Virus record (IMG/VR): IMGVR_UViG_3300044701_002789
Coordinates: 1-64,000 of that record
Reading direction: 5' to 3' (one strand)
DNA: 64,000 nucleotides
Shown: positions 1 to 64,000 of the stretch, piece after piece
How the letters are laid out: each line of letters opens with the position of its first letter
How positions within the stretch are numbered: the first letter of the stretch is position 1
Program-made: the position numbers and the translations under genes
The notes under the pieces: model-generated
What the model was told of the DNA's origin: nothing
What the model saw: the letters and a program-made list of their open reading frames with translations, nothing else
The model's database searches: none

Positions 1-1535
1 CTGTGGTTCCTTGAGTACCTTGTGTTCCTTGAGATCCACCTAGTCCTTGAACACTTGTTCCTTGAGTACCTTGAGAACCTGTGGTTCCTTGTGTTCCTTG
101 AGTACCTTGAGTACCTTGAGATCCTGTGGTTCCTTGAGTGCCTTGAGTACCTTGGGTTCCTTGAGATCCTGTGGTTCCTTGAGTACCTTGAGTACCTTGA
201 GTACCTTGAGATCCTGTGGTTCCTTGAGTTCCCTGAGAACCAGTAGTTCCTTGAACACTTGTTCCTTGAGTACCTTGAGAACCTGTAATTCCTTGAGTAC
301 CTTGAGTACCTTGTGTTCCTTGAGATCCTATAGTTCCCTGAGTACCTTGTGTTCCTTGAGTACCTTGTGTTCCTTGTGTTCCTTGAGATCCTGTAGTTCC
401 CTGAATACCTTGAATACCTTGAGAACCTGTAATTCCCTGAGGACCTCTAATTTCTCCAACATTATCCCAAGTAGATCCATCATAAACCCAAAGATGTCCA
501 GTTTCATTATCAATTACTCCATTACCTGCAATAGCATCCGGAAAAGCATTATCAAGAGTTATTTGTGGATCATTTGGGGGATCTATATTTGCGTTAGGTA
601 CTGATCCAATAATTGTTACTGAGGTTCCATCCTTACCAGTAAAACCTTGAATTCCTTGAATTCCAGTAATTCCTTGAGATCCTGTGGTTCCTTGAGTGCC
701 TTGAGTACCTTGGGTTCCTTGAGATCCTGTGGTTCCTTGAGTGCCTTGAGTACCTTGGGTTCCTTGAGATCCTGTGGTTCCTTGAGTACCTTGGGTTCCC
801 GTTGATCCTTGTGTTCCACCCAATCCTTGAACTGAAGTACCTTGAGTACCTTGGGTTCCTTGAGATCCTGTGGTTCCTTGAGTACCTTGGGTTCCTGTAG
901 TTCCTTGAGTACCTTGGGTTCCTTGAGTACCTTGTGTTCCCGTTGATCCTTGTGTTCCACCCAATCCTTGAACTGAAGTACCTTGAGTACCTTGGGTTCC
1001 TGTAGTTCCTTGAGTACCTTGGGTTCCTTGAGATCCTGTGGTTCCTTGAGTACCTTGGGTTCCTTGAGATCCTGTGGTTCCTTGAGTACCTTGGGTTCCT
1101 GTAGTTCCTTGAGTACCTTGGGTTCCTTGAGTACCTTGAGTACCTTGTGTTCCACCCAATCCTTGAACTGAAGTACCTTGAGTACCTTGGGTTCCTGTAG
1201 TTCCTTGAGTACCTTGTGTTCCTTGAGTACCTTGAGATCCTGTAGTTCCTTGTGATCCTTGAATACCTTGAGTACCTTGGGTTCCTGTAGTTCCTTGAGT
1301 TCCCGTTGATCCTTGAGTACCTTGGGTTCCTTGAGATCCTGTGGTTCCTTGAACCGAAATTCCTTGAGATCCAGAAGTACCTTGAGTGCCTTGAATTGAA
1401 GTACCTTGAGTACCTTGTGTTCCTTGAGTACCTTGAGATCCTGTAGTTCCTTGTGATCCTTGAATACCTTGAGTACCTTGGGTTCCTGTAGTTCCTTGAG
1501 TTCCTTGAGTTCCTTGAGTACCTTGAATGCCTTGA
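1..1535. repeat. 9-bp-unit coding repeat (ccttgagta variants) encoding collagen G-X-Y triplets, interrupted by a non-collagen domain at about 440-640
   Basis: direct inspection. Confidence 0.95.
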
Positions 1536-2143
1536 GGGGCGGTTATACCAACATCAATAACACTAGTCCACGAAACACCCAATCCAGTTGAAACTAAAAT
1601 TGATCCAGCTGTTCCAACTTGATTATTAATGTCAACAAGATTACTTTGTAACTTAATATCTCCACCAACATCCAAAAAATACTGAGGTATTGTACTACCA
1701 ATACCAACTTTATTATTTTCATAATCAATGGAGATCAAAGAGGATGCATCAATATCTCCATTATTATTGTAAAGTATATCTCCTTCATTTCCCGGAGCAA
1801 ATATAGTGATTGTAGAAATACTTCCTGATGCAGTAGATACAACTGCATTTCCTCTAAAATCTATCTTAGTAACACTGTTTGCAGTTCCTACTAAAATACC
1901 TTCATCAAATATACTAATGCCCTCAATAAAATTTGCAGGAGGCTCTGGTATCCAATATCTATCATAAACTGTACCATTATCAATAGTTACTAAACGATAA
2001 TAAGTCTGCGCAATCGCAACATTCTTTTCTCCGGGATAACCAAGATTTGGTTCTGCTTGATCCAATCCCAGGTAACGATGTCTGTCACTACTTAGACCCG
2101 AAAAAGATCTAACTTTTTTCCTACCGCTTAAATATTCTGCCAT
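1..2143 (-). CDS. collagen-like tail fibre / virion structural protein (runs off the left window edge)
   Basis: ATG at 2143 (MAEYLSGRKK...DQAEPNLG), open frame into long Gly-X-Gln/Thr triplets (QGTQGTQGTTGSQG); missing from the ORF track because no stop falls in the window. Confidence 0.9.
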   Translation of the reverse strand, partial: MAEYLSGRKKVRSFSGLSSDRHRYLGLDQAEPNLGYPGEKNVAIAQTYYRLVTIDNGTVYDRYWIPEPPANFIEGISIFDEGILVGTANSVTKIDFRGNAVVSTASGSISTITIFAPGNEGDILYNNNGDIDASSLISIDYENNKVGIGSTIPQYFLDVGGDIKLQSNLVDINNQVGTAGSILVSTGLGVSWTSVIDVGITAPQGIQGTQGTQGTQGTTGTQGTQGIQGSQGTTGSQGTQGTQGTQGTSIQGTQGTSGSQGISVQGTTGSQGTQGTQGSTGTQGTTGTQGTQGIQGSQGTTGSQGTQGTQGTQGTTGTQGTQGTSVQGLGGTQGTQGTQGTQGTQGTTGTQGTQGTTGSQGTQGTQGTTGSQGTQGTQGTTGTQGTQGTSVQGLGGTQGSTGTQGTQGTQGTQGTTGTQGTQGTTGSQGTQGTQGTSVQGLGGTQGSTGTQGTQGTTGSQGTQGTQGTQGTTGSQGTQGTQGTQGTTGSQGITGIQGIQGFTGKDGTSVTIIGSVPNANIDPPNDPQITLDNAFPDAIAGNGVIDNETGHLWVYDGSTWDNVGEIRGPQGITGSQGIQGIQGTTGSQGTQGTQGTQGTQGTQGTIGSQGTQGTQGTQGITGSQGTQGTSVQGTTGSQGTQGTTGSQGTQGTQGTQGTTGSQGTQGTQGTQGTTGSQGTQGTQGTQGTTGSQGTQGTSVQGLGGSQGTQGTQGTT

Positions 2144-2145
2144 TC

Positions 2146-2808
2146 TTATACTGTACTATTTTCTAGAATACTACAAATAAATTCCATTTGAAGAGGCCCA
2201 ACTAAACCTCCACTAACATATGTATGTGTAATGCCAGCACCTATTCCACCATATGTCGTGAAAACGGTTCCTCCTCCACCAACACTCTCAACAGTAAAAG
2301 ATACTTGAGGCGAAGGATAAATTGTAGTTGTAATGCCAGAAACACCAGCACAAGTAAACTCAAGACCACTCATTGTGACTTGATTTCCCTCAGAAAAATT
2401 ATGAGGTCCGTAAGTAGTAACAGTAGTCAACCCAGTAATGTGATCATATTTGCAATCATAAACAGAAACAATACCTGCTTGAGTTCCTTCTATAGCAATT
2501 GAGTCCGAAATTAATGCGGTTCGTTCTAATACTAATCTTCCATCAATAATAATTACCGCATCATCTGGTGGAATTTCAACATCTTTAATGATTCTATTAT
2601 TTCTAGTATTGCCAGCAGTTCTTGGAGCAACACTTTTTCTACGATGTGTAAAGGTGACGGTAGGATAAGTTTCACCAATCCCCACATTGGATACTTGAGC
2701 ATATAGGAGAATTGCAGAAACACCTACAGGAGTTGTATAAACTGTTTGTTCTCCTGGTGCAACTGGAACTGCAATTGTAAGAAATTTATTAAGTGGTGCA
2801 ACTGCCAT
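2146..2808 (-). CDS. virion structural protein (tail fibre-associated)
   Basis: 220 aa, Thr/Val/Gly-rich, beta-rich, in tail operon. Confidence 0.6.
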   Translation of the reverse strand: MAVAPLNKFLTIAVPVAPGEQTVYTTPVGVSAILLYAQVSNVGIGETYPTVTFTHRRKSVAPRTAGNTRNNRIIKDVEIPPDDAVIIIDGRLVLERTALISDSIAIEGTQAGIVSVYDCKYDHITGLTTVTTYGPHNFSEGNQVTMSGLEFTCAGVSGITTTIYPSPQVSFTVESVGGGGTVFTTYGGIGAGITHTYVSGGLVGPLQMEFICSILENSTV

Positions 2809-2809
2809 A

Positions 2810-5800
2810 TTATCTTAACGCAAGTATTAATGGGGTAACTTCTGCTTGTATTGCTCTACTAAAATCTCGTCCTCGGATTGTAGAAGTTGTCTGATCAATT
2901 TGGATGCCTTCCCCAATATCAAAGTTTCCTTTTTGGTCGGTGCTGGTAAATGGAATTTGTGCGCCATCTCTAGCAACAACTTCATTTGCTTTAATAGGTA
3001 CTGCACCCCTAAGAGGTGTTGATGTATTTATATCTGTACCTGTACCAATATATTCAAATGAATGAGAACTTGTAAGAATTCTACTAATTCTTCTTAACTC
3101 AATTTCATCATCTTCAAATAATTGGTATGGAATAAATTCATTAAAAGTAACAGTTGTAATTCCAGTAGGATTTGTTGGTTCAGTTGACTCGGATACTGTG
3201 TAATAAATTGGAGACATTACTGCGGTCGCAAGACCAGTGTTTCCTTCAACATCAACTACAATATTTTGTGTTGATAGATAATTTCTTCCAGTGCTTATAA
3301 CATCAATTGAAGTGAGTTGTCCCGACTCATTTACATTTGCAGATGCCTGCGCCACAATACCTTGTGGTCCTTTTGGTTGGAATGTTCCATCTGCATCACG
3401 AATAATTACATTTGGTGGTGATGCCTGACTAAATCCAGAACCACCATTTGTGACGGTAATTGAACTTAGTTCTTGTAAAGGTGCAGTAATTACACCAGTT
3501 CCAACTGCATCTCCTGTATAATTGTCTAAATTAATTTTAAACCATAATGCCTGTCCATCATAAGGTTTTCTTGGATTATTATCAGAATCAAACACTGATG
3601 TTAAAGTTATTCTATCAAGTTCTGGTAATGTGTCGGAAAGAACTTTTCCTGTAAATTCTGTTCTACCAAGACCTACTGCAACAAGACCAAAATTACCAAA
3701 AGATGAGTTTGAGTTTGTAAGATCACAAGAACCACCAGTATCACAATAAATTCCAATATCACAATTAATTGTGAAGATAGAAACTAATTGTGCATATCCA
3801 TTGTTAGTAATTGAAACACCAATACCTGCCTCATTATATTGTGTGAATGAATCACATACCATAGATTTGAGATCTGCGCCTGGAGCAAAACCAATTGCAT
3901 GATCTCCATTAATTTTCATTCCAATGCTACCGGACATAAAGTTGGTGCAGTTTCTTACATATGGAGACCTCCATCTTCCTGATGGTCCTTCAGATGCAGG
4001 CCCTGGTGCAATATAACCGGACATTGCAGAATCACTTGGAGAAATTGGTGGAAATGCGACAGCACCACAACCATTATGCATTACTGAGACATTTGATCCT
4101 GCAAAATTTAAATTCTCAATTAAGCATCCTCTTCTTACATGAAATACATCTTTAGTTGGATTATTTGGAACAATTGTAACTAATCTCAAATCTTGACCCG
4201 AAACAGTTACATCAGTTCTCAGACCAATAGGATTATTTTCATAATATACACCAGAACGCACAAAAATTGTATCTCCATCCTGTGCAATTGCTGCAGCAGC
4301 ACCTATAGTTCTTTTTGCATCTCCTTCAAGTAATCCAGTATTTGAATCATTTCCGTCCATTGTAACCCAAATAGCATTTTGGGTTTGAACTCCAGGTGGT
4401 CTCCAAGATACTCCGGTTCCAACAGAAGCAAGACGATAATCTGTCTTTCCTATTGCAGCACTACCATTACTATCAATTAAACTGGATTTTAATTCTACAG
4501 ATTGCTGAAATAAAGATGATCCACCAACTGTTAGTGATCCATCTAAAGTGAAAGAATCTAATCCCGGATTATACTTAATTCCAGAATCAACTCTAATTGT
4601 TTCAGATTCAGTTGATGTAAAATTTTGTACAAAAGGTATATAATAATTAATGTTATTTGTAGTCTCTACCGTTTTTATAAAAGTAGAGATTCCAGACCTA
4701 TCAGAGTAACTAGAAATTCCAGATCTATCAGAGTAACTAGAAATTCCAGACCTATCGGAATAACTGGAGATTCCTGAAACATCAGAGTAACTAGAGATTC
4801 CAGATCTATCAGAGTAACTAGAGATTCCAGATCTATCAGAGTAACTGGAAATTCCAGATCTTTCTGCATAGATTGCAGTTGAAATAGTACCGGTAGTGAA
4901 ACCGGTAATGATCATATTATTATCAACAAGTGTAAATCCAGAAAGAGTGGATGTTCCATCAACTATTAAGGGACCATCTAATGTTAAAGAATTTAAACTA
5001 GGATTATACTTAATTCCAAAATCAACTCTAATTGTTTCAGATTCAGTTGAAGTTGAATTTTGTACGAATGGCACAAAATAATTAATGTTATCTGTAGTCT
5101 CTACGGTTTTTATGAAGGTAGAGATTCCAGATCTATCAGAGTAACTAGAGATTCCAGATCTGTCGGAATAACTAGAGATTCCAGATCTTTCTGCATAGAT
5201 TGCAGTTGAAATAGTACCGGTAGTGAAACCGGTAATGATCATATTATTATCAACAAGTGTAAATCCGGAAAGAATAGTTTCTCCATCTACCCTTAGGTTA
5301 TTTCCAATATTTAAATTCTCTTCAATACCAACACCACCATTAGTAATTACTAATGCTCCAGTATCTTTAGATGTTGAAGATGTTAAATTATTGAATGTTA
5401 CAATTCCGTCAACATCTAAATTTGAATTTAACTCCGCATCATTATCTACAATTAATAATCCAGATAATTTAGTATCACCAAAAACATCCAAATCATATTG
5501 TGGAACGGTGTTTATACCAACTTTACTTACTCGGTAGATATCTTTATCAGTTGTTTCCGACCACCTATCGGAAACAATTATAGAAGCCACAGATGTTTCT
5601 GCAGTTCCAACAATAACATCTACCAAGTTATTTTGATCAATGCCATCATAAAAATCTAATCTAGAAACTGTTCCTGCATATACTCCTTCATTATATACAT
5701 CAATTGCTTGTATTGGAGGAGCAACGGATGCCAAATTGCCCCACCTTACCCCAGAAGCATCTGATATTAAAATCTGTCCAGGAACACCTCTACTATTAAA

Positions 5801-6043
5801 ATGATCATAAAGAAATCTATTTAAATAGAAATCTCGTCTGAGGTAAATATCATTTGTTGTTAACGATCCTGTGTATATGCCACATGCATCAATATAAATG
5901 TCGCCAGTATATGTTCCTATTCCACAAGGATCTATAATATCGTATTCAAATTCTGCAGGTTCAGTTGCTATGCCTGTTGGACCATATACTTCATTTGCAG
6001 TATCTGTGGTATCATTTAGATACCAAAAATTAGGATCAAACAT
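2810..6043 (-). CDS. tail fibre/spike with pectin-lyase-like beta-helix region
   Basis: GNDSNTG..AKRTIGAA..GDTIFVRSGVYYE beta-helix start motif; SGISSYSDR repeats. Confidence 0.75.
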   Translation of the reverse strand: MFDPNFWYLNDTTDTANEVYGPTGIATEPAEFEYDIIDPCGIGTYTGDIYIDACGIYTGSLTTNDIYLRRDFYLNRFLYDHFNSRGVPGQILISDASGVRWGNLASVAPPIQAIDVYNEGVYAGTVSRLDFYDGIDQNNLVDVIVGTAETSVASIIVSDRWSETTDKDIYRVSKVGINTVPQYDLDVFGDTKLSGLLIVDNDAELNSNLDVDGIVTFNNLTSSTSKDTGALVITNGGVGIEENLNIGNNLRVDGETILSGFTLVDNNMIITGFTTGTISTAIYAERSGISSYSDRSGISSYSDRSGISTFIKTVETTDNINYFVPFVQNSTSTESETIRVDFGIKYNPSLNSLTLDGPLIVDGTSTLSGFTLVDNNMIITGFTTGTISTAIYAERSGISSYSDRSGISSYSDRSGISSYSDVSGISSYSDRSGISSYSDRSGISSYSDRSGISTFIKTVETTNNINYYIPFVQNFTSTESETIRVDSGIKYNPGLDSFTLDGSLTVGGSSLFQQSVELKSSLIDSNGSAAIGKTDYRLASVGTGVSWRPPGVQTQNAIWVTMDGNDSNTGLLEGDAKRTIGAAAAIAQDGDTIFVRSGVYYENNPIGLRTDVTVSGQDLRLVTIVPNNPTKDVFHVRRGCLIENLNFAGSNVSVMHNGCGAVAFPPISPSDSAMSGYIAPGPASEGPSGRWRSPYVRNCTNFMSGSIGMKINGDHAIGFAPGADLKSMVCDSFTQYNEAGIGVSITNNGYAQLVSIFTINCDIGIYCDTGGSCDLTNSNSSFGNFGLVAVGLGRTEFTGKVLSDTLPELDRITLTSVFDSDNNPRKPYDGQALWFKINLDNYTGDAVGTGVITAPLQELSSITVTNGGSGFSQASPPNVIIRDADGTFQPKGPQGIVAQASANVNESGQLTSIDVISTGRNYLSTQNIVVDVEGNTGLATAVMSPIYYTVSESTEPTNPTGITTVTFNEFIPYQLFEDDEIELRRISRILTSSHSFEYIGTGTDINTSTPLRGAVPIKANEVVARDGAQIPFTSTDQKGNFDIGEGIQIDQTTSTIRGRDFSRAIQAEVTPLILALR
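4600..5275. repeat. internal duplication with 27-bp tandem repeats (SGISSYSDR)
   Basis: two copies of SGFTLVDNNMIITGFTTGTISTAIYAER, followed by 2 versus 6 SGISSYSD(R/V) units. Confidence 0.9.
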
Positions 6044-6770
6044 CTTTTAATATATTTTGTATTTCCTGTTTTATAAAGTTTTCCATATAATTGTGCTCAA
6101 AGTTGAATGAGTATCCTTCATTACCATTTGGATAGTCAAGATAACTATCTCCTTCATACTCCACAATCAAATCATCATCCAATCTACGACCAATAATATA
6201 ATATCCCGCATTAATGGGATTAGAATTATTATTTTTTACAATAATTTGATTTTTTTCTTTTATTACTTTCTCTATATATAACTCTTGCCAGGAACCAATC
6301 GGAGTAAAGTTTACTGTTATATCATCTAAATTTACTAATCCAACCCAGAATGATGGTAAAGTTATAATTCCATCTTCTAAAACTTTACCTCTACAATACA
6401 CTGCAATCTCTGGACCCTCTATACAAACATGTCGCAATCTCCATCCCTTCTTATTAGGATGTTCCATATCAAATGGTAAGTTCTTTTTATTGGAAAGAAC
6501 ATGCGCTCCCCCATTGGAAACAACTTGACCAGTTGCTAGAACATTTCCATTTGAAATAATGTTTGCCAATGACCATAATGATCCCACCTTCATATTATAG
6601 TAATAATATGGAACACATTGAGGCGGAAGATCTAAATCTACATTTAATGGTCCATTATCATTATTATCATGTTTAGGTACAAAATCATATCGCGATGAAG
6701 GAATACCTCCAATAATAGGATCACTACAGTCCGTTTTTCCGATATCCCTTAATATGAATCTATCTGCCAT
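6036..6770 (-). CDS. tail/baseplate-associated protein (paralogue of the next gene)
   Basis: shares FDxxHPxKxGWRLRHxCxEGP domain with 6777..7562. Confidence 0.6.
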   Translation of the reverse strand: MADRFILRDIGKTDCSDPIIGGIPSSRYDFVPKHDNNDNGPLNVDLDLPPQCVPYYYYNMKVGSLWSLANIISNGNVLATGQVVSNGGAHVLSNKKNLPFDMEHPNKKGWRLRHVCIEGPEIAVYCRGKVLEDGIITLPSFWVGLVNLDDITVNFTPIGSWQELYIEKVIKEKNQIIVKNNNSNPINAGYYIIGRRLDDDLIVEYEGDSYLDYPNGNEGYSFNFEHNYMENFIKQEIQNILKDV

Positions 6771-6776
6771 GTTTAG

Positions 6777-7562
6777 TTACCTTTTAGAATCATAATGATA
6801 ACCAACTACGGAATATTCATCATTATTTCCAGGATAATCTGCTGGAGAAGTTCCTTCATATTCAGGGATTAATTTTTCACCATCTATTCTTTCCGCAAAA
6901 ATAGTATAAAAACAATCAATATCCTTATTATTTTCTTCTTGAAGATTTATTATCTCATCAGTCCAATTTAATACAATAATATTTTGAAACTGACCTATTG
7001 GAGTTATTGTTACTACAATACTTTCTTTATCCACAAAATTCTTCCAGTATTCTGGTAATATAATTTGATTAGAATTTGTTAATCTACCTTTAATATAAAC
7101 ATCATTAGAAGGTCCTTCTGGACAAGTATGTCTCAGTCTCCAACCTTCTTTTGTGGGATGTGGAATATCAAAATTCTTTTTTAATGATAGAATATGTTTG
7201 CCGCAACGAGATACAACTTCACCTTGAGCAATTACATCTCTTCCCACATTAACATCTTCCGCAGTATCCACCGTATCCATAAATGCAGAAGGTCCTCTTA
7301 CGCCTAATGAATATGGATTATTAGTTCCTGTGCATAATGCCCCAGGAATTATAGGAGGCAGAGAATCAGTATTACTCAACGGACCAATCATTACAGTCGC
7401 CCAGATTCCAGGAAATTCAACATCATCTCCGGCAATTAAAGGGCCTTGAACGTATGCCGATCCTCTAATTGCGGCAGGACCCCTACCCAAAATTTCTGGT
7501 TTTACTGCATCGCACGCTACAAATAATCGTTGTATATTTTCTTCATCTGTGAATGATGACAT
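6777..7562 (-). CDS. tail/baseplate-associated protein
   Basis: FDIPHPTKEGWRLRHTCPEGP domain; tail operon context. Confidence 0.6.
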   Translation of the reverse strand: MSSFTDEENIQRLFVACDAVKPEILGRGPAAIRGSAYVQGPLIAGDDVEFPGIWATVMIGPLSNTDSLPPIIPGALCTGTNNPYSLGVRGPSAFMDTVDTAEDVNVGRDVIAQGEVVSRCGKHILSLKKNFDIPHPTKEGWRLRHTCPEGPSNDVYIKGRLTNSNQIILPEYWKNFVDKESIVVTITPIGQFQNIIVLNWTDEIINLQEENNKDIDCFYTIFAERIDGEKLIPEYEGTSPADYPGNNDEYSVVGYHYDSKR

Positions 7563-7573
7563 TTAATTTCTCC

Positions 7574-8173
7574 TTAAAAATTAGATCCTGGTTTAACGGA
7601 ACCAAGTGCTCTTTTATTAACTGGCAAACAAGGACTCTTGAGGGCACTAGCATTACTCAATTTCTGAAAACTTCCTGCGGTCATTTTCATAATATTTTTA
7701 GCACTTGTATTTATTTCCGATGAATAAAGACTCATTGCTTCACCAGCTTTAATATTAATATGTTTAGCGGAATCTAATTCAATTTTTTCATTTGCCTGGA
7801 GAGAAATAATTCCATTGCTGTTATCATTTCCGGAAGCAATCAATTGAATATTTTCTGCTTGAACTTTAAATGTACCTTTAGTTACAATTTCAATATTTCC
7901 TTTAGCAATTCCATCACCACCAGATGCGTTTAGATAAAATGCAACATCATTTTTCTGTATATTATCACCACAAGTAATTTGATATCTTCCTCTACATCTA
8001 GACCATATCCACCCAGGTCTTTTTCCAACTTGTTCAATAGTGATAAATTCAAGTCCACCTTGTCCCTGTAACATGATAGAAGATTTTGTTTGATCACTAT
8101 GAATGTGTCCAAATCTTAAATTTCCATCTTTAGTTCGTATATCTTTTATTTCTTTATTTTGTGATTTTGACAT
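7574..8173 (-). CDS. gp5/VgrG C-terminal-like spike protein
   Basis: alternating beta-strand repeats; downstream of gp5-like gene; likely start MSKSQ at 8173. Confidence 0.5.
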   Translation of the reverse strand: MSKSQNKEIKDIRTKDGNLRFGHIHSDQTKSSIMLQGQGGLEFITIEQVGKRPGWIWSRCRGRYQITCGDNIQKNDVAFYLNASGGDGIAKGNIEIVTKGTFKVQAENIQLIASGNDNSNGIISLQANEKIELDSAKHINIKAGEAMSLYSSEINTSAKNIMKMTAGSFQKLSNASALKSPCLPVNKRALGSVKPGSNF

Positions 8174-9753
8174 TAGAATACTCTCCCAACACAATCTATG
8201 ACAGTTATTAATTGAACATTTTCTGGCACACTTTCAATTTGACTTTCTATTGGTAAAGTTAAATCTATTCTAATAGGTTTTAAAATTACAGAAAATGTTG
8301 CATTAAACCCAGTATTGGAATTTGTTCTTATACTAGGTAAATCCAAAAATCCCGCGCCAGGTTTAATTATATTTACCCGATCAATTTGACCAGAATCATT
8401 TACTACTAATTCTGTTGAAGAACCATTATTTGGAGTTATTATTAACTTATCGCCCGGTCTATATCCGAATCCAGGATTCAAAACAACAATTTCATCAATA
8501 ACCAAAATTACTGGATAAGTTGGGCCAATATTTTCTGGTGATGGTGGTGTGACTGGAACTAAAGGTAATGACACAACCTCGTCCCTATCTAATATTCTAG
8601 GAGGTCCATCTGGCGGAAAATAAGTATCTCCTTTTTTAACTTCAATGGGTCTATATGGTTGAACAACATATTTACCACCACATTTTGTCTGCACATATCC
8701 TTCATCAGGTTCTTTCCAGACTCTTTCATTACCACCCAAACTCCCATCAGGTGCAGACAAATATCCATCACCAGGAGCGACTATGGTTATATTTTTTATT
8801 TTCTTACTTCTTTTTAATTTCTTAACAATCTCTTTTTCAAATTTATTTCTAGGATCATCACACTGATTAAAAAAATCTTGGTTAGATGTTCCAGTGTCCC
8901 CAGGGCCTCCTGTCCCAGCACCACCAGCACCTCCAGCACCTCCAGCACCTCCGGCGCCTGTCCCAGCACCACCAGCACCACCAGCACCTCCAGCACCTCC
9001 AGCACCTCCAGCACCTCCAGCACCTCCGGCGCCATCAGCACCTCCGGCGCCTGTCCCAGCACCACCAGCACCACCAGCGCCTCCGGCGCCTGTCCCAGCA
9101 CCACCAGCGCCTCCGGCGCCTGTCCCAGCACCACCAGCGCCTCCGGCGCCTGTCCCAGCACCTCCAGCGCCTGTCCCAGCACCTCCAGCGCCTCCGGCGC
9201 CTGTCCCAGCACCACCAGTACCTCCAGCACCACCAATTATACCAGAACCAGTTCTATCATTAGTTGTTAAATCAATTCCACTAGTATCTTGATCATCATC
9301 TATTAAGTTTACTAATAATTTACTACCATTACCTTTTCCGCATGGGTCTATAAGTTCTGCGGAAACATTATTTAAAAATCCAAATCCAGGATTCACAATA
9401 TCAAATCCAATAACTGAAGATGATATTGGACTTATAATTGCATTCGCCGCAGCACCAAATCCGCCACCACCAAAAAATTGAACCAATGGAGGACCACAAA
9501 GTTGAGGATCTGTTGGACAACTTGGAGCAGTTGGAAGTAAATTGGTTGGTGATAATTGATTGACTTCATTAATAGAAAGTTCCTGTTCAATTCCATCGCC
9601 ATTTTGAAAATAAAACCTTTTTGATGGATCTGACTGAGCAACTTGATTTGCCTGATCTACAGTTAATCCACCAACTTTTTTACCATCATTATCAATGAAT
9701 GAAACCTTTATACCAGTCTGAGGAATAATTTTTGATAAAAATGGAAATGACAT
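8173..9753 (-). CDS. baseplate/tail structural protein with Gly-Ala-rich linker
   Basis: NPGxGY/F motifs typical of cyanophage virion proteins; GGAGGAGTGA tract. Confidence 0.6.
   Translation of the reverse strand: MSFPFLSKIIPQTGIKVSFIDNDGKKVGGLTVDQANQVAQSDPSKRFYFQNGDGIEQELSINEVNQLSPTNLLPTAPSCPTDPQLCGPPLVQFFGGGGFGAAANAIISPISSSVIGFDIVNPGFGFLNNVSAELIDPCGKGNGSKLLVNLIDDDQDTSGIDLTTNDRTGSGIIGGAGGTGGAGTGAGGAGGAGTGAGGAGTGAGGAGGAGTGAGGAGGAGTGAGGAGGAGGAGTGAGGADGAGGAGGAGGAGGAGGAGGAGGAGTGAGGAGGAGGAGGAGTGGPGDTGTSNQDFFNQCDDPRNKFEKEIVKKLKRSKKIKNITIVAPGDGYLSAPDGSLGGNERVWKEPDEGYVQTKCGGKYVVQPYRPIEVKKGDTYFPPDGPPRILDRDEVVSLPLVPVTPPSPENIGPTYPVILVIDEIVVLNPGFGYRPGDKLIITPNNGSSTELVVNDSGQIDRVNIIKPGAGFLDLPSIRTNSNTGFNATFSVILKPIRIDLTLPIESQIESVPENVQLITVIDCVGRVF
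8905..9236. repeat. GC-rich 9/15-bp tandem repeat encoding (GGA)n/GTGA
   Basis: direct inspection. Confidence 0.95.
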
Positions 9754-9755
9754 TA

Positions 9756-11513
9756 TTATGCGGAGTTTTGTGTTAATGTAACTACACCAGACCTAATCGT
9801 ATCTGGTGGTAAATTAAATGTATTACTAGATCCAGAATTTGATGTATTTGCTGATACTGGTGAAGATGATCCTTGTCCCGTACCCGTTGGTGAATTTAAT
9901 TGTGGATTTGATGGTATTGGTTTTGGATCACCACCGGGAAGTGCTGAACCATCTTGAGATATCTCTGTATATTTAACACATTCTTGTTCATCATCACAAG
10001 TAAAGAATTTTATAATTCCTGAGATAAATTCTAAAGCATTAAACAAACTAAAACCTGCAATGTTTCCACTTAAGATTCCGGCGATTGAAGAAATAAGTGC
10101 ATTTATTGGGGCAAGTGCTTTTTCTAATATTGATGCGATTGGCCCTAAAATACTATTTAAAAGTTCACCAACTAAATTTTCCGCAGCACAAAGAGGAACA
10201 TTAATAACATTATCTAGTAATTTAGAAAGAATGTTTGCTAAAAGAGTTTTAAGACCCGCGATTAACTTATTAAATAAACAATTAATAAGACTTATTCCAT
10301 TTTCCAATTGTTGATCCAATTTAACAGCTTCGCCTGGAAATAAAAATGGTGCAACTGTTTTGATTTTATCTTGAACTTGTTTTAAAATATAACCACGAAT
10401 TCCATTGATAGTATCTTTTGCAAATCTAGAAATTTCTTCAATCGCACCAAAAACTTGTTCTTGAACTTTTGCAGTGAATTCTGTAATTTTTGCAGAGAAT
10501 GCAGATACTTGATTAAATTTCTTTTTAAGATCTTCTATCGTATTAATAAGATTTTTTAGGATTCTCTGTATTCCTTTTGTGCGAGAATTATTCTTCTTAC
10601 AAACATCCAATAGAGGAATTTTCTTCCTCATATCAATGTCCTGTAAATTAGTTGCTTCGGTTCTTACATGTTGCGCTTCTGTTATTTGTAATGGTGTCTG
10701 TCCAATAATTCTATCATCAGGAACTAAAGCAGCTCTCAGTGGATCACCATCAGTATAAGTATTGTTAAACTGTTGATACCCTTGATTACAATTTCCAACC
10801 GAACCTGCATCTGATCCAGGTTTTCTAGATGCTTTGACTGTTGCGATTAATACTTGCCTTTCAACTTCGGATGCAGAAAGACCTGCTGCCCTTGCCTTTT
10901 GTCTTGCCTCAGTTGCTGCTTTAAAAACTTCCGATGATGGTGTTTTAGATGGATCTAATAGTTTTATAAGTTGCGCAATACTTAATTGATCCACATTTGG
11001 TGGAACCGGAACATTTGCTAAACTACCGGGACCAGTTCTTGGTGTTGGTGGTGTTGTTGTTGAAACAGATCCTCCAGATGAAGTTGTTGCGGGTTGATTT
11101 GGTGCAGATTCCCCTCTTACTCTTGGAACATTGTTATTGGAGTTTCCAATAACTCCCATAATATAACCCTCTTGACCTGCCATTCCATCCATAAAGAATC
11201 CAAATACAACGGATCCCGATTCAATTGATGGTGTTTCTGTTGCACCACCATGACCAGAACCAGCAGTTACAGGCATTACGACCTGACAATATGCCATGTC
11301 TTTTGGTGGAAGTTTATCTAATTCTCCAGTATGCCAATTAAACACGCGAACCTTATAACGATGTCCCCATCCCTTAATTCCGGTAACATTCGTAAAAGTT
11401 TCACCTTGAATATTATCCGACCAAGTTTCTTTTTGCTCCACTCTACCCAACCACCAAGGTGGATTCATGAAAAATTGAGGATTAAACAAAGAACCTGCAG
11501 TTACATCAGACAT
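9756..11513 (-). CDS. baseplate hub protein, gp5-like N-terminal OB fold
   Basis: WWLGRVE..RYKVRV..VFGFFMDGMAGQEGYIMG matches the T4 gp5 N-terminal pattern. Confidence 0.75.
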   Translation of the reverse strand: MSDVTAGSLFNPQFFMNPPWWLGRVEQKETWSDNIQGETFTNVTGIKGWGHRYKVRVFNWHTGELDKLPPKDMAYCQVVMPVTAGSGHGGATETPSIESGSVVFGFFMDGMAGQEGYIMGVIGNSNNNVPRVRGESAPNQPATTSSGGSVSTTTPPTPRTGPGSLANVPVPPNVDQLSIAQLIKLLDPSKTPSSEVFKAATEARQKARAAGLSASEVERQVLIATVKASRKPGSDAGSVGNCNQGYQQFNNTYTDGDPLRAALVPDDRIIGQTPLQITEAQHVRTEATNLQDIDMRKKIPLLDVCKKNNSRTKGIQRILKNLINTIEDLKKKFNQVSAFSAKITEFTAKVQEQVFGAIEEISRFAKDTINGIRGYILKQVQDKIKTVAPFLFPGEAVKLDQQLENGISLINCLFNKLIAGLKTLLANILSKLLDNVINVPLCAAENLVGELLNSILGPIASILEKALAPINALISSIAGILSGNIAGFSLFNALEFISGIIKFFTCDDEQECVKYTEISQDGSALPGGDPKPIPSNPQLNSPTGTGQGSSSPVSANTSNSGSSNTFNLPPDTIRSGVVTLTQNSA

Positions 11514-11518
11514 ATTAA

Positions 11519-11749
11519 TTAGTTATCGTATATACGGCATTCTAATGCGTCAGGATGAGAATCGCAATATAATTCTAATGTTGTTGGATCATGATCATCA
11601 TCAGGATGATTAATTTGATATTTTTCAAGAGAATCCAATTCATCTTCCAAATGTCTTCTTCTTTGACTATTTGTGTTTGGATTATTTAACTCATCAATAT
11701 CATCATTGATGTGTTGTTGCAAAGATTTATCCATCTTAACTGCGGACAT
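11519..11749 (-). CDS. cp12: CP12 Calvin-cycle inhibitor (auxiliary metabolic gene)
   Basis: C-terminal LELYCDSHPDALECRIYDN CP12 motif. Confidence 0.9.
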   Translation of the reverse strand: MSAVKMDKSLQQHINDDIDELNNPNTNSQRRRHLEDELDSLEKYQINHPDDDHDPTTLELYCDSHPDALECRIYDN

Positions 11750-11762
11750 TTTTTATTATTTA

Positions 11763-13070
11763 TTACATTTTCATTGATCTTCTTCCGTAAGCTTCACGAA
11801 TTAATTCTAAAGAAGTATAACATTGTTGTTGTGGATCTATTCTATGACATAAACTTGAAATTAAATATACTCCACTAATTCTTGGATCTTGAGTTGGATT
11901 TGGTTTTGTAGATTGTTCTGGGAAATCACAATATATTAATTGTCCAGCTTCCAAACTAAAATCTCCCGCAATTGTAATTTGAACCTTAACAGTAAATGCT
12001 TGATTGTATCTAGATGAAGAGGCTGAAAGATAATCTTTTTTAATGGTGTCCAGTTCTCTTGATTGTTCAACTGGCAACAAATTACCGATAGATTCTGTCC
12101 CCGTAAAAAATCTTGATGGATTTGAAATAAAATCAAGATTCATATTTTTACCAAATTCAGTCGCAAGAGAATTTGTGAATCCTACTTGTTGTGCAATATC
12201 TAATGGATTGCAATTATATACACTTTCTAATGTATTGAATAAATTCACCGAGGAATTATATGTTCCCATCTGAAGTTGATCTCTAAGATCCGCATCATCA
12301 ATAACTTCAGAACTTAGTATTTTTCCAGTGTATCCTGGAGGTGGATCCGAAACAGTATTATTTTGAATATATTTCTTAATGTATTCTTGGCCAAATAAAC
12401 CATCTATGGATTTAAATTTATAACCACTTTTTGTTTCAAAGAAAAAATAACCAGCGAGTAATCCAGCAGCAGTTGTATTTTCTTTAATTGATTGGGACGC
12501 TAACCACATTATAAAGTAAAAGGGTTTTTTAATAGTAGCAATAAAAGATCTACTATTTTTAGTTGGTTCAATGTCTATTGTTTTATTGGTTCTTAATCCT
12601 TCAGTATCAGTTTTAATAATTTTAGTTACAGAATCTGAAATTTTTCCATCATATCTTTTCTTTAATCTTACACTTTCATTCTTTAAAAACTCTTTAGATA
12701 CTAATTCTATGATTTCAAATTCTCTAAGTTTATCGCTACCTTTACTTCTACCACTGATATACATTGCGGTATCATCAGTCTTAAAAGATATTTTTTGTTC
12801 TAAAGCATCTTCAAGTTCAATATAAACTTTTTCTCCTCTACTTATTTTTATCTTATTGGATGCGGTTATTCTACCACCAGTACCGTCATTTCCATCTGAA
12901 GCATAACCAGTGTCAGTAAATGCTATTGTCATTCTTACGGTTTCGGATAATATATTTTCATAATAATATAATTCAGATATTCCACCATTAAAAGCTACTG
13001 GTTCACCTCCAGTGTTCGGAAATACCTTAAAAATAGGTACATTACTTTTTGTTAGGATTTCTATTCTCAT
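11763..13070 (-). CDS. baseplate hub protein (gp27-like)
   Basis: 435 aa; YFFFETKSGYKFKSIDGL and GDFSLEAG..SGVYLISSLCH motifs; position. Confidence 0.65.
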   Translation of the reverse strand: MRIEILTKSNVPIFKVFPNTGGEPVAFNGGISELYYYENILSETVRMTIAFTDTGYASDGNDGTGGRITASNKIKISRGEKVYIELEDALEQKISFKTDDTAMYISGRSKGSDKLREFEIIELVSKEFLKNESVRLKKRYDGKISDSVTKIIKTDTEGLRTNKTIDIEPTKNSRSFIATIKKPFYFIMWLASQSIKENTTAAGLLAGYFFFETKSGYKFKSIDGLFGQEYIKKYIQNNTVSDPPPGYTGKILSSEVIDDADLRDQLQMGTYNSSVNLFNTLESVYNCNPLDIAQQVGFTNSLATEFGKNMNLDFISNPSRFFTGTESIGNLLPVEQSRELDTIKKDYLSASSSRYNQAFTVKVQITIAGDFSLEAGQLIYCDFPEQSTKPNPTQDPRISGVYLISSLCHRIDPQQQCYTSLELIREAYGRRSMKM

Positions 13071-16000
13071 CCTATAACCTCTAAGTTTTCGAATGTATTA
13101 TTATTTACTATTTTGGAAATTACTAAACTTCCACCACCTCTTCCAATAGGAATTGGAACAACTTCGGGATCAGTAGGAACTCTCATAATTACAACTTCTT
13201 GTTGTACATCATAATCCATATATCCAGAAATGGATTTTAGTTTTTCAATTATTCCTGGTGCTCTAGCAATTAATTGTGATTTGTTTTCAATATCAATTAT
13301 TTCTTTTGCCAGGTCAAATCCAAAAAGATCTACGGAGTCTTTATCTATTACTTTAAATAATTCTCCTTTATGCAATTTCAAAATAAATCCATCTCTAGGA
13401 ACAATACCAAAGTTCTCTCCATGAAATGCATAATAATCTGGAGCACCCGAATTTAATTTCATTAATTGTTGTGGCGCAAGAGTACCATCTGGTTTATATC
13501 TACCATGTCCAACAAATGCATTCGTTCCAACAACATCAGCAGATACACCATAACCATCAGTTGCACTATATTTCATATTTCTAAGTGCAAGAGGAAAAGC
13601 AACTTTATTTCCTTTACCAGTACCTCCTATTTGTAAATCTAATTCTGTTTTTCTATGTGCTGCTTGTCCTCTTGAAATATATGCTCTTATTTTTTCATCA
13701 CTAGAATTTACGGGAATAGTTTCTCCAGATCTTCCGACGTAAATTGACTTTTTCCCCAAAAAATGTTTAATCACTCTGAATCCAGCTGTCGCAACTCCAG
13801 ATCCATCTCCAGGTTTATTTGTTCCTATATGAAAATGAGTACCTTTTGACCTCCCAGAGTTTCCTTGAATAAATCTACCATCTCCGCCTCGGGTCATGCC
13901 AGAAAAATCTGCAGATGTTGGAATTTGGTATCCTTTTTTAGTTCTAAATCTTTGTAAACTTGCAAGATATTGTGCATGTATTTTTGGACCTTTATCATTT
14001 TGAATGTATTCTGCAGGTCGTTCCCATTTTCTCATCCACCAATCCGCAGCTTGCTGAGAAGAAGAAAACTTTGTATTTAAGTATTGTTGACTTGGTTCAC
14101 CTTTTTCCGTTAATGCATAATCAATTTGTCCTTTCCAATTAGATGCATAATTTGGAACTGCTCTTAAAAAATTACCTTTTCTTGGTTCATTTGAATATTG
14201 GAAAAGACCCACTCCTGGCCCTCCTTGTTCAGATACTCCTGGTCTAAATCCACTCTCTCTATGAATATTAGCCATAATACCTAAAGCATGAATATCACTC
14301 ATTCCTTTGGATATTAAATAATTGTATATGTCTCCTTGTAATCCTTCTGGGGAAAATTGACCCGCAATACCACCAGCACCATCATCACCCTCATTACCTC
14401 TATTAATATTTTCTTCAATCATCTCCTCCCTACCAGTTGGTCGTAATGCCAACTCTTGGGATAACTTGCGAATAGTTGCATTAACATCTCTGGAAACAGA
14501 TTCTTCTACTGATCTTGCTATTACTTTCGTATAATCTTCTCCTTGAAAGAATTGTCTCGCATCCACTTCTCCGCCCCCAGAAAATGCAAGCAATGAAGAA
14601 TCAAAAATTCTTCTCATCCAAGAATTTAATCCCTTACCAACATTCAAATAATCTATTTTATCTGGTGACTGACCTAAAATAGATTTGAATATAATTGTAG
14701 AGATAGTACCAAATATATCTGTTGATTTGCTCCAAATATCATTATAAGTCTTCAGTAAAAACTCTTGGGGATTAGGTGTTTTTCCAGTCGTAGTTGGAGA
14801 TTTTTTCTTTACTTGGGATTCATCTTGCGATTGACTTTGCCTTACTCTTGCCGCTCCCCCAAACCACCCAAAAGGATCCCACCAAGGTCTTTGTGTTTGT
14901 TTCTTTTTAGTATCTGGGAATACCTTTTGAACTTTTTCTTCGCCGCCAATACTTGCCCCAGGTCTTATTTTTCTGGGCATTATTGAAATAGTTCTAGATG
15001 GTTTTTTCTTCTTTATGGTTCTTCTAGGGCGTGAAGTTTTTCCAGATATTTTTGGTTGACCTCCTCCAGCAGCTCTTACGGGTTTTTGTTTTTTTTGCTT
15101 TTTGGGAGGTTTATTGCCAAAAAACATATCATAAAGAACACCACCGGCTTCAGAACCTGCCCAAGACCCCAGAAATGCGCCAATAGGCCCACCAATAGCA
15201 GTACCTATTGCACCCACAAGAACAGCACCAATTCCTTTAAAGGCTGCTTTACCTATAGGTTCCCCCAGTGCCCAAGACAAACCAAATTCAATTAGTCCAC
15301 CAATAATCGGTATTTTATTGACTAAAGGTTTTACGAACTTGAGAATTTGCTTTGCTCCACTTTTTCCCGCCGCACCAACAAAAGCATTTCTTGCAACTCT
15401 TGATATAAATCCTCTTCCACCACTTCTAGGTAAATTAGTTAAATTTTTACTTCCAAATCTAGTTTTAAATTGATCTACACCATATCTTCTAGCATATCTC
15501 TGTTGAGCATTTTTTCCAACTCTATTACCCTTCAAATCATAACCACGTTTTCCTGGGGAAGATCTACCAGTGTCAAGATCACCACTCAAAGAAGATAATG
15601 CTGCAACAACTGCAAGATCAAAAACTAAATTTAAATTATCCGTAAAAGTATCAAATAATTTTAAAACACCATCACCGCCTATATTACCAAGAAATGTGCG
15701 AGTGCTTTTGTATATTTTATTCCCCCAGTCAACAAAGGTAATAAAACCATCTAATAATTTGCCGCCCCAATTTATAAAAAATTCTCCAGCAGAAATTATA
15801 ACTGGAACAATTTTCAAAAGTTTTGGTAGAAAATCTATTAATCTAACGAATATGAATCCCAAAAATGTTTGCGTTATATAGTTTTTTATCCAATCAAATA
15901 TTCCTAATTTTGGTGTTGATGGTAATTTTAATTTATTATCCTGTTTTGGTTTTTTCTTTTCTAGTTCTTTTTCCCTCTTTTCAAACTCAGATTTCTCTAA

Positions 16001-16291
16001 ATTCAATCTAGAAATCTTTGCCTGTTTTTTTCTTAAAGATAAATTCTTGTTTAATAGTTTATCAATTTTTACTACTTTTGTATATGACTTTTCGCAACAA
16101 TTTTCTTTAGATTCCGGTTGTTTTTTATCTTCACCGACAAAAGGAACTAGAGCATTAGTTGGTTCAACTTTATTGGCATTTTTTGGTTTAATACTATTGT
16201 ATGGCAGTTTATTTTGATTAGGAACAATCGCCAAATTACTCTTGGTGTTCTTTATAAGTGGAGAATTTGATAGAGGTATTAAACTTGCCAT
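13067..16291 (-). CDS. tape-measure/hub-like protein with phage tail lysozyme and M23-like region
   Basis: hydrophobic Gly-rich helices; GIMANIHRESGF..GVGLFQY; GNSGRSKGTHFHI. Confidence 0.65.
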   Translation of the reverse strand: MASLIPLSNSPLIKNTKSNLAIVPNQNKLPYNSIKPKNANKVEPTNALVPFVGEDKKQPESKENCCEKSYTKVVKIDKLLNKNLSLRKKQAKISRLNLEKSEFEKREKELEKKKPKQDNKLKLPSTPKLGIFDWIKNYITQTFLGFIFVRLIDFLPKLLKIVPVIISAGEFFINWGGKLLDGFITFVDWGNKIYKSTRTFLGNIGGDGVLKLFDTFTDNLNLVFDLAVVAALSSLSGDLDTGRSSPGKRGYDLKGNRVGKNAQQRYARRYGVDQFKTRFGSKNLTNLPRSGGRGFISRVARNAFVGAAGKSGAKQILKFVKPLVNKIPIIGGLIEFGLSWALGEPIGKAAFKGIGAVLVGAIGTAIGGPIGAFLGSWAGSEAGGVLYDMFFGNKPPKKQKKQKPVRAAGGGQPKISGKTSRPRRTIKKKKPSRTISIMPRKIRPGASIGGEEKVQKVFPDTKKKQTQRPWWDPFGWFGGAARVRQSQSQDESQVKKKSPTTTGKTPNPQEFLLKTYNDIWSKSTDIFGTISTIIFKSILGQSPDKIDYLNVGKGLNSWMRRIFDSSLLAFSGGGEVDARQFFQGEDYTKVIARSVEESVSRDVNATIRKLSQELALRPTGREEMIEENINRGNEGDDGAGGIAGQFSPEGLQGDIYNYLISKGMSDIHALGIMANIHRESGFRPGVSEQGGPGVGLFQYSNEPRKGNFLRAVPNYASNWKGQIDYALTEKGEPSQQYLNTKFSSSQQAADWWMRKWERPAEYIQNDKGPKIHAQYLASLQRFRTKKGYQIPTSADFSGMTRGGDGRFIQGNSGRSKGTHFHIGTNKPGDGSGVATAGFRVIKHFLGKKSIYVGRSGETIPVNSSDEKIRAYISRGQAAHRKTELDLQIGGTGKGNKVAFPLALRNMKYSATDGYGVSADVVGTNAFVGHGRYKPDGTLAPQQLMKLNSGAPDYYAFHGENFGIVPRDGFILKLHKGELFKVIDKDSVDLFGFDLAKEIIDIENKSQLIARAPGIIEKLKSISGYMDYDVQQEVVIMRVPTDPEVVPIPIGRGGGSLVISKIVNNNTFENLEVIG

Positions 16292-16294
16292 TTT

Positions 16295-19243
16295 TTATTT
16301 TCTAACTCCTAATGTTGATTGCGCAACGGATGTTCCTTTAGGATGCAATGGACTGAATGATGGTGGTTTTGATTTTGATGGAACGTTGACGGAAGATTTT
16401 CTATTTTGACCCGAGACTTTACCCAAATCTATAATTTTTGGTTTTGATGTGGATCTAGTTAAAGGAGTTACTGGTGATCTCATCTTTGGTCCACTGGAAA
16501 ATCTTACGGGTGATGATGAGTTTGTTGGAGATAATTTATTAGTATCATAACCTTTTTTTGATGCATTGGAATTTCCATCCAACATTGACTGGATTACATT
16601 TGCATAATCAATAGCACCTTTTTCTGTTGCTTTTTTGGTAAAAATATATCTAGATTCTCCTGGTTGAGCAAAATATGAAAAATACTGTCTATCAGATCCT
16701 CCCAATTTTTTTCCATCTGGACTATAATCAGAACCAGAATTTTCTTTAATCATTCCTCCACCTTGATACTTTTTAGAAGATTCTTCATTTGGTGTTATCA
16801 TTCCTCCACCTTGATACTTTTTAGAAGATTCTTCATTTGGTGTTATCATTCCTCCCATCATGTTTCTAATATCATTATTCTCTGAAATATTATTTGCAAT
16901 AGGTGTAACCTTACCGCCATGTTGAAACTTAAAGAAATTTGGATTGAAATTTATACCAAAAAAAGAATTGTTATTTTTTGGTGGGGAGTTTGTTTCTTTT
17001 GGTTTTTGAGGTGCAATAGACCTTGATAAATCTTTTGGTCCACTTAAAATCAATTTTCGTTCTAAGGCTATTCTAGATGGAGAAGGGCCGCCCCTTTGAA
17101 CATGGGTGGCGGCACTAACCATATCACCTTTAGTAAGAGCGGATGTTAGATTTCTATATGCACCTATAGGACCATATGGAGCATTATACCCAACTAATGT
17201 AACTCCGGCTCTTTGATTATCACTCATTTTATTCCAAGTAGGAATCTTTTTACTATAAACTTTACCCAAGTTCATAATATTGGTATTAAGAATATTGTCT
17301 GCCTTGGACTTTGTAATTGTATCTCCAGGTTTAACTGGTTTAGTACCATTCAATATACTATCATAATATGTTGATCCCCACCCTATTGTTGGTTGCCCCA
17401 CACTGTCAATATATGAATGAATATTTGTTTGTGGTGATATTGTATTCCATGCTTTTCCGGATATAACACTTTTTCCTCCAGGTTTAATATAATCATTTTG
17501 CCCTTTAGATAATGAAGATAGTGCTTCATCATGCTTCAAATGCTTAGATACTGTTTGAACAAATCCACCACCTGCGGCATAAGTTATACCGTTTGCAATT
17601 TGTGGAACATTAGTTCCTCCACCAGCAGCATTCATAGATTCTAATGTTTCAACACCATATTTTTTAACTGCTCCAGCAGACATAACAAATTCTCCATCAC
17701 TAAGCATCGCTGGTACTTTATCATCTTTAGGTCCACCAGGACCTTTTACCATACCACTAGATGGTGCATTATTCATACTTCCAAATAAATCATTTAAACC
17801 ACCATTAGAAAATTTTAATAATGCTACATTTCCTCCCCCAGAGTATTTTTGAGTTGGAGGAGTTCTTTCTTGCTGTGATTCATTTTTTCCAGTGACATCT
17901 CCGAGGAATTTAGCAGTACCAATAGTAACAGCAGCTGTTGTTGCAAGTTGTAAACCTGCACCTATAAGTTTGCCTTTTGTTCCCAAAAAATTTCCAACTT
18001 TTGCAGCAGCACCCCGTTTACCAATAAAGGAAAGTAAACGAGGCAAAACTGCTTTAGTTAATTTTAAAGATCCCGCAATAAGTATTTTGGATAATGAACC
18101 AATAGCTCTACCAAATCCAGTTCCAAATCTTAGATATAATGCAGCAAGTATAGGCCATTTATCAGATAAAAACTCAATAATAGTTTTTATTTTACTTTGA
18201 TTATCAGGATCCGCAATCCATTCCAGCAATTTAATGAATACTTTACCAAGAATTATATTAGTAATATAATTCAATATCATATCCCAAATAGATTGAAATG
18301 GTTTAGTTATTGCTGATAATGCCTTTCCAATCCCCTTGAATGAATTGGATTCCATTTGATTTTCTCTATCTTGTCTGCTTCTTTTCTCTCTTGTTCTTCT
18401 TTCCTTTTCTGATCTATTTGTTTCAAAATTATTAATTTCAGTAAGAGTGCTTATAATAGAATCTAGTTTTTCCCCGATCCTTTCACAGCATGTTTTTTGG
18501 GGTGTTCTAATTACTCTGGTCTTTTTAGTTACATCTTTTACATCTACCTCTTCAATTTTAGGTTCATAACGAAGTCTTTCTGTGGATAATTTTGAAACCG
18601 GAGATTTTATTATCGCAGAAGTTTTTGGTTCGGAGACATTAGAAGTTCCCGGAGGATTTTTATCACCAGAAACTTTAGTTTTTGTTTCTTTTAAATTAAA
18701 TGTTTTTGTTTCTTTATCTTTTATTCTCCATACTCTTTTAAGTTCTCCTTCAAGAAGTTGTTGAGTTTCAAAAGGAAGTTTTGTATTTACTAATCTATAT
18801 GAAGCAAGTGTAGTTTTAATTGCATCAAAATATGTCTTTGCATTAATTTTAGTTCCTGCTTTTAACTTCAGAAAAACAAGAATACCCTCATCTACTTGGT
18901 GATCTATTGTAACATTTTCAACTTTTTGTCCAGGTTCATCTTTCCGCGATGAAACTTCTGCATTTATGCGAGGTAACGTATTTGTTCTATTTACTCTAGC
19001 ACTTTTTATTTTTATCTCAATAATTCCAGTTTTATTTTTTACCCTATTAAGTTCTTTTTGTAATAAATCTACTTGCTCTTGACTTAAATTACTATCGCCC
19101 AACTGATTTTCAATAAGAATCTCCGCGATTCTAGATCTATAATCTTCATAATCAATATTAGTTAACTGAGCATCATCAAATTGAAGCAAATCAAAAATTG
19201 CTCTTTCAATAGTGTGAGTAATAACTTTTGATCTACCATCCAT
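16295..19243 (-). CDS. tape-measure/hub-like protein with GH24 lysozyme domain
   Basis: GPGGPKDDKVPAMLSDGEFV tape-measure motif; HDEA..YIDSVGQPTIGWGST lysozyme motif; 16-aa tandem repeat GGMITPNEESSKKYQG. Confidence 0.7.
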   Translation of the reverse strand: MDGRSKVITHTIERAIFDLLQFDDAQLTNIDYEDYRSRIAEILIENQLGDSNLSQEQVDLLQKELNRVKNKTGIIEIKIKSARVNRTNTLPRINAEVSSRKDEPGQKVENVTIDHQVDEGILVFLKLKAGTKINAKTYFDAIKTTLASYRLVNTKLPFETQQLLEGELKRVWRIKDKETKTFNLKETKTKVSGDKNPPGTSNVSEPKTSAIIKSPVSKLSTERLRYEPKIEEVDVKDVTKKTRVIRTPQKTCCERIGEKLDSIISTLTEINNFETNRSEKERRTREKRSRQDRENQMESNSFKGIGKALSAITKPFQSIWDMILNYITNIILGKVFIKLLEWIADPDNQSKIKTIIEFLSDKWPILAALYLRFGTGFGRAIGSLSKILIAGSLKLTKAVLPRLLSFIGKRGAAAKVGNFLGTKGKLIGAGLQLATTAAVTIGTAKFLGDVTGKNESQQERTPPTQKYSGGGNVALLKFSNGGLNDLFGSMNNAPSSGMVKGPGGPKDDKVPAMLSDGEFVMSAGAVKKYGVETLESMNAAGGGTNVPQIANGITYAAGGGFVQTVSKHLKHDEALSSLSKGQNDYIKPGGKSVISGKAWNTISPQTNIHSYIDSVGQPTIGWGSTYYDSILNGTKPVKPGDTITKSKADNILNTNIMNLGKVYSKKIPTWNKMSDNQRAGVTLVGYNAPYGPIGAYRNLTSALTKGDMVSAATHVQRGGPSPSRIALERKLILSGPKDLSRSIAPQKPKETNSPPKNNNSFFGINFNPNFFKFQHGGKVTPIANNISENNDIRNMMGGMITPNEESSKKYQGGGMITPNEESSKKYQGGGMIKENSGSDYSPDGKKLGGSDRQYFSYFAQPGESRYIFTKKATEKGAIDYANVIQSMLDGNSNASKKGYDTNKLSPTNSSSPVRFSSGPKMRSPVTPLTRSTSKPKIIDLGKVSGQNRKSSVNVPSKSKPPSFSPLHPKGTSVAQSTLGVRK

Positions 19244-19370
19244 GAGATTGTTGTTGCTTTTGTTTTAATTCTTCTTCTTCAATGTGTTGTTTCAACAATT
19301 CAACATATATATCTCTTTCCCAAGGCATCATATTTTCTATTTCTGTCAATGAGTATTTATGGTACTGCAT
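19233..19370 (-). CDS. small baseplate hub assembly protein (cyanophage gp51-like); probably reached by a -1 frameshift from the upstream gene
   Basis: MQYHKYSLTEIENMMPWERDIYVELL; frame stays open upstream to the slippery site at 19427-19433. Confidence 0.8.
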   Translation of the reverse strand: MQYHKYSLTEIENMMPWERDIYVELLKQHIEEEELKQKQQQSHGW

Positions 19371-19420
19371 CAAAGAAAAATTCAAACGAAAATAACTCTC
19401 AAGATCTATATAAATTAAGG

Positions 19421-20140
19421 CTAGGCGAAAAAACTTGATAACCCTTCAAGAGTAACTTCACTTTCAACTTTTGTCTTAGGGTTAGTTACTTTAACTGTAT
19501 GGGAAAGTTTTGGCATAGTTTCAAAATACTTCTCAATTTGTTTAAATTGAGAAGTATTCATTTGATCTAAAAATTCCATGAGTTCTTTTTTGGTCACATC
19601 AGCAGCAACCCATACTTCATCCTCATTATAAATCTTGTCTATACAAGACGCAATAAGTTCAAATGATTGATCAATAGCATTATTATTAGATATATCAAAA
19701 TTGTTTTTGATGAATTGGTCCAATGATGGATACTTCATTTCCATCATCAAACTATCATCTAACTTAATTTTATTAGTATGATCCTTATTTGTTTGTACTT
19801 TAATATCTTCTACGTTGATCTTAACTTCAACAGTAGTTTCTTCATCATCTGGGCAGAATATGTTTACATCTATTTCTTCACCAACAGATTTTGCTCGGAT
19901 ATTTAAGAAAATATATTCTATATCAAATGTTGGTAAAGTTTCAACTTTGATATTCTTGGCTTCTACACAATTTTTAATAACAGTTTTTATTGCTGTAGTA
20001 ATTTGTTTAGTATCCTCAGACTCCAACGCAATAACCAGTAATTTTTCTTCTTTAACTAAAAATGGTCGGTACTTTATTGTTTCGCCAGTAGAAGGTAATT
20101 CCAATTCATAAGTTGGCGTAGCAATTTTTGGTAAAGGCAT
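19421..20140 (-). CDS. baseplate hub subunit/assembly chaperone (T4 gp26-like)
   Basis: MPLPKIATPTYELELPSTG..YRPFLVKEEK..LEGLSSFF. Confidence 0.9.
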   Translation of the reverse strand: MPLPKIATPTYELELPSTGETIKYRPFLVKEEKLLVIALESEDTKQITTAIKTVIKNCVEAKNIKVETLPTFDIEYIFLNIRAKSVGEEIDVNIFCPDDEETTVEVKINVEDIKVQTNKDHTNKIKLDDSLMMEMKYPSLDQFIKNNFDISNNNAIDQSFELIASCIDKIYNEDEVWVAADVTKKELMEFLDQMNTSQFKQIEKYFETMPKLSHTVKVTNPKTKVESEVTLEGLSSFFA

Positions 20141-20192
20141 AATCCTTAAAACAATTCAGGTGTTTTTATTTATATGCATATTATTAATTAAT

Positions 20193-21065
20193 CTACCCAA
20201 AATTTATTCCAGTTAAAGTACTCTGTTGAAAATTTTGTGCAACATTTGTCGCATTAAAATTAGCATTGGTAAATGTTCCTGGCGAATAATTTCCAAGATT
20301 TATATTTTGAGAATATATGGTGTTTAGATTAGCTTGCTGAATTGGATTAGATTCAAATGGATTGGTTGGAACTTCTGATGACAATGATTCAACCGGAGCA
20401 TAAGAACCAGAATAAGAATTATTAGAAACTACATATCTATCATAAGAAAAAGACACAGTGACTTTTAATAATTGTGATGTTTCATAAGATACTGGTATTG
20501 AAGATATTGATATTGGAAAAGAATTGAAAAAACTATAAACTATTTTTTCCGACTTACCATTTTTTGGACTGGTTTCTGGTGCTTTTCCCGGTTTTCCAAT
20601 ATTTCTTTCAAATTTGGTTATATAAATTGTAGTTTTATATGTTTCGGGATAAGCAATTCTATATGAATTATTGAGGTTGGGTGCATCTTCTATCTGTTCA
20701 CCAATAATAAATCTCATCCAAGCTTCAAATAATCTTATTTGAGTATATTTCTGATCCACGTAAAAACTAAAATCGGATTGATTATCATATAATCTCCGAT
20801 ATGCATGTCGTTGTGTTACACCAGTAAAATCGTTATTTAATTCATGTGTAGTTAAAGAAGATCCTGGTAAAACCGCATCTGAGCAAGAAATAATTAGATT
20901 TTTAGTAATCTCAGATTTATTCCCCAACTTATTGAAATTAAGAATTCTTTCCACTCCAGATGGATACGGAAAATAACATTCATAATGAGATGTTAATGCT
21001 GGTTGCATTAAAAATCTTTTAATATCACTTACTGATCTTACTTCTGGATTGGGTGATATAGACAT
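20193..21065 (-). CDS. tail tube-fold protein (gp19/gp54-like)
   Basis: CSDAVLPG..FPISISSIPVSY..VTVSFSY. Confidence 0.7.
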   Translation of the reverse strand: MSISPNPEVRSVSDIKRFLMQPALTSHYECYFPYPSGVERILNFNKLGNKSEITKNLIISCSDAVLPGSSLTTHELNNDFTGVTQRHAYRRLYDNQSDFSFYVDQKYTQIRLFEAWMRFIIGEQIEDAPNLNNSYRIAYPETYKTTIYITKFERNIGKPGKAPETSPKNGKSEKIVYSFFNSFPISISSIPVSYETSQLLKVTVSFSYDRYVVSNNSYSGSYAPVESLSSEVPTNPFESNPIQQANLNTIYSQNINLGNYSPGTFTNANFNATNVAQNFQQSTLTGINFG

Positions 21066-21066
21066 C

Positions 21067-21074
21067 TATAAATA
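21067..21074 (+). promoter_or_regulatory. T4-type late promoter TATAAATA
   Basis: exact consensus upstream of the gp4-like gene. Confidence 0.7.
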
Positions 21075-21096
21075 CATAGACTATTATTATGTATTT

Positions 21097-21561
21097 ATGG
21101 GTAAAGACGGTAAATATGTTCAAGGAAGATTCAATCCACAACACCCAGAAAAATATAAAGGTGATGTAAACAATATAATTTACAGAAGTTCTTGGGAACT
21201 TGAATTCATGAGATATTGTGATAGAAGAGAAAATATCCTTGAATGGGGTTCTGAAGAATTTTTTATTCCTTATCTGGATCCTACAACTAATAAAGTTCGT
21301 AGATACTTTCCGGACTTTATTGTTAAGATAAGGGAAAATACTGGAATCGTGAAAACTTATGTGGTTGAAGTGAAACCGAAAAAACAAACAAAACCACCTG
21401 TTCCGGGAAAAAAGAAAACAAAAACTTTAATTAATGAAAGTATAACATACGAAAAAAACCTTGCAAAATGGAAGGCGGCAAAGGAATGGTGTGATGATAG
21501 AAAACTAAATTTTAAGATAATTACTGAAGATGACTTGGGTATAAAATATCGTGATAAATAA
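21097..21561 (+). CDS. head completion nuclease (T4 gp4, TnsA-like)
   Basis: YRSSWELEFM..YFPDF..VEVKP..NLAKWKAA. Confidence 0.92.
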   Translation: MGKDGKYVQGRFNPQHPEKYKGDVNNIIYRSSWELEFMRYCDRRENILEWGSEEFFIPYLDPTTNKVRRYFPDFIVKIRENTGIVKTYVVEVKPKKQTKPPVPGKKKTKTLINESITYEKNLAKWKAAKEWCDDRKLNFKIITEDDLGIKYRDK

Positions 21562-21590
21562 AGAATAAAGAAGTTCTTATTTCTAAATTA

Positions 21591-23027
21591 ATGACAGATG
21601 TATTTTCCCCTAGCGCCAATGATATTGCAGTCTATACGACAGATAAATTTGGACTGTTAAAGGATGGTACGGGAAATTCATATAGAACTGTCGTAAAAGC
21701 AAATATAAATGGTAGTATAGATGTCTATTCTAAAGGAACCGGACTTTTTGGTGCTGATGAATTATTATTTCAATATAGTCCCGTATCAAATAAACCCGAT
21801 TTTAGTAAGGGAAAATTTAGAGAAGGTCCGCAAACTGCCTTAAATTCTTTTTTCAATTCTCCAAATTCTAATGGTCAGCAATTTTTAAAAGATGCAAAAA
21901 CCAAATGGTATCAGGAAGTAAATCCAAATGCTGCCAAAAGACTGGCAACTTTACCGGGATACCGATCTATTGCAAGTACAACACAACCAAGAAACAAACC
22001 AAATGTAGACCCAAATGCCGCAGAAGCAATTGAACAAGCAACAGGAACCGAACAAACCCCCATTGAAGGTGAAGATACATCTCAAGACATACAACAATCA
22101 TATAATGAAAATTTTAACAATTTAAATAATGTGACAATAGAAGGTGGAAAAATACGAGGCGTAAAAGAATATCCAAGTAACAATAATCTTCGTTATCCTA
22201 TAGATTTAAATTTAAAAATTCAGGATTGTATTCAATTCACAATGGTTGAATATAGACCAAGAAAATTAAGCGCCAATGCAATTTCCGAAGGAAAAATATT
22301 AACAGAAAGATCAGTTGCAAGTGCAAAAGAAATAGGAAGTACAGTAACTTTACCAATTCAACCATCTATAACAGATTCAAATATAGTGAATTGGGGATCC
22401 GAAACAATGAATGCATTTCAGGGAATCGCTGCTGCAGCAGCCATGAGCACTATTTTGGGTGATGGGGGAACCGTAGCAGAACAACTATCTGCAGCCAAAA
22501 GTTTAATAACAAATGAAAAAGAAAACTTAAAAAATGCAATAGCTGCTTATTTTGCCGGAGAAGCTGCCAGCACCAAAGGATTATTAACAAGAACAACTGG
22601 TGGAATAATTAACCCAAATATGGAACTACTTTTTAATGGTCCAGAATTGAGAACTTTTAGTTTCAATTTCACTATGTCCGCAAGAAATTCTACTGAATCT
22701 AAAACAATAAAAAATATTATAAGATTCTTTAAACAAGGAATGTCGGTAAAAAGAGCATCCTCAGATTTATTTTTAAAAACTCCCCATACATTTGCTATAA
22801 AATATATTATGGGAGGTAACAAAGAACATCCTTGGATCAATAAAATAAAAGAGTGTGCTCTTGTAAATTGCACAGTAAATTACACGCCATCGGGATCATA
22901 TGCAACATATAATGATGGTGCAATGACTTCCTATGAGTTATCATTAAGTTTTAATGAACTTGAACCAATTTATGATGATGATTATCAAAATGCATCAAAA
23001 TCTTTTGAATCAGAAATAGGTTACTAA
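21591..23027 (+). CDS. baseplate tail tube cap (T4 gp48)
   Basis: LRYP..NPNMELLFNGPELRTFSFNF..LSFNELEP. Confidence 0.88.
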   Translation: MTDVFSPSANDIAVYTTDKFGLLKDGTGNSYRTVVKANINGSIDVYSKGTGLFGADELLFQYSPVSNKPDFSKGKFREGPQTALNSFFNSPNSNGQQFLKDAKTKWYQEVNPNAAKRLATLPGYRSIASTTQPRNKPNVDPNAAEAIEQATGTEQTPIEGEDTSQDIQQSYNENFNNLNNVTIEGGKIRGVKEYPSNNNLRYPIDLNLKIQDCIQFTMVEYRPRKLSANAISEGKILTERSVASAKEIGSTVTLPIQPSITDSNIVNWGSETMNAFQGIAAAAAMSTILGDGGTVAEQLSAAKSLITNEKENLKNAIAAYFAGEAASTKGLLTRTTGGIINPNMELLFNGPELRTFSFNFTMSARNSTESKTIKNIIRFFKQGMSVKRASSDLFLKTPHTFAIKYIMGGNKEHPWINKIKECALVNCTVNYTPSGSYATYNDGAMTSYELSLSFNELEPIYDDDYQNASKSFESEIGY

Positions 23028-23028
23028 A

Positions 23029-23694
23029 ATGGCATCATACTTCAGACAACTTCCAAACTTTGAATATGTCTCCAGAAATGATGGGGAACAATACTTATCA
23101 GATTATGTTCCGGTAAAAAATCTCTTCAAAAGAGGTAAAATAAGAGAATACATTTTTGCAAATTTACAATTTTTTGAGAAGTATCAAATCATTGGTGATG
23201 AGAGACCTGATAATGTTGCATATAAAGTTTATGATGATGAATCATTAGATTGGGTGATTCTTCTTTCTAATAATATTTTAAATATTCAGTCTGAATGGCC
23301 AATGTCTCAACGAACATTTGATCAAGTCATGTTGGAAAAATATGATGATTATGAGACTCTTTATAGTAGTATTCATCATTATGAGTCTTTAGAAGTAATA
23401 AATTCATCTGGTCTTGTTATCTTCCCATCGGGCGTAGAAGTGAATGAAGATTTTTTCGTTGAATACAATGATGATGGAACAATCGTATACGCAAGAGATA
23501 TCACAGTACCAGTTACAAACTATGAATATGAAGTTAGACTAGAAGAAAAGAAAAGAAATATTTACATACTTAAACCACAATATCTTAATATTATTTTTAA
23601 TGATATGGAAGATATTATGCAGTACAAAAAAGGGTCTCAACAATACATTAGCGAGACCCTTAAGAGAGGAGATAATATTAGACTTTATACTTAA
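23029..23694 (+). CDS. baseplate wedge subunit (T4 gp53)
   Basis: YFRQLPNFEY..ERPDNVA..DWVILLSN..EWP. Confidence 0.9.
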   Translation: MASYFRQLPNFEYVSRNDGEQYLSDYVPVKNLFKRGKIREYIFANLQFFEKYQIIGDERPDNVAYKVYDDESLDWVILLSNNILNIQSEWPMSQRTFDQVMLEKYDDYETLYSSIHHYESLEVINSSGLVIFPSGVEVNEDFFVEYNDDGTIVYARDITVPVTNYEYEVRLEEKKRNIYILKPQYLNIIFNDMEDIMQYKKGSQQYISETLKRGDNIRLYT

Positions 23695-24629
23695 CTTTCT
23701 GCAAGTTTTTTGAAGTAGGAAAGAGTATCTTCAGAGTCATCTTCATCTTCAGTTGGAACATTTACAGTCTTACTATTACGGTAAGATTGTTCCAGTTCTT
23801 CCATCAAATTATCAGTGGTACTGCTTTGAGTGACATAAGAATCATATTCTTCTTCTTGGTCTGCAGTAGATGACTTAGGAGCGACTTTACCAGTTCCGAG
23901 AACAAAGTTTAGACGCTTTTCCAGATCCTCATAAGTCTTGAATTGGTCGGGAGCAACAATTGAAGCAAGAGAATACTCTTTCTTCCAGATTGCTTCCATC
24001 GCATCATCATCTTCTAGAAGTGGTTCTGAAGAATCAAACTCAGACTTATCATAATTCCAGTAACCTTCAACTTTACGGATCTTGAGGCGGAAATTCGCAC
24101 CTTTCCAAAAGTCAAATGGATTGATTGGTTCTTCGTCTTCAAACTCCGGTTGCATGGAATTCAGAATCTTATCAAAGATCTTTTTACCATACTTGAAGAG
24201 AAATACTTTCCCCTCATTCTCTTGGTTTGCGGGGTCCTTGATTACATAAATGTTTGAGTAATAGGACAGTTTGCGCTTCCTTTGACGTGCAATTTCTTTG
24301 TCGCGATCATTTCCAGAGTTCCACAGTTCGGAATTGGATGCACATACTGGGCATTTTTGTCCGAGTGTAGTTAGGCAGTTGTCAATTAACCAACCACCAT
24401 TTCCTTGGAAAGCGTGATTATACATTTTTACCCAAGGAAGGTCTTCACCATCAGGTGCTGGTAAGAAGCGAATAATAGCAGAACCTACATCACCTTTACC
24501 CATTGTGGGTTTCCAGAGACGATCATCGGCGCCGCCTTGAGCACCAGTATTCATTTTTTCTACTTCTTTCACCAACTTTTCGGTGAGAGAACCAAGAGAG
24601 GATTGTTTTTTTAAGGATTGAAATGACAT
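23691..24629 (-). CDS. single-stranded DNA-binding protein (T4 gp32)
   Basis: DDRLWKP..IRFLPA..CLTTLGQKCPVC..YGKKIFDKI; acidic tail. Confidence 0.96.
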   Translation of the reverse strand: MSFQSLKKQSSLGSLTEKLVKEVEKMNTGAQGGADDRLWKPTMGKGDVGSAIIRFLPAPDGEDLPWVKMYNHAFQGNGGWLIDNCLTTLGQKCPVCASNSELWNSGNDRDKEIARQRKRKLSYYSNIYVIKDPANQENEGKVFLFKYGKKIFDKILNSMQPEFEDEEPINPFDFWKGANFRLKIRKVEGYWNYDKSEFDSSEPLLEDDDAMEAIWKKEYSLASIVAPDQFKTYEDLEKRLNFVLGTGKVAPKSSTADQEEEYDSYVTQSSTTDNLMEELEQSYRNSKTVNVPTEDEDDSEDTLSYFKKLAES

Positions 24630-24698
24630 GTTTAATTAGATTAGATAGATTTGGCCTTTGTGATTTAGCTTAAGGGATCATCCAGCCCAGTATTAAGT

Positions 24699-25043
24699 TT
24701 ATCCTACATCTTCAGGGTTGTCAAGTTGTCTTTTCATCAGGTCAATTAATTTGGACATGCTGTTGAAAACTACATTCATATCAACATCAGGATTCATTCC
24801 CATCATTTGAGCAGATTCAATGATTTTTTGTTTCATTTGAATTGCCTCAGGATCATCAGATAAACTTAATCTAGTATAAAGAACTTGTTGTTTATTTAAT
24901 AATTTTTCTAAAGTATCTATATGTGATCTTTTTTGCTCATTATCCATGAAGGCAAAATTAAAAACATTTTTATAAACTTCTTCTTGAAGAATAGATATTT
25001 GTTCCATTTCAGAACGAACAATATCGGAAGTAAAAAAACTCAT
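24699..25043 (-). CDS. conserved cyanophage protein (DUF1825-like)
   Basis: YTRLSLSDDPEA motif. Confidence 0.75.
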   Translation of the reverse strand: MSFFTSDIVRSEMEQISILQEEVYKNVFNFAFMDNEQKRSHIDTLEKLLNKQQVLYTRLSLSDDPEAIQMKQKIIESAQMMGMNPDVDMNVVFNSMSKLIDLMKRQLDNPEDVG

Positions 25044-25627
25044 AGCACACACTCCTTTAAAAGCGTTTTAAATTTATTATTATCTATTTGAAGAAATGGA
25101 GTGTATTTTTCAATCTTCATTGAAACGGATTCCCAAACAGGATCTTTTAATTTATCATCAAAATTATTTTTGTATTTGAGAATATTGTTTAATACTATCA
25201 TAGTTTCTAATGATAGTTTATTTTGTAAAAATTGCTTCAAGATTTTGGGATGTTTATTACCTTCTATCTCAAACATTTCATCAAAATTATCGGGATTTAA
25301 AATACTAACTTCATTTTTAAAGATGTAAGTGAGAGATTGCGTTTTGCGAATCCATTGTTTATATGTTTGATCTCCCTCTTTTATTATTTCACCAATCCAG
25401 AGTGATTGAGGATCATCACAAGAAACAAAATTAGAAACAAAAAAGTTTACAATTTCTTCATCACTTTTCTGCCTAGACATTTTTTCAAAATAAAATCTAT
25501 CGTTACGCTTATAAAAAGATTTTAAATTTGCTCTAACTTTTCCTTTATATGTGAAATAATTGTAATTATGTAAAGTAAAATGATTTTTGATGCTCAAAAA
25601 AGTTGTATAGACTTGAAAGGGATTCAC
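25040..25627 (-). CDS. helicase loader (T4 gp59)
   Basis: IKNHFT..YNYFTYKGK..KRNDRFYFEK; position next to gp32. Confidence 0.88.
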   Translation of the reverse strand: MNPFQVYTTFLSIKNHFTLHNYNYFTYKGKVRANLKSFYKRNDRFYFEKMSRQKSDEEIVNFFVSNFVSCDDPQSLWIGEIIKEGDQTYKQWIRKTQSLTYIFKNEVSILNPDNFDEMFEIEGNKHPKILKQFLQNKLSLETMIVLNNILKYKNNFDDKLKDPVWESVSMKIEKYTPFLQIDNNKFKTLLKECVL

Positions 25628-25629
25628 AT

Positions 25630-25920
25630 TTAAAATACTAATTTTGCTTTAGTTGTTTTCTTTAAGAAGTTTAGTTGAATTGCCTCACATTTAATCTTTT
25701 CTTTAAGAGGTTTTGAAATTAACTTAGGTACAGATTCCAAATCAATTTTATTAATCTCACAAAATGCAATGATTGCATCAATATAAGTTATACTTTCTTT
25801 TAGAACAAGGGTCTCAATCTCTTGAGCAAACCTTGCTGGACAATAAAATTTTTCTTCCAGTACTTTTTCTAGTTCTTGGTTTAAGTCGGAATTCATCAAT
25901 TGAATGAGAGTGAGTGGCAC
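25630..25920 (-). CDS. late transcription coactivator (T4 gp33)
   Basis: YIDAI..LISKPLKEKIKCEA. Confidence 0.9.
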   Translation of the reverse strand: MPLTLIQLMNSDLNQELEKVLEEKFYCPARFAQEIETLVLKESITYIDAIIAFCEINKIDLESVPKLISKPLKEKIKCEAIQLNFLKKTTKAKLVF

Positions 25921-25971
25921 AGTTATTGATCCATCATACTTAAGACATCATACATTAGTTCGGAACAAAAG

Positions 25972-26640
25972 TCAAGACAGCAGTTTGAGTTTATCGTCAA
26001 CAAACTTTTTAATATATTTTACGACAAGTTTCATATACTTGTCCAAATCCCGTTCTTCGTAAACTACACAATCACCATTTTCGCAAGTCATTATAATAAC
26101 TAGTTTTTTAATTTGAATACCAGTCATTTCATAAAATGCCATACCATAAAACATAGTTTGTACGAAGTATGACTCAATCCATTCTACGGGTTTTGGTTCT
26201 TTGGATGTTTTATAATCTATGACTGCAAGTTCTCCATCAAATTCGGCAATGGTGTCAACTGATCCAGCGACACCTAAGTGCATACTGAAAAGAGAACCTT
26301 CAATAGTATGAATATTATTTATTCGGTGCAAAGAAGGTTTAATAATAGTAAAGAGATGCTGAGAAATTGGTTGAACTTCAGGCAAATCTTTATTGAACAA
26401 ATAATTTTCAATAAGGGTATGAGTACCAGTACCCCTACTTGTTGCTTTTTTAGTTATTTTATTTGCTTCTTCTTCACCAACTCTTTGACGCCATTTTGCA
26501 AATTTTTCTTTGTTATAATGACTTATAACTGAGGTAATAGAAACTAATTTTTTATTTTCCTCATTGACAGTATAATAACGAACACCATCTATAGTTTCCC
26601 TATTTAAAGTGGGGAGATCCAAATCAACATGAACAAACAT
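25972..26640 (-). CDS. PD-(D/E)XK exonuclease (lambda-exo/Cas4-like)
   Basis: SITSVI..RGTGTH..AGSVD..IDYKTS..Q..Y. Confidence 0.88.
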   Translation of the reverse strand: MFVHVDLDLPTLNRETIDGVRYYTVNEENKKLVSITSVISHYNKEKFAKWRQRVGEEEANKITKKATSRGTGTHTLIENYLFNKDLPEVQPISQHLFTIIKPSLHRINNIHTIEGSLFSMHLGVAGSVDTIAEFDGELAVIDYKTSKEPKPVEWIESYFVQTMFYGMAFYEMTGIQIKKLVIIMTCENGDCVVYEERDLDKYMKLVVKYIKKFVDDKLKLLS

Positions 26641-26643
26641 AGT

Positions 26644-27408
26644 TTATATTTCAATATTTAAAGTGTGCTTTGCAATTAGATATTCTTTAACCAATCCAGA
26701 CCTACATACATCCTCAATACCAAATTCAATAAACTCAAACGATGGCATAATCTGGAGAATCTTGATAAAGTCATGAATTCCATTTCTTTCATTTTGGCGA
26801 ACTAAATCACTTTGAGAGGCGTCGCCACAGAACATAATTTTGCAATTTTCACCTACGCGAGTAATAATAGAATCATTCTCATGACCATTCATATTCTGAA
26901 ATTCATCAACAATTAGAATACAATTATCAAATGTAGTTCCCCTTAAAAAAGAAGAAGACCAAAAACTTATAGTTCCTTGTGTTTTAAGATTTCCATAAAG
27001 CATTTCAAAGTCTTCATCTGATGGAAGTTGAAACATATATTTTACCATATTCTTATATGGTATTTCAAATAATGCACTCTTGTCTTCATGTCCACCCGGA
27101 AGAAAACCTATTTCTCTAGTTTGCACTAAAGAACGAATAATATAAATTTTTTCATAGGGTGATCTTTCATCAAGAACATCTTTTAATGCATTATAGAGAA
27201 CAATAAAAGTTTTACCAGTTCCAGCAGCACCATAGGCAACTATATGTTTACCATCAGAATAGGAATCAAAAAGTTTTGATTGGTTATCTGTCAATGGTTC
27301 AATATTTAAAAGTAATTCCGAATTAATTGGTTTTCTGCGCTTAATTTGCTTCGCAGTCATACCAGTTCCGATTTGAACTTCTTGCGAATTTCTTCTTTTT
27401 CTTGCCAT
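26644..27408 (-). CDS. phoH: PhoH-like ATPase
   Basis: GAAGTGKT, IGFLPG, LRGTTF, DEFQN, TRVG, GDASQSD. Confidence 0.96.
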   Translation of the reverse strand: MARKRRNSQEVQIGTGMTAKQIKRRKPINSELLLNIEPLTDNQSKLFDSYSDGKHIVAYGAAGTGKTFIVLYNALKDVLDERSPYEKIYIIRSLVQTREIGFLPGGHEDKSALFEIPYKNMVKYMFQLPSDEDFEMLYGNLKTQGTISFWSSSFLRGTTFDNCILIVDEFQNMNGHENDSIITRVGENCKIMFCGDASQSDLVRQNERNGIHDFIKILQIMPSFEFIEFGIEDVCRSGLVKEYLIAKHTLNIEI

Positions 27409-27414
27409 AGGTAT

Positions 27415-27663
27415 TTAAATAGTTTTTACGCGAGATCCTGGGGCTTTTGATGCTTTATGAAGTACATCATTCCATCCAGGATTTTTTTTAATAAGTTTAT
27501 CTCTCCACTCGCCAACTTCACCAGAAGCGGGGCAAGTGGATGGATCACTCCAATCTCTTGCCCAATCGGGATTATCTTGTTTCCATTGATCCCATTCATT
27601 TATACTCATAGTTACTTCTTTTTGTTCGCCAGTAACTTTATTGATAATTGGATAAGTCGCCAA
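27415..27663 (-). CDS. conserved cyanophage hypothetical protein
   Basis: ORF in the usual position upstream of phoH; GGAGG RBS. Confidence 0.7.
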   Translation of the reverse strand: MATYPIINKVTGEQKEVTMSINEWDQWKQDNPDWARDWSDPSTCPASGEVGEWRDKLIKKNPGWNDVLHKASKAPGSRVKTI

Positions 27664-27691
27664 TTTAAACCTCCATTCTGTATTGGTATAT

Positions 27692-27850
27692 TTATTCTAA
27701 TGTTATAGAGGGTGCATCATCACATTCTACGCAATTAATACATTCATCCATGTCGGGATTTTCTTTTAAGAATGATTGCAGTTCTTCTTCAGTTAAGAGA
27801 ATTTTAAAAATATGACCAGTAGAATGGTCTTTAATGCACCAACTTTTCAT
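27692..27850 (-). CDS. small hypothetical protein (52 aa, CxxC)
   Basis: hand translation MKSWCIKDHSTGH...CINCVEC. Confidence 0.55.
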   Translation of the reverse strand: MKSWCIKDHSTGHIFKILLTEEELQSFLKENPDMDECINCVECDDAPSITLE

Positions 27851-27855
27851 TGAAC

Positions 27856-28608
27856 TTATGGAGATAACTTAGCTCTATGTAGGCGTTTTTCTTCATAGTA
27901 ATCCCAAACATTAGGTGCCCAACGCTTAAGATGTGGTGCAATTTGTTCTGTCAATGCTTGAATTTCCAATTGAGCGTCTAACTTTGCCCTCAAGTCAATA
28001 AAGTGTAGAGCAGAACGAAGATTGAAAGATACTACAAAGTTCTGACGAATTGCTTGCGGAAGATAATCTCTAATGTGCTCTTCACAAGCACCATTTTCAT
28101 AATATTCAGTATACTCCTCACACTCACTTAGAATTCTTCCAAATTTACGCTGACGATCTTCTTCGGACCATTCATACTTTTTACCATGACGGTTTGTATA
28201 CAACCCTGGAGGACGAACGTAGAAAACATCTTCTATTGGAAGTTCTCTCTTAGCAACCTTAACAACTCTCTTCCCAGTATATCTTTGGGATTGAACATCA
28301 AATGTAATACCGATTCTGTGCGTCCTTGCTTGTGCCATAACACTATGAACATACCCAGACACCGACAAAGTAATTGCTGGGTGTTCTAGGGGTCCCCAGT
28401 GCCCTCTGTCGTTGCTTAGGAGACGCTCTACGATCCACTTACCACACTTAGATGGTTCTGGAATTGTTTGATCGTGAATAGGAATCTCAGAGTAATCGCA
28501 TTTTGCTGCTTGATAAACTACCTGCTCTGGAATTGAATAACATTGTAGCAATACGACTTGAAGATTCTTATCAAGTTCAATGAGATCTTTTGCTCTAATT
28601 GGTTTCAT
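27856..28608 (-). CDS. thyX: flavin-dependent thymidylate synthase
   Basis: GHWGPLEH, QARTHR..FDVQSQRY, NLRS..LR..AQLEI. Confidence 0.93.
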   Translation of the reverse strand: MKPIRAKDLIELDKNLQVVLLQCYSIPEQVVYQAAKCDYSEIPIHDQTIPEPSKCGKWIVERLLSNDRGHWGPLEHPAITLSVSGYVHSVMAQARTHRIGITFDVQSQRYTGKRVVKVAKRELPIEDVFYVRPPGLYTNRHGKKYEWSEEDRQRKFGRILSECEEYTEYYENGACEEHIRDYLPQAIRQNFVVSFNLRSALHFIDLRAKLDAQLEIQALTEQIAPHLKRWAPNVWDYYEEKRLHRAKLSP

Positions 28609-28793
28609 TCATTAATCTCCCAAGTATTTTTTTCAACTTTACGAAGTTTTTTAAGTTCTTTGTACATTTCCTTTATCTGCTGATATGCTTCTTCTGGAGA
28701 AATTTTATCAGCAAGTTCAAGACCAGCAATGAGCGCACACTTATCACCAAATCTAGCGAGTGATCTTTCGTATGGCGTTATGTCTTCATACAT
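28605..28793 (-). CDS. conserved cyanophage/cyanobacterial hypothetical protein
   Basis: LIAGLELADKISPEEAYQQIK. Confidence 0.65.
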   Translation of the reverse strand: MYEDITPYERSLARFGDKCALIAGLELADKISPEEAYQQIKEMYKELKKLRKVEKNTWEINE

Positions 28794-28950
28794 CTTCTTC
28801 TCCCTCCACATAATACTCATCAACGTCATCTTCTATGTATGGAGCAATTTCTTCATACTCCAGTTCTAATGGTTCATTTAATTCTTTTTTTAATCCTTGA
28901 ACCAACAGTTCCATATTACGAACCATTAGTCTAATTCTTTCTTGATCCAT
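28786..28950 (-). CDS. small acidic hypothetical protein
   Basis: hand translation MDQERIRLMVRNMELLV; GAGG RBS. Confidence 0.6.
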   Translation of the reverse strand: MDQERIRLMVRNMELLVQGLKKELNEPLELEYEEIAPYIEDDVDEYYVEGEEDV

Positions 28951-29018
28951 AAATCCTCAAATACTCCACCCATGATACAGGAAAGGGAGAAAGGTGTCAA
29001 CCCCTTCTCCCGATTTAA

Positions 29019-29120
29019 TCAAGCAACTTGAGGTTGCTTTGCCATATTAAGTTGTGCAAGATGAAGAAGTTTTTCTTTTTTGTCCTTCTTCTTGAGGTAG
29101 GTTACGACATACTTATTCAT
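29019..29120 (-). CDS. 33-aa basic peptide translationally coupled to the DUF4278 gene
   Basis: ATGA overlap with the upstream stop. Confidence 0.5.
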   Translation of the reverse strand: MNKYVVTYLKKKDKKEKLLHLAQLNMAKQPQVA

Positions 29121-29272
29121 TTTACTACCTCATTATTGCAAGGTCTGTAAGATACTCCACGATATACATTTTTTGGATGTGCTGGGGAATGCGTTTGATT
29201 ATACCAAGAAATGTATTGTTTCTTGGAATCTTCAGTGTCGTATTGACACCCCCTGTAAGTAACTTTTGACAT
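29117..29272 (-). CDS. DUF4278-like small protein
   Basis: MSKVTYRGCQY..VYRGVSY repeats; GGAGG RBS; below the ORF-track cutoff. Confidence 0.8.
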   Translation of the reverse strand: MSKVTYRGCQYDTEDSKKQYISWYNQTHSPAHPKNVYRGVSYRPCNNEVVK

Positions 29273-29302
29273 TAGGATTTCCTCCAGAATGAGATTTTTA
29301 AG

Positions 29303-29401
29303 TCCCGTTCCTTCGGGCGGCGTTTCCGTTCGTTACCATAATAACGAATGAACGAGTGCGTTCCTCGTCGTCCTACTTGCGTCCGCCTGAGCGGATGAAC
29401 G
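29303..29401 (-). ncRNA. tandem glutamine riboswitch aptamers (glnA/Downstream-peptide class)
   Basis: two CGTTCA-hairpin-CG(C/G)AA...GGAACG units directly 5' of the DUF4278 gene. Confidence 0.75.
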
Positions 29402-29454
29402 TTGGTCTACGATAGACCATCATAGGTATTTAGTCAAGCCCCTTTACAAACTCT

Positions 29455-29781
29455 TTACCTTTGGATGTATGTCAATTTATACTCTATAGGATCAAGTTGA
29501 AGGATGATTATATCACATCCAATTTTAGGATTAGCAGATCCGCAAGTATAAACATCAAACGATGCTTTACCCTCTTCAGGCCAACTATGAACACTTATAT
29601 GACTTTCAGATAATAAACAAAGTGCCGTAACTCCTTGAGGATCAAATTTATGCGATACAGTTTTAAGTATCGTAGCGCCCGATGCAACCGCAGCGTTCTC
29701 TATTAAATCAACAAGAAAAATCTCGTCGTTCAAAAGAACCGACGAGCATCCGTAAAGGTTTAGTAAAAAATGCTTTCCCAT
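29455..29781 (-). CDS. speD: S-adenosylmethionine decarboxylase proenzyme
   Basis: MGKH..F.PQGVT..LSESHISVHSWPE..DVYTCG. Confidence 0.93.
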   Translation of the reverse strand: MGKHFLLNLYGCSSVLLNDEIFLVDLIENAAVASGATILKTVSHKFDPQGVTALCLLSESHISVHSWPEEGKASFDVYTCGSANPKIGCDIIILQLDPIEYKLTYIQR

Positions 29782-29785
29782 TTAA

Positions 29786-29968
29786 TCAAATTGGATCTTC
29801 ATAATATTCTTCTAAAAGTTCCGACACAACTTTTTCCGTTCCGTCAATTTTTTTGACCTGATACAAAGAAGACTTCATGTACTTCTTAATTTTTTTGTAG
29901 TCCTTAAGAATTTGATCTATTCCATCCTTTGCAACGACTACTTTTACTTTACCAAATCCTTCACTCAT
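29786..29968 (-). CDS. hypothetical protein
   Basis: ORF in operon. Confidence 0.6.
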   Translation of the reverse strand: MSEGFGKVKVVVAKDGIDQILKDYKKIKKYMKSSLYQVKKIDGTEKVVSELLEEYYEDPI

Positions 29969-30297
29969 TTTCTTTTCTTTCCTTCAGATTGCTTTTTCAT
30001 TCCCCATACTTTTGGGTTTACCCTACCATATCCCCAAGAAATTTCTTGAATGGATTCTTTTCCAAATTTATCATAATAAAGATCAAAAACTTTAATTTTA
30101 GATCCTCTACAAAGATCCATAAAAATTTCACCATCAACTTTATATGAAACCACATAAGCATCTGAAGGAAGAGTAGGATCTTTAATTTGTTGCAGAGTTG
30201 CTCTTTCAATTAATAATTCGCACCCATATTGAGATGGGATCTCTTTTTTTTCTTCGGGTGTCCATTGTGCCATTTTATTCTCCGCAACTGCTGTCAT
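29965..30297 (-). CDS. conserved cyanophage hypothetical protein
   Basis: FDLYYDKF..GYGRVNPKVWG. Confidence 0.7.
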   Translation of the reverse strand: MTAVAENKMAQWTPEEKKEIPSQYGCELLIERATLQQIKDPTLPSDAYVVSYKVDGEIFMDLCRGSKIKVFDLYYDKFGKESIQEISWGYGRVNPKVWGMKKQSEGKKRK

Positions 30298-30863
30298 GAA
30301 CGCCCTCCCCATCTAATATCAGGGTAGGCTTCTTTAACGTTATCCCAGGATATTTTATATTTGTCGGTAAGTTTCTTATCTTTAACCAAACAAACTAACT
30401 CTGCCTCAAGAGGATGTAGTCCCTGAAGCATATTAATAAAAATAGTTTCTTTTCTAATCTGAGAAAGAGTTTTATTTCCACCATATACAAAGAGATGGAA
30501 ATTTTTATATTCGTTGCGTAAGGAAGTATGTTGTTTGTTCATTAACTCATCTGTTCCCGCATACGCACCATTATTTAAATTAGTATTTTTAGTTTTACTG
30601 TCAATCAAATCAGTAAGATTTCCCCCGACTGATGATTGATCATTAGGATCAGCATAAGGAACCGGTCCTGGAGGAAGAATGCTAACAACACTCTGATCAA
30701 AATTCCAGATAAGAAGAGAAACCAGAGCATCGTTACGATACTCTTTAAGTACTTCTACTTTGTTAGCGTTTGTTCTTTGTTTAGAAGCGAGTTCCAAAAT
30801 CTCATACTGGAAAGGATTCGCTTGAAGTTTTGTAATGGGTTTTTCGGTTTTTGCTACAGGCAT
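30294..30863 (-). CDS. conserved T4-like hypothetical protein
   Basis: LPPGPVPY..KETIFINMLQGLHPLEA. Confidence 0.75.
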   Translation of the reverse strand: MPVAKTEKPITKLQANPFQYEILELASKQRTNANKVEVLKEYRNDALVSLLIWNFDQSVVSILPPGPVPYADPNDQSSVGGNLTDLIDSKTKNTNLNNGAYAGTDELMNKQHTSLRNEYKNFHLFVYGGNKTLSQIRKETIFINMLQGLHPLEAELVCLVKDKKLTDKYKISWDNVKEAYPDIRWGGRS

Positions 30864-30911
30864 AATCTTTAATACAATTCAGGTATAGTATAGTTTAATT
30901 TTTAATATTTA

Positions 30912-31145
30912 TCAATCCTCTTCATCATCATCTTCATCATCAAAAAATCCTTCTTCAAATCTAACTGCTAAGACTTCATCAGGAATAACATTTCCGTTAC
31001 TATCAAAAAACTCCGGATGAACATTTTTAATACCATAAATTCTTTCAACTTGGTATTGTTTAAATATCCATCCTCCAATAAGTCCAATAAACAGGAACAT
31101 TACACAAAAGAGAGTTGTGAATGTTAATATAATTGATAGTTCCAT
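30912..31145 (-). CDS. small membrane protein with acidic tail
   Basis: TM helix then HPEFFDSNG. Confidence 0.7.
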   Translation of the reverse strand: MELSIILTFTTLFCVMFLFIGLIGGWIFKQYQVERIYGIKNVHPEFFDSNGNVIPDEVLAVRFEEGFFDDEDDDEED

Positions 31146-31161
31146 GGCGTTCTCCCGAGAG

Positions 31162-31392
31162 TTACTTTTTTTCCATATTAAAAGAAAATTCAATTTGAAA
31201 ATGCATCTCTCGGCGGAAGAGAGATAACATCTTTCCAAAACAAAAATGAAATGTTTTTGGTTTTGATGCCGGTTCCCTCCTACTATTGTGTCTTAGCATT
31301 AACTCAAATCCTCTATTGATATGAGGATCAAAACTATTTAGTTTGCTTTTTTCGTCTTCCTTTTCGTTTATCATTATTATATTTTTGAGCAT
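31162..31392 (-). CDS. hypothetical protein
   Basis: INRGFELML motif; start uncertain. Confidence 0.5.
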   Translation of the reverse strand: MLKNIIMINEKEDEKSKLNSFDPHINRGFELMLRHNSRREPASKPKTFHFCFGKMLSLFRREMHFQIEFSFNMEKK

Positions 31393-31693
31393 CTACTAAA
31401 ATGCTATAAAGATAATTTCTTATTTTTCTTGCTTCTGGTTTTGACAAGTGACCATAAGCTTCGCGAAGTTGTTTGTGCAAATTATCAGCACCACCCTCAA
31501 GATATGTATCTAAGTCTAATACAACTCCATTAAGATTATTAGCAGTTTTACTGCCAATAAATTCTTCTATTTCTCTCTTTAAAACACCTTTAATTTTTAA
31601 GTATTCATAAAAATTTAATACGAACTTTCCGTGGAAAGCGTAATCAATTGCTTTTTCAACATCATAATAAACTTCGTGAAAAGTTGTTTCCAT
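31334..31693 (-). CDS. conserved cyanophage hypothetical protein
   Basis: LREAYGHLSKPEARKIRNYL. Confidence 0.7.
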   Translation of the reverse strand: METTFHEVYYDVEKAIDYAFHGKFVLNFYEYLKIKGVLKREIEEFIGSKTANNLNGVVLDLDTYLEGGADNLHKQLREAYGHLSKPEARKIRNYLYSILVDAQKYNNDKRKGRRKKQTK

Positions 31694-31932
31694 TAGATAA
31701 TTTTGTTCTCCTGAAGATACTTAACAGTGTCGGTGCATCCACCAAGATTATCCATATCATTCAGGACAACCTGAGGAAAAGTAGACCCTAGACCGAATTG
31801 ATCATAAAATTGATCTCTAGTAAAGTCTTCGTCTAATTTATAAATTTTATGTTCCAAATTAGTAAGTTGTAGCACTTGCTGAATTTTGGAACAAAAAGGA
31901 CATCCATCCTTAGAATAAACTGTGAATTTCAT
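31693..31932 (-). CDS. nrdC: glutaredoxin
   Basis: YSKDGCPFC..TFPQV..GGCTD. Confidence 0.9.
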   Translation of the reverse strand: MKFTVYSKDGCPFCSKIQQVLQLTNLEHKIYKLDEDFTRDQFYDQFGLGSTFPQVVLNDMDNLGGCTDTVKYLQENKII

Positions 31933-31945
31933 AATAGTAATAATT

Positions 31946-32311
31946 TTATACTTGTTTTCTTGGGTAATAAACTTTGTAATCCGTCTCCACCAGTTGTTTC
32001 TGCCATTCAATGATATCAGATAATCTCTCGGTTGTAAAGAAGGATTGTTTCATGTACCAGTCATACCATTTTTCGTGACCTTTAGATCTATTGCAAGAAT
32101 TACATGCACATAACACGTTTGTAATTTTATCGCTTCCACCTTTTGATCTTGGCGTAATGTGATCAAGTGTTATGTTTTCATCAGACCCGCAATAGGCACA
32201 TTTGTGATTCCATTTTTCTTTTATTGAATGTCTCCATTTTTTCCTTGCCTCAGAACTTGTTGTTGCCTCTAAATTATACAAGAGTTCTTTTGAAGTGGAG
32301 TATAGTGGCAT
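31946..32311 (-). CDS. HNH endonuclease (McrA-like)
   Basis: CAYCG..TLDHITPRSKGG..CNSCNRSK. Confidence 0.9.
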   Translation of the reverse strand: MPLYSTSKELLYNLEATTSSEARKKWRHSIKEKWNHKCAYCGSDENITLDHITPRSKGGSDKITNVLCACNSCNRSKGHEKWYDWYMKQSFFTTERLSDIIEWQKQLVETDYKVYYPRKQV

Positions 32312-32335
32312 TAGTAAAATTCATACCTGAAATAT

Positions 32336-32629
32336 TTAGATTTTCACCGGTTCCTGCTTTCCCTCTGGTAGACTTTCTTTATATGGGTTTAGTTGCTCTA
32401 TTTTACCAGGAGGTAATCCTTGTTGACCTGGAAGTTGTCTATAAGTTGTTGTCGTTACTGTGATTACTTGATCATTAATAAATTTTTGTTTCTTATAAAT
32501 CCTATTAGGTTTAAGTAGGATCATCATTATAGCATCTCTTTCGTCACCACAATGAGCAACTACTTTTCCTGTAGTGTTTTCAATAACCACCCAATAATCA
32601 TTCATTTTGTTTTTTGTCCTTTTGATCAT
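32336..32629 (-). CDS. hypothetical protein
   Basis: ORF. Confidence 0.6.
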   Translation of the reverse strand: MIKRTKNKMNDYWVVIENTTGKVVAHCGDERDAIMMILLKPNRIYKKQKFINDQVITVTTTTYRQLPGQQGLPPGKIEQLNPYKESLPEGKQEPVKI

Positions 32630-32703
32630 TATACCTCATTTTAGGGGGTCTGTAAAGTTGAGGCCAGGTATCACGAATAATTTCTGCAAGTTTGTATGGT
32701 GTT

Positions 32704-33066
32704 TCAGTTGTTATCATTTGTTTTTATTTTATGTATGAATACTTTAAGTCCCCGTTTTTCTGCTTTTGAAATCATATCCTTAGTTCCAGTAGATTTTCCA
32801 TCCCATACGGCAACTAAAGCATCAGCATATTCTGCCATTTGCGAATTGCGAATGTGACCGGCACCTCTTCCATACTTTTCCCATTCTGCGGGAAATCTTT
32901 TAATTGGAACATCAAATTCTTCTGCAAGCATTTCTCCATAAGAATCTGCACCTCTTGCGCAACCTGAAATCACTTCAGTAATCTCGGTAGTAAAAGGACA
33001 GAGTTCCAGTGCATCTATAACATCTTTAATTGATGCAGTTCTTGAACCTGCAATGATGGTTTTCAT
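32704..33066 (-). CDS. SLOG-family (DUF2493/YspA-like) protein
   Basis: IIAGSR..ISGCARGAD..AGHIRN..WDGKSTGT. Confidence 0.85.
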   Translation of the reverse strand: MKTIIAGSRTASIKDVIDALELCPFTTEITEVISGCARGADSYGEMLAEEFDVPIKRFPAEWEKYGRGAGHIRNSQMAEYADALVAVWDGKSTGTKDMISKAEKRGLKVFIHKIKTNDNN

Positions 33067-33103
33067 TATATTTTCTATATATTATGTTCTAAATGGAGGT
33101 AGA

Positions 33104-33379
33104 ATGGACTTTTTATTGAAAATTAAAATTGGATGGATTTTTGTATTTGCATCATTTAAATTATGGTGCAAGCATATGATGAATAAATCTGGTTCCAATT
33201 TTTGGATAGATGGATTTTATAACTTTGATAATGGTCCAGAAGAACTGGAATTGACTTGGAGCAATTATGAAATTGCAATGAAACATCAAAAGAAACCCAG
33301 AGGTAGAGGAAAACCAAAGTATCCTAATAGTATCACAGGATTTCTAAAATGGCAACATGAGCATTTATGTTCACTATGA
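33104..33379 (+). CDS. hypothetical protein
   Basis: GGAGG RBS before ATG 33104. Confidence 0.5.
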   Translation: MDFLLKIKIGWIFVFASFKLWCKHMMNKSGSNFWIDGFYNFDNGPEELELTWSNYEIAMKHQKKPRGRGKPKYPNSITGFLKWQHEHLCSL

Positions 33380-33393
33380 TATGAAATTTATTT

Positions 33394-33401
33394 TATAAAT
33401 A
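33394..33401 (+). promoter_or_regulatory. T4-type late promoter TATAAATA of the coat-like operon
   Basis: exact consensus. Confidence 0.75.
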
Positions 33402-33404
33402 ATC

Positions 33405-33633
33405 ATGAGAAGAGAAATCTTCTCATTAGAGACAAGATGTATTACTAAAAGATTCCATTTTTGGTTCTTTCATTAATGCTTCACTCTAATTGGGTAATAT
33501 AATCCAATTCTAAAGAGAAGTAATCCCAGACGACTCATCTACAGTCGCCTGTGGAACTGAATCGTCTGGCATTATGTCAGGGAAGGATTGGATTATATCC
33601 CTCTCCAATTAACCTTTCTTTCCCTTAAGGAGA
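33405..33633 (+). ncRNA. candidate structured 5' leader (multiple hairpins)
   Basis: ATGAGAAGA-GAAA-TCTTCTCAT; CCAGACGA..TCTACAG-TCGC-CTGTGGA..TCGTCTGG; GGGAAGG-ATTGGA..TCCAAT..TTCCC next to the RBS. Confidence 0.55.
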
Positions 33634-33639
33634 AACAAA

Positions 33640-34467
33640 ATGGCAGATCCCGTATATATGCCCGATCCTTGGGCAGCACTTGCCGCACAACACTCAGACA
33701 TTCGTAGAGAAGGTTCTGTAGAACGTGGCGAGATTCGTTTTGATGTTGCTACTCGCACTGCTGACAACCGTTATGCTAATGCTATCGGTCAAGCAGATAT
33801 TCGTAGAGAGCAAGCATTAGGTTTTGGTGATGTAAAGTATTCTATTGCAGAACACTCAGAATCAACCAATCGTGACATTCTAACTACAGGTCATAATAAT
33901 CAAGTTAAAATTGATGAAGCTGCTGATAAAATTCAGCAAAGAGCTACTGATTTTTATCTTGCCGGTCAAGCAAGAGATTTTGATGCTTCCCGCGATCTTG
34001 CTGCTCTCAAAGCAAGTCAAGATATGGCTGCTCAAAAACTCAGCACAGAGATTCTTCTTTCTACTGAAAGAACTGCTACTGCTGCTGCTCTTGAGTCCGC
34101 TAAGGTTGCTGCTGCTGTAGCACTTGGTCAATCACAACTCAGCAAAGAAATTGCTGAGAGCAAGTATGATATCAGCAAGCAAATTGCTTATGAAAATGAA
34201 AAGACCCGTGATCTTGTTAATGCACTTAAGAATGACGAACTTAATCGTCTTCTTATTGAGCGTAACACCGATCTAACTCATTGCCGTCACGACTATTGGG
34301 GTGCCCGTGATGGACTCTTCAATAGTCAGTTCGCTGCACTATCTTCCCAAGTTAATTCTCAGTTAAACTCACTCAACAGTCAGATTGCTGAGACCCGTCA
34401 GGGTATGGTTAACTTTGGAACCATGGCTGGTGTTGGTCAATCCTCAACCAGCAACGCAGTTCGCTGA
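33640..34467 (+). CDS. alpha-helical/coiled-coil protein, putative major matrix/coat component
   Basis: strong TAAGGAGA RBS, GCT/CGT-rich codons, heptad-like Ala/Gln-rich sequence. Confidence 0.8.
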   Translation: MADPVYMPDPWAALAAQHSDIRREGSVERGEIRFDVATRTADNRYANAIGQADIRREQALGFGDVKYSIAEHSESTNRDILTTGHNNQVKIDEAADKIQQRATDFYLAGQARDFDASRDLAALKASQDMAAQKLSTEILLSTERTATAAALESAKVAAAVALGQSQLSKEIAESKYDISKQIAYENEKTRDLVNALKNDELNRLLIERNTDLTHCRHDYWGARDGLFNSQFAALSSQVNSQLNSLNSQIAETRQGMVNFGTMAGVGQSSTSNAVR

Positions 34468-34485
34468 TTTAGTTCAGTAGTTATC

Positions 34486-34519
34486 GGGGGAAGGTTGCCC
34501 ACTTCCTTCCCCTTTTTTT
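34486..34519 (+). terminator. intrinsic terminator inside the operon
   Basis: GGGGAAGG...CCTTCCCC followed by T7. Confidence 0.7.
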
Positions 34520-34533
34520 AAAGGAGAATAACT

Positions 34534-35115
34534 ATGGACTCAGCAGAAAGAAAACTCATTGATCTTTATAATCTTCTTGCACAATATCAAAGAAGTAATG
34601 ATCCGAATCTAATTGAAAACATTCAATCTTTACGATCACAGATTACCGAACTATTGAATACCCGTGTTGGAGGAAATGACAACATCAACATCGTTATAGA
34701 TGGAGATGATTGCCCTGATGAGTGCCCTCCAGGACCTCCAGGACCCCCCGGAGAACAAGGTCCACCGGGACCACAGGGACCTCCAGGACCCCCTGGAGAA
34801 CCAGGAGTGTGTACCTGCAAATGCAAAAGCATCCTGGTTTCAGACGATTATTCTGCTACTTGTGATGACTATTACATCGGTGTCAATAGCAACGAACCTG
34901 TTACTATTTCATTACCTGAAAACTGTACCGATTGTTGTGAAATTATTGTAAAAGCAGAAATGGGTCCACCATTGGGTAATCGTAAAGTTACTGTAACTAC
35001 TTCTGATGGATCATTGATTGATGGTGCTGATGATTACATTATCACAGTACCTTATGGAACAGTTTATGTGATCTGTAGAGGTGGCGATTGGTATATTATC
35101 TCAGCAAAATTATAA
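34534..35115 (+). CDS. short collagen-repeat, Cys-rich protein
   Basis: N-terminal coiled coil, CPDEC-(GPP/GEQ)x9-CTCKCK, C-terminal beta domain DDYYIGVN..VTISLP. Confidence 0.85.
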   Translation: MDSAERKLIDLYNLLAQYQRSNDPNLIENIQSLRSQITELLNTRVGGNDNINIVIDGDDCPDECPPGPPGPPGEQGPPGPQGPPGPPGEPGVCTCKCKSILVSDDYSATCDDYYIGVNSNEPVTISLPENCTDCCEIIVKAEMGPPLGNRKVTVTTSDGSLIDGADDYIITVPYGTVYVICRGGDWYIISAKL

Positions 35116-35117
35116 CA

Positions 35118-35876
35118 ATGAAATTTAATATTCAACCATCTCTTCCTGACGATAGAGATTACATCTATAAAAATGATAGCACAGAAGTTCTTAGAGAATC
35201 TGTGGATCTTCGTGAATGGGATACAATTGTGGAATCACAAAATTCATTAGGTAGTTGTTCTGCAAATGCAATTACAAATGCTTATGAACTTTGTGTGAAT
35301 CGCATGTATCCAGAATACTTCACTCATCTAAGTAGATTATTTCTTTATTACAATGCTCGTGTTGAATACGGAATCATTGAAGAAGATGAAGGAATGTTTT
35401 TGAAAGATGGTCTGAAATCATTATCAAAGTTTGGTATTTGCACCGAAGAGTTATGGCCCTATAATCCAGAAAACTTTACAGTACAACCAACTGAAGAATG
35501 TTATGAAGATGCAAAGAAAAGAAAAATTTCAAAGTATCAAAAACTCATTAGCATTTACTACATGACTCAAGTGTTGAATTACAACAAACCAGTTGTATTT
35601 GGAATGCAAATTTACGATAGCTTCATGGATCTAAATGAGCGTATTTCAACTGTAACATTTCCTTCACGAAAGGAAAAAAGTCTTGGTGGTCATGCAATGT
35701 GTATGGTAGGATATGACTTAGGTAAGAAACTGTTTTTAGCAAAGAACAGTTTTGGTACTGATTGGGGCGATAAGGGATACTGTTGGATTCCTTTTGATTA
35801 TGTAAGACAGGAAGGATACGACATTTGGACTTTTGATATACCCAATCAAACCGGAGAAAACAATGTACTATCCTAG
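35118..35876 (+). CDS. papain-like cysteine protease (C1A)
   Basis: SVDLR..QNSLGSCSA, LSRLFLYY, GGHAMCMVGY, KNSFGTDWGDKGY. Confidence 0.93.
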   Translation: MKFNIQPSLPDDRDYIYKNDSTEVLRESVDLREWDTIVESQNSLGSCSANAITNAYELCVNRMYPEYFTHLSRLFLYYNARVEYGIIEEDEGMFLKDGLKSLSKFGICTEELWPYNPENFTVQPTEECYEDAKKRKISKYQKLISIYYMTQVLNYNKPVVFGMQIYDSFMDLNERISTVTFPSRKEKSLGGHAMCMVGYDLGKKLFLAKNSFGTDWGDKGYCWIPFDYVRQEGYDIWTFDIPNQTGENNVLS

Positions 35877-35994
35877 ACCCTACTATCCTTATTACAGGAG
35901 ATATTATGACTATTATGACTACTATCGTTATGGGTGCAATCCTTATTATCACAGATATTGCCCTTATTACTCATATTATCCATACTATTATTAA
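35863..35994 (+). CDS. 43-aa Tyr-rich peptide (23 Tyr)
   Basis: GGAG RBS; MYYPRPYYPYYRRYYDYYDYYRYGCNPYYHRYCPYYSYYPYYY; missing from the ORF track. Confidence 0.8.
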   Translation: MYYPRPYYPYYRRYYDYYDYYRYGCNPYYHRYCPYYSYYPYYY

Positions 35995-36009
35995 ATAGGA
36001 GAATTTAAA

Positions 36010-36258
36010 ATGTATTATAGATATCAACCATATCCTTATTATAACAGATATTATAATCTAAATCCATATTATTATGGAAGATATTATAATCCTTATTACA
36101 ACTATCAAAGAAATATAATTGATAGTCAGATTTCTGATGTGAATCAGAGTATTAATAATTTTGGTTCAATGACGGATGTGATTCAAGATGCAAACGTCTA
36201 TCAACTTATGACACCTGAACCTGAAAATGTTGGAATCTGTACTGAACCACCCGCATAA
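36010..36258 (+). CDS. Tyr/Asn/Pro-rich small protein
   Basis: AGGAG RBS; N-terminal NPYY repeats. Confidence 0.8.
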   Translation: MYYRYQPYPYYNRYYNLNPYYYGRYYNPYYNYQRNIIDSQISDVNQSINNFGSMTDVIQDANVYQLMTPEPENVGICTEPPA

Positions 36259-36262
36259 TTAA

Positions 36263-36297
36263 GGGGAGTGATTTTTAGATCACTCCCTCTTTTTTTT
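36263..36297 (+). terminator. intrinsic terminator ending the plus-strand operon
   Basis: GGGAGTGAT...ATCACTCCC followed by a T run. Confidence 0.8.
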
Positions 36298-36298
36298 A

Positions 36299-36601
36299 TC
36301 ATTTCATAAATTCTTCAATTGTGTCTGGTTTATTCTTATTAAGACAATCCTTATGATAAATCTTTTCAAGATTATCACTTTCTTGTTTGTTCAACATCAC
36401 CCAGTTTTCTCTAATATCTAAATATGCTTCCCAGATTGGAATTCCATCAGATTCCATTCTTCTGAATAATCTCCCCTGATAGGGAGCAAAATATTCTCCC
36501 ATAAAATCTCTGGATACTGTTAACTTTGGATTCTTAAGTTGTTCTAGAGTTTTTTGAAGTTCTGCAATCTGTTTTTCAATTTCTTCGATTGTTTGTGCCA
36601 T
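36299..36601 (-). CDS. hypothetical protein
   Basis: ORF. Confidence 0.6.
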   Translation of the reverse strand: MAQTIEEIEKQIAELQKTLEQLKNPKLTVSRDFMGEYFAPYQGRLFRRMESDGIPIWEAYLDIRENWVMLNKQESDNLEKIYHKDCLNKNKPDTIEEFMK

Positions 36602-36785
36602 TTTCTAAAAGTAATAAACGGTTTTCAATGTTATCTATTCGTGTATTTGTCTCCTTGATTTGTGTTTCAAGTTTTGCAATATTTACAACATTCGTTGCAC
36701 AGAATGAAGTAACGAGACCAAACCATATCCACAATAAGATTTGAAGTGTTTTACAAATTTCTTTTTGTCTTGGTGTCATGTCCAA
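36576..36785 (-). CDS. hypothetical membrane protein
   Basis: TM segment plus coiled coil. Confidence 0.55.
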   Translation of the reverse strand: MDMTPRQKEICKTLQILLWIWFGLVTSFCATNVVNIAKLETQIKETNTRIDNIENRLLLLENGTNNRRN

Positions 36786-37207
36786 TCTATCATCGTAGTG
36801 AATAGATTTACACTTTCTTCATTTTCCTCATTATCAAAGAGTTCTAGTAATTCCTGAAAGTAATCTTCTATTGCATCATAACCCAAAGAACAACCAAGAT
36901 CCCATGCCTTATTGAAGATTTTATTTGACTTAGGATGACCAGTCATATTGTATTTTTCAATCAGGTCTTTACGGAATTCTTCTTGTAATCTTAGAGTTTC
37001 TTCTTGATGAAGTTTCAAATGAGAGTTATATGAGACCTCATCAAGAACTTGTTCTTCCACACAGTTTTTAGGTGGTTGGAAGTCATCGTCTTTTGGACCA
37101 ACTTTCATTCCAACCATCAATCCTTTTCGGTAATAGTAAATCGTCATATAATCGTCTTTTTTCGGAATGGATACCGATGTTGTCTGATAATATGAAAGGG
37201 GTTTCAT
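36776..37207 (-). CDS. hypothetical protein
   Basis: ORF downstream of a TTGTCA-N17-TATACT promoter. Confidence 0.65.
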   Translation of the reverse strand: MKPLSYYQTTSVSIPKKDDYMTIYYYRKGLMVGMKVGPKDDDFQPPKNCVEEQVLDEVSYNSHLKLHQEETLRLQEEFRKDLIEKYNMTGHPKSNKIFNKAWDLGCSLGYDAIEDYFQELLELFDNEENEESVNLFTTMIDWT

Positions 37208-37667
37208 GTTATTAATGTAAAGGACACTAGGACTGGGTTACTTGGAACCTCACTGTCCTGCATACAGTATAACAGGGTACAGAAGAAATGACAAGGGTCG
37301 TTATAACAGGGTTTCAACAAAAATGCAATAACTGAATAAAGGTCAATAAGGAAACAAAGACATTATGAAGAGGAAAAACCCAAATCCCAAAAAGACTGCA
37401 TACATTAAAATAATTCCTTCCATCTTACTCTAAGTTTTTGAGTATTTATGAGGAGGTCTTATGTCAATAAGATTTCCAAAAATCTCCCCAAGATTGACCT
37501 GGAGGTTTAGTGTAGGTTTTTCCGTATGCTTCCTCTCTTAGTTCTTCTCTGGCAGTGTAATAACTTTCTCCAGTGAGTTTCATACGATTTCTAATTTCTC
37601 TTTCCGTGGGTTCAGTCATTTTGTTTTTGAGATTTTATGAGTATCTTAGAAGATTTGGGGTTTTATA

Positions 37668-37892
37668 TCAGTCCTCTCCCACTTTCATTTTTTCCATTGA
37701 GCAATTCACTTGACCGTCACTCACAGATGCTCTGGAGATATAAAAAATAATTCCTTTACCATCTTCAAGTCCATCAAGTTGTTCTTGAATTCCTTTCATT
37801 GATGCATACTTAGAAGTTGTTGAAAAGTTCTCTGGATAACTCGCAAAGGCATCTTCCAGTGTTTTGATTTGTTCGGGTGTAAGTTGTGTCAT
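37668..37892 (-). CDS. hypothetical protein
   Basis: ORF downstream of TTGACT...TATAAT. Confidence 0.55.
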   Translation of the reverse strand: MTQLTPEQIKTLEDAFASYPENFSTTSKYASMKGIQEQLDGLEDGKGIIFYISRASVSDGQVNCSMEKMKVGED

Positions 37893-37950
37893 AATCGTTT
37901 TGTTAATTAGGAGTATTATATCAGTTTTTGGTGGAAAGTCAAGAGGGGCA

Positions 37951-38160
37951 TTATTGGTCGTAAAGATTTTCTAATCTTTCTTTGGTGAGGTCAACATATA
38001 AAAGTTCGTCACCTTCTTTTGGTGCCTCTGGGTGTTGAGGTTTTCTTGGAGTTCTCATTTCCTCATTGATGGATTGGATGTTTCCCCACATCATCGCAAA
38101 GGCACCTCCAGCGATGACTGCGAAGAATGTGAAGTATAGGAGAGGGAGTAGGATGTTCAT
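37951..38160 (-). CDS. DUF2973-like membrane protein
   Basis: TM helix then HPEAPKEGDELLYV. Confidence 0.65.
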   Translation of the reverse strand: MNILLPLLYFTFFAVIAGGAFAMMWGNIQSINEEMRTPRKPQHPEAPKEGDELLYVDLTKERLENLYDQ

Positions 38161-38204
38161 GGGGTTTTATGTGTGGGTGAGTGTTTTTGTAGGTATTTAA
38201 TCAT

Positions 38205-39299
38205 TTATGGTCTCGTCCATCCATAACAAGATTTTCTTACGCCTCGCAAAACGGCATCAAGACCACATTTGATATTATGTTCTTTTGAAAATTCTGTTAT
38301 ATTATTGAAAGTATAGATTATTCCTTCTGGACTTTTAATTTTATAAATTTTCTTTTCTAAAATTGTTTCCGGTAAAGTCCATCCTTTATGTTGTTTATGT
38401 CTTTTGCCCAATACCTGAGAAATACACCCATCATCTAAATTATACTTACTACAAAATGTTACAATATTTTCAAAGATAATTATTTCACCATTTGGATTTT
38501 TTAGTTTATGTATTTTTTTATTCCTTTCTAATGCCTTCCTTTTAATGTTTTCAATAGTTTCTGAGTTATGTTTTTTCCCATACATAGGATTTCCTTCACC
38601 AGAAAATCTTTCACTTTTATTTTCTAAAAATCCAGGAGAGAATATACCAAGACCAAGTTCTTTCATCTTATTTCCATTTCTTTTTCCATTTTTACTTCTT
38701 TCTTCAAAAGATAGACCACAAATTCCACTTTTATTATCTCTATTTTTAGCACCACCTATTTTTCCAGCAGCACTTCTTTCTTCAAATCCAAATCCACATA
38801 CTCCAAGTCCAAGTTCTTTATTTTTTTGACCTGCTTTCTTACTATTTTCTTGTTTTTGTTCTGGAGTTAATGAAAATATTCCAAGTCCATTTTCTTTTGC
38901 ATAATTTCCATTTTTTACTCGTTGTTCTTTTGTGAGAGAGCAAACTCCTCTTTTTAATTCTGCATTCTGGTTTCCAATTACCTTTCCGTGTCTTCTTCTT
39001 GCTTTTCTAACACTTTCGCTAGGAATATATCCACTTACACCATCACCGCCATTAGTAAGATTACGAAGAATACCAGTTCCATTATCTTTTCTACCAAACA
39101 CAGCAATCATATAAATTTCGTGCTTAAATGCTTCTTGTTCGGTTAAGTTTTGTTTGAGAAAGATTATTCTTGATTTGTCTTTGGGTGGAGAGACACTTTC
39201 TTTTTTACCTTTTATAAAACATCGGTCATCTTTTCCTTTACCAATATAATAAGGTGTTCTGTCTTCTCTCAAATAAGCATAGGTGTAAAAATCATTCAT
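38205..39299 (-). CDS. free-standing GIY-YIG-like homing endonuclease with NUMOD3 and repeat DNA-binding domains
   Basis: FYTYAYLREDRTPYYIGKG..E..LRNLTNGGDG; SGEGNPMYGKKH. Confidence 0.85.
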   Translation of the reverse strand: MNDFYTYAYLREDRTPYYIGKGKDDRCFIKGKKESVSPPKDKSRIIFLKQNLTEQEAFKHEIYMIAVFGRKDNGTGILRNLTNGGDGVSGYIPSESVRKARRRHGKVIGNQNAELKRGVCSLTKEQRVKNGNYAKENGLGIFSLTPEQKQENSKKAGQKNKELGLGVCGFGFEERSAAGKIGGAKNRDNKSGICGLSFEERSKNGKRNGNKMKELGLGIFSPGFLENKSERFSGEGNPMYGKKHNSETIENIKRKALERNKKIHKLKNPNGEIIIFENIVTFCSKYNLDDGCISQVLGKRHKQHKGWTLPETILEKKIYKIKSPEGIIYTFNNITEFSKEHNIKCGLDAVLRGVRKSCYGWTRP

Positions 39300-40032
39300 C
39301 GGTTTTAGGTTTTCTATACTTCCAATTTTGCTTTCCAGTATTTACTTCTTTTGTTCTTTCTATAATTTTATCTCTACAAATACCTTCACCATAATTTGGA
39401 TTATTTTCTCCCGACCAAGCACCTCTTTCTATTGCTTTTTGCGAGATTTTATCCCTAACTTCCTTATCGTCCATAGGATTTCCATAATCGTTTCTATGCC
39501 TTATTTTAACTTCCATTTCGTCTAATGATTTTCTAATCCAAACCATTCCACATCCCAAGATTGATTTTATTTCTTTGAGAGTTTTACCTTCAGTATAAAG
39601 TTCAGCAATTTTTTCTGGCGGGCAATTTTTTCTCAACTCCTTTATTTTATTTTCATTCACTACTTGTAAATGATTTTTCTTTTTCATTATTTTACTATGA
39701 TTTGGTCTTTTCTTCCCTCTACGAAGTTCTCCCATTCTTTTTCTTTGTTCTTCTGTATAAACATACCCAGAAGGACCATCTCCACCATCTGTTAGATTAT
39801 AAAGAATACCAGTTTCCAAATCCTTTCTACCAAAGACAGAAATCATATAAATTTCGTGCTTAAATGCTTCTTCTTCAGTTAGATTTTTCTTTAATATTAA
39901 AATCCTATTCCTTGATGGAACATAAGCACTATGCCTTTTTCTATCATATGCTCGTTTTCCTTTTCCCTTACCAATATAGTAAGGAGTTCCATCTTCACGC
40001 AAATAAGCATAAGTATAAAATACATTTTCCAT
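39292..40032 (-). CDS. free-standing GIY-YIG-like homing endonuclease
   Basis: FYTYAYLREDGTPYYIGKG..LYNLTDGGDG; SGENNPNYG; own late promoter at about 40062-40069. Confidence 0.85.
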   Translation of the reverse strand: MENVFYTYAYLREDGTPYYIGKGKGKRAYDRKRHSAYVPSRNRILILKKNLTEEEAFKHEIYMISVFGRKDLETGILYNLTDGGDGPSGYVYTEEQRKRMGELRRGKKRPNHSKIMKKKNHLQVVNENKIKELRKNCPPEKIAELYTEGKTLKEIKSILGCGMVWIRKSLDEMEVKIRHRNDYGNPMDDKEVRDKISQKAIERGAWSGENNPNYGEGICRDKIIERTKEVNTGKQNWKYRKPKTDE

Positions 40033-40121
40033 TACTTCCAATCCAAAGTTAGTTCTATACTTATTTATAAAAAAAGGAACTCCGAAGAGTTCCCTTATTA
40101 TACCATTATTTGGTTTTTATA

Positions 40122-40199
40122 TCAACCAATAGAAGGAGCAGTTAGAGCAACCGAAGTTGTTTCCGCTGCCGCCAAATCTAAAGGAAAGTTGTGTGCATT
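40122..40199 (-). CDS. psbA: photosystem II D1, exon 2
   Basis: NAHNFPLDLAAAETTSVALTAPSIG*. Confidence 0.95.
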   Translation of the reverse strand, partial: NAHNFPLDLAAAETTSVALTAPSIG

Positions 40200-40411
40200 C
40201 TTAAACTTTCCTTAACTATCTGATATTGCTATCAGGATTGGACTATATCATCACCATTTCTGGTGTCGGACGCTTATTCCTGTTATTAAGGGAACTATAT
40301 CCCTCAGGTAGTCTCTGAACCTTTCTTAGATGTATCTAAGACTTGGATGCTGATTGCCCACTTGGGGTTTCCAGCAATTCATCCGATTTAAAGAGCGCAA
40401 AGCACAACTTG
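40200..40411 (-). mobile_element. group I intron (212 nt, no ORF) in psbA after codon 334
   Basis: 5' exon ends in U (CGT), intron ends in G; P AATTGCTGGAAA, Q AATCAGCA, R TCAGAGACTA, S GATATAGTCC; P1 GAGCGT/GCGCTC. Confidence 0.95.
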
Positions 40412-41413
40412 ACGCTCGTGCATAACCTCCATTCCCAGTCCTGCTCTTGTTAAAATGTCCGCCCAAGTAGGAACTACTCGGTTCTGACTATCCAGAATAC
40501 TCTGGTTGAAATTTAGTCCGTTGAGGTTAAAAGCCATCGTAGAAACCCCGAGAGCAGTGAACCAAATACCAACTACAGGCCAAGCGGCGAGGAAGAAGTG
40601 TAGTGAACGGGAGTTATTGAAGGACGCATATTGGAAAATAAGACGACCGAAATAACCGTGTGCAGCCACGATGTTATAAGTTTCTTCCTCTTGACCGAAC
40701 TTGTAACCATAGTTCTGAGATTCAGTCTCAGTGGTTTCACGAACCAGTGAAGAAGTCACAAGTGAACCATGCATAGCACTGAACAGTGACCCACCAAACA
40801 CACCTGCAACACCGAGCATATGGAACGGATGCATAAGAATGTTATGTTCTGCCTGGAACACAAGCATGTAGTTGAAAGTGCCAGAGATACCTAGAGGCAT
40901 TCCATCACTGAAAGAACCTTGACCGAAAGGATAAACAAGGAATACGGCAGTGGCAGCAGCAACAGGAGCACTGTAAGCAACCATAATCCAAGGACGCATA
41001 CCTAGACGATAAGAAAGTTCCCATTCACGACCCATATAGCAGAAGACACCAATCAGGAAGTGAAATACAACAAGTTGGTAAGGACCACCATTATAAAGCC
41101 ATTCATCAAGACTCATTGCTTCCCAGATAGGATAAAAATGAAGTCCGATTGCATTAGAAGAAGGAACAACAGCACCAGAGATAATGTTGTTTCCATACAT
41201 GAGTGAACCAGAAACAGGTTCACGAATGCCATCAATATCTACAGGAGGTGCAGCAATGAAGGCAATAACAAAGCAGATGGTCGCAGCAAGAAGGCAAGGA
41301 ATCATAAGAACTCCGAACCACCCGACATACAACCTATTGTTGGTTGAAGTCACCCACTCGCAGAAGTCCTGCCAGGGATTAGAAATTGAACGTGTAGCAA
41401 TTGTAGCAGTCAT
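40412..41413 (-). CDS. psbA: photosystem II D1, exon 1 (334 codons)
   Basis: unambiguous D1 sequence from MTATIAT to GMEVMHER. Confidence 0.98.
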
Positions 41414-41424
41414 AAGAATTAAAA

Positions 41425-41510
41425 AGAAAATAAGATGAATCCAGGGAAGATTCTGTGCGTTATTTTCCTTCTCTACCCTCAAGAGAAGGTAAGATGAGAG
41501 ACGTATTTTA
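41425..41510 (-). ncRNA. PhotoRC-II-like psbA leader RNA
   Basis: TACGTCTCTCAT..CCTTCTCT-TGAGGGT-AGAGAAGG..TTCCCTG in the psbA 5' UTR; recognised from memory of the motif. Confidence 0.6.
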
Positions 41511-41566
41511 CTTGCAAAGTCCCGGTAAGCAAGGCAACAATGTCAGGGTTTCCTGACCTGTTGATG

Positions 41567-41600
41567 TATTTATAGTAGCACAGGATACAAGGGGTGTCAA
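41567..41600 (-). promoter_or_regulatory. overlapping sigma70 (TTGACA-N17-TACTAT) and late (TATAAATA) promoters for psbA
   Basis: exact sequence. Confidence 0.8.
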
Positions 41601-41657
41601 GTGGTGTGGACGGTTGATCAAGTGTCCATTGACTAAATACTTAAAAACCTCAGATTT

Positions 41658-41852
41658 ATGCCAAGAGAATGGAATAATCCCCACAGAGAACCTTGGAATG
41701 CTCCAATTCATCAGATTTTAAAGGCAATTGATAATCACAATCAAGAGTACTTTAAAACTGGCAATTCTTGGCATCTGGAAAAAGCAGATATGTTAAGAAA
41801 CTATCTGAAAGAATTAAAGTTTTGGATACATAAGAAGGAGAATAGAAAATGA
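41658..41852 (+). CDS. hypothetical protein
   Basis: ORF after CTAAATA. Confidence 0.65.
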   Translation: MPREWNNPHREPWNAPIHQILKAIDNHNQEYFKTGNSWHLEKADMLRNYLKELKFWIHKKENRK

Positions 41853-41951
41853 AAGAAGTAGTTTGGTCTGTAAATATCTTACTTGGAGTTGGAATGATTG
41901 GGGTTTCTTATCTCATTTTTAAAATCCTACAATTAGCACACCAGGAAGAAA

Positions 41952-42293
41952 ATGTATCAGTACAAAATAAAGAAGATCAACAAGGTCATTGATGGAGATA
42001 CCATTGATATAGACATTGATTTGGGATTTAGCATTACAATCACTCATAGAATTCGTCTAAAAGATATTGATGCACCAGAAACCAGAACTCTAAATCTTGA
42101 TGAAAAGAAGAAAGGATTTATTGCAAAAGAGTGGTTAGAAAAAGAACTCTCCCGTGAAGGAGAGTGGATTATTGAAACCCATAAAGAGGATAAGTATGGT
42201 AGATATCTTGGAACTCTTTATTTAATTGGAGACCCAGTTACTGTGAATGAAAGAATGTTAAATGAAGGTATCGCAAAACCATACTTGGGATGA
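41952..42293 (+). CDS. staphylococcal nuclease-like (thermonuclease) protein
   Basis: VIDGDT..RIRLKDIDAPE..DKYGRYLG. Confidence 0.88.
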   Translation: MYQYKIKKINKVIDGDTIDIDIDLGFSITITHRIRLKDIDAPETRTLNLDEKKKGFIAKEWLEKELSREGEWIIETHKEDKYGRYLGTLYLIGDPVTVNERMLNEGIAKPYLG

Positions 42294-42356
42294 AAAGAAT
42301 AATTCTTTTAACTCTTATTATTATTCGTCTTATCACAAACGAAGGAGTTTTCATCA

Positions 42357-42677
42357 GTGTCCGAAGACCCATCCCAAAAAGACAACCACCAGAAATCTTC
42401 AGATTCATCCGAAGACCATCCAAAAAAGGTAAAAAAAAGTCCCAACCTTTTAAGTAAACTTATTGTTCTAATTGTGATTACTACAATTGGATATGTTGGG
42501 ATTACTTTTTTAAATTGTAACTTTTTAATTCCCGGTAGTATGGAACGTGCAGATGCATTAGGGGGACTAAAAAATCCCCCTCCTTTGGATTGCGAAGAAT
42601 CTCAAAGAAGGGGGTATGATGCTTTGTTTATGTTACTGACTACCGTTTTGGGATTAAAAGCAAAGATGGAAGACTAA
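42357..42677 (+). CDS. membrane protein (possible holin-like)
   Basis: two hydrophobic segments; near the endolysin. Confidence 0.45.
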   Translation: MSEDPSQKDNHQKSSDSSEDHPKKVKKSPNLLSKLIVLIVITTIGYVGITFLNCNFLIPGSMERADALGGLKNPPPLDCEESQRRGYDALFMLLTTVLGLKAKMED

Positions 42678-42680
42678 TAA

Positions 42681-43256
42681 TTAATGATTTGGGTCAATAA
42701 AAATACCTTTATGTTGTACCGGATCCAATGGTTTAGATCCTTTCGCTTTTTGTTTTGGAGATCTATTTCTAACAATTCCCGCCTGAACTCCTTTTTCATT
42801 TGGTTCACTCATACCTTGAGTCCTACTATTCAATGAAGCACGACGAGATCCAACAGGTTGAGATACTAAAGTAGTTCCAGGTCTTGCTGCTGTAGATACA
42901 CTTTTTTTAATAGATTGCATTGCTTTTGCTGTAGAAACCGGATTTTTCGTATCTCCAGTTTTTGTAGAATTTTGAATAAAGGTATTTGGTTTGTCTCCAG
43001 GAGTATATTGTACTTTGATTGGATGTTTTTTATGTGTAAAAGTATGTGTATTAGATCGTTCATCATGCTTATAGTCAATATCAGGATCCCTTGGATTATT
43101 AATAGGACTAGCGAATCTATGCACAGATTGACTAACTTTACTAGTGTCAGTACCCGCATTTTTTGCTGCACTTAAAGGACTTTCTTTACCCCCTCTTAAT
43201 CTTTTTGCTGCCGGAGGAATCCAAGCATCTGCCATAAACTGCTTAAATGTCTTCAT
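42681..43256 (-). CDS. basic hypothetical protein (MKTFKQFM N-terminus, possible internal head protein)
   Basis: N-terminal motif typical of T4-like small virion-associated proteins. Confidence 0.55.
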   Translation of the reverse strand: MKTFKQFMADAWIPPAAKRLRGGKESPLSAAKNAGTDTSKVSQSVHRFASPINNPRDPDIDYKHDERSNTHTFTHKKHPIKVQYTPGDKPNTFIQNSTKTGDTKNPVSTAKAMQSIKKSVSTAARPGTTLVSQPVGSRRASLNSRTQGMSEPNEKGVQAGIVRNRSPKQKAKGSKPLDPVQHKGIFIDPNH

Positions 43257-43882
43257 TTGCAACTATCTCCAGACCATAAGGCACCTTCTGCTTTGCGTCT
43301 TCTAAGAAGTCCTGCTTCTACATTTGTTCCTGGATTCCTATAAAGTTCAAGTGCTGCTGGAACTTCGTCCCACTTCTTCTCTCTAAGGACTCTGGTAATA
43401 GTATTAAATCCAGAAGAACCATAAAAATTAGCACCAAGATTATAGGCAAAACTGAGAAGTGCCCCCTGTTGTTTTTCATTCATTTCACTCCAATAAGGAA
43501 TTTTTTCAAGAGGTGGTAAATATTCCTTTTCTAATTGATAGATTAAAAGGTCGTCTGCTTCTTTTTGAGTAATTGTATTACCAATCATGAAACGAGAACC
43601 ATCCATTCTACGAGTGCTTCCCCATCCGATTGTAATTGGAAGTCCACCAGTAAGGGGATCATAATATGCTTTGAGGTGACATCCCTCAAATTCCTTGATT
43701 AAAGCAACTCCAGGATGTGGGAGTTTTCTTTGTATTTTATTTTCATTTCTAAATCTTCTCTTAAACTCTTCAACAACTTCTGGTGAAGTATGTTCTTGAA
43801 GATATTCAAAAGCATCAATTTGATAAGGTTCTCCAATGAAGAACTTTGCGGCATTTGTGAATTTAAAATCTGACATAATCAT
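43253..43882 (-). CDS. endolysin, GH24 lysozyme
   Basis: IKEFEGCHLKAYYD..TIGWGST..ALLSFAYNLG..GLLRRRKAE. Confidence 0.92.
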   Translation of the reverse strand: MIMSDFKFTNAAKFFIGEPYQIDAFEYLQEHTSPEVVEEFKRRFRNENKIQRKLPHPGVALIKEFEGCHLKAYYDPLTGGLPITIGWGSTRRMDGSRFMIGNTITQKEADDLLIYQLEKEYLPPLEKIPYWSEMNEKQQGALLSFAYNLGANFYGSSGFNTITRVLREKKWDEVPAALELYRNPGTNVEAGLLRRRKAEGALWSGDSCK

Positions 43883-44391
43883 CCTTCTTGAAATACGGAA
43901 ACATAAACAGTCCCGGTTTTTGTGAGTGGTAGAAGTTTATCTCTTAAATCTTGATTATACATTCTCACACACCCATGTGTGGAGAATAAAGGTTGTTTAG
44001 GTGCCCATGCTCCAGGCCATCCAGCAGCACTCCCTCCTCCATGAATCATAATGCCTGCACGACCAAATTTTGATTCTTGATTTTCCAATTCAACCAAATC
44101 AAAACTATACCATCCATATGCCATCAGAGTTCTATCGTAACCAGGATTTGCTCCAACTCTTTCATAATCTCTGTAAATCTGTCCGATTCTATACAATCCA
44201 GGAGGAGTATCAGTTCTTACTGCACGAAACTCAAAGTCACTACCTTGCCCTCTTGCAAGTGCTGGAACTTCCCATAGAAGTTTTCCATCAAAACTAAATG
44301 CCTTTGCAGTTTCTACAATATCATTTACAATGATATGAGAATCTCCTTGTTTAAATCCAAATTCTTGTGGTCTACGTTTTGGTCCTATCAT
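43879..44391 (-). CDS. L,D-transpeptidase (YkuD) domain protein
   Basis: TPPGLY..IMIHGGG..STHGCVRM catalytic His/Cys motif. Confidence 0.85.
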   Translation of the reverse strand: MIGPKRRPQEFGFKQGDSHIIVNDIVETAKAFSFDGKLLWEVPALARGQGSDFEFRAVRTDTPPGLYRIGQIYRDYERVGANPGYDRTLMAYGWYSFDLVELENQESKFGRAGIMIHGGGSAAGWPGAWAPKQPLFSTHGCVRMYNQDLRDKLLPLTKTGTVYVSVFQEG

Positions 44392-44606
44392 GGTTAATAC
44401 CTAAACTCTTCTAACTTATCTAATATTTCATTAAGTTGCTTTTGCGCAAACAACTTACATTCATCACTACGGGATTCGTGCTGTAGTCTGTTTTTTTGTT
44501 GTAGAATTAAAATCTTGAAATGATCTTTCGTAATTTGCCCCCTTGACATAAGCACAAAAAATCCCCAACACCTTATTTAGGTATTAGGGATATTATATTA
44601 GTCAAT

Positions 44607-45134
44607 TCAAACGGATGCAGTTTCCCGAACAGTTGACTTCACATATTCTAGAACATTTTCTGGGGAGGATACTTCATAAGGATCAGTATCTGCATTATCC
44701 CTAAATCCAGGTTCAACAAAGATTTGTTCAATAATCCTGTTGTTTACCACAGCAGCATATCGCCAAGAACGCTCACCAAAACCAAGATTGGCCTTGGTAA
44801 CGAGTTGACCCATAGCACGAGTGAAGTAAGCATTGCCATCTGGAATAAGTTTTACATTTTTGATGTTTTGGTCTTGTGCCCAAGCATTCATCACAAATGC
44901 ATCATTGACGGAAATACAATAGATTTCATCAATACCCAATTCCTTAAATTCTTCAAACTTTTCTTCAAATCCAGGAAGTTGATATGCTGAGCAAGTTGGA
45001 GTAAATGCACCAGGAAGAGAGAAGATAACAACTCTCTTACTATCAAAAAGATCGTAAGCTTTACGTTTTACAAATTCGCCAGACTCCCGGAAAATAAACT
45101 CAACATTCGGAATCTGATTAGGTGTGTTTGTCAT
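44607..45134 (-). CDS. peroxiredoxin (Prx5/type II)
   Basis: LPGAFTPTCS..SVNDAFVM..G.RSWRYA. Confidence 0.93.
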   Translation of the reverse strand: MTNTPNQIPNVEFIFRESGEFVKRKAYDLFDSKRVVIFSLPGAFTPTCSAYQLPGFEEKFEEFKELGIDEIYCISVNDAFVMNAWAQDQNIKNVKLIPDGNAYFTRAMGQLVTKANLGFGERSWRYAAVVNNRIIEQIFVEPGFRDNADTDPYEVSSPENVLEYVKSTVRETASV

Positions 45135-45142
45135 AGTTTACC

Positions 45143-45262
45143 TCACCACACTCCCGGAATTATCTGCCCACTAACGAAATATGCGCCGACTGCGGCAACG
45201 AATCCAAGCATCGCCAGTCTTCCGTTCCAACGTTCGGCAAATTCAGTAAAAATTTTGTTCAT
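45143..45262 (-). CDS. hli: high-light-inducible protein
   Basis: AERWNGRLAMLGF..GQIIPG; missing from the ORF track. Confidence 0.93.
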   Translation of the reverse strand: MNKIFTEFAERWNGRLAMLGFVAAVGAYFVSGQIIPGVW

Positions 45263-45273
45263 TTGAGTACTCC

Positions 45274-45360
45274 TCAATAAGTTTTAGATAGTTGATTAAC
45301 AGAGTGTGCAAGAAGCACAAAAAATGCAATACTAGTAACAGTAAAAATAACTTCAGTCAT
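45274..45360 (-). CDS. 28-aa single-TM peptide between the hli genes
   Basis: MTEVIFTVTSIAFFVLLAHSVNQLSKTY; TGATG coupling. Confidence 0.5.
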   Translation of the reverse strand: MTEVIFTVTSIAFFVLLAHSVNQLSKTY

Positions 45361-45554
45361 CAGAAGATCCCGAAGAAGAAGTTGCCAGTGAGAGTATAAG
45401 AAATAAACCCAGCAATAATACCGACCATTGCCCAGCGCCCATTGACTCTCTCCTTGACTTGATTAGGGGTTAGCATTCCATAATTTTCATAATACATTAC
45501 GGGTTCTTTTGCGAAGAGATTTTGCTGACCCCTTTCATTTGTCGTAACCGTCAT
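45360..45554 (-). CDS. hli: high-light-inducible protein
   Basis: NLFAKEP..ERVNGRWAMVG. Confidence 0.9.
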   Translation of the reverse strand: MTVTTNERGQQNLFAKEPVMYYENYGMLTPNQVKERVNGRWAMVGIIAGFISYTLTGNFFFGIF

Positions 45555-45663
45555 TGTTAATTTTTGTAACTACTCCAGTAGTATATAGGAAGAAAAAGAA
45601 AAAGTCAAGGGGGGAACCCACCCCTTGACCAGTTTTGTCAGGGATTACTGACGAGCATCAAGT

Positions 45664-46542
45664 TCAGAACTTGAATCCAAGACCAGCAGTAAGAACTGGG
45701 GAATAAGTGCCGTCAGTAGCACCATAGGCATTAGCAGCAGTGGTGGTTGGGAACTTCAGGTCAGCAAAACCAACGAGAGAGTTGGTCAGACGACCTTCAA
45801 GACCAAGAGCAAATACGACTTGACCACGATCACCAACAGCAGACTGGAAGTTAGCATCAGTGTTGTTAACAAAAGGAATTTGATAACCAACACCGGTATA
45901 GATGTTAGCACGACTTACGCCACTGGACGCCTTAGAAATACTCCAATCATAAGAGAGGAGAGCACCACCACCAGCACCAATTTCACCTGCAGGAGTGCCA
46001 ACAAAGTTGACATATGGACGAACGGAGATGGCGTTCTGATTGTTGAAGGTTTTTACAGCATAACGACCCTGAACCGTGCCACCAGCAATAGTACGTTCTG
46101 CATCGTAACCATTACCATCAACACCTTGTTGGTTCAGAAGAACACCGGCACCGAGGTAATTACCAACTCCTTGTGCCTTTTGAGCAGCAGCAAGTTCAAG
46201 AGCACTTACCCGTGAATTAGTTGCAGCAATCTCACGGGAGAATTCTGCACGGAGAGCAGCAGCAGTACGAGCATCTGCTTCAGTATAGAATTGAGTGATA
46301 TTATCAAGGCAAGCATTAGTCAATGCGGCAAGTTCAGAACGAGTTGCAGGTTGACCAGGACGGAAAGTACCATCGGGATAACCAGCAACGCAACCATAAC
46401 GACTAATCAGGTTTGAGATTGCCTGATAAGACCATTCGGTTGGTTGAACGTCACGCAGTTGTGAAACACTGGTAACTTGTGCCATTGCAGGAGCAGCGGT
46501 AGTAGCAACAACAGCGGCAGCAATAAAAGAACGAATCATCAT
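45664..46542 (-). CDS. SLH-domain outer membrane protein (N-terminus like the Som/OprB-type cyanobacterial porins, short beta-barrel)
   Basis: signal peptide AxA, VTSVSQLRDVQPTEWSYQA..YGCVAGYPDGTFR, coiled coil, terminal F. Confidence 0.85.
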   Translation of the reverse strand: MMIRSFIAAAVVATTAAPAMAQVTSVSQLRDVQPTEWSYQAISNLISRYGCVAGYPDGTFRPGQPATRSELAALTNACLDNITQFYTEADARTAAALRAEFSREIAATNSRVSALELAAAQKAQGVGNYLGAGVLLNQQGVDGNGYDAERTIAGGTVQGRYAVKTFNNQNAISVRPYVNFVGTPAGEIGAGGGALLSYDWSISKASSGVSRANIYTGVGYQIPFVNNTDANFQSAVGDRGQVVFALGLEGRLTNSLVGFADLKFPTTTAANAYGATDGTYSPVLTAGLGFKF

Positions 46543-46632
46543 AGAGTTTTGTTTTTTAATAAACGACATTTTGTTAAGAATTACAACTGAATTCTTAACA
46601 CCTATTTAGTGTACACCAGAAGCGTCCGGTTG

Positions 46633-47424
46633 TCAAGCTTTCTTTGCGGATGGTTCGGTAATCCGTCCAAGATAGGGGTCATAATTGGTTATTTGCTCAA
46701 TCGTTATTTCAGAACCTTGCTTCTGCCAAAAATCTAATATTGCATTATGACTATTGCGATGAAACACGTCAATATGTTCCGGATGAATAGAAGACCCAAG
46801 TTCTATTTTATAAAGAAGAACTGGAGTCGCATAAGTAACGCCAGAATTGTAAATTAGGTCATCTGCAACTGGTCTTGGTCTAACACCATTATCCAATTTA
46901 TACTTATCATCGCGAATATGATTTTTGATCAATTTTGAAGCATGATGACGAGTAATAACATAACAAGCAGTAGAAAAGTCATTTACGAATCTAGTATGAA
47001 TAGGAACTACAATATCACCCGTGCAAATAATTGCCAATTGAATTACATCCCAAGCATAAGGAGCGCGAGCAATAAAATCTTGCCAAGTAAAACTCCAATA
47101 CTTCACTAACTCCAAATTACAATCATCTTCCATGATAATTGCATAAGGAGTATCAGATGTCTCATACCAATGTTTAATCGCTTTTAGATGAGATGTGACA
47201 CAACCAATTTCTCCAGAAGTCATAGAATCTGGATATTTACCTTTTATGATTTCACTCAAATCATCTTCTCGCCCATCATAAGCAGATATACGGGTATAAT
47301 TTTCAATTTCCCAATACTTAAATTGATCTTCCATATACTGTTTTCTTTCTGGTTGTTCATCCAGATTGAGATAATATACGGGACCAAAGTTTTTAAGTTT
47401 ATATGCTGATTTATTTTTATCCAT
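46633..47424 (-). CDS. glycosyltransferase family 25
   Basis: YLNLD..R..RISAYDG..GEIGCVTSH..IMEDD. Confidence 0.88.
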   Translation of the reverse strand: MDKNKSAYKLKNFGPVYYLNLDEQPERKQYMEDQFKYWEIENYTRISAYDGREDDLSEIIKGKYPDSMTSGEIGCVTSHLKAIKHWYETSDTPYAIIMEDDCNLELVKYWSFTWQDFIARAPYAWDVIQLAIICTGDIVVPIHTRFVNDFSTACYVITRHHASKLIKNHIRDDKYKLDNGVRPRPVADDLIYNSGVTYATPVLLYKIELGSSIHPEHIDVFHRNSHNAILDFWQKQGSEITIEQITNYDPYLGRITEPSAKKA

Positions 47425-48229
47425 TATATTTTTTTAGATAATCTTGTTTTGAGTAATATTTTTGCAATTGTAATTTGTCCATAGATTGAATTTGTTTCCA
47501 AATATCATTATTGTTTACCATGTGTGGATTAGTGATCCAAGAATTATGTCCCCTAGAATGCTCCAAATGATAAATGGTATCTTCAATTCTCTCAATATTA
47601 TACCCCAAAGTCGTAAATCTGTAAAATCTCTCCTTATCCTCTGGGGCATATGCTACAAAGTTTTCATTTTCCATACCACCTTCAATATAGACTTTACGGT
47701 TAAAAAACTGCACCCACCCAAAGTCGGAAAGATATTTGTTAGAGTTTTTTTCAAGATAATCATAATCAAGTGTTTCTAAAAACTTAGAAACAATCTCATC
47801 ACTAGGAGGAACCTGCCTTTGCCATGTACCTTGTCCGTATGGATAAACTACATCACATTCATCTCTTAAAATAGATTCATATGCAAGTTTATAAGAATGC
47901 AGAGGAAGAATTACATCACAATCATAATTTACTACAACTTTAGTATCGGATTCCATAATCATTTCATTCAAAATTCTTTGACGATGAAAAGTAGAATCTA
48001 AACTTTTTTCAAAAATATGATTAATATTAATATCAACTTCAAGTATGGATTTTAGTATAGGAAGTGCTTCCTTCTTAAATATAGATTCAGAATCAACTTC
48101 TTTAATAATAATATTTGCATCAAAGTTTTCCAATAAAAATGCTGTAGTTGCAATTACATTACGAAGACGATCAGATGATTCAATACGAATTGGAATAATA
48201 AATGTTGCTTCAGTTAAATCTATTTTCAT
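47417..48229 (-). CDS. glycosyltransferase (GT-A, GT7 C-terminal-like)
   Basis: YDCDV, GGMENENFVAYAPED..R, YHLEH. Confidence 0.8.
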   Translation of the reverse strand: MKIDLTEATFIIPIRIESSDRLRNVIATTAFLLENFDANIIIKEVDSESIFKKEALPILKSILEVDININHIFEKSLDSTFHRQRILNEMIMESDTKVVVNYDCDVILPLHSYKLAYESILRDECDVVYPYGQGTWQRQVPPSDEIVSKFLETLDYDYLEKNSNKYLSDFGWVQFFNRKVYIEGGMENENFVAYAPEDKERFYRFTTLGYNIERIEDTIYHLEHSRGHNSWITNPHMVNNNDIWKQIQSMDKLQLQKYYSKQDYLKKYNG

Positions 48230-48974
48230 TTGGATAATTTCTAGTATCTTTATTTTTTTCTAAAACATAATCTAATTCTTCTTGATTTACCATCCAAGAA
48301 CCTTCCGGATGATCAATTACTTTATTGTAAATCACACTGGAAGAACTAATTCTATTTGAGTGTTCTCTATTTGATATTAAATAATCATCAATAATAAATG
48401 GCATTCCATTTTCATATCTCATCCTATGATAAAAATCTGTGTCCATTAATAATTGAAGTTTTTCATCAAACCCAACAAACTTATCAGTCAAAAAAGAAAC
48501 ACATGACGGACTACCAAGAAGATTTCTACCTTCTAACATCATATCAGTCCATCTCGGAATCATGGGTCTAAAGTGTTGATTTCCATTCTGAGTATGCGCA
48601 AATCCATTAAAACACCAATTACAAGATTTATCATAAAATGCCAATTTTATTTTGGATAATGCAAATTTATCAATAAAGAGATCATCTTGGAAGATTAGTT
48701 TAGTAATTTTCCCACTACACATTTCAACCGCAGAATTTGTATTTGCTGGACCATTACCAAGATTTTCTTCATTCTTAAAGTACTTTATCTCAAAGTAATT
48801 TGCATATTGCCCACATACTTCAAGAATAGAATCGTCCTTAGATTGATCGGAAATACAAACTTCAAAATTCTTGAAGTCTTGAATTCGGATTGTTTCAAAT
48901 AACTCAGAAAGATAACGATCACCAATACCTTTCATCTCATAAGTTGGAATTGCAATAGAAATCTCAGGCATCAA
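48210..48974 (-). CDS. glycosyltransferase family 2
   Basis: ISIAIPTYE..ISDQSKDD..FQDD. Confidence 0.85.
   Translation of the reverse strand: MMPEISIAIPTYEMKGIGDRYLSELFETIRIQDFKNFEVCISDQSKDDSILEVCGQYANYFEIKYFKNEENLGNGPANTNSAVEMCSGKITKLIFQDDLFIDKFALSKIKLAFYDKSCNWCFNGFAHTQNGNQHFRPMIPRWTDMMLEGRNLLGSPSCVSFLTDKFVGFDEKLQLLMDTDFYHRMRYENGMPFIIDDYLISNREHSNRISSSSVIYNKVIDHPEGSWMVNQEELDYVLEKNKDTRNYPNENRFN

Positions 48975-64000: not shown

Follow-up and report, generated by a model that had tools for sequence, protein, structure and literature searches.

A conserved slippery heptamer at the end of the gp26 gene suggests that a T4-like freshwater phage and its relatives extend gp26 by -1 frameshifting

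The analysed window comprises 64,000 nucleotides (positions 1 to 64,000) of the IMG/VR virus record IMGVR_UViG_3300044701_002789, a T4-like freshwater phage, and the genes given here with coordinates are all encoded on its minus strand. A gene of 290 aa (20193..21065) resembles tail tube proteins (PF23849 Phage_TTP_2, E 4.3e-16; phrog_45 tail tube, E 1.1e-33), although a BLASTP comparison of its product with T4 gp54 was not significant. Directly downstream lies the gp26 gene (19421..20140), whose 239-aa product matches PF12322 (T4_baseplate, the gp26/gp51 family) with E 7.9e-77 and 258.3 bits against a curated cut-off of 24.5, and was modelled by AF2 with a pLDDT of 94.6. It is followed by an open -1 frame (19233..19427), a first tape-measure-like gene of 982 aa carrying a lysozyme domain (16295..19243; PF00959 and several tape-measure PHROGs), whose ATG overlaps the end of the -1 frame by 11 nt, and a second tape-measure-like gene of 1074 aa carrying a tail lysozyme domain (13067..16291; PF18013 and tape-measure PHROGs). 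The resulting order is tube-like, gp26, extension, tape-measure-like, hub and gp5-like spike, and the tube-like gene occupies the same position in Vibrio phage D483, HTVC008M and phiM12, while the same slot is filled in P-SSM2. The placement of the gp26-extension pair between the tail tube gene and the tape-measure gene likewise holds in D483, HTVC008M and phiM12.

The gp26 gene ends TCA AGT TTT TTC GCC TAG, in which T TTT TTC (19433-19427) is placed in X XXY YYZ register and the zero-frame stop (19423-19421) follows one codon later; in most family representatives this stop lies 0-3 codons after FF/FL. From the slip point the -1 frame reads F RLALIYIDLESYFRLNFSLMQYHKYSLTEIENMMPWER and remains open until a TAG at 19235-19233, giving an extension of 64 codons plus stop in which base 19427 is read twice. 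The first 11 codons of the -1 frame contain no ATG, GTG or TTG, and the first start-like codon, a TTG at 19385, lies after the conserved DLESYF segment. The extension matches phrog_634 (E 1.5e-29) as well as the C-terminal end of the phrog_150 profile, and a tblastn search found it in 514 phage records, with every listed match but one starting at the slip residue. Contigs from independent metagenome runs cover 19314-19700 without differences or indels, showing that the arrangement is not an assembly error. The observation in the earlier note, namely an in-register heptamer at the end of a gp26-like gene with an open -1 frame behind it, thus holds. A single heptamer of this kind is not beyond chance, since 13 in-register T_TTT_TTN occur in 14,189 codon positions of the long ORFs of the window (about 0.09% per codon), but its position in the last three codons of gp26 and its conservation across relatives are far beyond chance.

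The earlier note had proposed a programmed -1 frameshift joining the two reading frames, and had named a variable frame offset, a non-conserved slippery site, or independent initiation alone as observations that would speak against it. We compared the junction across metagenomic relatives and reference phages, and the offset was -1 in every homologue examined. In 79 of 79 loci with 69-82% protein identity T TTT TTC is invariant and the preceding codon always ends in T (AGT 42, TCT 34, plus GGT and GAT), whereas neighbouring Ala, Leu, Gly, Glu and Lys codons use all their synonyms. In 77 of 77 loci of a second set (34-100% identity) the heptamer is T TTT TTA (54), C (17), T (4) or G (2), so that the encoded residue changes between Phe and Leu while Leu is never encoded by CTN; L091 and L092 agree. 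The same site and offset occur in nine reference phages (P-SSM2, S-PM2, S-CRM01, S-CAM7, P-RSM1, HTVC008M, phiM12, the KVP40-like Vibrio phage D483 and a Paraglaciecola phage), whereas two family members have non-canonical junctions (C CTT TTT A and T TTT TCG). The slippery site is thus conserved at the nucleotide level beyond what the protein requires.

With respect to independent initiation, 34 of 40 distinct junctions of the second set have no ATG in the first 13 codons of the -1 frame, and 29 of 40 have no ATG, GTG or TTG, yet codons 5-9 (L S H D S) are conserved with third-position wobble. The window and P-RSM1 likewise lack any such start codon before the conserved motif, and HTVC008M lacks an ATG there. 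Separate initiation cannot explain these many lineages. However, in the closest clade of the window every relative has an ATG 5-8 codons after the slip, just after the zero-frame stop, and a separately initiated small gp51 may therefore also be made there. Since all three points came out in favour of a frameshift, the interpretation offered in the earlier note is supported, although no fusion protein, ribosome profiling or RNA data exist, and a search of sequencing runs found the sequence in DNA metagenomes only.

Further support comes from T4 gp51, of which residues 1-201 match the full PF12322 profile (E 3.9e-52) and residues 200-246 match the extension (E 1e-5), and gp26 proteins and extensions tile T4-type gp51 with a two-residue overlap at FF. 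The predicted fusion of 302 aa, complement(join(19233..19427,19427..20140)), thus has the domain order of T4 gp51, a PF12322 body followed by a helical tail of about 50 residues, but differs in that the extension lies in the -1 frame and not in one open frame with the body. T4 carries two PF12322 genes, encoded as separate, divergently transcribed paralogues about 20% identical, while this complete 258-kb genome, D483, HTVC008M, GD1 and P-RSM1 have one each. Where no shift is needed the site is lacking; T4 gp26 ends GAG TTC TTT GAG, and the junction codons of T4-type gp51 vary freely.

Possible stimulatory elements were also examined. A downstream RNA structure 5-9 nt after the heptamer is common at frameshift sites but not obligatory, and close relatives have a 5-bp stem (GGTCC-ATAT-GGACC) with covariation (83.7% paired; reached by 0 of 500 shuffles) and a mean z of -2.2. 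In the largest clade it follows about 10 nt downstream, or 6-7 nt where an outer stem forms. RNAalifold on 78 junctions gave no consensus structure, however, the covariation being seen only for the manually specified stem, and the signal is weak in the second set (z -0.8). In the window the corresponding position (19403..19416) holds a weak AU-rich remnant, and the downstream RNA is no more stable than shuffles (-3.1 kcal/mol, z +1.1), so that these observations do not settle whether a structure contributes. Upstream, GAAGGG (19442..19447), about 9-10 nt 5' of the heptamer, is a possible but weak and uncertain Shine-Dalgarno-like element. GAGG/AGGG is enriched here, the Glu codon being GAG in 63 of 79 loci and GAA always being followed by GGG, but it overlaps a protein-constrained Glu-Gly, and T4 gp26, which does not frameshift, has AGAGG; hence, we do not count it as evidence.

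The most likely explanation, to which we assign a probability of about 0.85, is that a fraction of ribosomes translating gp26 pause with tRNA-Phe on UUU (P site) and UUC (A site) of U UUU UUC, that both tRNAs slip back one base to re-pair with UUU UUU, and that translation continues in the -1 frame for 64 more codons. This would yield a 302-aa gp26-gp51 fusion alongside the 239-aa gp26, the two sharing an identical gp26 body and only the fusion carrying a small helical C-terminal domain. In T4 and its close relatives, in this view, the same two products come from genes 26 (short) and 51 (body plus extension in one frame), and the slippery site is gone. While the anatomy of the sequence, its conservation and the homology to T4 gp51 were shown, the slip itself, its efficiency, which for U UUU UUC in the unknown host is not known, and the chaperone role are our inferences.

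An alternative, which we consider unlikely, is that the small gp51-like ORF is an independent gene translated from its own start, by coupling or reinitiation after the gp26 stop, and that the T-run is kept only because the protein needs Phe-Phe. All public records inspected annotate two separate genes or only gp26, and in 78 close relatives an ATG lies 5 and/or 8 codons after the slip, in or next to the conserved hairpin, which could serve coupling. Besides the junctions without a start codon, however, a need for Phe-Phe does not explain the fixed T before it, the fixed TTT-TTC order in 79 of 79 loci, or the switch to Leu only through TTA/TTG, and T4 gp51 shows that the two parts work as one chain. 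Slightly less likely still is a transcriptional shift, in which RNA polymerase adds one extra U on the T6 run and normal translation gives the same fusion; a few lineages, such as phiM12 and HTVC008M, do have 7-8 Ts. Productive polymerase slippage in bacteria usually needs runs of about 8-9 or more, whereas the run is exactly 6 in the window and in nearly all relatives, and the covarying hairpin of the largest clade is placed as at ribosomal sites; no RNA data were available to test this. A chance coincidence or sequencing error is refuted by the recurrence of the feature in more than 160 independent loci across several phage families.

By position and layout, the two proposed products would be the counterpart of the lambda G/GT and P2 E/E+E' tail assembly chaperones (Levin, 1993; Xu, Hendrix and Duda, 2004, as cited in PMC5009743), a major short form and a minor long form that handle the tape-measure protein during hub and tube assembly. 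The comparison with lambda G/GT, already drawn in the earlier note, fits the gene order, and as in lambda and P2 a -1 slip on an X XXY YYZ heptamer would occur within the last few codons of the gene between the tube and tape-measure genes, with the zero-frame stop following at once. P2 also uses a T-rich heptamer (T TTT TTG). In contrast, the protein is larger, with an N-terminal chaperone-like domain plus further domains, the assembly target in T4-like phages is the baseplate hub, and none of 91 family members hits a Pfam tail-chaperone family (Phage_TAC_*) even at E 5. A profile search against PDB sequences found nothing, Foldseek against PDB gave no significant match, and AFDB clusters returned only gp26-like 'baseplate protein' clusters. 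Residues 1-91 of gp26 best matched 3fgx (Z 7.9), the HK97 tail assembly chaperone 2ob9 (7.6) and YqbN 3klu (7.3), followed by 5ir0 at 5.3 and the remaining rows at 4.3 or lower. This similarity is only moderate and was not recovered with the T4-type gp51 model, for which VIA-align gave only generic helix-loop-helix matches to its tail, and the fold comparison therefore points neither clearly to nor away from a chaperone fold. The chaperone assignment thus rests on synteny and a middling fold score. Binding to the tape-measure, tube or hub proteins and absence from virions were not assayed, and a complex prediction of the extension with the tube-like protein scored 0.00 with both chains poorly folded, which is not evidence either way. 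The literature on these points covers T4 only, for which gp26 and gp51 are listed as hub assembly chaperones, and gp51 is stated to be absent from the particle (Leiman et al., 2010; PMC3004832).

The tail-chaperone frameshift is treated as near-universal in long-tailed phages, with T4-like phages as the notable gap, and the roles of T4 gp26 and gp51 in hub assembly have stayed unclear for decades. We speculate, as a reading somewhat more probable than not, that gp26 and gp51 are the long-missing tail assembly chaperone pair of T4-like phages, and that the ancestral state is one gene with a -1 frameshift, kept in cyanophages, pelagiphage, phiM12-like and KVP40-like phages. In the T4 lineage it would have been replaced by a duplication that fixed the long form as gene 51 and removed the slippery site from gene 26, a natural case of recoding being exchanged for a paralogue, which would also explain why gp51 acts in 'catalytic' amounts. 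For gp26 and gp51, literature searches, also covering frameshifting, hub assembly, PF12322 and tape-measure chaperones, found no prior report, although subscription papers were not covered and an earlier mention cannot be excluded. If this reading is right, T4 gp26 and gp51 gain a testable role as short and long chaperones for the tape measure gp29, and the T4 lineage offers a natural experiment in which two genes do the job that one recoded gene does elsewhere, and in which a product ratio set by frameshift efficiency can be compared with one set by separate expression.

It would also follow that hundreds of genomes in the 'phages' collection (the 514 records with the extension) carry an unannotated recoded gene and that the small gp51 ORF is mis-annotated or missing in them, and a clean, deeply conserved U UUU UUN site would be added to the set used to train frameshift predictors. 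The small ORF annotated as gp51 in cyanophages (T4-GC12; phrog_634) is the same DNA segment with the same conserved peptide, and is recorded as a stand-alone gene of about 45-60 aa, whereas our evidence indicates that it is mainly, or only, the C-terminal domain of a frameshift product; in several genomes it is not annotated at all.

In the window, all features of interest are on the minus strand, beginning with a tail-tube-like gene of 290 aa at 21065-20193 (PF23849; phrog_45), which is followed by a 239-aa gene at 20140-19421 matching PF12322 'T4_baseplate', the gp26 family, with an E value of 7.9e-77. This gp26 gene ends TCA AGT TTT TTC GCC TAG, and T TTT TTC is therefore positioned at 19433-19427 in X XXY YYZ register, one codon before the stop, so that the observation made in the earlier note is correct. 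From the slip, the -1 frame reads F-RLALIYIDLESYFRLNFSLMQYHKYSLTEIENMMPWER... and stays open to a TAG at 19235-19233. This stretch matches phrog_634 'baseplate hub assembly catalyst' (E 1.5e-29) as well as the extreme C-terminal end of the phrog_150 profile, which is the gp26 family itself. Two large tape-measure-like genes with lysozyme domains follow (19243-16295 and 16291-13067), and after them a tail protein and gp5-like hub/spike genes. The ATG of the first tape-measure-like gene overlaps the end of the -1 ORF by 11 nt. The window is part of a complete 258-kb phage genome with terminal repeats from freshwater metagenomes, and its closest named relatives are T4-like cyanophages. Independent contigs cover the junction without any differences or indels. 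Within 19310-19350, over the NMMPWER motif of the extension, metagenome contig depth spikes 20- to 40-fold because many co-occurring related phages share these words.

A single in-register T_TTT_TTN is not rare in this AT-rich DNA, as 13 were found in 14,189 codon positions, and the argument therefore rests on conservation. A constant frame offset and a conserved slippery site among homologues had been named in the earlier note as points on which a programmed shift would stand or fall, and both were examined. In a first set of 79 IMG/VR loci, whose gp26 is 69-82% identical to that of the window, the offset of the extension was -1 wherever both parts could be scored (78/78), and T TTT TTC was invariant in 79/79. 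The two Phe codons are TTT then TTC every time, and the preceding codon is AGT (42), TCT (34), GGT or GAT and never ends in C, A or G, while nearby Ala, Leu, Gly, Val, Lys, His and Ser codons use all their synonyms. In a second set of 77 scorable loci related to a different family representative, at 34-100% identity, every locus has an in-register T TTT TTN, with A in 54, C in 17, T in 4 and G in 2. The encoded residue thus flips between Phe and Leu, but Leu is only ever TTA or TTG, which is the signature of selection on the RNA heptamer rather than on the protein.

The same site and offset occur in the reference phages P-SSM2, S-PM2, S-CRM01, S-CAM7 and P-RSM1, in Pelagibacter phage HTVC008M (T TTT TTT), in Sinorhizobium phage phiM12 (T TTT TTT), in the KVP40-like Vibrio phage D483 and in a Paraglaciecola phage. 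In contrast, two family members have non-canonical junctions, TCC CTT TTT ATC TAG (locus L093:2190-2215) and GAT TTT TCG GGG TAA with only 5 Ts (locus L094:1400-1420), but still carry the homologous extension in the -1 frame at the same spacing, which could reflect single-tRNA slippage or a weaker site. A tblastn search found the extension in 514 phage records, and every listed match but one starts at the slip residue; where both genes are annotated, the match overlaps both. None of the records examined annotates a joined CDS. Moreover, the small gp51-like ORF is not annotated at all in a number of GenBank/RefSeq cyanophage records, including P-RSM1 (L084), S-CAM7 (L089) and several ACG-2014 and S-CAM records, leaving an apparent gap of ~180 nt after gp26.

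We then asked if the extension is translated from its own start. In the window there is no ATG, GTG or TTG in the first 11 codons of the -1 frame, and P-RSM1 likewise has none, whereas HTVC008M has no ATG there and its annotated start cuts off the conserved DLETYY motif. In the second set, 34 of 40 distinct junctions have no ATG in the first 13 codons of the -1 frame, and 29 of 40 have no ATG, GTG or TTG. Yet codons 5-9, which lie beyond the zero-frame stop, encode L-S-H-D-S with classic third-position variation (CTT/CTC/CTA/CTG, TCT/TCA/TCC/TCG, CAT/CAC, GAT/GAC, and AGT/TCT/TCG/AGC). In the first set every relative has an ATG at codon 8, and about half also at codon 5, and a separately initiated small peptide can therefore not be excluded in that clade, although it would be additional to the frameshift and not an alternative to it. 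Sequence that evolves as coding but has no start must be entered by ribosomes coming from gp26.

In T4, gene 26 (208 aa) ends GAG TTC TTT GAG TTA CTA TAA, with no slippery site, and runs straight into gene 25, while gene 51 is divergently transcribed next to it. The T4 record also annotates a second, shorter CDS (26'; L085:3803-4090) inside gene 26, so T4 gene 26 gives two products by a different route. T4 gp51 (249 aa) matches the whole PF12322 profile over residues 1-201 (E 3.9e-52) and is therefore a gp26 paralogue, about 20% identical to gp26, while its residues 200-246 align with the -1 extension of the window from the first residue (E 1e-5). In a joint alignment, zero-frame gp26 proteins and -1 extensions tile the T4-type gp51 proteins, overlapping only at the FF of the slip site. 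T4 has two PF12322 genes, whereas the genome of the window, D483, HTVC008M, the Paraglaciecola phage and P-RSM1 have one each. Long T4-type gp51 was found in about 1,200 records, and the genera named in that tally are Escherichia, Klebsiella, Shigella, Acinetobacter, Enterobacteria, Aeromonas, Enterobacter, Yersinia, Salmonella and Serratia phages, a set disjoint by organism from the 514 frameshift-type records. Where the two parts are in one frame, the junction codons vary freely (GTG TTT AAG, ATC TTT AAG, GTT TTC AAT and ATT TTC AGA). So nature provides the predicted fusion as a single chain, and the nucleotide constraint exists only where a shift is needed.

The predicted structure of gp26 is confident (pLDDT 94.6). 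An exhaustive structural comparison placed three small proteins on top for residues 1-91, namely 3fgx (Z 7.9), the HK97 tail assembly chaperone 2ob9 (7.6) and B. subtilis YqbN 3klu (7.3), the latter belonging to the XkdN-like tail chaperones; after 5ir0 at 5.3, the remaining rows score 4.3 or lower. However, these Z values are in a range considered middling for this method, Foldseek gave no significant match although 2ob9 has its highest probability, and the matches were not recovered with the T4-type gp51 model, so that the fold comparison does not settle whether gp26 has a tail-chaperone fold. No sequence-level link to tail-chaperone families exists. The T4-type gp51 model (pLDDT 92.7) shows the extension as four helices continuing from the helix that begins at the FF junction. 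The family consensus (alignment A2) has four Cys in two pairs, and several members give weak zinc-ribbon Pfam hits, but the gp26 of the window (19421-20140) lacks most of these Cys, with PDDEE and NPKTK in their place.

Possible stimulatory elements were also examined. In the first set, a 5-bp stem with a 4-nt loop (GGTCC-ATAT-GGACC and covarying versions) begins 10 nt after the heptamer, or 6-7 nt where an outer stem forms. For this stem, 83.7% of cells pair against 77.6% in shuffles (0 of 500 reach it), all five pairs show double changes, and slid registers pair at 53% or less. The region also folds better than shuffles, with a mean z of -2.2. On the other hand, RNAalifold predicted nothing, the second set is weak (z -0.8) and the copy in the window is degraded (z +1.1), so that a downstream stimulatory structure, which is common but not obligatory at such sites, is neither established nor ruled out by these data. 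The hairpin is therefore a clade-specific enhancer at most, and lambda G/GT also works without a known structure. In the relatives L002-L080 the element, 10-24 nt after the heptamer (alignment A1 columns 30-43), is a palindrome centred on CATATG that forms a short hairpin with compensatory changes and contains an in-frame ATG, whereas the window (19403-19416) has lost both the stem strength and the ATG.

Taken together, the best explanation, to which we assign a probability of about 0.85, is that tandem -1 slippage of two tRNA-Phe on U UUU UUC yields a 302-aa fusion beside the 239-aa gp26; the anatomy and conservation of the site and the homology to T4 gp51 are direct findings, whereas the slip itself is inferred from them. 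The interpretation in the earlier note of a programmed -1 frameshift joining the gp26-like gene to the small gp51-like ORF is thus supported. Initiation of the extension solely from its own start is unlikely, and transcriptional slippage on the T6 run is slightly less likely still. Chance or sequencing error can be dismissed. Less certain, but somewhat more likely than not, is the functional reading that this is the G/GT-type chaperone pair for the tape measure. This reading fits the gene order, the hint from the fold, and the literature, which lists T4 gp26 and gp51 as hub assembly chaperones and states that gp51 is absent from the particle (PMC3004832). Among the papers that could be consulted, none links gp26 and gp51 to a frameshift or to the G/GT chaperones, and a major recoding review does not mention T4-like phages or cyanophages in this context. 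While the tail-chaperone -1 frameshift is itself an established phenomenon, the present case has the added interest that it would explain T4 genes 26 and 51.

The region 13067-19243 (minus strand) carries two consecutive large tape-measure-like ORFs of 982 and 1074 aa, each with a lysozyme-type domain (PF00959 and PF18013), whereas T4 has a single gp29 of 590 aa. Further downstream, at 8173-11513 (minus strand), the gp5-like hub/tail-lysozyme homology is split over two adjacent ORFs of 585 aa and 526 aa, each of which matches a different part of phrog_1922.

What the first reader, a model, noticed from the sequence alone, without database searches (positions are those of the whole stretch)
33394..36297. 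Self-contained late operon resembling a spore-coat/occlusion-body kit
Seen in sequence: a plus-strand island in a minus-strand region. It runs TATAAATA promoter, long leader, 275-aa helical protein with a very strong RBS, internal terminator, Cys-rich short collagen protein, papain-like protease, 43-aa peptide with 23 Tyr, second Tyr-rich protein, terminator. Established knowledge: Tyr-rich and Cys-rich small proteins (e.g. Bacillus CotC) and collagen-like proteins (BclA) build cross-linked spore coats and exosporia, and baculoviruses pair occlusion bodies with a papain-family cathepsin. Inference: the phage may build an extra protective matrix or shell for virions or the infected cell (UV-absorbing, dityrosine/disulfide cross-linked) with protease-controlled maturation or release. 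I know of no such system described in cyanophages.
Basis: partly seen in the sequence, partly recalled or inferred. Interest (0 to 1): 0.85.

Follow-up and report, generated by a model that had tools for sequence, protein, structure and literature searches.

The report
Cyanophage accessory fibre-protein operon
A freshwater T4-like cyanophage carries a self-contained, widely shared late operon whose best-resolved product looks like a phage virion fibre, so it more likely builds extra fibres or "hair" on the virus particle than a spore-coat or occlusion body, though no experiment has tested this.

Summary
A plus-strand island at 33394-36298 runs: TATAAATA, a 240-nt leader, a 275-aa all-helical protein (A), a terminator, a Cys-rich collagen protein (B), a C1A peptidase (C), a 43-aa peptide with 23 Tyr (D), a second Tyr-rich protein (E), and a terminator.

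The genes are inherited together. A is followed by B in 33 of 34 non-redundant viral loci. Tyr-rich proteins occur in about 25 loci and the peptidase in 20.

New findings:
1. B's C-terminal domain has the phage T4 gp9/gp10 (tailspike XD) fold, which is typical of virion fibres and baseplate adaptors.
2. A and E share a conserved, homologous C-terminal module of about 30 aa.
3. The leader is a structured RNA supported by covariation. It is absent from Rfam and is found only upstream of A.
4. Distant phage lineages replace the late promoter and leader with a LuxR/GerE-type regulator.
5. A has no cellular homologue.

Best reading (about 0.45): an accessory virion fibre or decoration module. The spore-coat and occlusion analogy rests on composition only. 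The module, the A family and the leader RNA are, as far as I could find, undescribed.

The parts
33053..33379 (+). Upstream plus-strand ORF, whose true start is probably near 33176. It has a hydrophobic N-terminus and a basic PRGRGKPK stretch. It is an optional companion of the module.
   Evidence: Conserved at 48-78% identity directly upstream of the leader in 6 close relatives (family F7). No Pfam or PHROG hit.
33394..33401 (+). T4-type late-promoter-like box, TATAAATA.
   Evidence: The TAAATA core is invariant in 16 of 16 aligned relatives. Other copies in the window sit 20-90 nt upstream of ORF starts. That this box is the T4-type late promoter is from prior knowledge of T4-like phages.
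33402..33639 (+). Conserved structured 5' leader RNA: a 5'-terminal hairpin, a three-helix domain that allows a variable insertion, a long bipartite hairpin, and a pyrimidine tract followed by AAGGAG.
   Evidence: On 16 sequences, 96.2% of cells are paired against 35-50% when the partners are slid. 18 pairs show changes on both sides against 9.3+/-2 in shuffles (0 of 500 shuffles reach it). MFE is -82.4 kcal/mol, z = -6.15. No Rfam family matches. All 32 true copies in IMG/VR lie directly upstream of an A gene or at a contig end.
33640..34467 (+). Gene A: a 275-aa, Ala-rich, all-helical rod about 37 nm long if it is a single helix. It has a conserved N-terminal HSDIRRE motif and a near-invariant C-terminal tail (TRQGMVNFGTMAGVGQSSTSN.VR).
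   Evidence: AlphaFold2 predicts a helix over residues 10-260, mean pLDDT 81.7. Alignment A1 holds 34 sequences, with rod length varying from 201 to 360 aa. No Pfam or PDB match. The family has 121 clusters among 1.84 billion representatives, always with the module at the C-terminus. No homologue in 185,579 cellular genomes.
34486..34519 (+). Intrinsic terminator or attenuator hairpin between A and B.
   Evidence: A GC-rich hairpin occupies the A-B spacer in 14 of 14 loci tested, including distant lineages with unrelated sequence.
34534..35115 (+). Gene B, a trimeric fibre-type protein. It has two N-terminal helices, a Cys pair, nine G-X-Y triplets, a Cys cluster, and a C-terminal gp9/gp10-like beta domain (residues 98-192).
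   Evidence: AlphaFold2 gives pLDDT of about 95 for the C-terminal domain. Foldseek against PDB gives E 1.4e-5 to 5.7e-4 at probability 1.0 to phage baseplate, tailspike and capsid-spike chains, with T4 gp9 at E 8.4e-3. Foldseek against BFVD gives 267 hits. PHROG tail collar and tail fiber families match.
35118..35876 (+). Gene C: a xylellain-like C1A cysteine peptidase with an intact Gln41-Cys47-His192-Asn210 set. It has no signal peptide and no I29 propeptide, and it starts 2 nt after the stop codon of B.
   Evidence: Pfam PF00112. PDB 3OIS matches at E 6e-38 with the catalytic motifs aligned. Present in 20 of 34 loci.
35863..35994 (+). Gene D: a 43-aa Tyr/Arg/Pro peptide with 23 Tyr and 2 conserved Cys. 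Its start overlaps the end of C.
   Evidence: It is conserved with mostly synonymous change.
36010..36258 (+). Gene E: 82 aa. The N-terminal third is Tyr/Arg-rich, followed by a copy of the C-terminal module of A (SQI..V.QSINNFGSMTDVIQ).
   Evidence: An HMM built from the tails of A hits the E family at E 2e-8 to 1e-4 among 3421 ORFs. The window's own E scores 4.8e-6 and 2.6e-5.
36263..36298 (+). Intrinsic terminator that closes the operon.
   Evidence: 11-bp stem followed by a T-run.

Best explanation
The operon is an accessory late module that builds additional fibrous appendages or surface decoration on the virion.

Shown:
- The genes travel together across many large phages.
- A is a long helical rod, and the transcript is built for its over-expression: a strong SD, a structured leader and a downstream attenuator hairpin.
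- B has the parts of a trimeric fibre. These are N-terminal helices, a collagen stretch flanked by Cys, and a C-terminal domain with the T4 gp9/gp10 (XD) fold. Phages use that fold to join trimeric fibres to baseplates, capsids or each other.
- A and E carry the same conserved C-terminal module.

Inferred:
- B, and in most relatives its non-collagen paralogue B2, forms trimers.
- The shared tail of A and E is a docking or co-assembly peptide that brings the rod and the Tyr-rich protein into the same structure. It may bind the XD-like domain, by analogy with gp10-gp11/gp12 and the CBA120 TSP complex.
- The Cys clusters and Tyr-rich peptides harden or glue the assembly by oxidative cross-links once it is outside the reducing cytoplasm.
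- The C1A peptidase trims a component during maturation.
- The leader RNA stabilises the transcript or controls translation of A.
For: - Synteny: A is followed by B in 33 of 34 non-redundant loci. Tyr-rich proteins with the A-type tail occur in about 25, and the peptidase in 20.
- Fold of the C-terminal domain of B: phage baseplate, tailspike and capsid-spike chains and T4 gp9/gp10. It also matches Gp9/Gp10 baseplate proteins, minor tail proteins, tail fibres and collagen-repeat proteins of phages and giant viruses. PHROG tail families match.
- XD domains are documented as trimer-to-trimer assembly modules (PMC8825819).
- A is a rod that varies in length while both ends stay conserved, as expected of a spacer or fibre.
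- The attenuator hairpin after A is kept as a feature in 14 of 14 loci.
- The late-promoter core is invariant.
- A is exclusive to viruses.
- The phage has a separate lysozyme, so the peptidase is not needed as the endolysin.
Against: - No virion proteomics or imaging exists for any carrier, and no cultured phage in INPHARED has A or B.
- The module sits among auxiliary genes (psbA, phoH, thyX), not in the structural block, and its neighbours in other phages are not consistently structural.
- By length the matched fold is most like XD1/gp9. The cited paper regards that domain's role as a spacer, not a proven docking site.
- The heptad periodicity of A is weak, so a coiled-coil trimer is not established.
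- A dedicated LuxR-type regulator in distant lineages is unusual for virion genes.
- Nothing assigns a role to D, E or the peptidase.
Confidence: 0.45

Rival explanations
1. The products assemble into a separate cross-linked protective matrix or shell around virions or the lysing cell, resembling a spore coat or an occlusion body. The peptidase controls maturation or release.
For: - Composition: D is 53% Tyr, E has a Tyr-rich head, and B is Cys-rich collagen.
- The nearest named language-model cluster for D and E is spore coat protein CotT.
- One BFVD match to the domain of B is annotated 'BclB C-terminal domain'.
- A is strongly over-expressed relative to the rest, as expected for a bulk matrix protein.
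- The module is an island with its own regulation.
Against: - The CotT scores of 0.70 and 0.52 are below the tool's threshold for a lead.
- No sequence-level membership in any coat, exosporium or polyhedrin family.
- The domain of B matches virion adaptor folds first.
- No oxidase, transglutaminase or peroxidase was found in the window ORFs scanned.
- No occlusion-like structure is known for any phage (my own knowledge, not tested here).
Confidence: 0.15
2. The module builds an intracellular or cell-envelope structure that is not part of the virion. A would be a cytoskeleton-like, scaffold-like or membrane-coating amphipathic helix. D and E would be Tyr/Arg 'sticker' proteins that condense it. 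Together they would organise assembly sites or remodel the host envelope.
For: - A shows 3.67-residue (hendecad-like) rather than clean heptad periodicity in residues 190-250 and is Ala-rich.
- Single members of the A family give weak hits to Phasin and to Baculo_PEP_C.
- Tyr/Arg-rich disordered peptides are typical condensate drivers (general knowledge).
- The module has its own regulator or RNA leader.
- It lies among host-interaction genes.
Against: - The weak Pfam hits are each in only one or two of 34 members, at E > 0.002.
- The fibre architecture of B, with Cys knots that need an oxidising environment, fits an extracellular role better.
- No membrane segments or signal peptides are visible in A to E by inspection of the translations.
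Confidence: 0.2
3. The genes are merely neighbours and have unrelated functions.
For: - The peptidase also occurs alone in other jumbo phages, for example Burkholderia phage FLC9.
- The peptidase is missing from 14 of 34 loci.
Against: - The order A, B, Tyr-rich protein is kept across lineages in which A has fallen to 31-46% identity and the flanks are unrelated.
- A and E share a sequence module.
- B, C and D are translationally coupled in the window.
Confidence: 0.05

Closest known systems
T4 gp9/gp10 and Ackermannviridae TSP4-N 'XD' adaptor domains (branched tailspike complexes)
   Same: The C-terminal domain of B (about 95 aa) has the same beta-sandwich fold. It sits in a protein built to trimerise. 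In the known systems the fold links trimeric fibres to the baseplate or to one another (PMC8825819).
   Different: Here the domain is C-terminal and follows a short collagen helix. There is no detectable sequence similarity, no enzymatic or receptor-binding head, and no evidence of baseplate attachment.
Collagen-like fibre proteins of phages and giant viruses (minor tail proteins of actinophages; Klosneuvirus and Mimivirus collagen-repeat proteins)
   Same: Short G-X-Y stretches combined with the same C-terminal fold, and a viral origin. A glycosyltransferase and sugar cluster lies 10 kb away in the window, as in Mimivirus fibril biogenesis (general knowledge).
   Different: None of these is described with a companion helical rod, Tyr-rich peptides or a C1A peptidase.
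T4 fibritin (wac)
   Same: A long helical rod made late, with a small conserved C-terminal element that could nucleate or dock the assembly.
   Different: No sequence similarity. The heptad signal in A is weak. The tail is Gly/Gln/Asn-rich and is shared with a Tyr-rich protein, unlike the foldon.
Bacillus spore coat and exosporium proteins (BclA/BclB, CotC/CotU/CotT)
   Same: The same ingredients at the level of composition: a collagen-like protein, Cys-rich and Tyr-rich small proteins, and an associated protease.
   Different: No homology by Pfam or NCBIfam. No C1q-like match among the listed PDB hits. ESM similarity is below the lead threshold. The system is viral, not cellular.
Xylellain (PDB 3OIS), a bacterial C1A peptidase
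   Same: Gene C aligns over 233 residues at E 6e-38 with the catalytic residues conserved.
   Different: Encoded by a phage, translationally coupled to a fibre gene and to a Tyr-rich peptide. Its substrate is unknown.

Membership tests
Peptidase C1A (papain family) | Pfam PF00112 above the gathering score | tested here: met
   58.4 bits against a 20.7-bit cut-off, E 1.4e-15.
Peptidase C1A (papain family) | Catalytic Gln/Cys/His/Asn present | tested here: met
   Gln41, Cys47 (GSCSANA), His192 (GGHA) and Asn210 (KNSFG) are aligned to 3OIS.
Peptidase C1A (papain family) | I29-type inhibitory propeptide and signal peptide, as in cathepsin and V-cath zymogens | tested here: not met
   Only about 25 residues precede the mature-domain motif, and Pfam reports no I29 hit.
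Collagen triple-helix repeat protein | Uninterrupted G-X-Y repeats recognised by PF01391 | tested here: inconclusive
   Nine triplets. The score of 26.8 bits is just under the 27.2-bit cut-off. Many orthologues carry PF01391.
T4 gp9/gp10-like (XD) virion adaptor domain | Beta-sandwich fold shared with gp9/gp10/TSP4-N | tested here: met
   Foldseek probability 1.0, E 1.4e-5 to 5.7e-4, about 100 aligned columns, rmsd 2.3-3.1 for most. T4 gp9 matches at E 8.4e-3.
T4 gp9/gp10-like (XD) virion adaptor domain | Sequence-level family membership | tested here: not met
   No Pfam or NCBIfam hit outside the collagen region. Only PHROG tail collar, E 1.1e-7, extends beyond it.
T4 gp9/gp10-like (XD) virion adaptor domain | Protein is part of the virion and binds a trimeric partner | not testable with these tools
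   Needs virion proteomics, structural work or multimer prediction.
BclA/BclB exosporium collagen-like glycoproteins | C-terminal C1q/TNF-like (BclA) or BclB-type domain, and an N-terminal exosporium-targeting motif | tested here: not met
   No NCBIfam or Pfam hit. No BclA or C1q chain among the 50 listed PDB matches. The N-terminus is a two-helix segment. One BFVD hit annotated 'BclB C-terminal domain' is a fold-level lead only.
Tyr-rich spore coat proteins (CotC/CotU/CotT) | Sequence homology to the family | tested here: not met
   No Pfam, PHROG or NCBIfam hit. ESM scores of 0.70 and 0.52 are below the lead threshold. Only the composition is similar.
Baculovirus occlusion system (polyhedrin, PEP, V-cath) | A polyhedrin or PEP homologue plus a cathepsin zymogen | tested here: not met
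   No polyhedrin hit. Baculo_PEP_C matches 1 of 34 A homologues at E 0.002. The peptidase lacks a propeptide.
T4 fibritin-like trimeric coiled coil | Heptad-repeat coiled coil with a C-terminal foldon | tested here: inconclusive
   A continuous helix is predicted, but power at period 3.5 is weak. There is no sequence similarity.
Known cis-regulatory RNA families (Rfam 15) | Leader reaches a family's gathering score | tested here: not met
   The best hit is freshwater-2 at 22 bits against 49.9, and it is not reproduced in relatives.

The most novel reading that the evidence does not exclude
The module encodes a previously unknown self-assembling, oxidatively cross-linked protein coat or adhesive 'hair'. 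A helical rod and Tyr-rich peptides co-assemble through a shared C-terminal module onto collagen-like trimers. A dedicated C1A peptidase matures the assembly. Expression is gated by a new structured leader RNA or, in other lineages, by a LuxR-type regulator. This would be the functional equivalent of a spore coat or exosporium nap for virus particles.
Probability: 0.12. Interest if true: 0.85.

Novelty: new variant of a known kind. Interest (0 to 1): 0.62.

Why it matters
If these proteins decorate virions, they would define a widespread accessory appendage system in abundant freshwater cyanophages and other large phages. Such a system could affect adsorption, stability in light and oxygen, aggregation on particles, and host range.

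Three items are concrete, testable and apparently undescribed:
- The A family.
- The docking module shared by A and E.
- The 240-nt leader RNA, which covariation supports and which is tied strictly to A.

The replacement of a protein regulator by an RNA leader in different lineages shows how one cassette is adapted to different phage transcription programmes.

Tried and rejected
- DNA and tblastn searches of cultured phages with the whole region, A and B gave nothing. Only the peptidase has homologues in isolates, and there it stands alone.
- Profile searches of A against PDB and Pfam gave only noise.
- A scan of 185,579 cellular genomes with the A profile found no relative.
- A Foldseek search with A was not attempted, because a single helix is uninformative.
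- The weak Rfam hit to freshwater-2 in the leader was rejected. It is far below the gathering score and absent from five relatives.
- 22 of the IMG/VR matches to the 20-nt leader pattern were rejected as unrelated coding DNA.
- An endolysin role for the peptidase was considered and set aside. A phage lysozyme lies at 43253-43882, and the single 'endolysin' annotation belongs to a homologue with 28% identity.
- A RiPP-precursor reading of D and E was considered and rejected. No modifying enzyme such as a P450 or radical SAM protein was found among the conserved families of the module.
- The neighbours of the module in other phages were screened for structural genes. No consistent pattern emerged.
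- Literature searches for a described equivalent found none.
Full report
**Context.** The window comes from a 258-kb T4-like cyanophage genome from a metagenome (IMG/VR UViG_3300047564_003571). It carries psbA (40388-41482), phoH and thyX. It also has baseplate-hub and gp32 genes about 72% identical in DNA to Synechococcus phages S-SCSM1 and S-SKS1. Related loci carry psbA and psbD and the PhotoRC-II RNA.

**Observation.**
- The late-type box TATAAATA lies at 33394.
- A 240-nt leader follows.
- Gene A (33640-34467) has AAGGAG 7 nt upstream of its ATG.
- A GC hairpin with a T-run lies at 34486-34519.
- Gene B (34534-35115) has nine G-X-Y triplets flanked by Cys clusters.
- Gene C (35118-35876) is a C1 peptidase that starts 2 nt after the stop codon of B.
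- Gene D (35863-35994) encodes 43 aa with 23 Tyr, and its start overlaps the end of C.
- Gene E (36010-36258) follows, then a terminator at 36263-36298.
- The flanking genes are on the minus strand.
- D and E are under purifying selection. Changes between relatives fall mainly at third codon positions.

**Co-occurrence.** Two scans of IMG/VR, seeded with A and with C, returned 86 loci. A tblastn table and a family census of 34 non-redundant loci give these counts:
- A is present in 34 loci.
- B-family proteins sit immediately downstream in 33; the exception is cut by the contig end.
- The peptidase is present in 20.
- Tyr-rich small proteins are present in most.

The order A, B, Tyr-rich protein persists where A has dropped to 31-46% identity and the flanks are unrelated. 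Most relatives also carry B2, a paralogue without collagen. B2 has an N-terminal YGVV.VG motif and GxGIS repeats and ends in the same C-terminal domain. The window lacks B2. Two loci found through the peptidase, L077 and L079, also contain an A-like gene and three B paralogues.

**Protein A.**
- AlphaFold2, run on a 34-sequence alignment, predicts one uninterrupted helix over residues 10-260. The pLDDT exceeds 90 over the core, and the last 15 or so residues are disordered.
- The alignment shows a conserved N-terminal HSDIRRE motif, a rod that varies from 201 to 360 aa through insertions and deletions, and about 90 conserved C-terminal residues. These end in the near-invariant TRQGMVNFGTMAGVGQSSTSN.VR.
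- There is no Pfam, PHROG or PDB relative.
- A profile of the C-terminal 91 positions finds only 121 clusters among 1.84 billion representatives. The module is always C-terminal and never fused to a recognisable domain.
- No relative exists in 185,579 cellular genomes, and the nearest ESM Atlas clusters are all viral.
- Heptad periodicity is weak, and residues 190-250 show an 11/3 signal. The oligomeric state is therefore open.

**Protein B.**
- AlphaFold2 predicts two N-terminal helices, a low-confidence collagen segment and a C-terminal beta domain (residues 98-192) with pLDDT near 95.
- Foldseek against the PDB returns phage virion parts as its 13 best matches, and the first 11 have E <= 0.001. 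They are the Klebsiella KP1 baseplate, an Acinetobacter tailspike, CBA120 TSP4 N-terminal fragments, the Pa223 capsid spike, the T4 baseplate complex, T4 gp9 and gp10.
- Foldseek against BFVD gives 267 hits at E <= 1e-3. They include proteins named Gp9/Gp10 baseplate, minor tail and tail fiber, and collagen-repeat proteins of phages and giant viruses.
- In T4 gp10 and CBA120 TSP4 these XD domains assemble trimeric partners. The XD1/gp9 type, which B most resembles by size, is regarded as a spacer (PMC8825819).
- The Cys pairs on either side of the collagen stretch resemble interchain disulfide knots. That is inference.

**Peptidase C.** Its closest solved relative is the bacterial C1A enzyme of PDB 3OIS, which I recall is xylellain of Xylella. 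The match has E 6e-38, and Gln41, Cys47, His192 and Asn210 are conserved. C has no long propeptide. A separate phage lysozyme lies at 43253-43882.

**Proteins D and E.** D is 53% Tyr with two conserved Cys. E has a Tyr/Arg-rich head. It also carries a segment that an HMM built only from the tails of A recognises at E 4.8e-6. Across the family the E-values run from 2e-8 to 1e-4 among 3421 ORFs. A and E therefore share a homologous C-terminal module of about 30 residues. In distant lineages E even ends in ..NQLR, just as A ends in ..NNVR. This points to a common docking or co-assembly function, which is inferred.

**Regulation.**
- The leader is more conserved than the adjacent coding DNA.
- RNAalifold predicts 59 pairs, 19 of them with compensatory changes.
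- For the 54-pair core, 96.2% of cells pair against 35-50% when the partners are slid. 18 pairs change on both sides, against 9.3+/-2 in shuffles, and none of 500 shuffles reaches that number.
- The window sequence alone folds to -82.4 kcal/mol, z = -6.15.
- L005, L019, L021, L022, L029 and L072 carry an insertion of about 60-90 nt at one junction, a common trait of structured RNAs.
- No Rfam family matches.
- A 20-nt invariant pattern was scanned across IMG/VR. Every true leader (32 stretches) lies directly upstream of an A gene or at a contig end. The other 22 matches are unrelated coding DNA.
- The TAAATA core of the promoter box is invariant in 16 of 16 sequences.
- In 14 distant loci there is no leader. 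Instead a plus-strand LuxR/GerE-type protein sits directly upstream of A (Pfam GerE E 5e-15, with weaker sigma-70 region 4 hits).
- A GC-rich hairpin in the A-B spacer is present in 14 of 14 loci tested, although the sequences are unrelated. Over-production of A relative to the downstream genes is therefore a conserved design feature.

**Interpretation.**
- The best-supported reading is an accessory virion fibre or decoration module, with confidence about 0.45. The only confidently resolved fold is a phage virion adaptor fold. B and B2 have fibre architecture. A is a variable-length rod with conserved ends. The system is exclusive to viruses and carries a late-type promoter.
- The weaknesses of this reading are: no experimental data and no cultured carrier; a location outside the structural gene block; inconsistent neighbours in other phages; an ambiguous oligomeric state for A; and no assigned role for D, E or the peptidase.
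- The spore-coat or occlusion reading keeps about 0.15. The compositional parallels are real, and the nearest named ESM cluster for D and E is CotT. However, those scores fall below the tool's threshold for a lead, and no family-level membership exists.
- An intracellular scaffold, condensate or membrane-coating role keeps about 0.2.

**Novelty.** Searches of the paper library found no description of this gene set. The individual kinds are known: collagen-like phage fibre proteins, XD-fold domains and C1A peptidases. The combination appears undescribed, as do the A family, the module shared by A and E, and the leader RNA. I rate it a new variant of a known kind (phage appendage modules). There is about a 0.12 chance that it is a new kind of cross-linked virion coat.

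Noticed in passing
window 33402-33639; L005-L030, L072: The leader is a candidate new cis-regulatory RNA motif, about 240 nt long with six helices and strong covariation. It is absent from Rfam 15 and found only upstream of gene A in the cyanophage clade.
   Followed up: yes
L089 8533-9240; also L035-L052 upstream of A: In distant phage lineages a LuxR/GerE-type HTH protein, with weak similarity to sigma-70 region 4, sits directly upstream of A on the same strand. It takes the place of the late promoter and leader.
   Followed up: partly
L005 7501-8112, L008 7472-8083 and most relatives: B2 is a 147-245-aa paralogue of B without collagen or Cys. It has an N-terminal YGVV.VG motif and GxGIS repeats. 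It is present in most relatives but missing from the window. L045 has five B-family genes in a row.
   Followed up: partly
window 46633-53578 (minus strand): A glycosylation cluster: GT25, GT2, GT11, DUF5672, an RXYLT1-like protein, two methyltransferases and an NAD-dependent epimerase/GDP-mannose dehydratase. It could glycosylate virion fibres or host surface polymers. No link to the operon has been shown.
   Followed up: no
window 43253-46569 (minus strand): A run of cell-envelope-related genes: phage lysozyme, a YkuD L,D-transpeptidase domain protein, a peroxiredoxin, and a 300-aa protein with an S-layer homology (SLH) domain.
   Followed up: no
window 38205-39299 and 40388-41482 (minus strand): psbA has a TATAAATA box 85 nt upstream. 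A NUMOD3-type homing-endonuclease-like gene lies close by. Further HNH endonucleases lie at 31946-32311 and 57279-57749.
   Followed up: no
L022 2000-5600 and 11100-12300; L072 8290-12524: Large tRNA arrays of about 20 genes each flank the module in two relatives. L072 also has a group I intron match (10924-11110), and L022 has an abiF RNA match.
   Followed up: no
window 33053-33379 (+): A conserved small ORF upstream of the promoter, with a hydrophobic N-terminus and an AT-hook-like PRGRGKPK stretch. It matches no family and is present in only 6 close relatives.
   Followed up: partly
L037 7402-7863, L044 8670-9194, L045 9535-10197, L089 11566-12048: A further conserved family of the module in distant lineages, 106-220 aa with the motif LE.L.MAKEL..EY.DR.A..HN.W. 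Separately, a DUF7201 coiled-coil gene lies after E in five close relatives. The window has neither.
   Followed up: no
window 33565-33642: A weak Rfam match to the freshwater-2 RNA (22 bits against 49.9, E 0.23). It is not reproduced in five relatives and is judged to be chance.
   Followed up: yes

What the first reader, a model, noticed from the sequence alone, without database searches (positions are those of the whole stretch)
35863..35994. Unannotated 43-aa peptide that is 53% tyrosine
MYYPRPYYPYYRRYYDYYDYYRYGCNPYYHRYCPYYSYYPYYY has its own GGAG RBS, overlaps the protease stop, and uses mixed TAT/TAC codons, so it is not a simple DNA repeat. The YY-x periodicity suggests self-assembly, phase separation or cross-linking. 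The next gene begins with a similar Y/N/P-rich segment.
Basis: partly seen in the sequence, partly recalled or inferred. Interest (0 to 1): 0.65.

Follow-up and report, generated by a model that had tools for sequence, protein, structure and literature searches.

The report
Tyrosine-rich microprotein of a cyanophage
A 43-residue protein that is half tyrosine is a real gene under selection that gene callers almost always miss; it lies in a late fibre-gene operon of an uncultured jumbo cyanophage and most likely acts as a sticky aromatic cement for a collagen-like virion fibre, a kind of phage protein I found no description of.

Summary
The ORF at 35863-35994 encodes 43 residues with 23 Tyr. It has a GGAG six bases before the ATG, overlaps the stop of the papain-like peptidase gene by 14 nt, and is not a DNA repeat. 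It is far beyond chance: 23 Tyr against a maximum of 7-9 in simulated genomes.

It is a real gene. I found 21 distinct orthologues in related freshwater and marine cyanomyovirus contigs. All keep the frame, the ATG and nearly always the GGAG. dN/dS is about 0.11 in the Tyr frame and 1.1-1.5 in the other frames that stay open. Gene callers miss it or call the wrong frame. Only one orthologue exists among 1.8 billion representative proteins.

It is the fifth gene of a conserved operon. In order: a T4-type late-promoter motif, a conserved structured leader, a 190-residue coiled-coil rod, a collagen-like fibre protein, a C1 peptidase, the Tyr peptide, and a paralogue carrying a docking helix shared with the rod.

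The best reading, which is inferred and not shown, is a sticker-dense Tyr/Arg/Pro/Cys cement or adhesive on a virion fibre. The main rivals are a partner of the peptidase, a fibre chaperone and an intracellular condensate. No expression data could be obtained.

The parts
33394..33401 (+). T4-type late-promoter motif TATAAATA upstream of the operon
   Evidence: Exact motif. The same motif lies 237-351 nt upstream of the first gene in 12 of 16 related loci, one of them as CATAAATA. It also precedes the baseplate hub gene by about 27 nt at 20167-20174. This is a motif match only; no transcript mapping was possible.
33402..33639 (+). Conserved structured 5' leader RNA of the operon
   Evidence: The 10-locus alignment A6 has long invariant blocks. 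RNAalifold predicts 61 pairs, 16 of them with compensatory double changes, and the last hairpin overlaps the Shine-Dalgarno sequence. No Rfam family matches.
33640..34467 (+). P0005, a 275-aa coiled-coil rod protein with a conserved C-terminal docking motif
   Evidence: AF2 predicts one helix over residues 74-263, with pLDDT above 90 for about 80-200. There is no Pfam or NCBIfam hit. The C-terminal 26 residues are nearly invariant. Synteny is conserved.
34486..34509 (+). Terminator-like hairpin between gene 1 and gene 2, possibly a partial terminator
   Evidence: Pattern scan. Its function was not tested.
34534..35115 (+). P0004, a collagen-like fibre protein: N-terminal helices, GPP repeats and a Cys-rich C-terminal beta domain
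   Evidence: Pfam Collagen and PHROG tail fibre/tail collar hits. Repeat length varies between relatives. The AF2 model has low confidence (pLDDT 55), yet its Foldseek top hits are all phage virion attachment domains: Solidus gp83 tailspike at E 1.4e-5, KP1 baseplate, Pa223 capsid spike, T4 baseplate, CBA120 TSP4 and T4 gp9/gp10.
35118..35876 (+). P0003, a papain-family (C1) cysteine peptidase with the mature domain only; no signal peptide or propeptide is evident in the sequence (read by eye, not run through a predictor)
   Evidence: Pfam Peptidase_C1 at E 1.4e-15. Q41, C47, H192 and N210 are invariant in 17 sequences. The ATG at 35118 is used in relatives; a TTG at 35088 is an alternative start.
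35853..35856 (+). Shine-Dalgarno GGAG of the Tyr-peptide gene, embedded in the Gly-Glu/Asp codons of the peptidase
   Evidence: GGAG lies six bases before the ATG in 19 of 21 variants; the Gly codon is always GGA.
35863..35994 (+). The finding: P0001, a 43-aa Tyr/Pro/Arg/Cys microprotein gene
   Evidence: details in the report.
35997..36002 (+). Shine-Dalgarno AGGAGA of the next gene, in a 15-nt spacer
   Evidence: The spacer is 12-15 nt and carries GGAG(A) in 12 of 15 loci where the next gene was placed; in the other three it is 8-9 nt without a full GGAG.
36010..36258 (+). P0002, an 82-aa paralogue: a Y/N/P-rich N-terminus, a helix motif shared with the P0005 C-terminus, and a Pro-rich tail with a conserved Cys
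   Evidence: 144 homologues, all hypothetical. Alignment A1. hhalign against P0005 gives probability 93.5% and E 2.3e-7 over 34 columns. hhalign of its N-terminus against the Tyr-peptide family gives probability 73% and E 3e-5, inflated by composition.
36263..36298 (+). Intrinsic terminator closing the operon: an 11-bp stem followed by a T-run
   Evidence: the sequence is.

Best explanation
P0001 is a genuine protein-coding gene translated from its own start. It is the fifth gene of a conserved late operon in a lineage of uncultured T4-like cyanophages that carry psbA.

The operon encodes a long coiled-coil rod (P0005), one or two fibre proteins (one collagen-like) whose C-terminal domain resembles virion attachment domains, and a papain-like peptidase. 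After these come two Tyr-rich small proteins. The second, P0002, has the same Tyr-rich module fused to a short helix that is homologous to the C-terminal end of the rod.

My reading is that the Tyr-rich module is a non-globular 'sticker' polypeptide: about 47% Tyr, 15% Pro, 11% Arg, no Lys, net charge +2 to +5, and usually two Cys 7-9 residues apart. It would self-associate through aromatic stacking and Tyr-Arg contacts, and lock by disulfides once outside the cell. P0002 would tether this material to the rod or fibre through the shared helix. The free peptide P0001 would co-assemble with it as filler or cement, or as an adhesive pad, on a virion appendage.

Shown: the gene is real, under selection, in conserved synteny, and shares motifs with its neighbours. 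Inferred: late expression, virion location and the cement mechanism.
For: Gene reality
- 21 distinct variants were found, in IMG/VR, JGI, ENA and Tara contigs whose peptidase is 57-100% identical. All keep the ATG, and all indels are in frame.
- Median NG86 dN/dS is 0.11 in the Tyr frame, against 1.49 in the +2 frame and 1.15 in the -3 frame.
- 39% of aligned Tyr-Tyr codon pairs switch between TAT and TAC.
- GGAG lies six bases before the ATG in 19 of 21 variants, and the downstream spacer with its own RBS is 8-15 nt.
- In L023 and L024 the peptidase stop lies just before the ATG, so a frameshift fusion is not needed.

Operon and late, virion context
- Synteny of the genes is conserved.
- TATAAATA is conserved upstream, as it is at the baseplate hub gene.
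- The operon ends with a strong terminator.
- P0005 is one helix of about 190 residues.
- P0004 has collagen repeats and PHROG tail-fibre hits.
- The Foldseek top hits for its C-terminal domain are all phage tailspike, baseplate or capsid-spike attachment domains.

Tethering idea
- P0002 and P0005 share a C-terminal helix motif (hhalign probability 93.5%, E 2.3e-7).

Sticker chemistry
- The composition is conserved while the sequence drifts: mean column identity is 43%, against 66-73% for the neighbouring genes.
- Tyr and Arg are the main drivers of association in low-complexity domains (bioRxiv 10.1101/2024.02.15.580391 and 10.1101/2021.01.01.425046).
- Short synthetic Tyr-rich peptides containing Cys self-assemble, and they need disulfide dimerisation to do so (PMC6382316).
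- Tyr-rich ends drive higher-order assembly of collagen-mimetic peptides (PMC11333572; abstract only).
- P0004 has six invariant and four more nearly invariant Cys columns, and about half of the aligned P0002 homologues have a Cys in the tail. This fits proteins that end up in an oxidising, extracellular setting.

Independence from the peptidase
- In L027 the peptidase has lost the catalytic-Cys region, yet both Tyr-rich genes are intact.
Against: - There is no direct evidence of transcription, translation or virion location. No RNA run could be listed, and no cultured phage carries the module, so no proteome exists.
- The late promoter is only a motif, and it lies about 240 nt upstream of the first gene.
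- The P0004 model that gives the virion-like fold hits has low confidence (pLDDT 55).
- P0001 itself lacks the docking helix, so its attachment to anything is conjecture.
- No phage-encoded tyrosinase, P4H-type oxygenase, radical SAM enzyme or P450 was found for covalent Tyr chemistry.
- Tight translational coupling to the peptidase points equally to a functional link with that enzyme.
- Papain-type enzymes favour an aromatic residue at P2 followed by Arg (own knowledge), which would make this peptide a likely substrate.
Confidence: 0.4

Rival explanations
1. P0001 is a partner of the adjacent C1 peptidase. It would be either a trans-acting inhibitor or chaperone that keeps the propeptide-less cytoplasmic enzyme silent until assembly or lysis, or its dedicated substrate.
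For: The gene overlaps or abuts the peptidase stop in all variants, which is classic translational coupling. The enzyme shows no propeptide (my reading of the sequence) and keeps an invariant catalytic Q/C/H/N set. Tyr-Arg and Tyr-Tyr-Arg motifs are conserved and match the aromatic-P2 preference of papain-type enzymes (own knowledge). Staphostatins set a precedent for inhibitors encoded immediately after a cysteine protease (own knowledge).
Against: In L027 the peptidase has lost its catalytic Cys region while both Tyr genes stay intact. More distant peptidase homologues (53% identity or less, plus a Burkholderia phage and Lak phages) have no Tyr-rich ORF next to them. The paralogue P0002 is tied by a shared motif to the rod protein, not to the peptidase.
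Confidence: 0.17
2. P0001 and P0002 are assembly chaperones for the fibre proteins encoded upstream. They would act like the small chaperone and adhesin genes that follow tail-fibre genes in T4-like phages, and would be absent from the finished virion.
For: They sit directly downstream of the fibre genes in the same operon. They are small, and P0002 shares a helix with the rod protein.
Against: No similarity to any known fibre chaperone family was found in Pfam, PHROGs or NCBIfam. A 47-53% Tyr low-complexity sequence is unlike known chaperones, which are folded.
Confidence: 0.12
3. P0001 is an intracellular condensate former or nucleic-acid binder. It would be a basic Tyr/Arg peptide that phase-separates with RNA or DNA in the infected cell, with no virion role.
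For: Net charge is +2 to +5 with Arg only and no Lys. Tyr/Arg grammar is known to drive phase separation (10.1101/2024.02.15.580391).
Against: The operon context is fibre-like, not replication or transcription. Sticker density is far above that of known liquid-forming domains, with few polar spacers. A conserved Cys pair is hard to explain in the reducing cytoplasm.
Confidence: 0.1
4. P0001 is a RiPP precursor whose Tyr residues are cross-linked (biaryl or cyclophane type) and which is then trimmed by the C1 peptidase.
For: It is a short ORF next to a peptidase, with many Tyr and two Cys.
Against: There is no maturase in the operon, where every gene is accounted for. No radical SAM enzyme or P450 occurs anywhere in the complete 258-kb genome, and the controls responded. 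There is no exporter. The whole length is conserved in composition, with no leader/core split.
Confidence: 0.04
5. The ORF acts through its translation, not its product. It would be a Tyr-codon-rich leader that senses charged tRNA-Tyr and tunes expression of the downstream gene.
For: 23 of 43 codons are Tyr. ARAGORN calls no tRNA-Tyr in the 29-gene phage tRNA array, and the single intron-mode call is unreliable.
Against: The spacer to the next gene is only 8-15 nt and carries its own RBS, leaving no room for alternative hairpins. Non-Tyr positions (Pro, Arg, Asp, Cys) are also conserved, and dN/dS is 0.11. The downstream gene is a paralogue, not a Tyr-pathway gene.
Confidence: 0.03
6. It is a non-functional by-product: an ORF kept open by composition or by constraints from the overlapping peptidase gene.
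For: Tyr-codon-rich DNA leaves several frames open by itself. Gene callers ignore it.
Against: Only 14 nt overlap the peptidase in the window, and the overlap reaches at most about 70 nt in relatives, so most of the ORF lies outside that gene. Purifying selection is specific to this frame. The ATG and RBS are conserved. The composition is 15 orders of magnitude beyond chance.
Confidence: 0.02

Closest known systems
Bacillus subtilis outer spore-coat proteins CotC and CotU (tyrosine-rich, forming high-mass cross-linked forms; PMC7944565)
   Same: They are small proteins with extreme Tyr content that build an insoluble extracellular protective layer. Cys- and Tyr-based cross-links are proposed for them. 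Bacillus surfaces also combine such proteins with collagen-like filaments (BclA; own knowledge).
   Different: There is no sequence homology. CotC and CotU are rich in Lys and Asp, whereas this family has no Lys at all and uses Arg and Pro. The context here is a phage operon, not sporulation.
Synthetic tyrosine-rich self-assembling peptides such as YYACAYY (PMC6382316)
   Same: They have YY doublets flanking Cys. Assembly depends on disulfide dimerisation plus Tyr stacking, and dityrosine cross-linking is possible.
   Different: Those are 5-7-residue designed peptides. This is a natural 42-53-residue gene product with Pro and Arg spacers, and no assembly data exist for it.
Tyr/Arg 'sticker' grammar of prion-like low-complexity domains such as FUS and hnRNPA1 (10.1101/2024.02.15.580391; 10.1101/2021.01.01.425046)
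   Same: Association is driven by Tyr-Tyr and Tyr-Arg contacts. Composition is conserved while sequence drifts. The N-terminus of P0002 is Y/N/Q-rich like a prion-like domain.
   Different: Stickers make up about 58-65% of residues here, against about 15% in FUS (own knowledge). The spacers are Pro, Arg and Asp rather than Gly, Ser and Gln. The peptide is only 43 residues long. A solid state is more likely than a liquid one.
Mussel foot proteins Mfp-3/Mfp-5 and high-glycine-tyrosine keratin-associated proteins (own knowledge)
   Same: They are small (5-10 kDa) Tyr-rich, Arg-containing proteins that glue or embed fibrous proteins: byssal collagens in one case, keratin filaments in the other.
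   Different: Those are secreted eukaryotic proteins that are Gly-rich. Mfps require conversion of Tyr to DOPA by tyrosinase. No signal peptide is evident and no phage tyrosinase was found (though the control did not respond). There is no homology.
Small accessory genes downstream of T4-like tail-fibre genes: gp38 adhesin/chaperone and gp57A (own knowledge)
   Same: They occupy the same position after fibre genes in a late operon of a T4-like phage. They are small proteins that act on or sit at fibres. The gp38 adhesins also use repetitive, aromatic-decorated non-globular motifs.
   Different: There is no sequence or profile similarity. gp38 is Gly-rich and 250 or more residues long.
Staphostatins, cysteine-protease inhibitors encoded directly after the staphopain genes (own knowledge)
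   Same: The gene follows a papain-like protease immediately and is translationally coupled to it. The protease would be dangerous in the cytoplasm.
   Different: Staphostatins are beta-barrels of about 110 residues. This is a 43-residue low-complexity peptide. The binding prediction gave no answer.

Membership tests
Amino-acid attenuation leader peptides (pheL/hisL type) | Short ORF with a run of codons for the sensed amino acid | tested here: met
   23 of 43 codons are Tyr.
Amino-acid attenuation leader peptides (pheL/hisL type) | Alternative terminator/antiterminator hairpins between the leader ORF and the regulated genes | tested here: not met
   The spacer is 8-15 nt and carries an RBS; no hairpin fits.
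Amino-acid attenuation leader peptides (pheL/hisL type) | Peptide product itself not under selection, and the downstream operon makes that amino acid | tested here: not met
   dN/dS is 0.11 with conserved Pro, Arg and Cys positions. The downstream gene is a Tyr-rich paralogue.
RiPP precursors with aromatic cross-links (biarylitide/cittilin, triceptide/darobactin types) | Adjacent or co-encoded maturase (P450 or radical SAM enzyme) | tested here: not met
   None is in the operon. PF04055 and PF00067 are absent from the complete phage genome, and the controls responded.
RiPP precursors with aromatic cross-links (biarylitide/cittilin, triceptide/darobactin types) | Leader or follower recognition part distinct from a core | tested here: inconclusive
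   P0001 is compositionally uniform along its length. P0002 does have a distinct C-terminal motif.
Bacillus CotC/CotU spore-coat proteins | Sequence homology to the family | tested here: not met
   There are no Pfam or NCBIfam hits. The profile search of 1.84 billion proteins returns only one orthologue, from the same phage module.
Bacillus CotC/CotU spore-coat proteins | Small size and 30% or more Tyr, with Lys/Asp as partner residues | tested here: not met
   Size and Tyr content are met, but Lys is completely absent and Arg and Pro are used instead.
Bacillus CotC/CotU spore-coat proteins | Assembly into cross-linked multimers in an extracellular layer | not testable with these tools
   This needs biochemistry.
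Prion-like / FUS-type low-complexity sticker domains | Tyr (plus Arg) stickers spread along a disordered chain | tested here: met
   Pooled composition is Tyr 46.6% and Arg 11%. In the complex-prediction run the peptide's own fold scored pLDDT below 50.
Prion-like / FUS-type low-complexity sticker domains | Majority of residues are polar spacers (Gly, Ser, Gln, Asn) | tested here: not met
   G, S and N together make up about 10%, and Q does not occur at all. The spacers are Pro, Arg and Asp. The N-terminus of P0002 is closer to this type, being N/Q-containing.
Prion-like / FUS-type low-complexity sticker domains | Reversible phase separation | not testable with these tools
   This needs in vitro work.
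Staphostatin-type co-operonic cysteine-protease inhibitors | Gene immediately downstream of and coupled to the protease gene | tested here: met
   The overlap is 14 nt, and the gene abuts or overlaps the protease gene in all variants.
Staphostatin-type co-operonic cysteine-protease inhibitors | Folded beta-barrel of about 110 residues | tested here: not met
   The products are 42-53 residues of low complexity.
Staphostatin-type co-operonic cysteine-protease inhibitors | Tight complex with the protease | tested here: inconclusive
   The complex prediction returned 'no answer', which is not evidence either way.
Mussel-type DOPA adhesive proteins | Tyrosinase that converts Tyr to DOPA, and a secretion signal | tested here: inconclusive
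   PF00264 was not found in the phage genome, but the control genomes did not respond either. No signal peptide is evident in the sequence (read by eye).

The most novel reading that the evidence does not exclude
This cyanophage lineage builds a virion appendage with a proteinaceous 'aromatic glue'. A free 43-residue Tyr/Arg/Pro/Cys peptide and a tethered paralogue would form a disulfide- and possibly dityrosine-locked cement or adhesive pad on a collagen-like/coiled-coil fibre. That would be a viral counterpart of spore coats, byssus and keratin matrix, and I found no earlier description of a Tyr-rich cement microprotein in any phage (literature and database searches). The operon would in addition be controlled by a new structured leader RNA.
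Probability: 0.25. Interest if true: 0.8.

Novelty: new variant of a known kind. Interest (0 to 1): 0.6.

Why it matters
First, it is a clean example of a strongly selected microprotein gene that standard gene calling misses systematically. The callers either miss it, call the wrong frame, or read the peptidase through it. As a result it is absent from databases of billions of proteins even though its neighbour has 144 entries. Composition-extreme small genes in phages are therefore under-counted.

Second, if the cement reading is right, it adds a new material principle to virion architecture: a sticker-dense aromatic peptide combined with collagen-like and coiled-coil fibres. It would also provide a natural 43-residue Tyr-rich self-assembling peptide for materials work.

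Third, the module lies close to psbA in this lineage of uncultured cyanomyoviruses, which occurs in both freshwater and marine samples. It may therefore bear on how these phages attach to hosts or particles.

Tried and rejected
- Expression data: the look-up of sequencing runs (kind rna) listed no run. None was listed, which is not the same as none existing.
- Complex prediction of the peptidase with the Tyr peptide gave 'no answer', score 0.00, and controls were not run. This is no evidence for or against binding.
- Pfam, PHROGs and NCBIfam gave no hit for P0001, P0002 or P0005.
- The protein atlas gave no usable hit for P0001.
- tblastn of P0001, P0002, P0005, the second fibre protein and the P0004 C-terminal domain against 50,697 phage records found no match. 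The low-complexity filter may hide the Tyr-rich parts. The peptidase alone has distant homologues in a Burkholderia phage, Lak phages and an Alicyclobacillus phage, where it is annotated as an endolysin.
- A PDB sequence search with the P0005 profile found only weak myosin coiled-coil noise. The P0004 profile found only collagen repeats.
- A DNA pattern for PYYxYYPYY across IMG/VR returned 90 stretches. Apart from the known orthologues, these were mostly 9-nt tandem repeats or unrelated proteins, so the family does not extend beyond this lineage.
- A second locus search, using the P0002 alignment, returned only contigs already in hand.
- A programmed frameshift fusing the peptidase to the Tyr tail was considered and rejected. 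The ATG and RBS are conserved, and in L023 and L024 the peptidase stop precedes the ATG.
- A lysis-cassette reading (peptidase as endolysin, small genes as holin or spanin) was rejected, because I see no hydrophobic stretch long enough to span a membrane in either small protein (read by eye).
- Literature searches for tyrosine-rich phage or cyanophage proteins found nothing relevant.
Full report
**What the window is.** The window is the first 64 kb of a complete 258,284-bp IMG/VR virus record with direct terminal repeats.

Positions 1-23.7 kb encode T4-type tail-fibre, baseplate and tail-tube proteins. They are followed by gp32, a gp59-type helicase loader, PhoH and a thymidylate synthase. gp32 is about 62% identical to those of Prochlorococcus and Synechococcus myoviruses.

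The window also carries:
- psbA (Photo_RC, 40388-41482, minus strand), with an adjoining group I intron and a PhotoRC-II RNA;
- a glutamine riboswitch;
- an array of about 30 tRNA genes.

It is therefore an uncultured jumbo T4-like cyanophage. Only genetic code 11 was used.

**Checking the observation.** The ORF at 35863-35994 translates to 43 residues with 23 Tyr.
- GGAG lies at 35853-35856, six bases before the ATG.
- The peptidase ORF stops at 35874-35876, giving a 14-nt overlap.
- Tyr codons are 17 TAT and 6 TAC.
- Tandem Repeats Finder reports only a 24-nt stretch with period 9.
- The background Tyr fraction is 4.2% in long ORFs of this genome. In a six-frame scan only this ORF and its downstream neighbour stand out, with 12 and 10 Tyr per 20 residues against at most 8 elsewhere.
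- The binomial probability is 1.4e-20. Ten Markov simulations of the genome reach at most 9 Tyr per 43 codons.

**Is it a gene?** Using the peptidase as an anchor, 34 related IMG/VR loci were fetched. Every locus whose peptidase is 57% or more identical has a Tyr-rich ORF at the same place. The same is true of a Tara Oceans contig, the contigs of the single called orthologue, and four further contigs sampled through P0002 homologues. In all there are 21 distinct variants of 42-53 residues.
- All start with ATG. 19 of 21 have GGAG six bases upstream, always using the GGA Gly codon of the overlapping peptidase frame.
- All length differences are in frame.
- An open frame alone proves nothing here, because the +2 frame is open in 17 of 17 variants and the -3 frame in 16 of 17. 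Selection does discriminate. Median dN/dS is 0.11 in the Tyr frame, against 1.49 (+2) and 1.15 (-3). Synonymous and non-synonymous codon differences are about equal in the Tyr frame (1223 and 1230) and roughly 1:10 in the +2 frame.
- 39% of aligned Tyr-Tyr codon pairs differ between TAT and TAC.

This is the signature of a translated gene selected for its amino-acid sequence.

**Why it is unannotated.** The word-index search found no candidate. A profile of 16 variants searched against 1.84 billion representative proteins found one protein, a 45-residue orthologue in the same synteny. Searching with that protein found only itself. In the contigs inspected, the callers produced one of three errors:
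- they skipped the ORF;
- they called a 30-36-residue ORF in the +2 frame;
- they extended the peptidase through it.

**The operon.** On the plus strand, inside a region otherwise transcribed from the minus strand, the following genes are syntenic in all relatives:
- P0005, a 275-residue protein;
- P0004, a collagen-like protein;
- in most relatives but not in the window, a 203-residue second fibre protein with the same C-terminal domain;
- the C1 peptidase;
- the Tyr peptide;
- P0002.

A strong intrinsic terminator closes the unit at 36263-36298. A TATAAATA motif, the T4-type late-promoter consensus, lies 240 nt upstream of the first gene. It is conserved at 237-351 nt upstream in 12 of 16 loci. 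The same motif sits about 27 nt before the baseplate hub gene.

The DNA between motif and start codon is more conserved than the genes. It folds into a consensus structure of 61 pairs, 16 of them with compensatory changes, and the last hairpin covers the RBS. It matches no Rfam family.

**The neighbouring proteins.**
- *P0005* is predicted as one helix of about 190 residues with very high confidence over its centre. That makes it a coiled-coil rod.
- *P0004* has N-terminal helices, 7 to about 25 Gly-X-Y triplets depending on the phage, a Cys-rich hinge and a conserved beta domain. Its model has low confidence. Even so, the best Foldseek matches are without exception phage virion attachment modules: a tailspike N-terminal domain at E 1.4e-5, KP1 baseplate proteins, a capsid spike, T4 baseplate proteins, CBA120 TSP4 and T4 gp9/gp10.
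- *The peptidase* is a mature-domain-only papain homologue with invariant Gln, Cys, His and Asn.
- *P0002* has 144 homologues, all unnamed or misnamed. It consists of a Y/N/P-rich N-terminus, a conserved helix motif and a Pro-rich tail, often with one Cys. The helix motif is homologous to the nearly invariant C-terminal end of P0005 (hhalign probability 93.5%, E 2.3e-7). The N-terminus of P0002 aligns with the first 24 residues of the Tyr peptide (probability 73%). Because of the composition bias, I treat this as probable paralogy only.

**Properties of the peptide family.** The pooled composition is Tyr 46.6%, Pro 15%, Arg 11%, Asp 5% and Cys 4%, with no Lys and almost no Glu. Net charge is +2 to +5. 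13 of 17 variants have exactly two Cys, mostly 7-9 residues apart. Mean column identity is 43%, against 66-73% for the neighbours. Composition is therefore held while sequence drifts, as in low-complexity functional regions.

**Interpretation.** I commit to the following, with confidence about 0.4. The Tyr-rich module is a non-globular sticker polypeptide that self-associates by aromatic and Tyr-Arg contacts and is fixed by disulfides outside the cell. P0002 tethers it to the rod through the shared helix. The free peptide co-assembles as cement or as an adhesive pad on a fibre of the virion.

What is shown:
- the gene is real and the synteny is conserved;
- the motif is shared between P0002 and P0005;
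- P0005 is a rod and P0004 has collagen repeats;
- P0004 gives virion-like fold hits.

What is inferred:
- late transcription;
- virion location;
- the physical mechanism.

The physical chemistry rests on published work:
- Tyr/Arg-driven association (10.1101/2024.02.15.580391; 10.1101/2021.01.01.425046);
- Tyr-rich, Cys-containing synthetic peptides that assemble only as disulfide dimers (PMC6382316);
- Tyr-rich ends that organise collagen-mimetic peptides (PMC11333572, abstract only).

The nearest natural analogues are the Tyr-rich spore-coat proteins CotC and CotU (PMC7944565). There is no homology to them.

**Rivals.**
- *A functional link to the peptidase* (inhibitor, chaperone or substrate) is the strongest rival, because of the translational coupling and the aromatic-then-Arg motifs. 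Two facts weaken it. One relative (L027) has lost the catalytic Cys region of the peptidase but keeps both Tyr genes. More distant peptidase homologues have no Tyr ORF nearby.
- *A RiPP reading* lacks any maturase in the operon or in the complete genome.
- *An attenuator-type leader ORF* is excluded by the 8-15-nt spacer and the selection on non-Tyr residues.
- *A chance or by-product ORF* is excluded.

**What failed.**
- No RNA run could be listed, so there is no expression evidence.
- The complex prediction gave no answer.
- No cultured phage carries any non-peptidase gene of the module, so no virion proteome can be consulted.
- No P4H-type oxygenase or tyrosinase was found in the phage. The tyrosinase control did not respond.

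**Verdict.** This is a real, conserved, essentially unannotated microprotein family of extreme composition. It sits in an uncharacterised late fibre operon that also carries an apparently new leader RNA. It has no homologues outside this cyanophage lineage. Its kind, a small Tyr-rich protein associated with fibrous assemblies, exists elsewhere in biology, but I found no description of one in viruses. Interest 0.6.

Noticed in passing
window 33394-33639 (+); alignment A6: There is a conserved, apparently structured leader of 240-320 nt between a TATAAATA late-promoter motif and the first gene of the operon. It has long invariant blocks and 61 predicted pairs, 16 with compensatory changes. Four relatives carry a variable 60-80-nt insert, and the last hairpin overlaps the RBS. 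No Rfam family matches (best: freshwater-2 at 22 bits against a cut-off of 49.9). It is a candidate new cis-regulatory RNA.
   Followed up: partly
window 36097-36198 (P0002 residues 30-63) and 34351-34452 (P0005 residues 238-271): The two proteins share a homologous helix motif of about 30 residues (hhalign probability 93.5%, E 2.3e-7). It looks like a common docking element attached to two very different N-terminal parts.
   Followed up: partly
L036:4839-4949, L144:3392-3490, L146:3349-3444, L147:419-511: Public gene calls at the orthologous site are in the wrong (+2) frame, giving Ile/Val/Met-rich products of 30-36 residues. In several contigs the peptidase call is instead extended by 10-20 codons into the Tyr ORF. 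This is a systematic annotation error.
   Followed up: yes
L027:4001-4591: In this relative the peptidase has in-frame deletions of about 70 residues that remove the catalytic-Cys region. The two Tyr-rich genes downstream are intact.
   Followed up: yes
L004-L007, L012, L018-L019, L022-L024, L027, L036, L142-L144 and L146 (for example L036:3409-4020): Most relatives have an extra 203-residue gene between the collagen-like gene and the peptidase. It has no collagen repeats, but its C-terminal part resembles that of P0004 by eye. The window lacks this gene. The number of collagen triplets in P0004 varies from about 7 to about 25 between relatives.
   Followed up: partly
window 38205-41545 (-): psbA (Photo_RC, 40388-41482) adjoins a group I intron (40219-40421). 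A NUMOD3-type homing endonuclease ORF (38205-39299) lies nearby, and a PhotoRC-II RNA (41454-41545) lies upstream. The Tyr-peptide operon lies within 3-5 kb of psbA in the three other contigs where psbA was visible (L144, L145, L147).
   Followed up: no
window 54983-62345 (-): The tRNA array has 29 genes by ARAGORN and 30 tRNA matches by Rfam. Three long (112-121 nt) tRNA-like genes are seen only by Rfam or in ARAGORN's intron mode. No clear tRNA-Tyr is present. One intron-mode call of Tyr(AUA) at 54982-55094 was not reproduced on the whole genome. This is curious for a phage that encodes a 53%-Tyr protein.
   Followed up: partly
window 29355-29403 (-): A glutamine riboswitch aptamer (glnA type) matches at 38.7 bits against a cut-off of 35.
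   Followed up: no
L055, L064, L079, L086, L100, L109, L125 and others: Unrelated viral contigs encode 300-730-residue proteins rich in Lys and Glu that contain a tract of Tyr-Gly-Pro repeats. Several small ORFs with Tyr-rich tails were also seen (L077, L078, L092). These were not examined further.
   Followed up: no
L005:5200-5622, L024:5668-6102: In several relatives the operon is followed on the same strand by a DUF7201 coiled-coil gene. In three of them (L022-L024) there is also a Dps/ferritin-like gene. Neither gene follows the operon in the window.
   Followed up: partly
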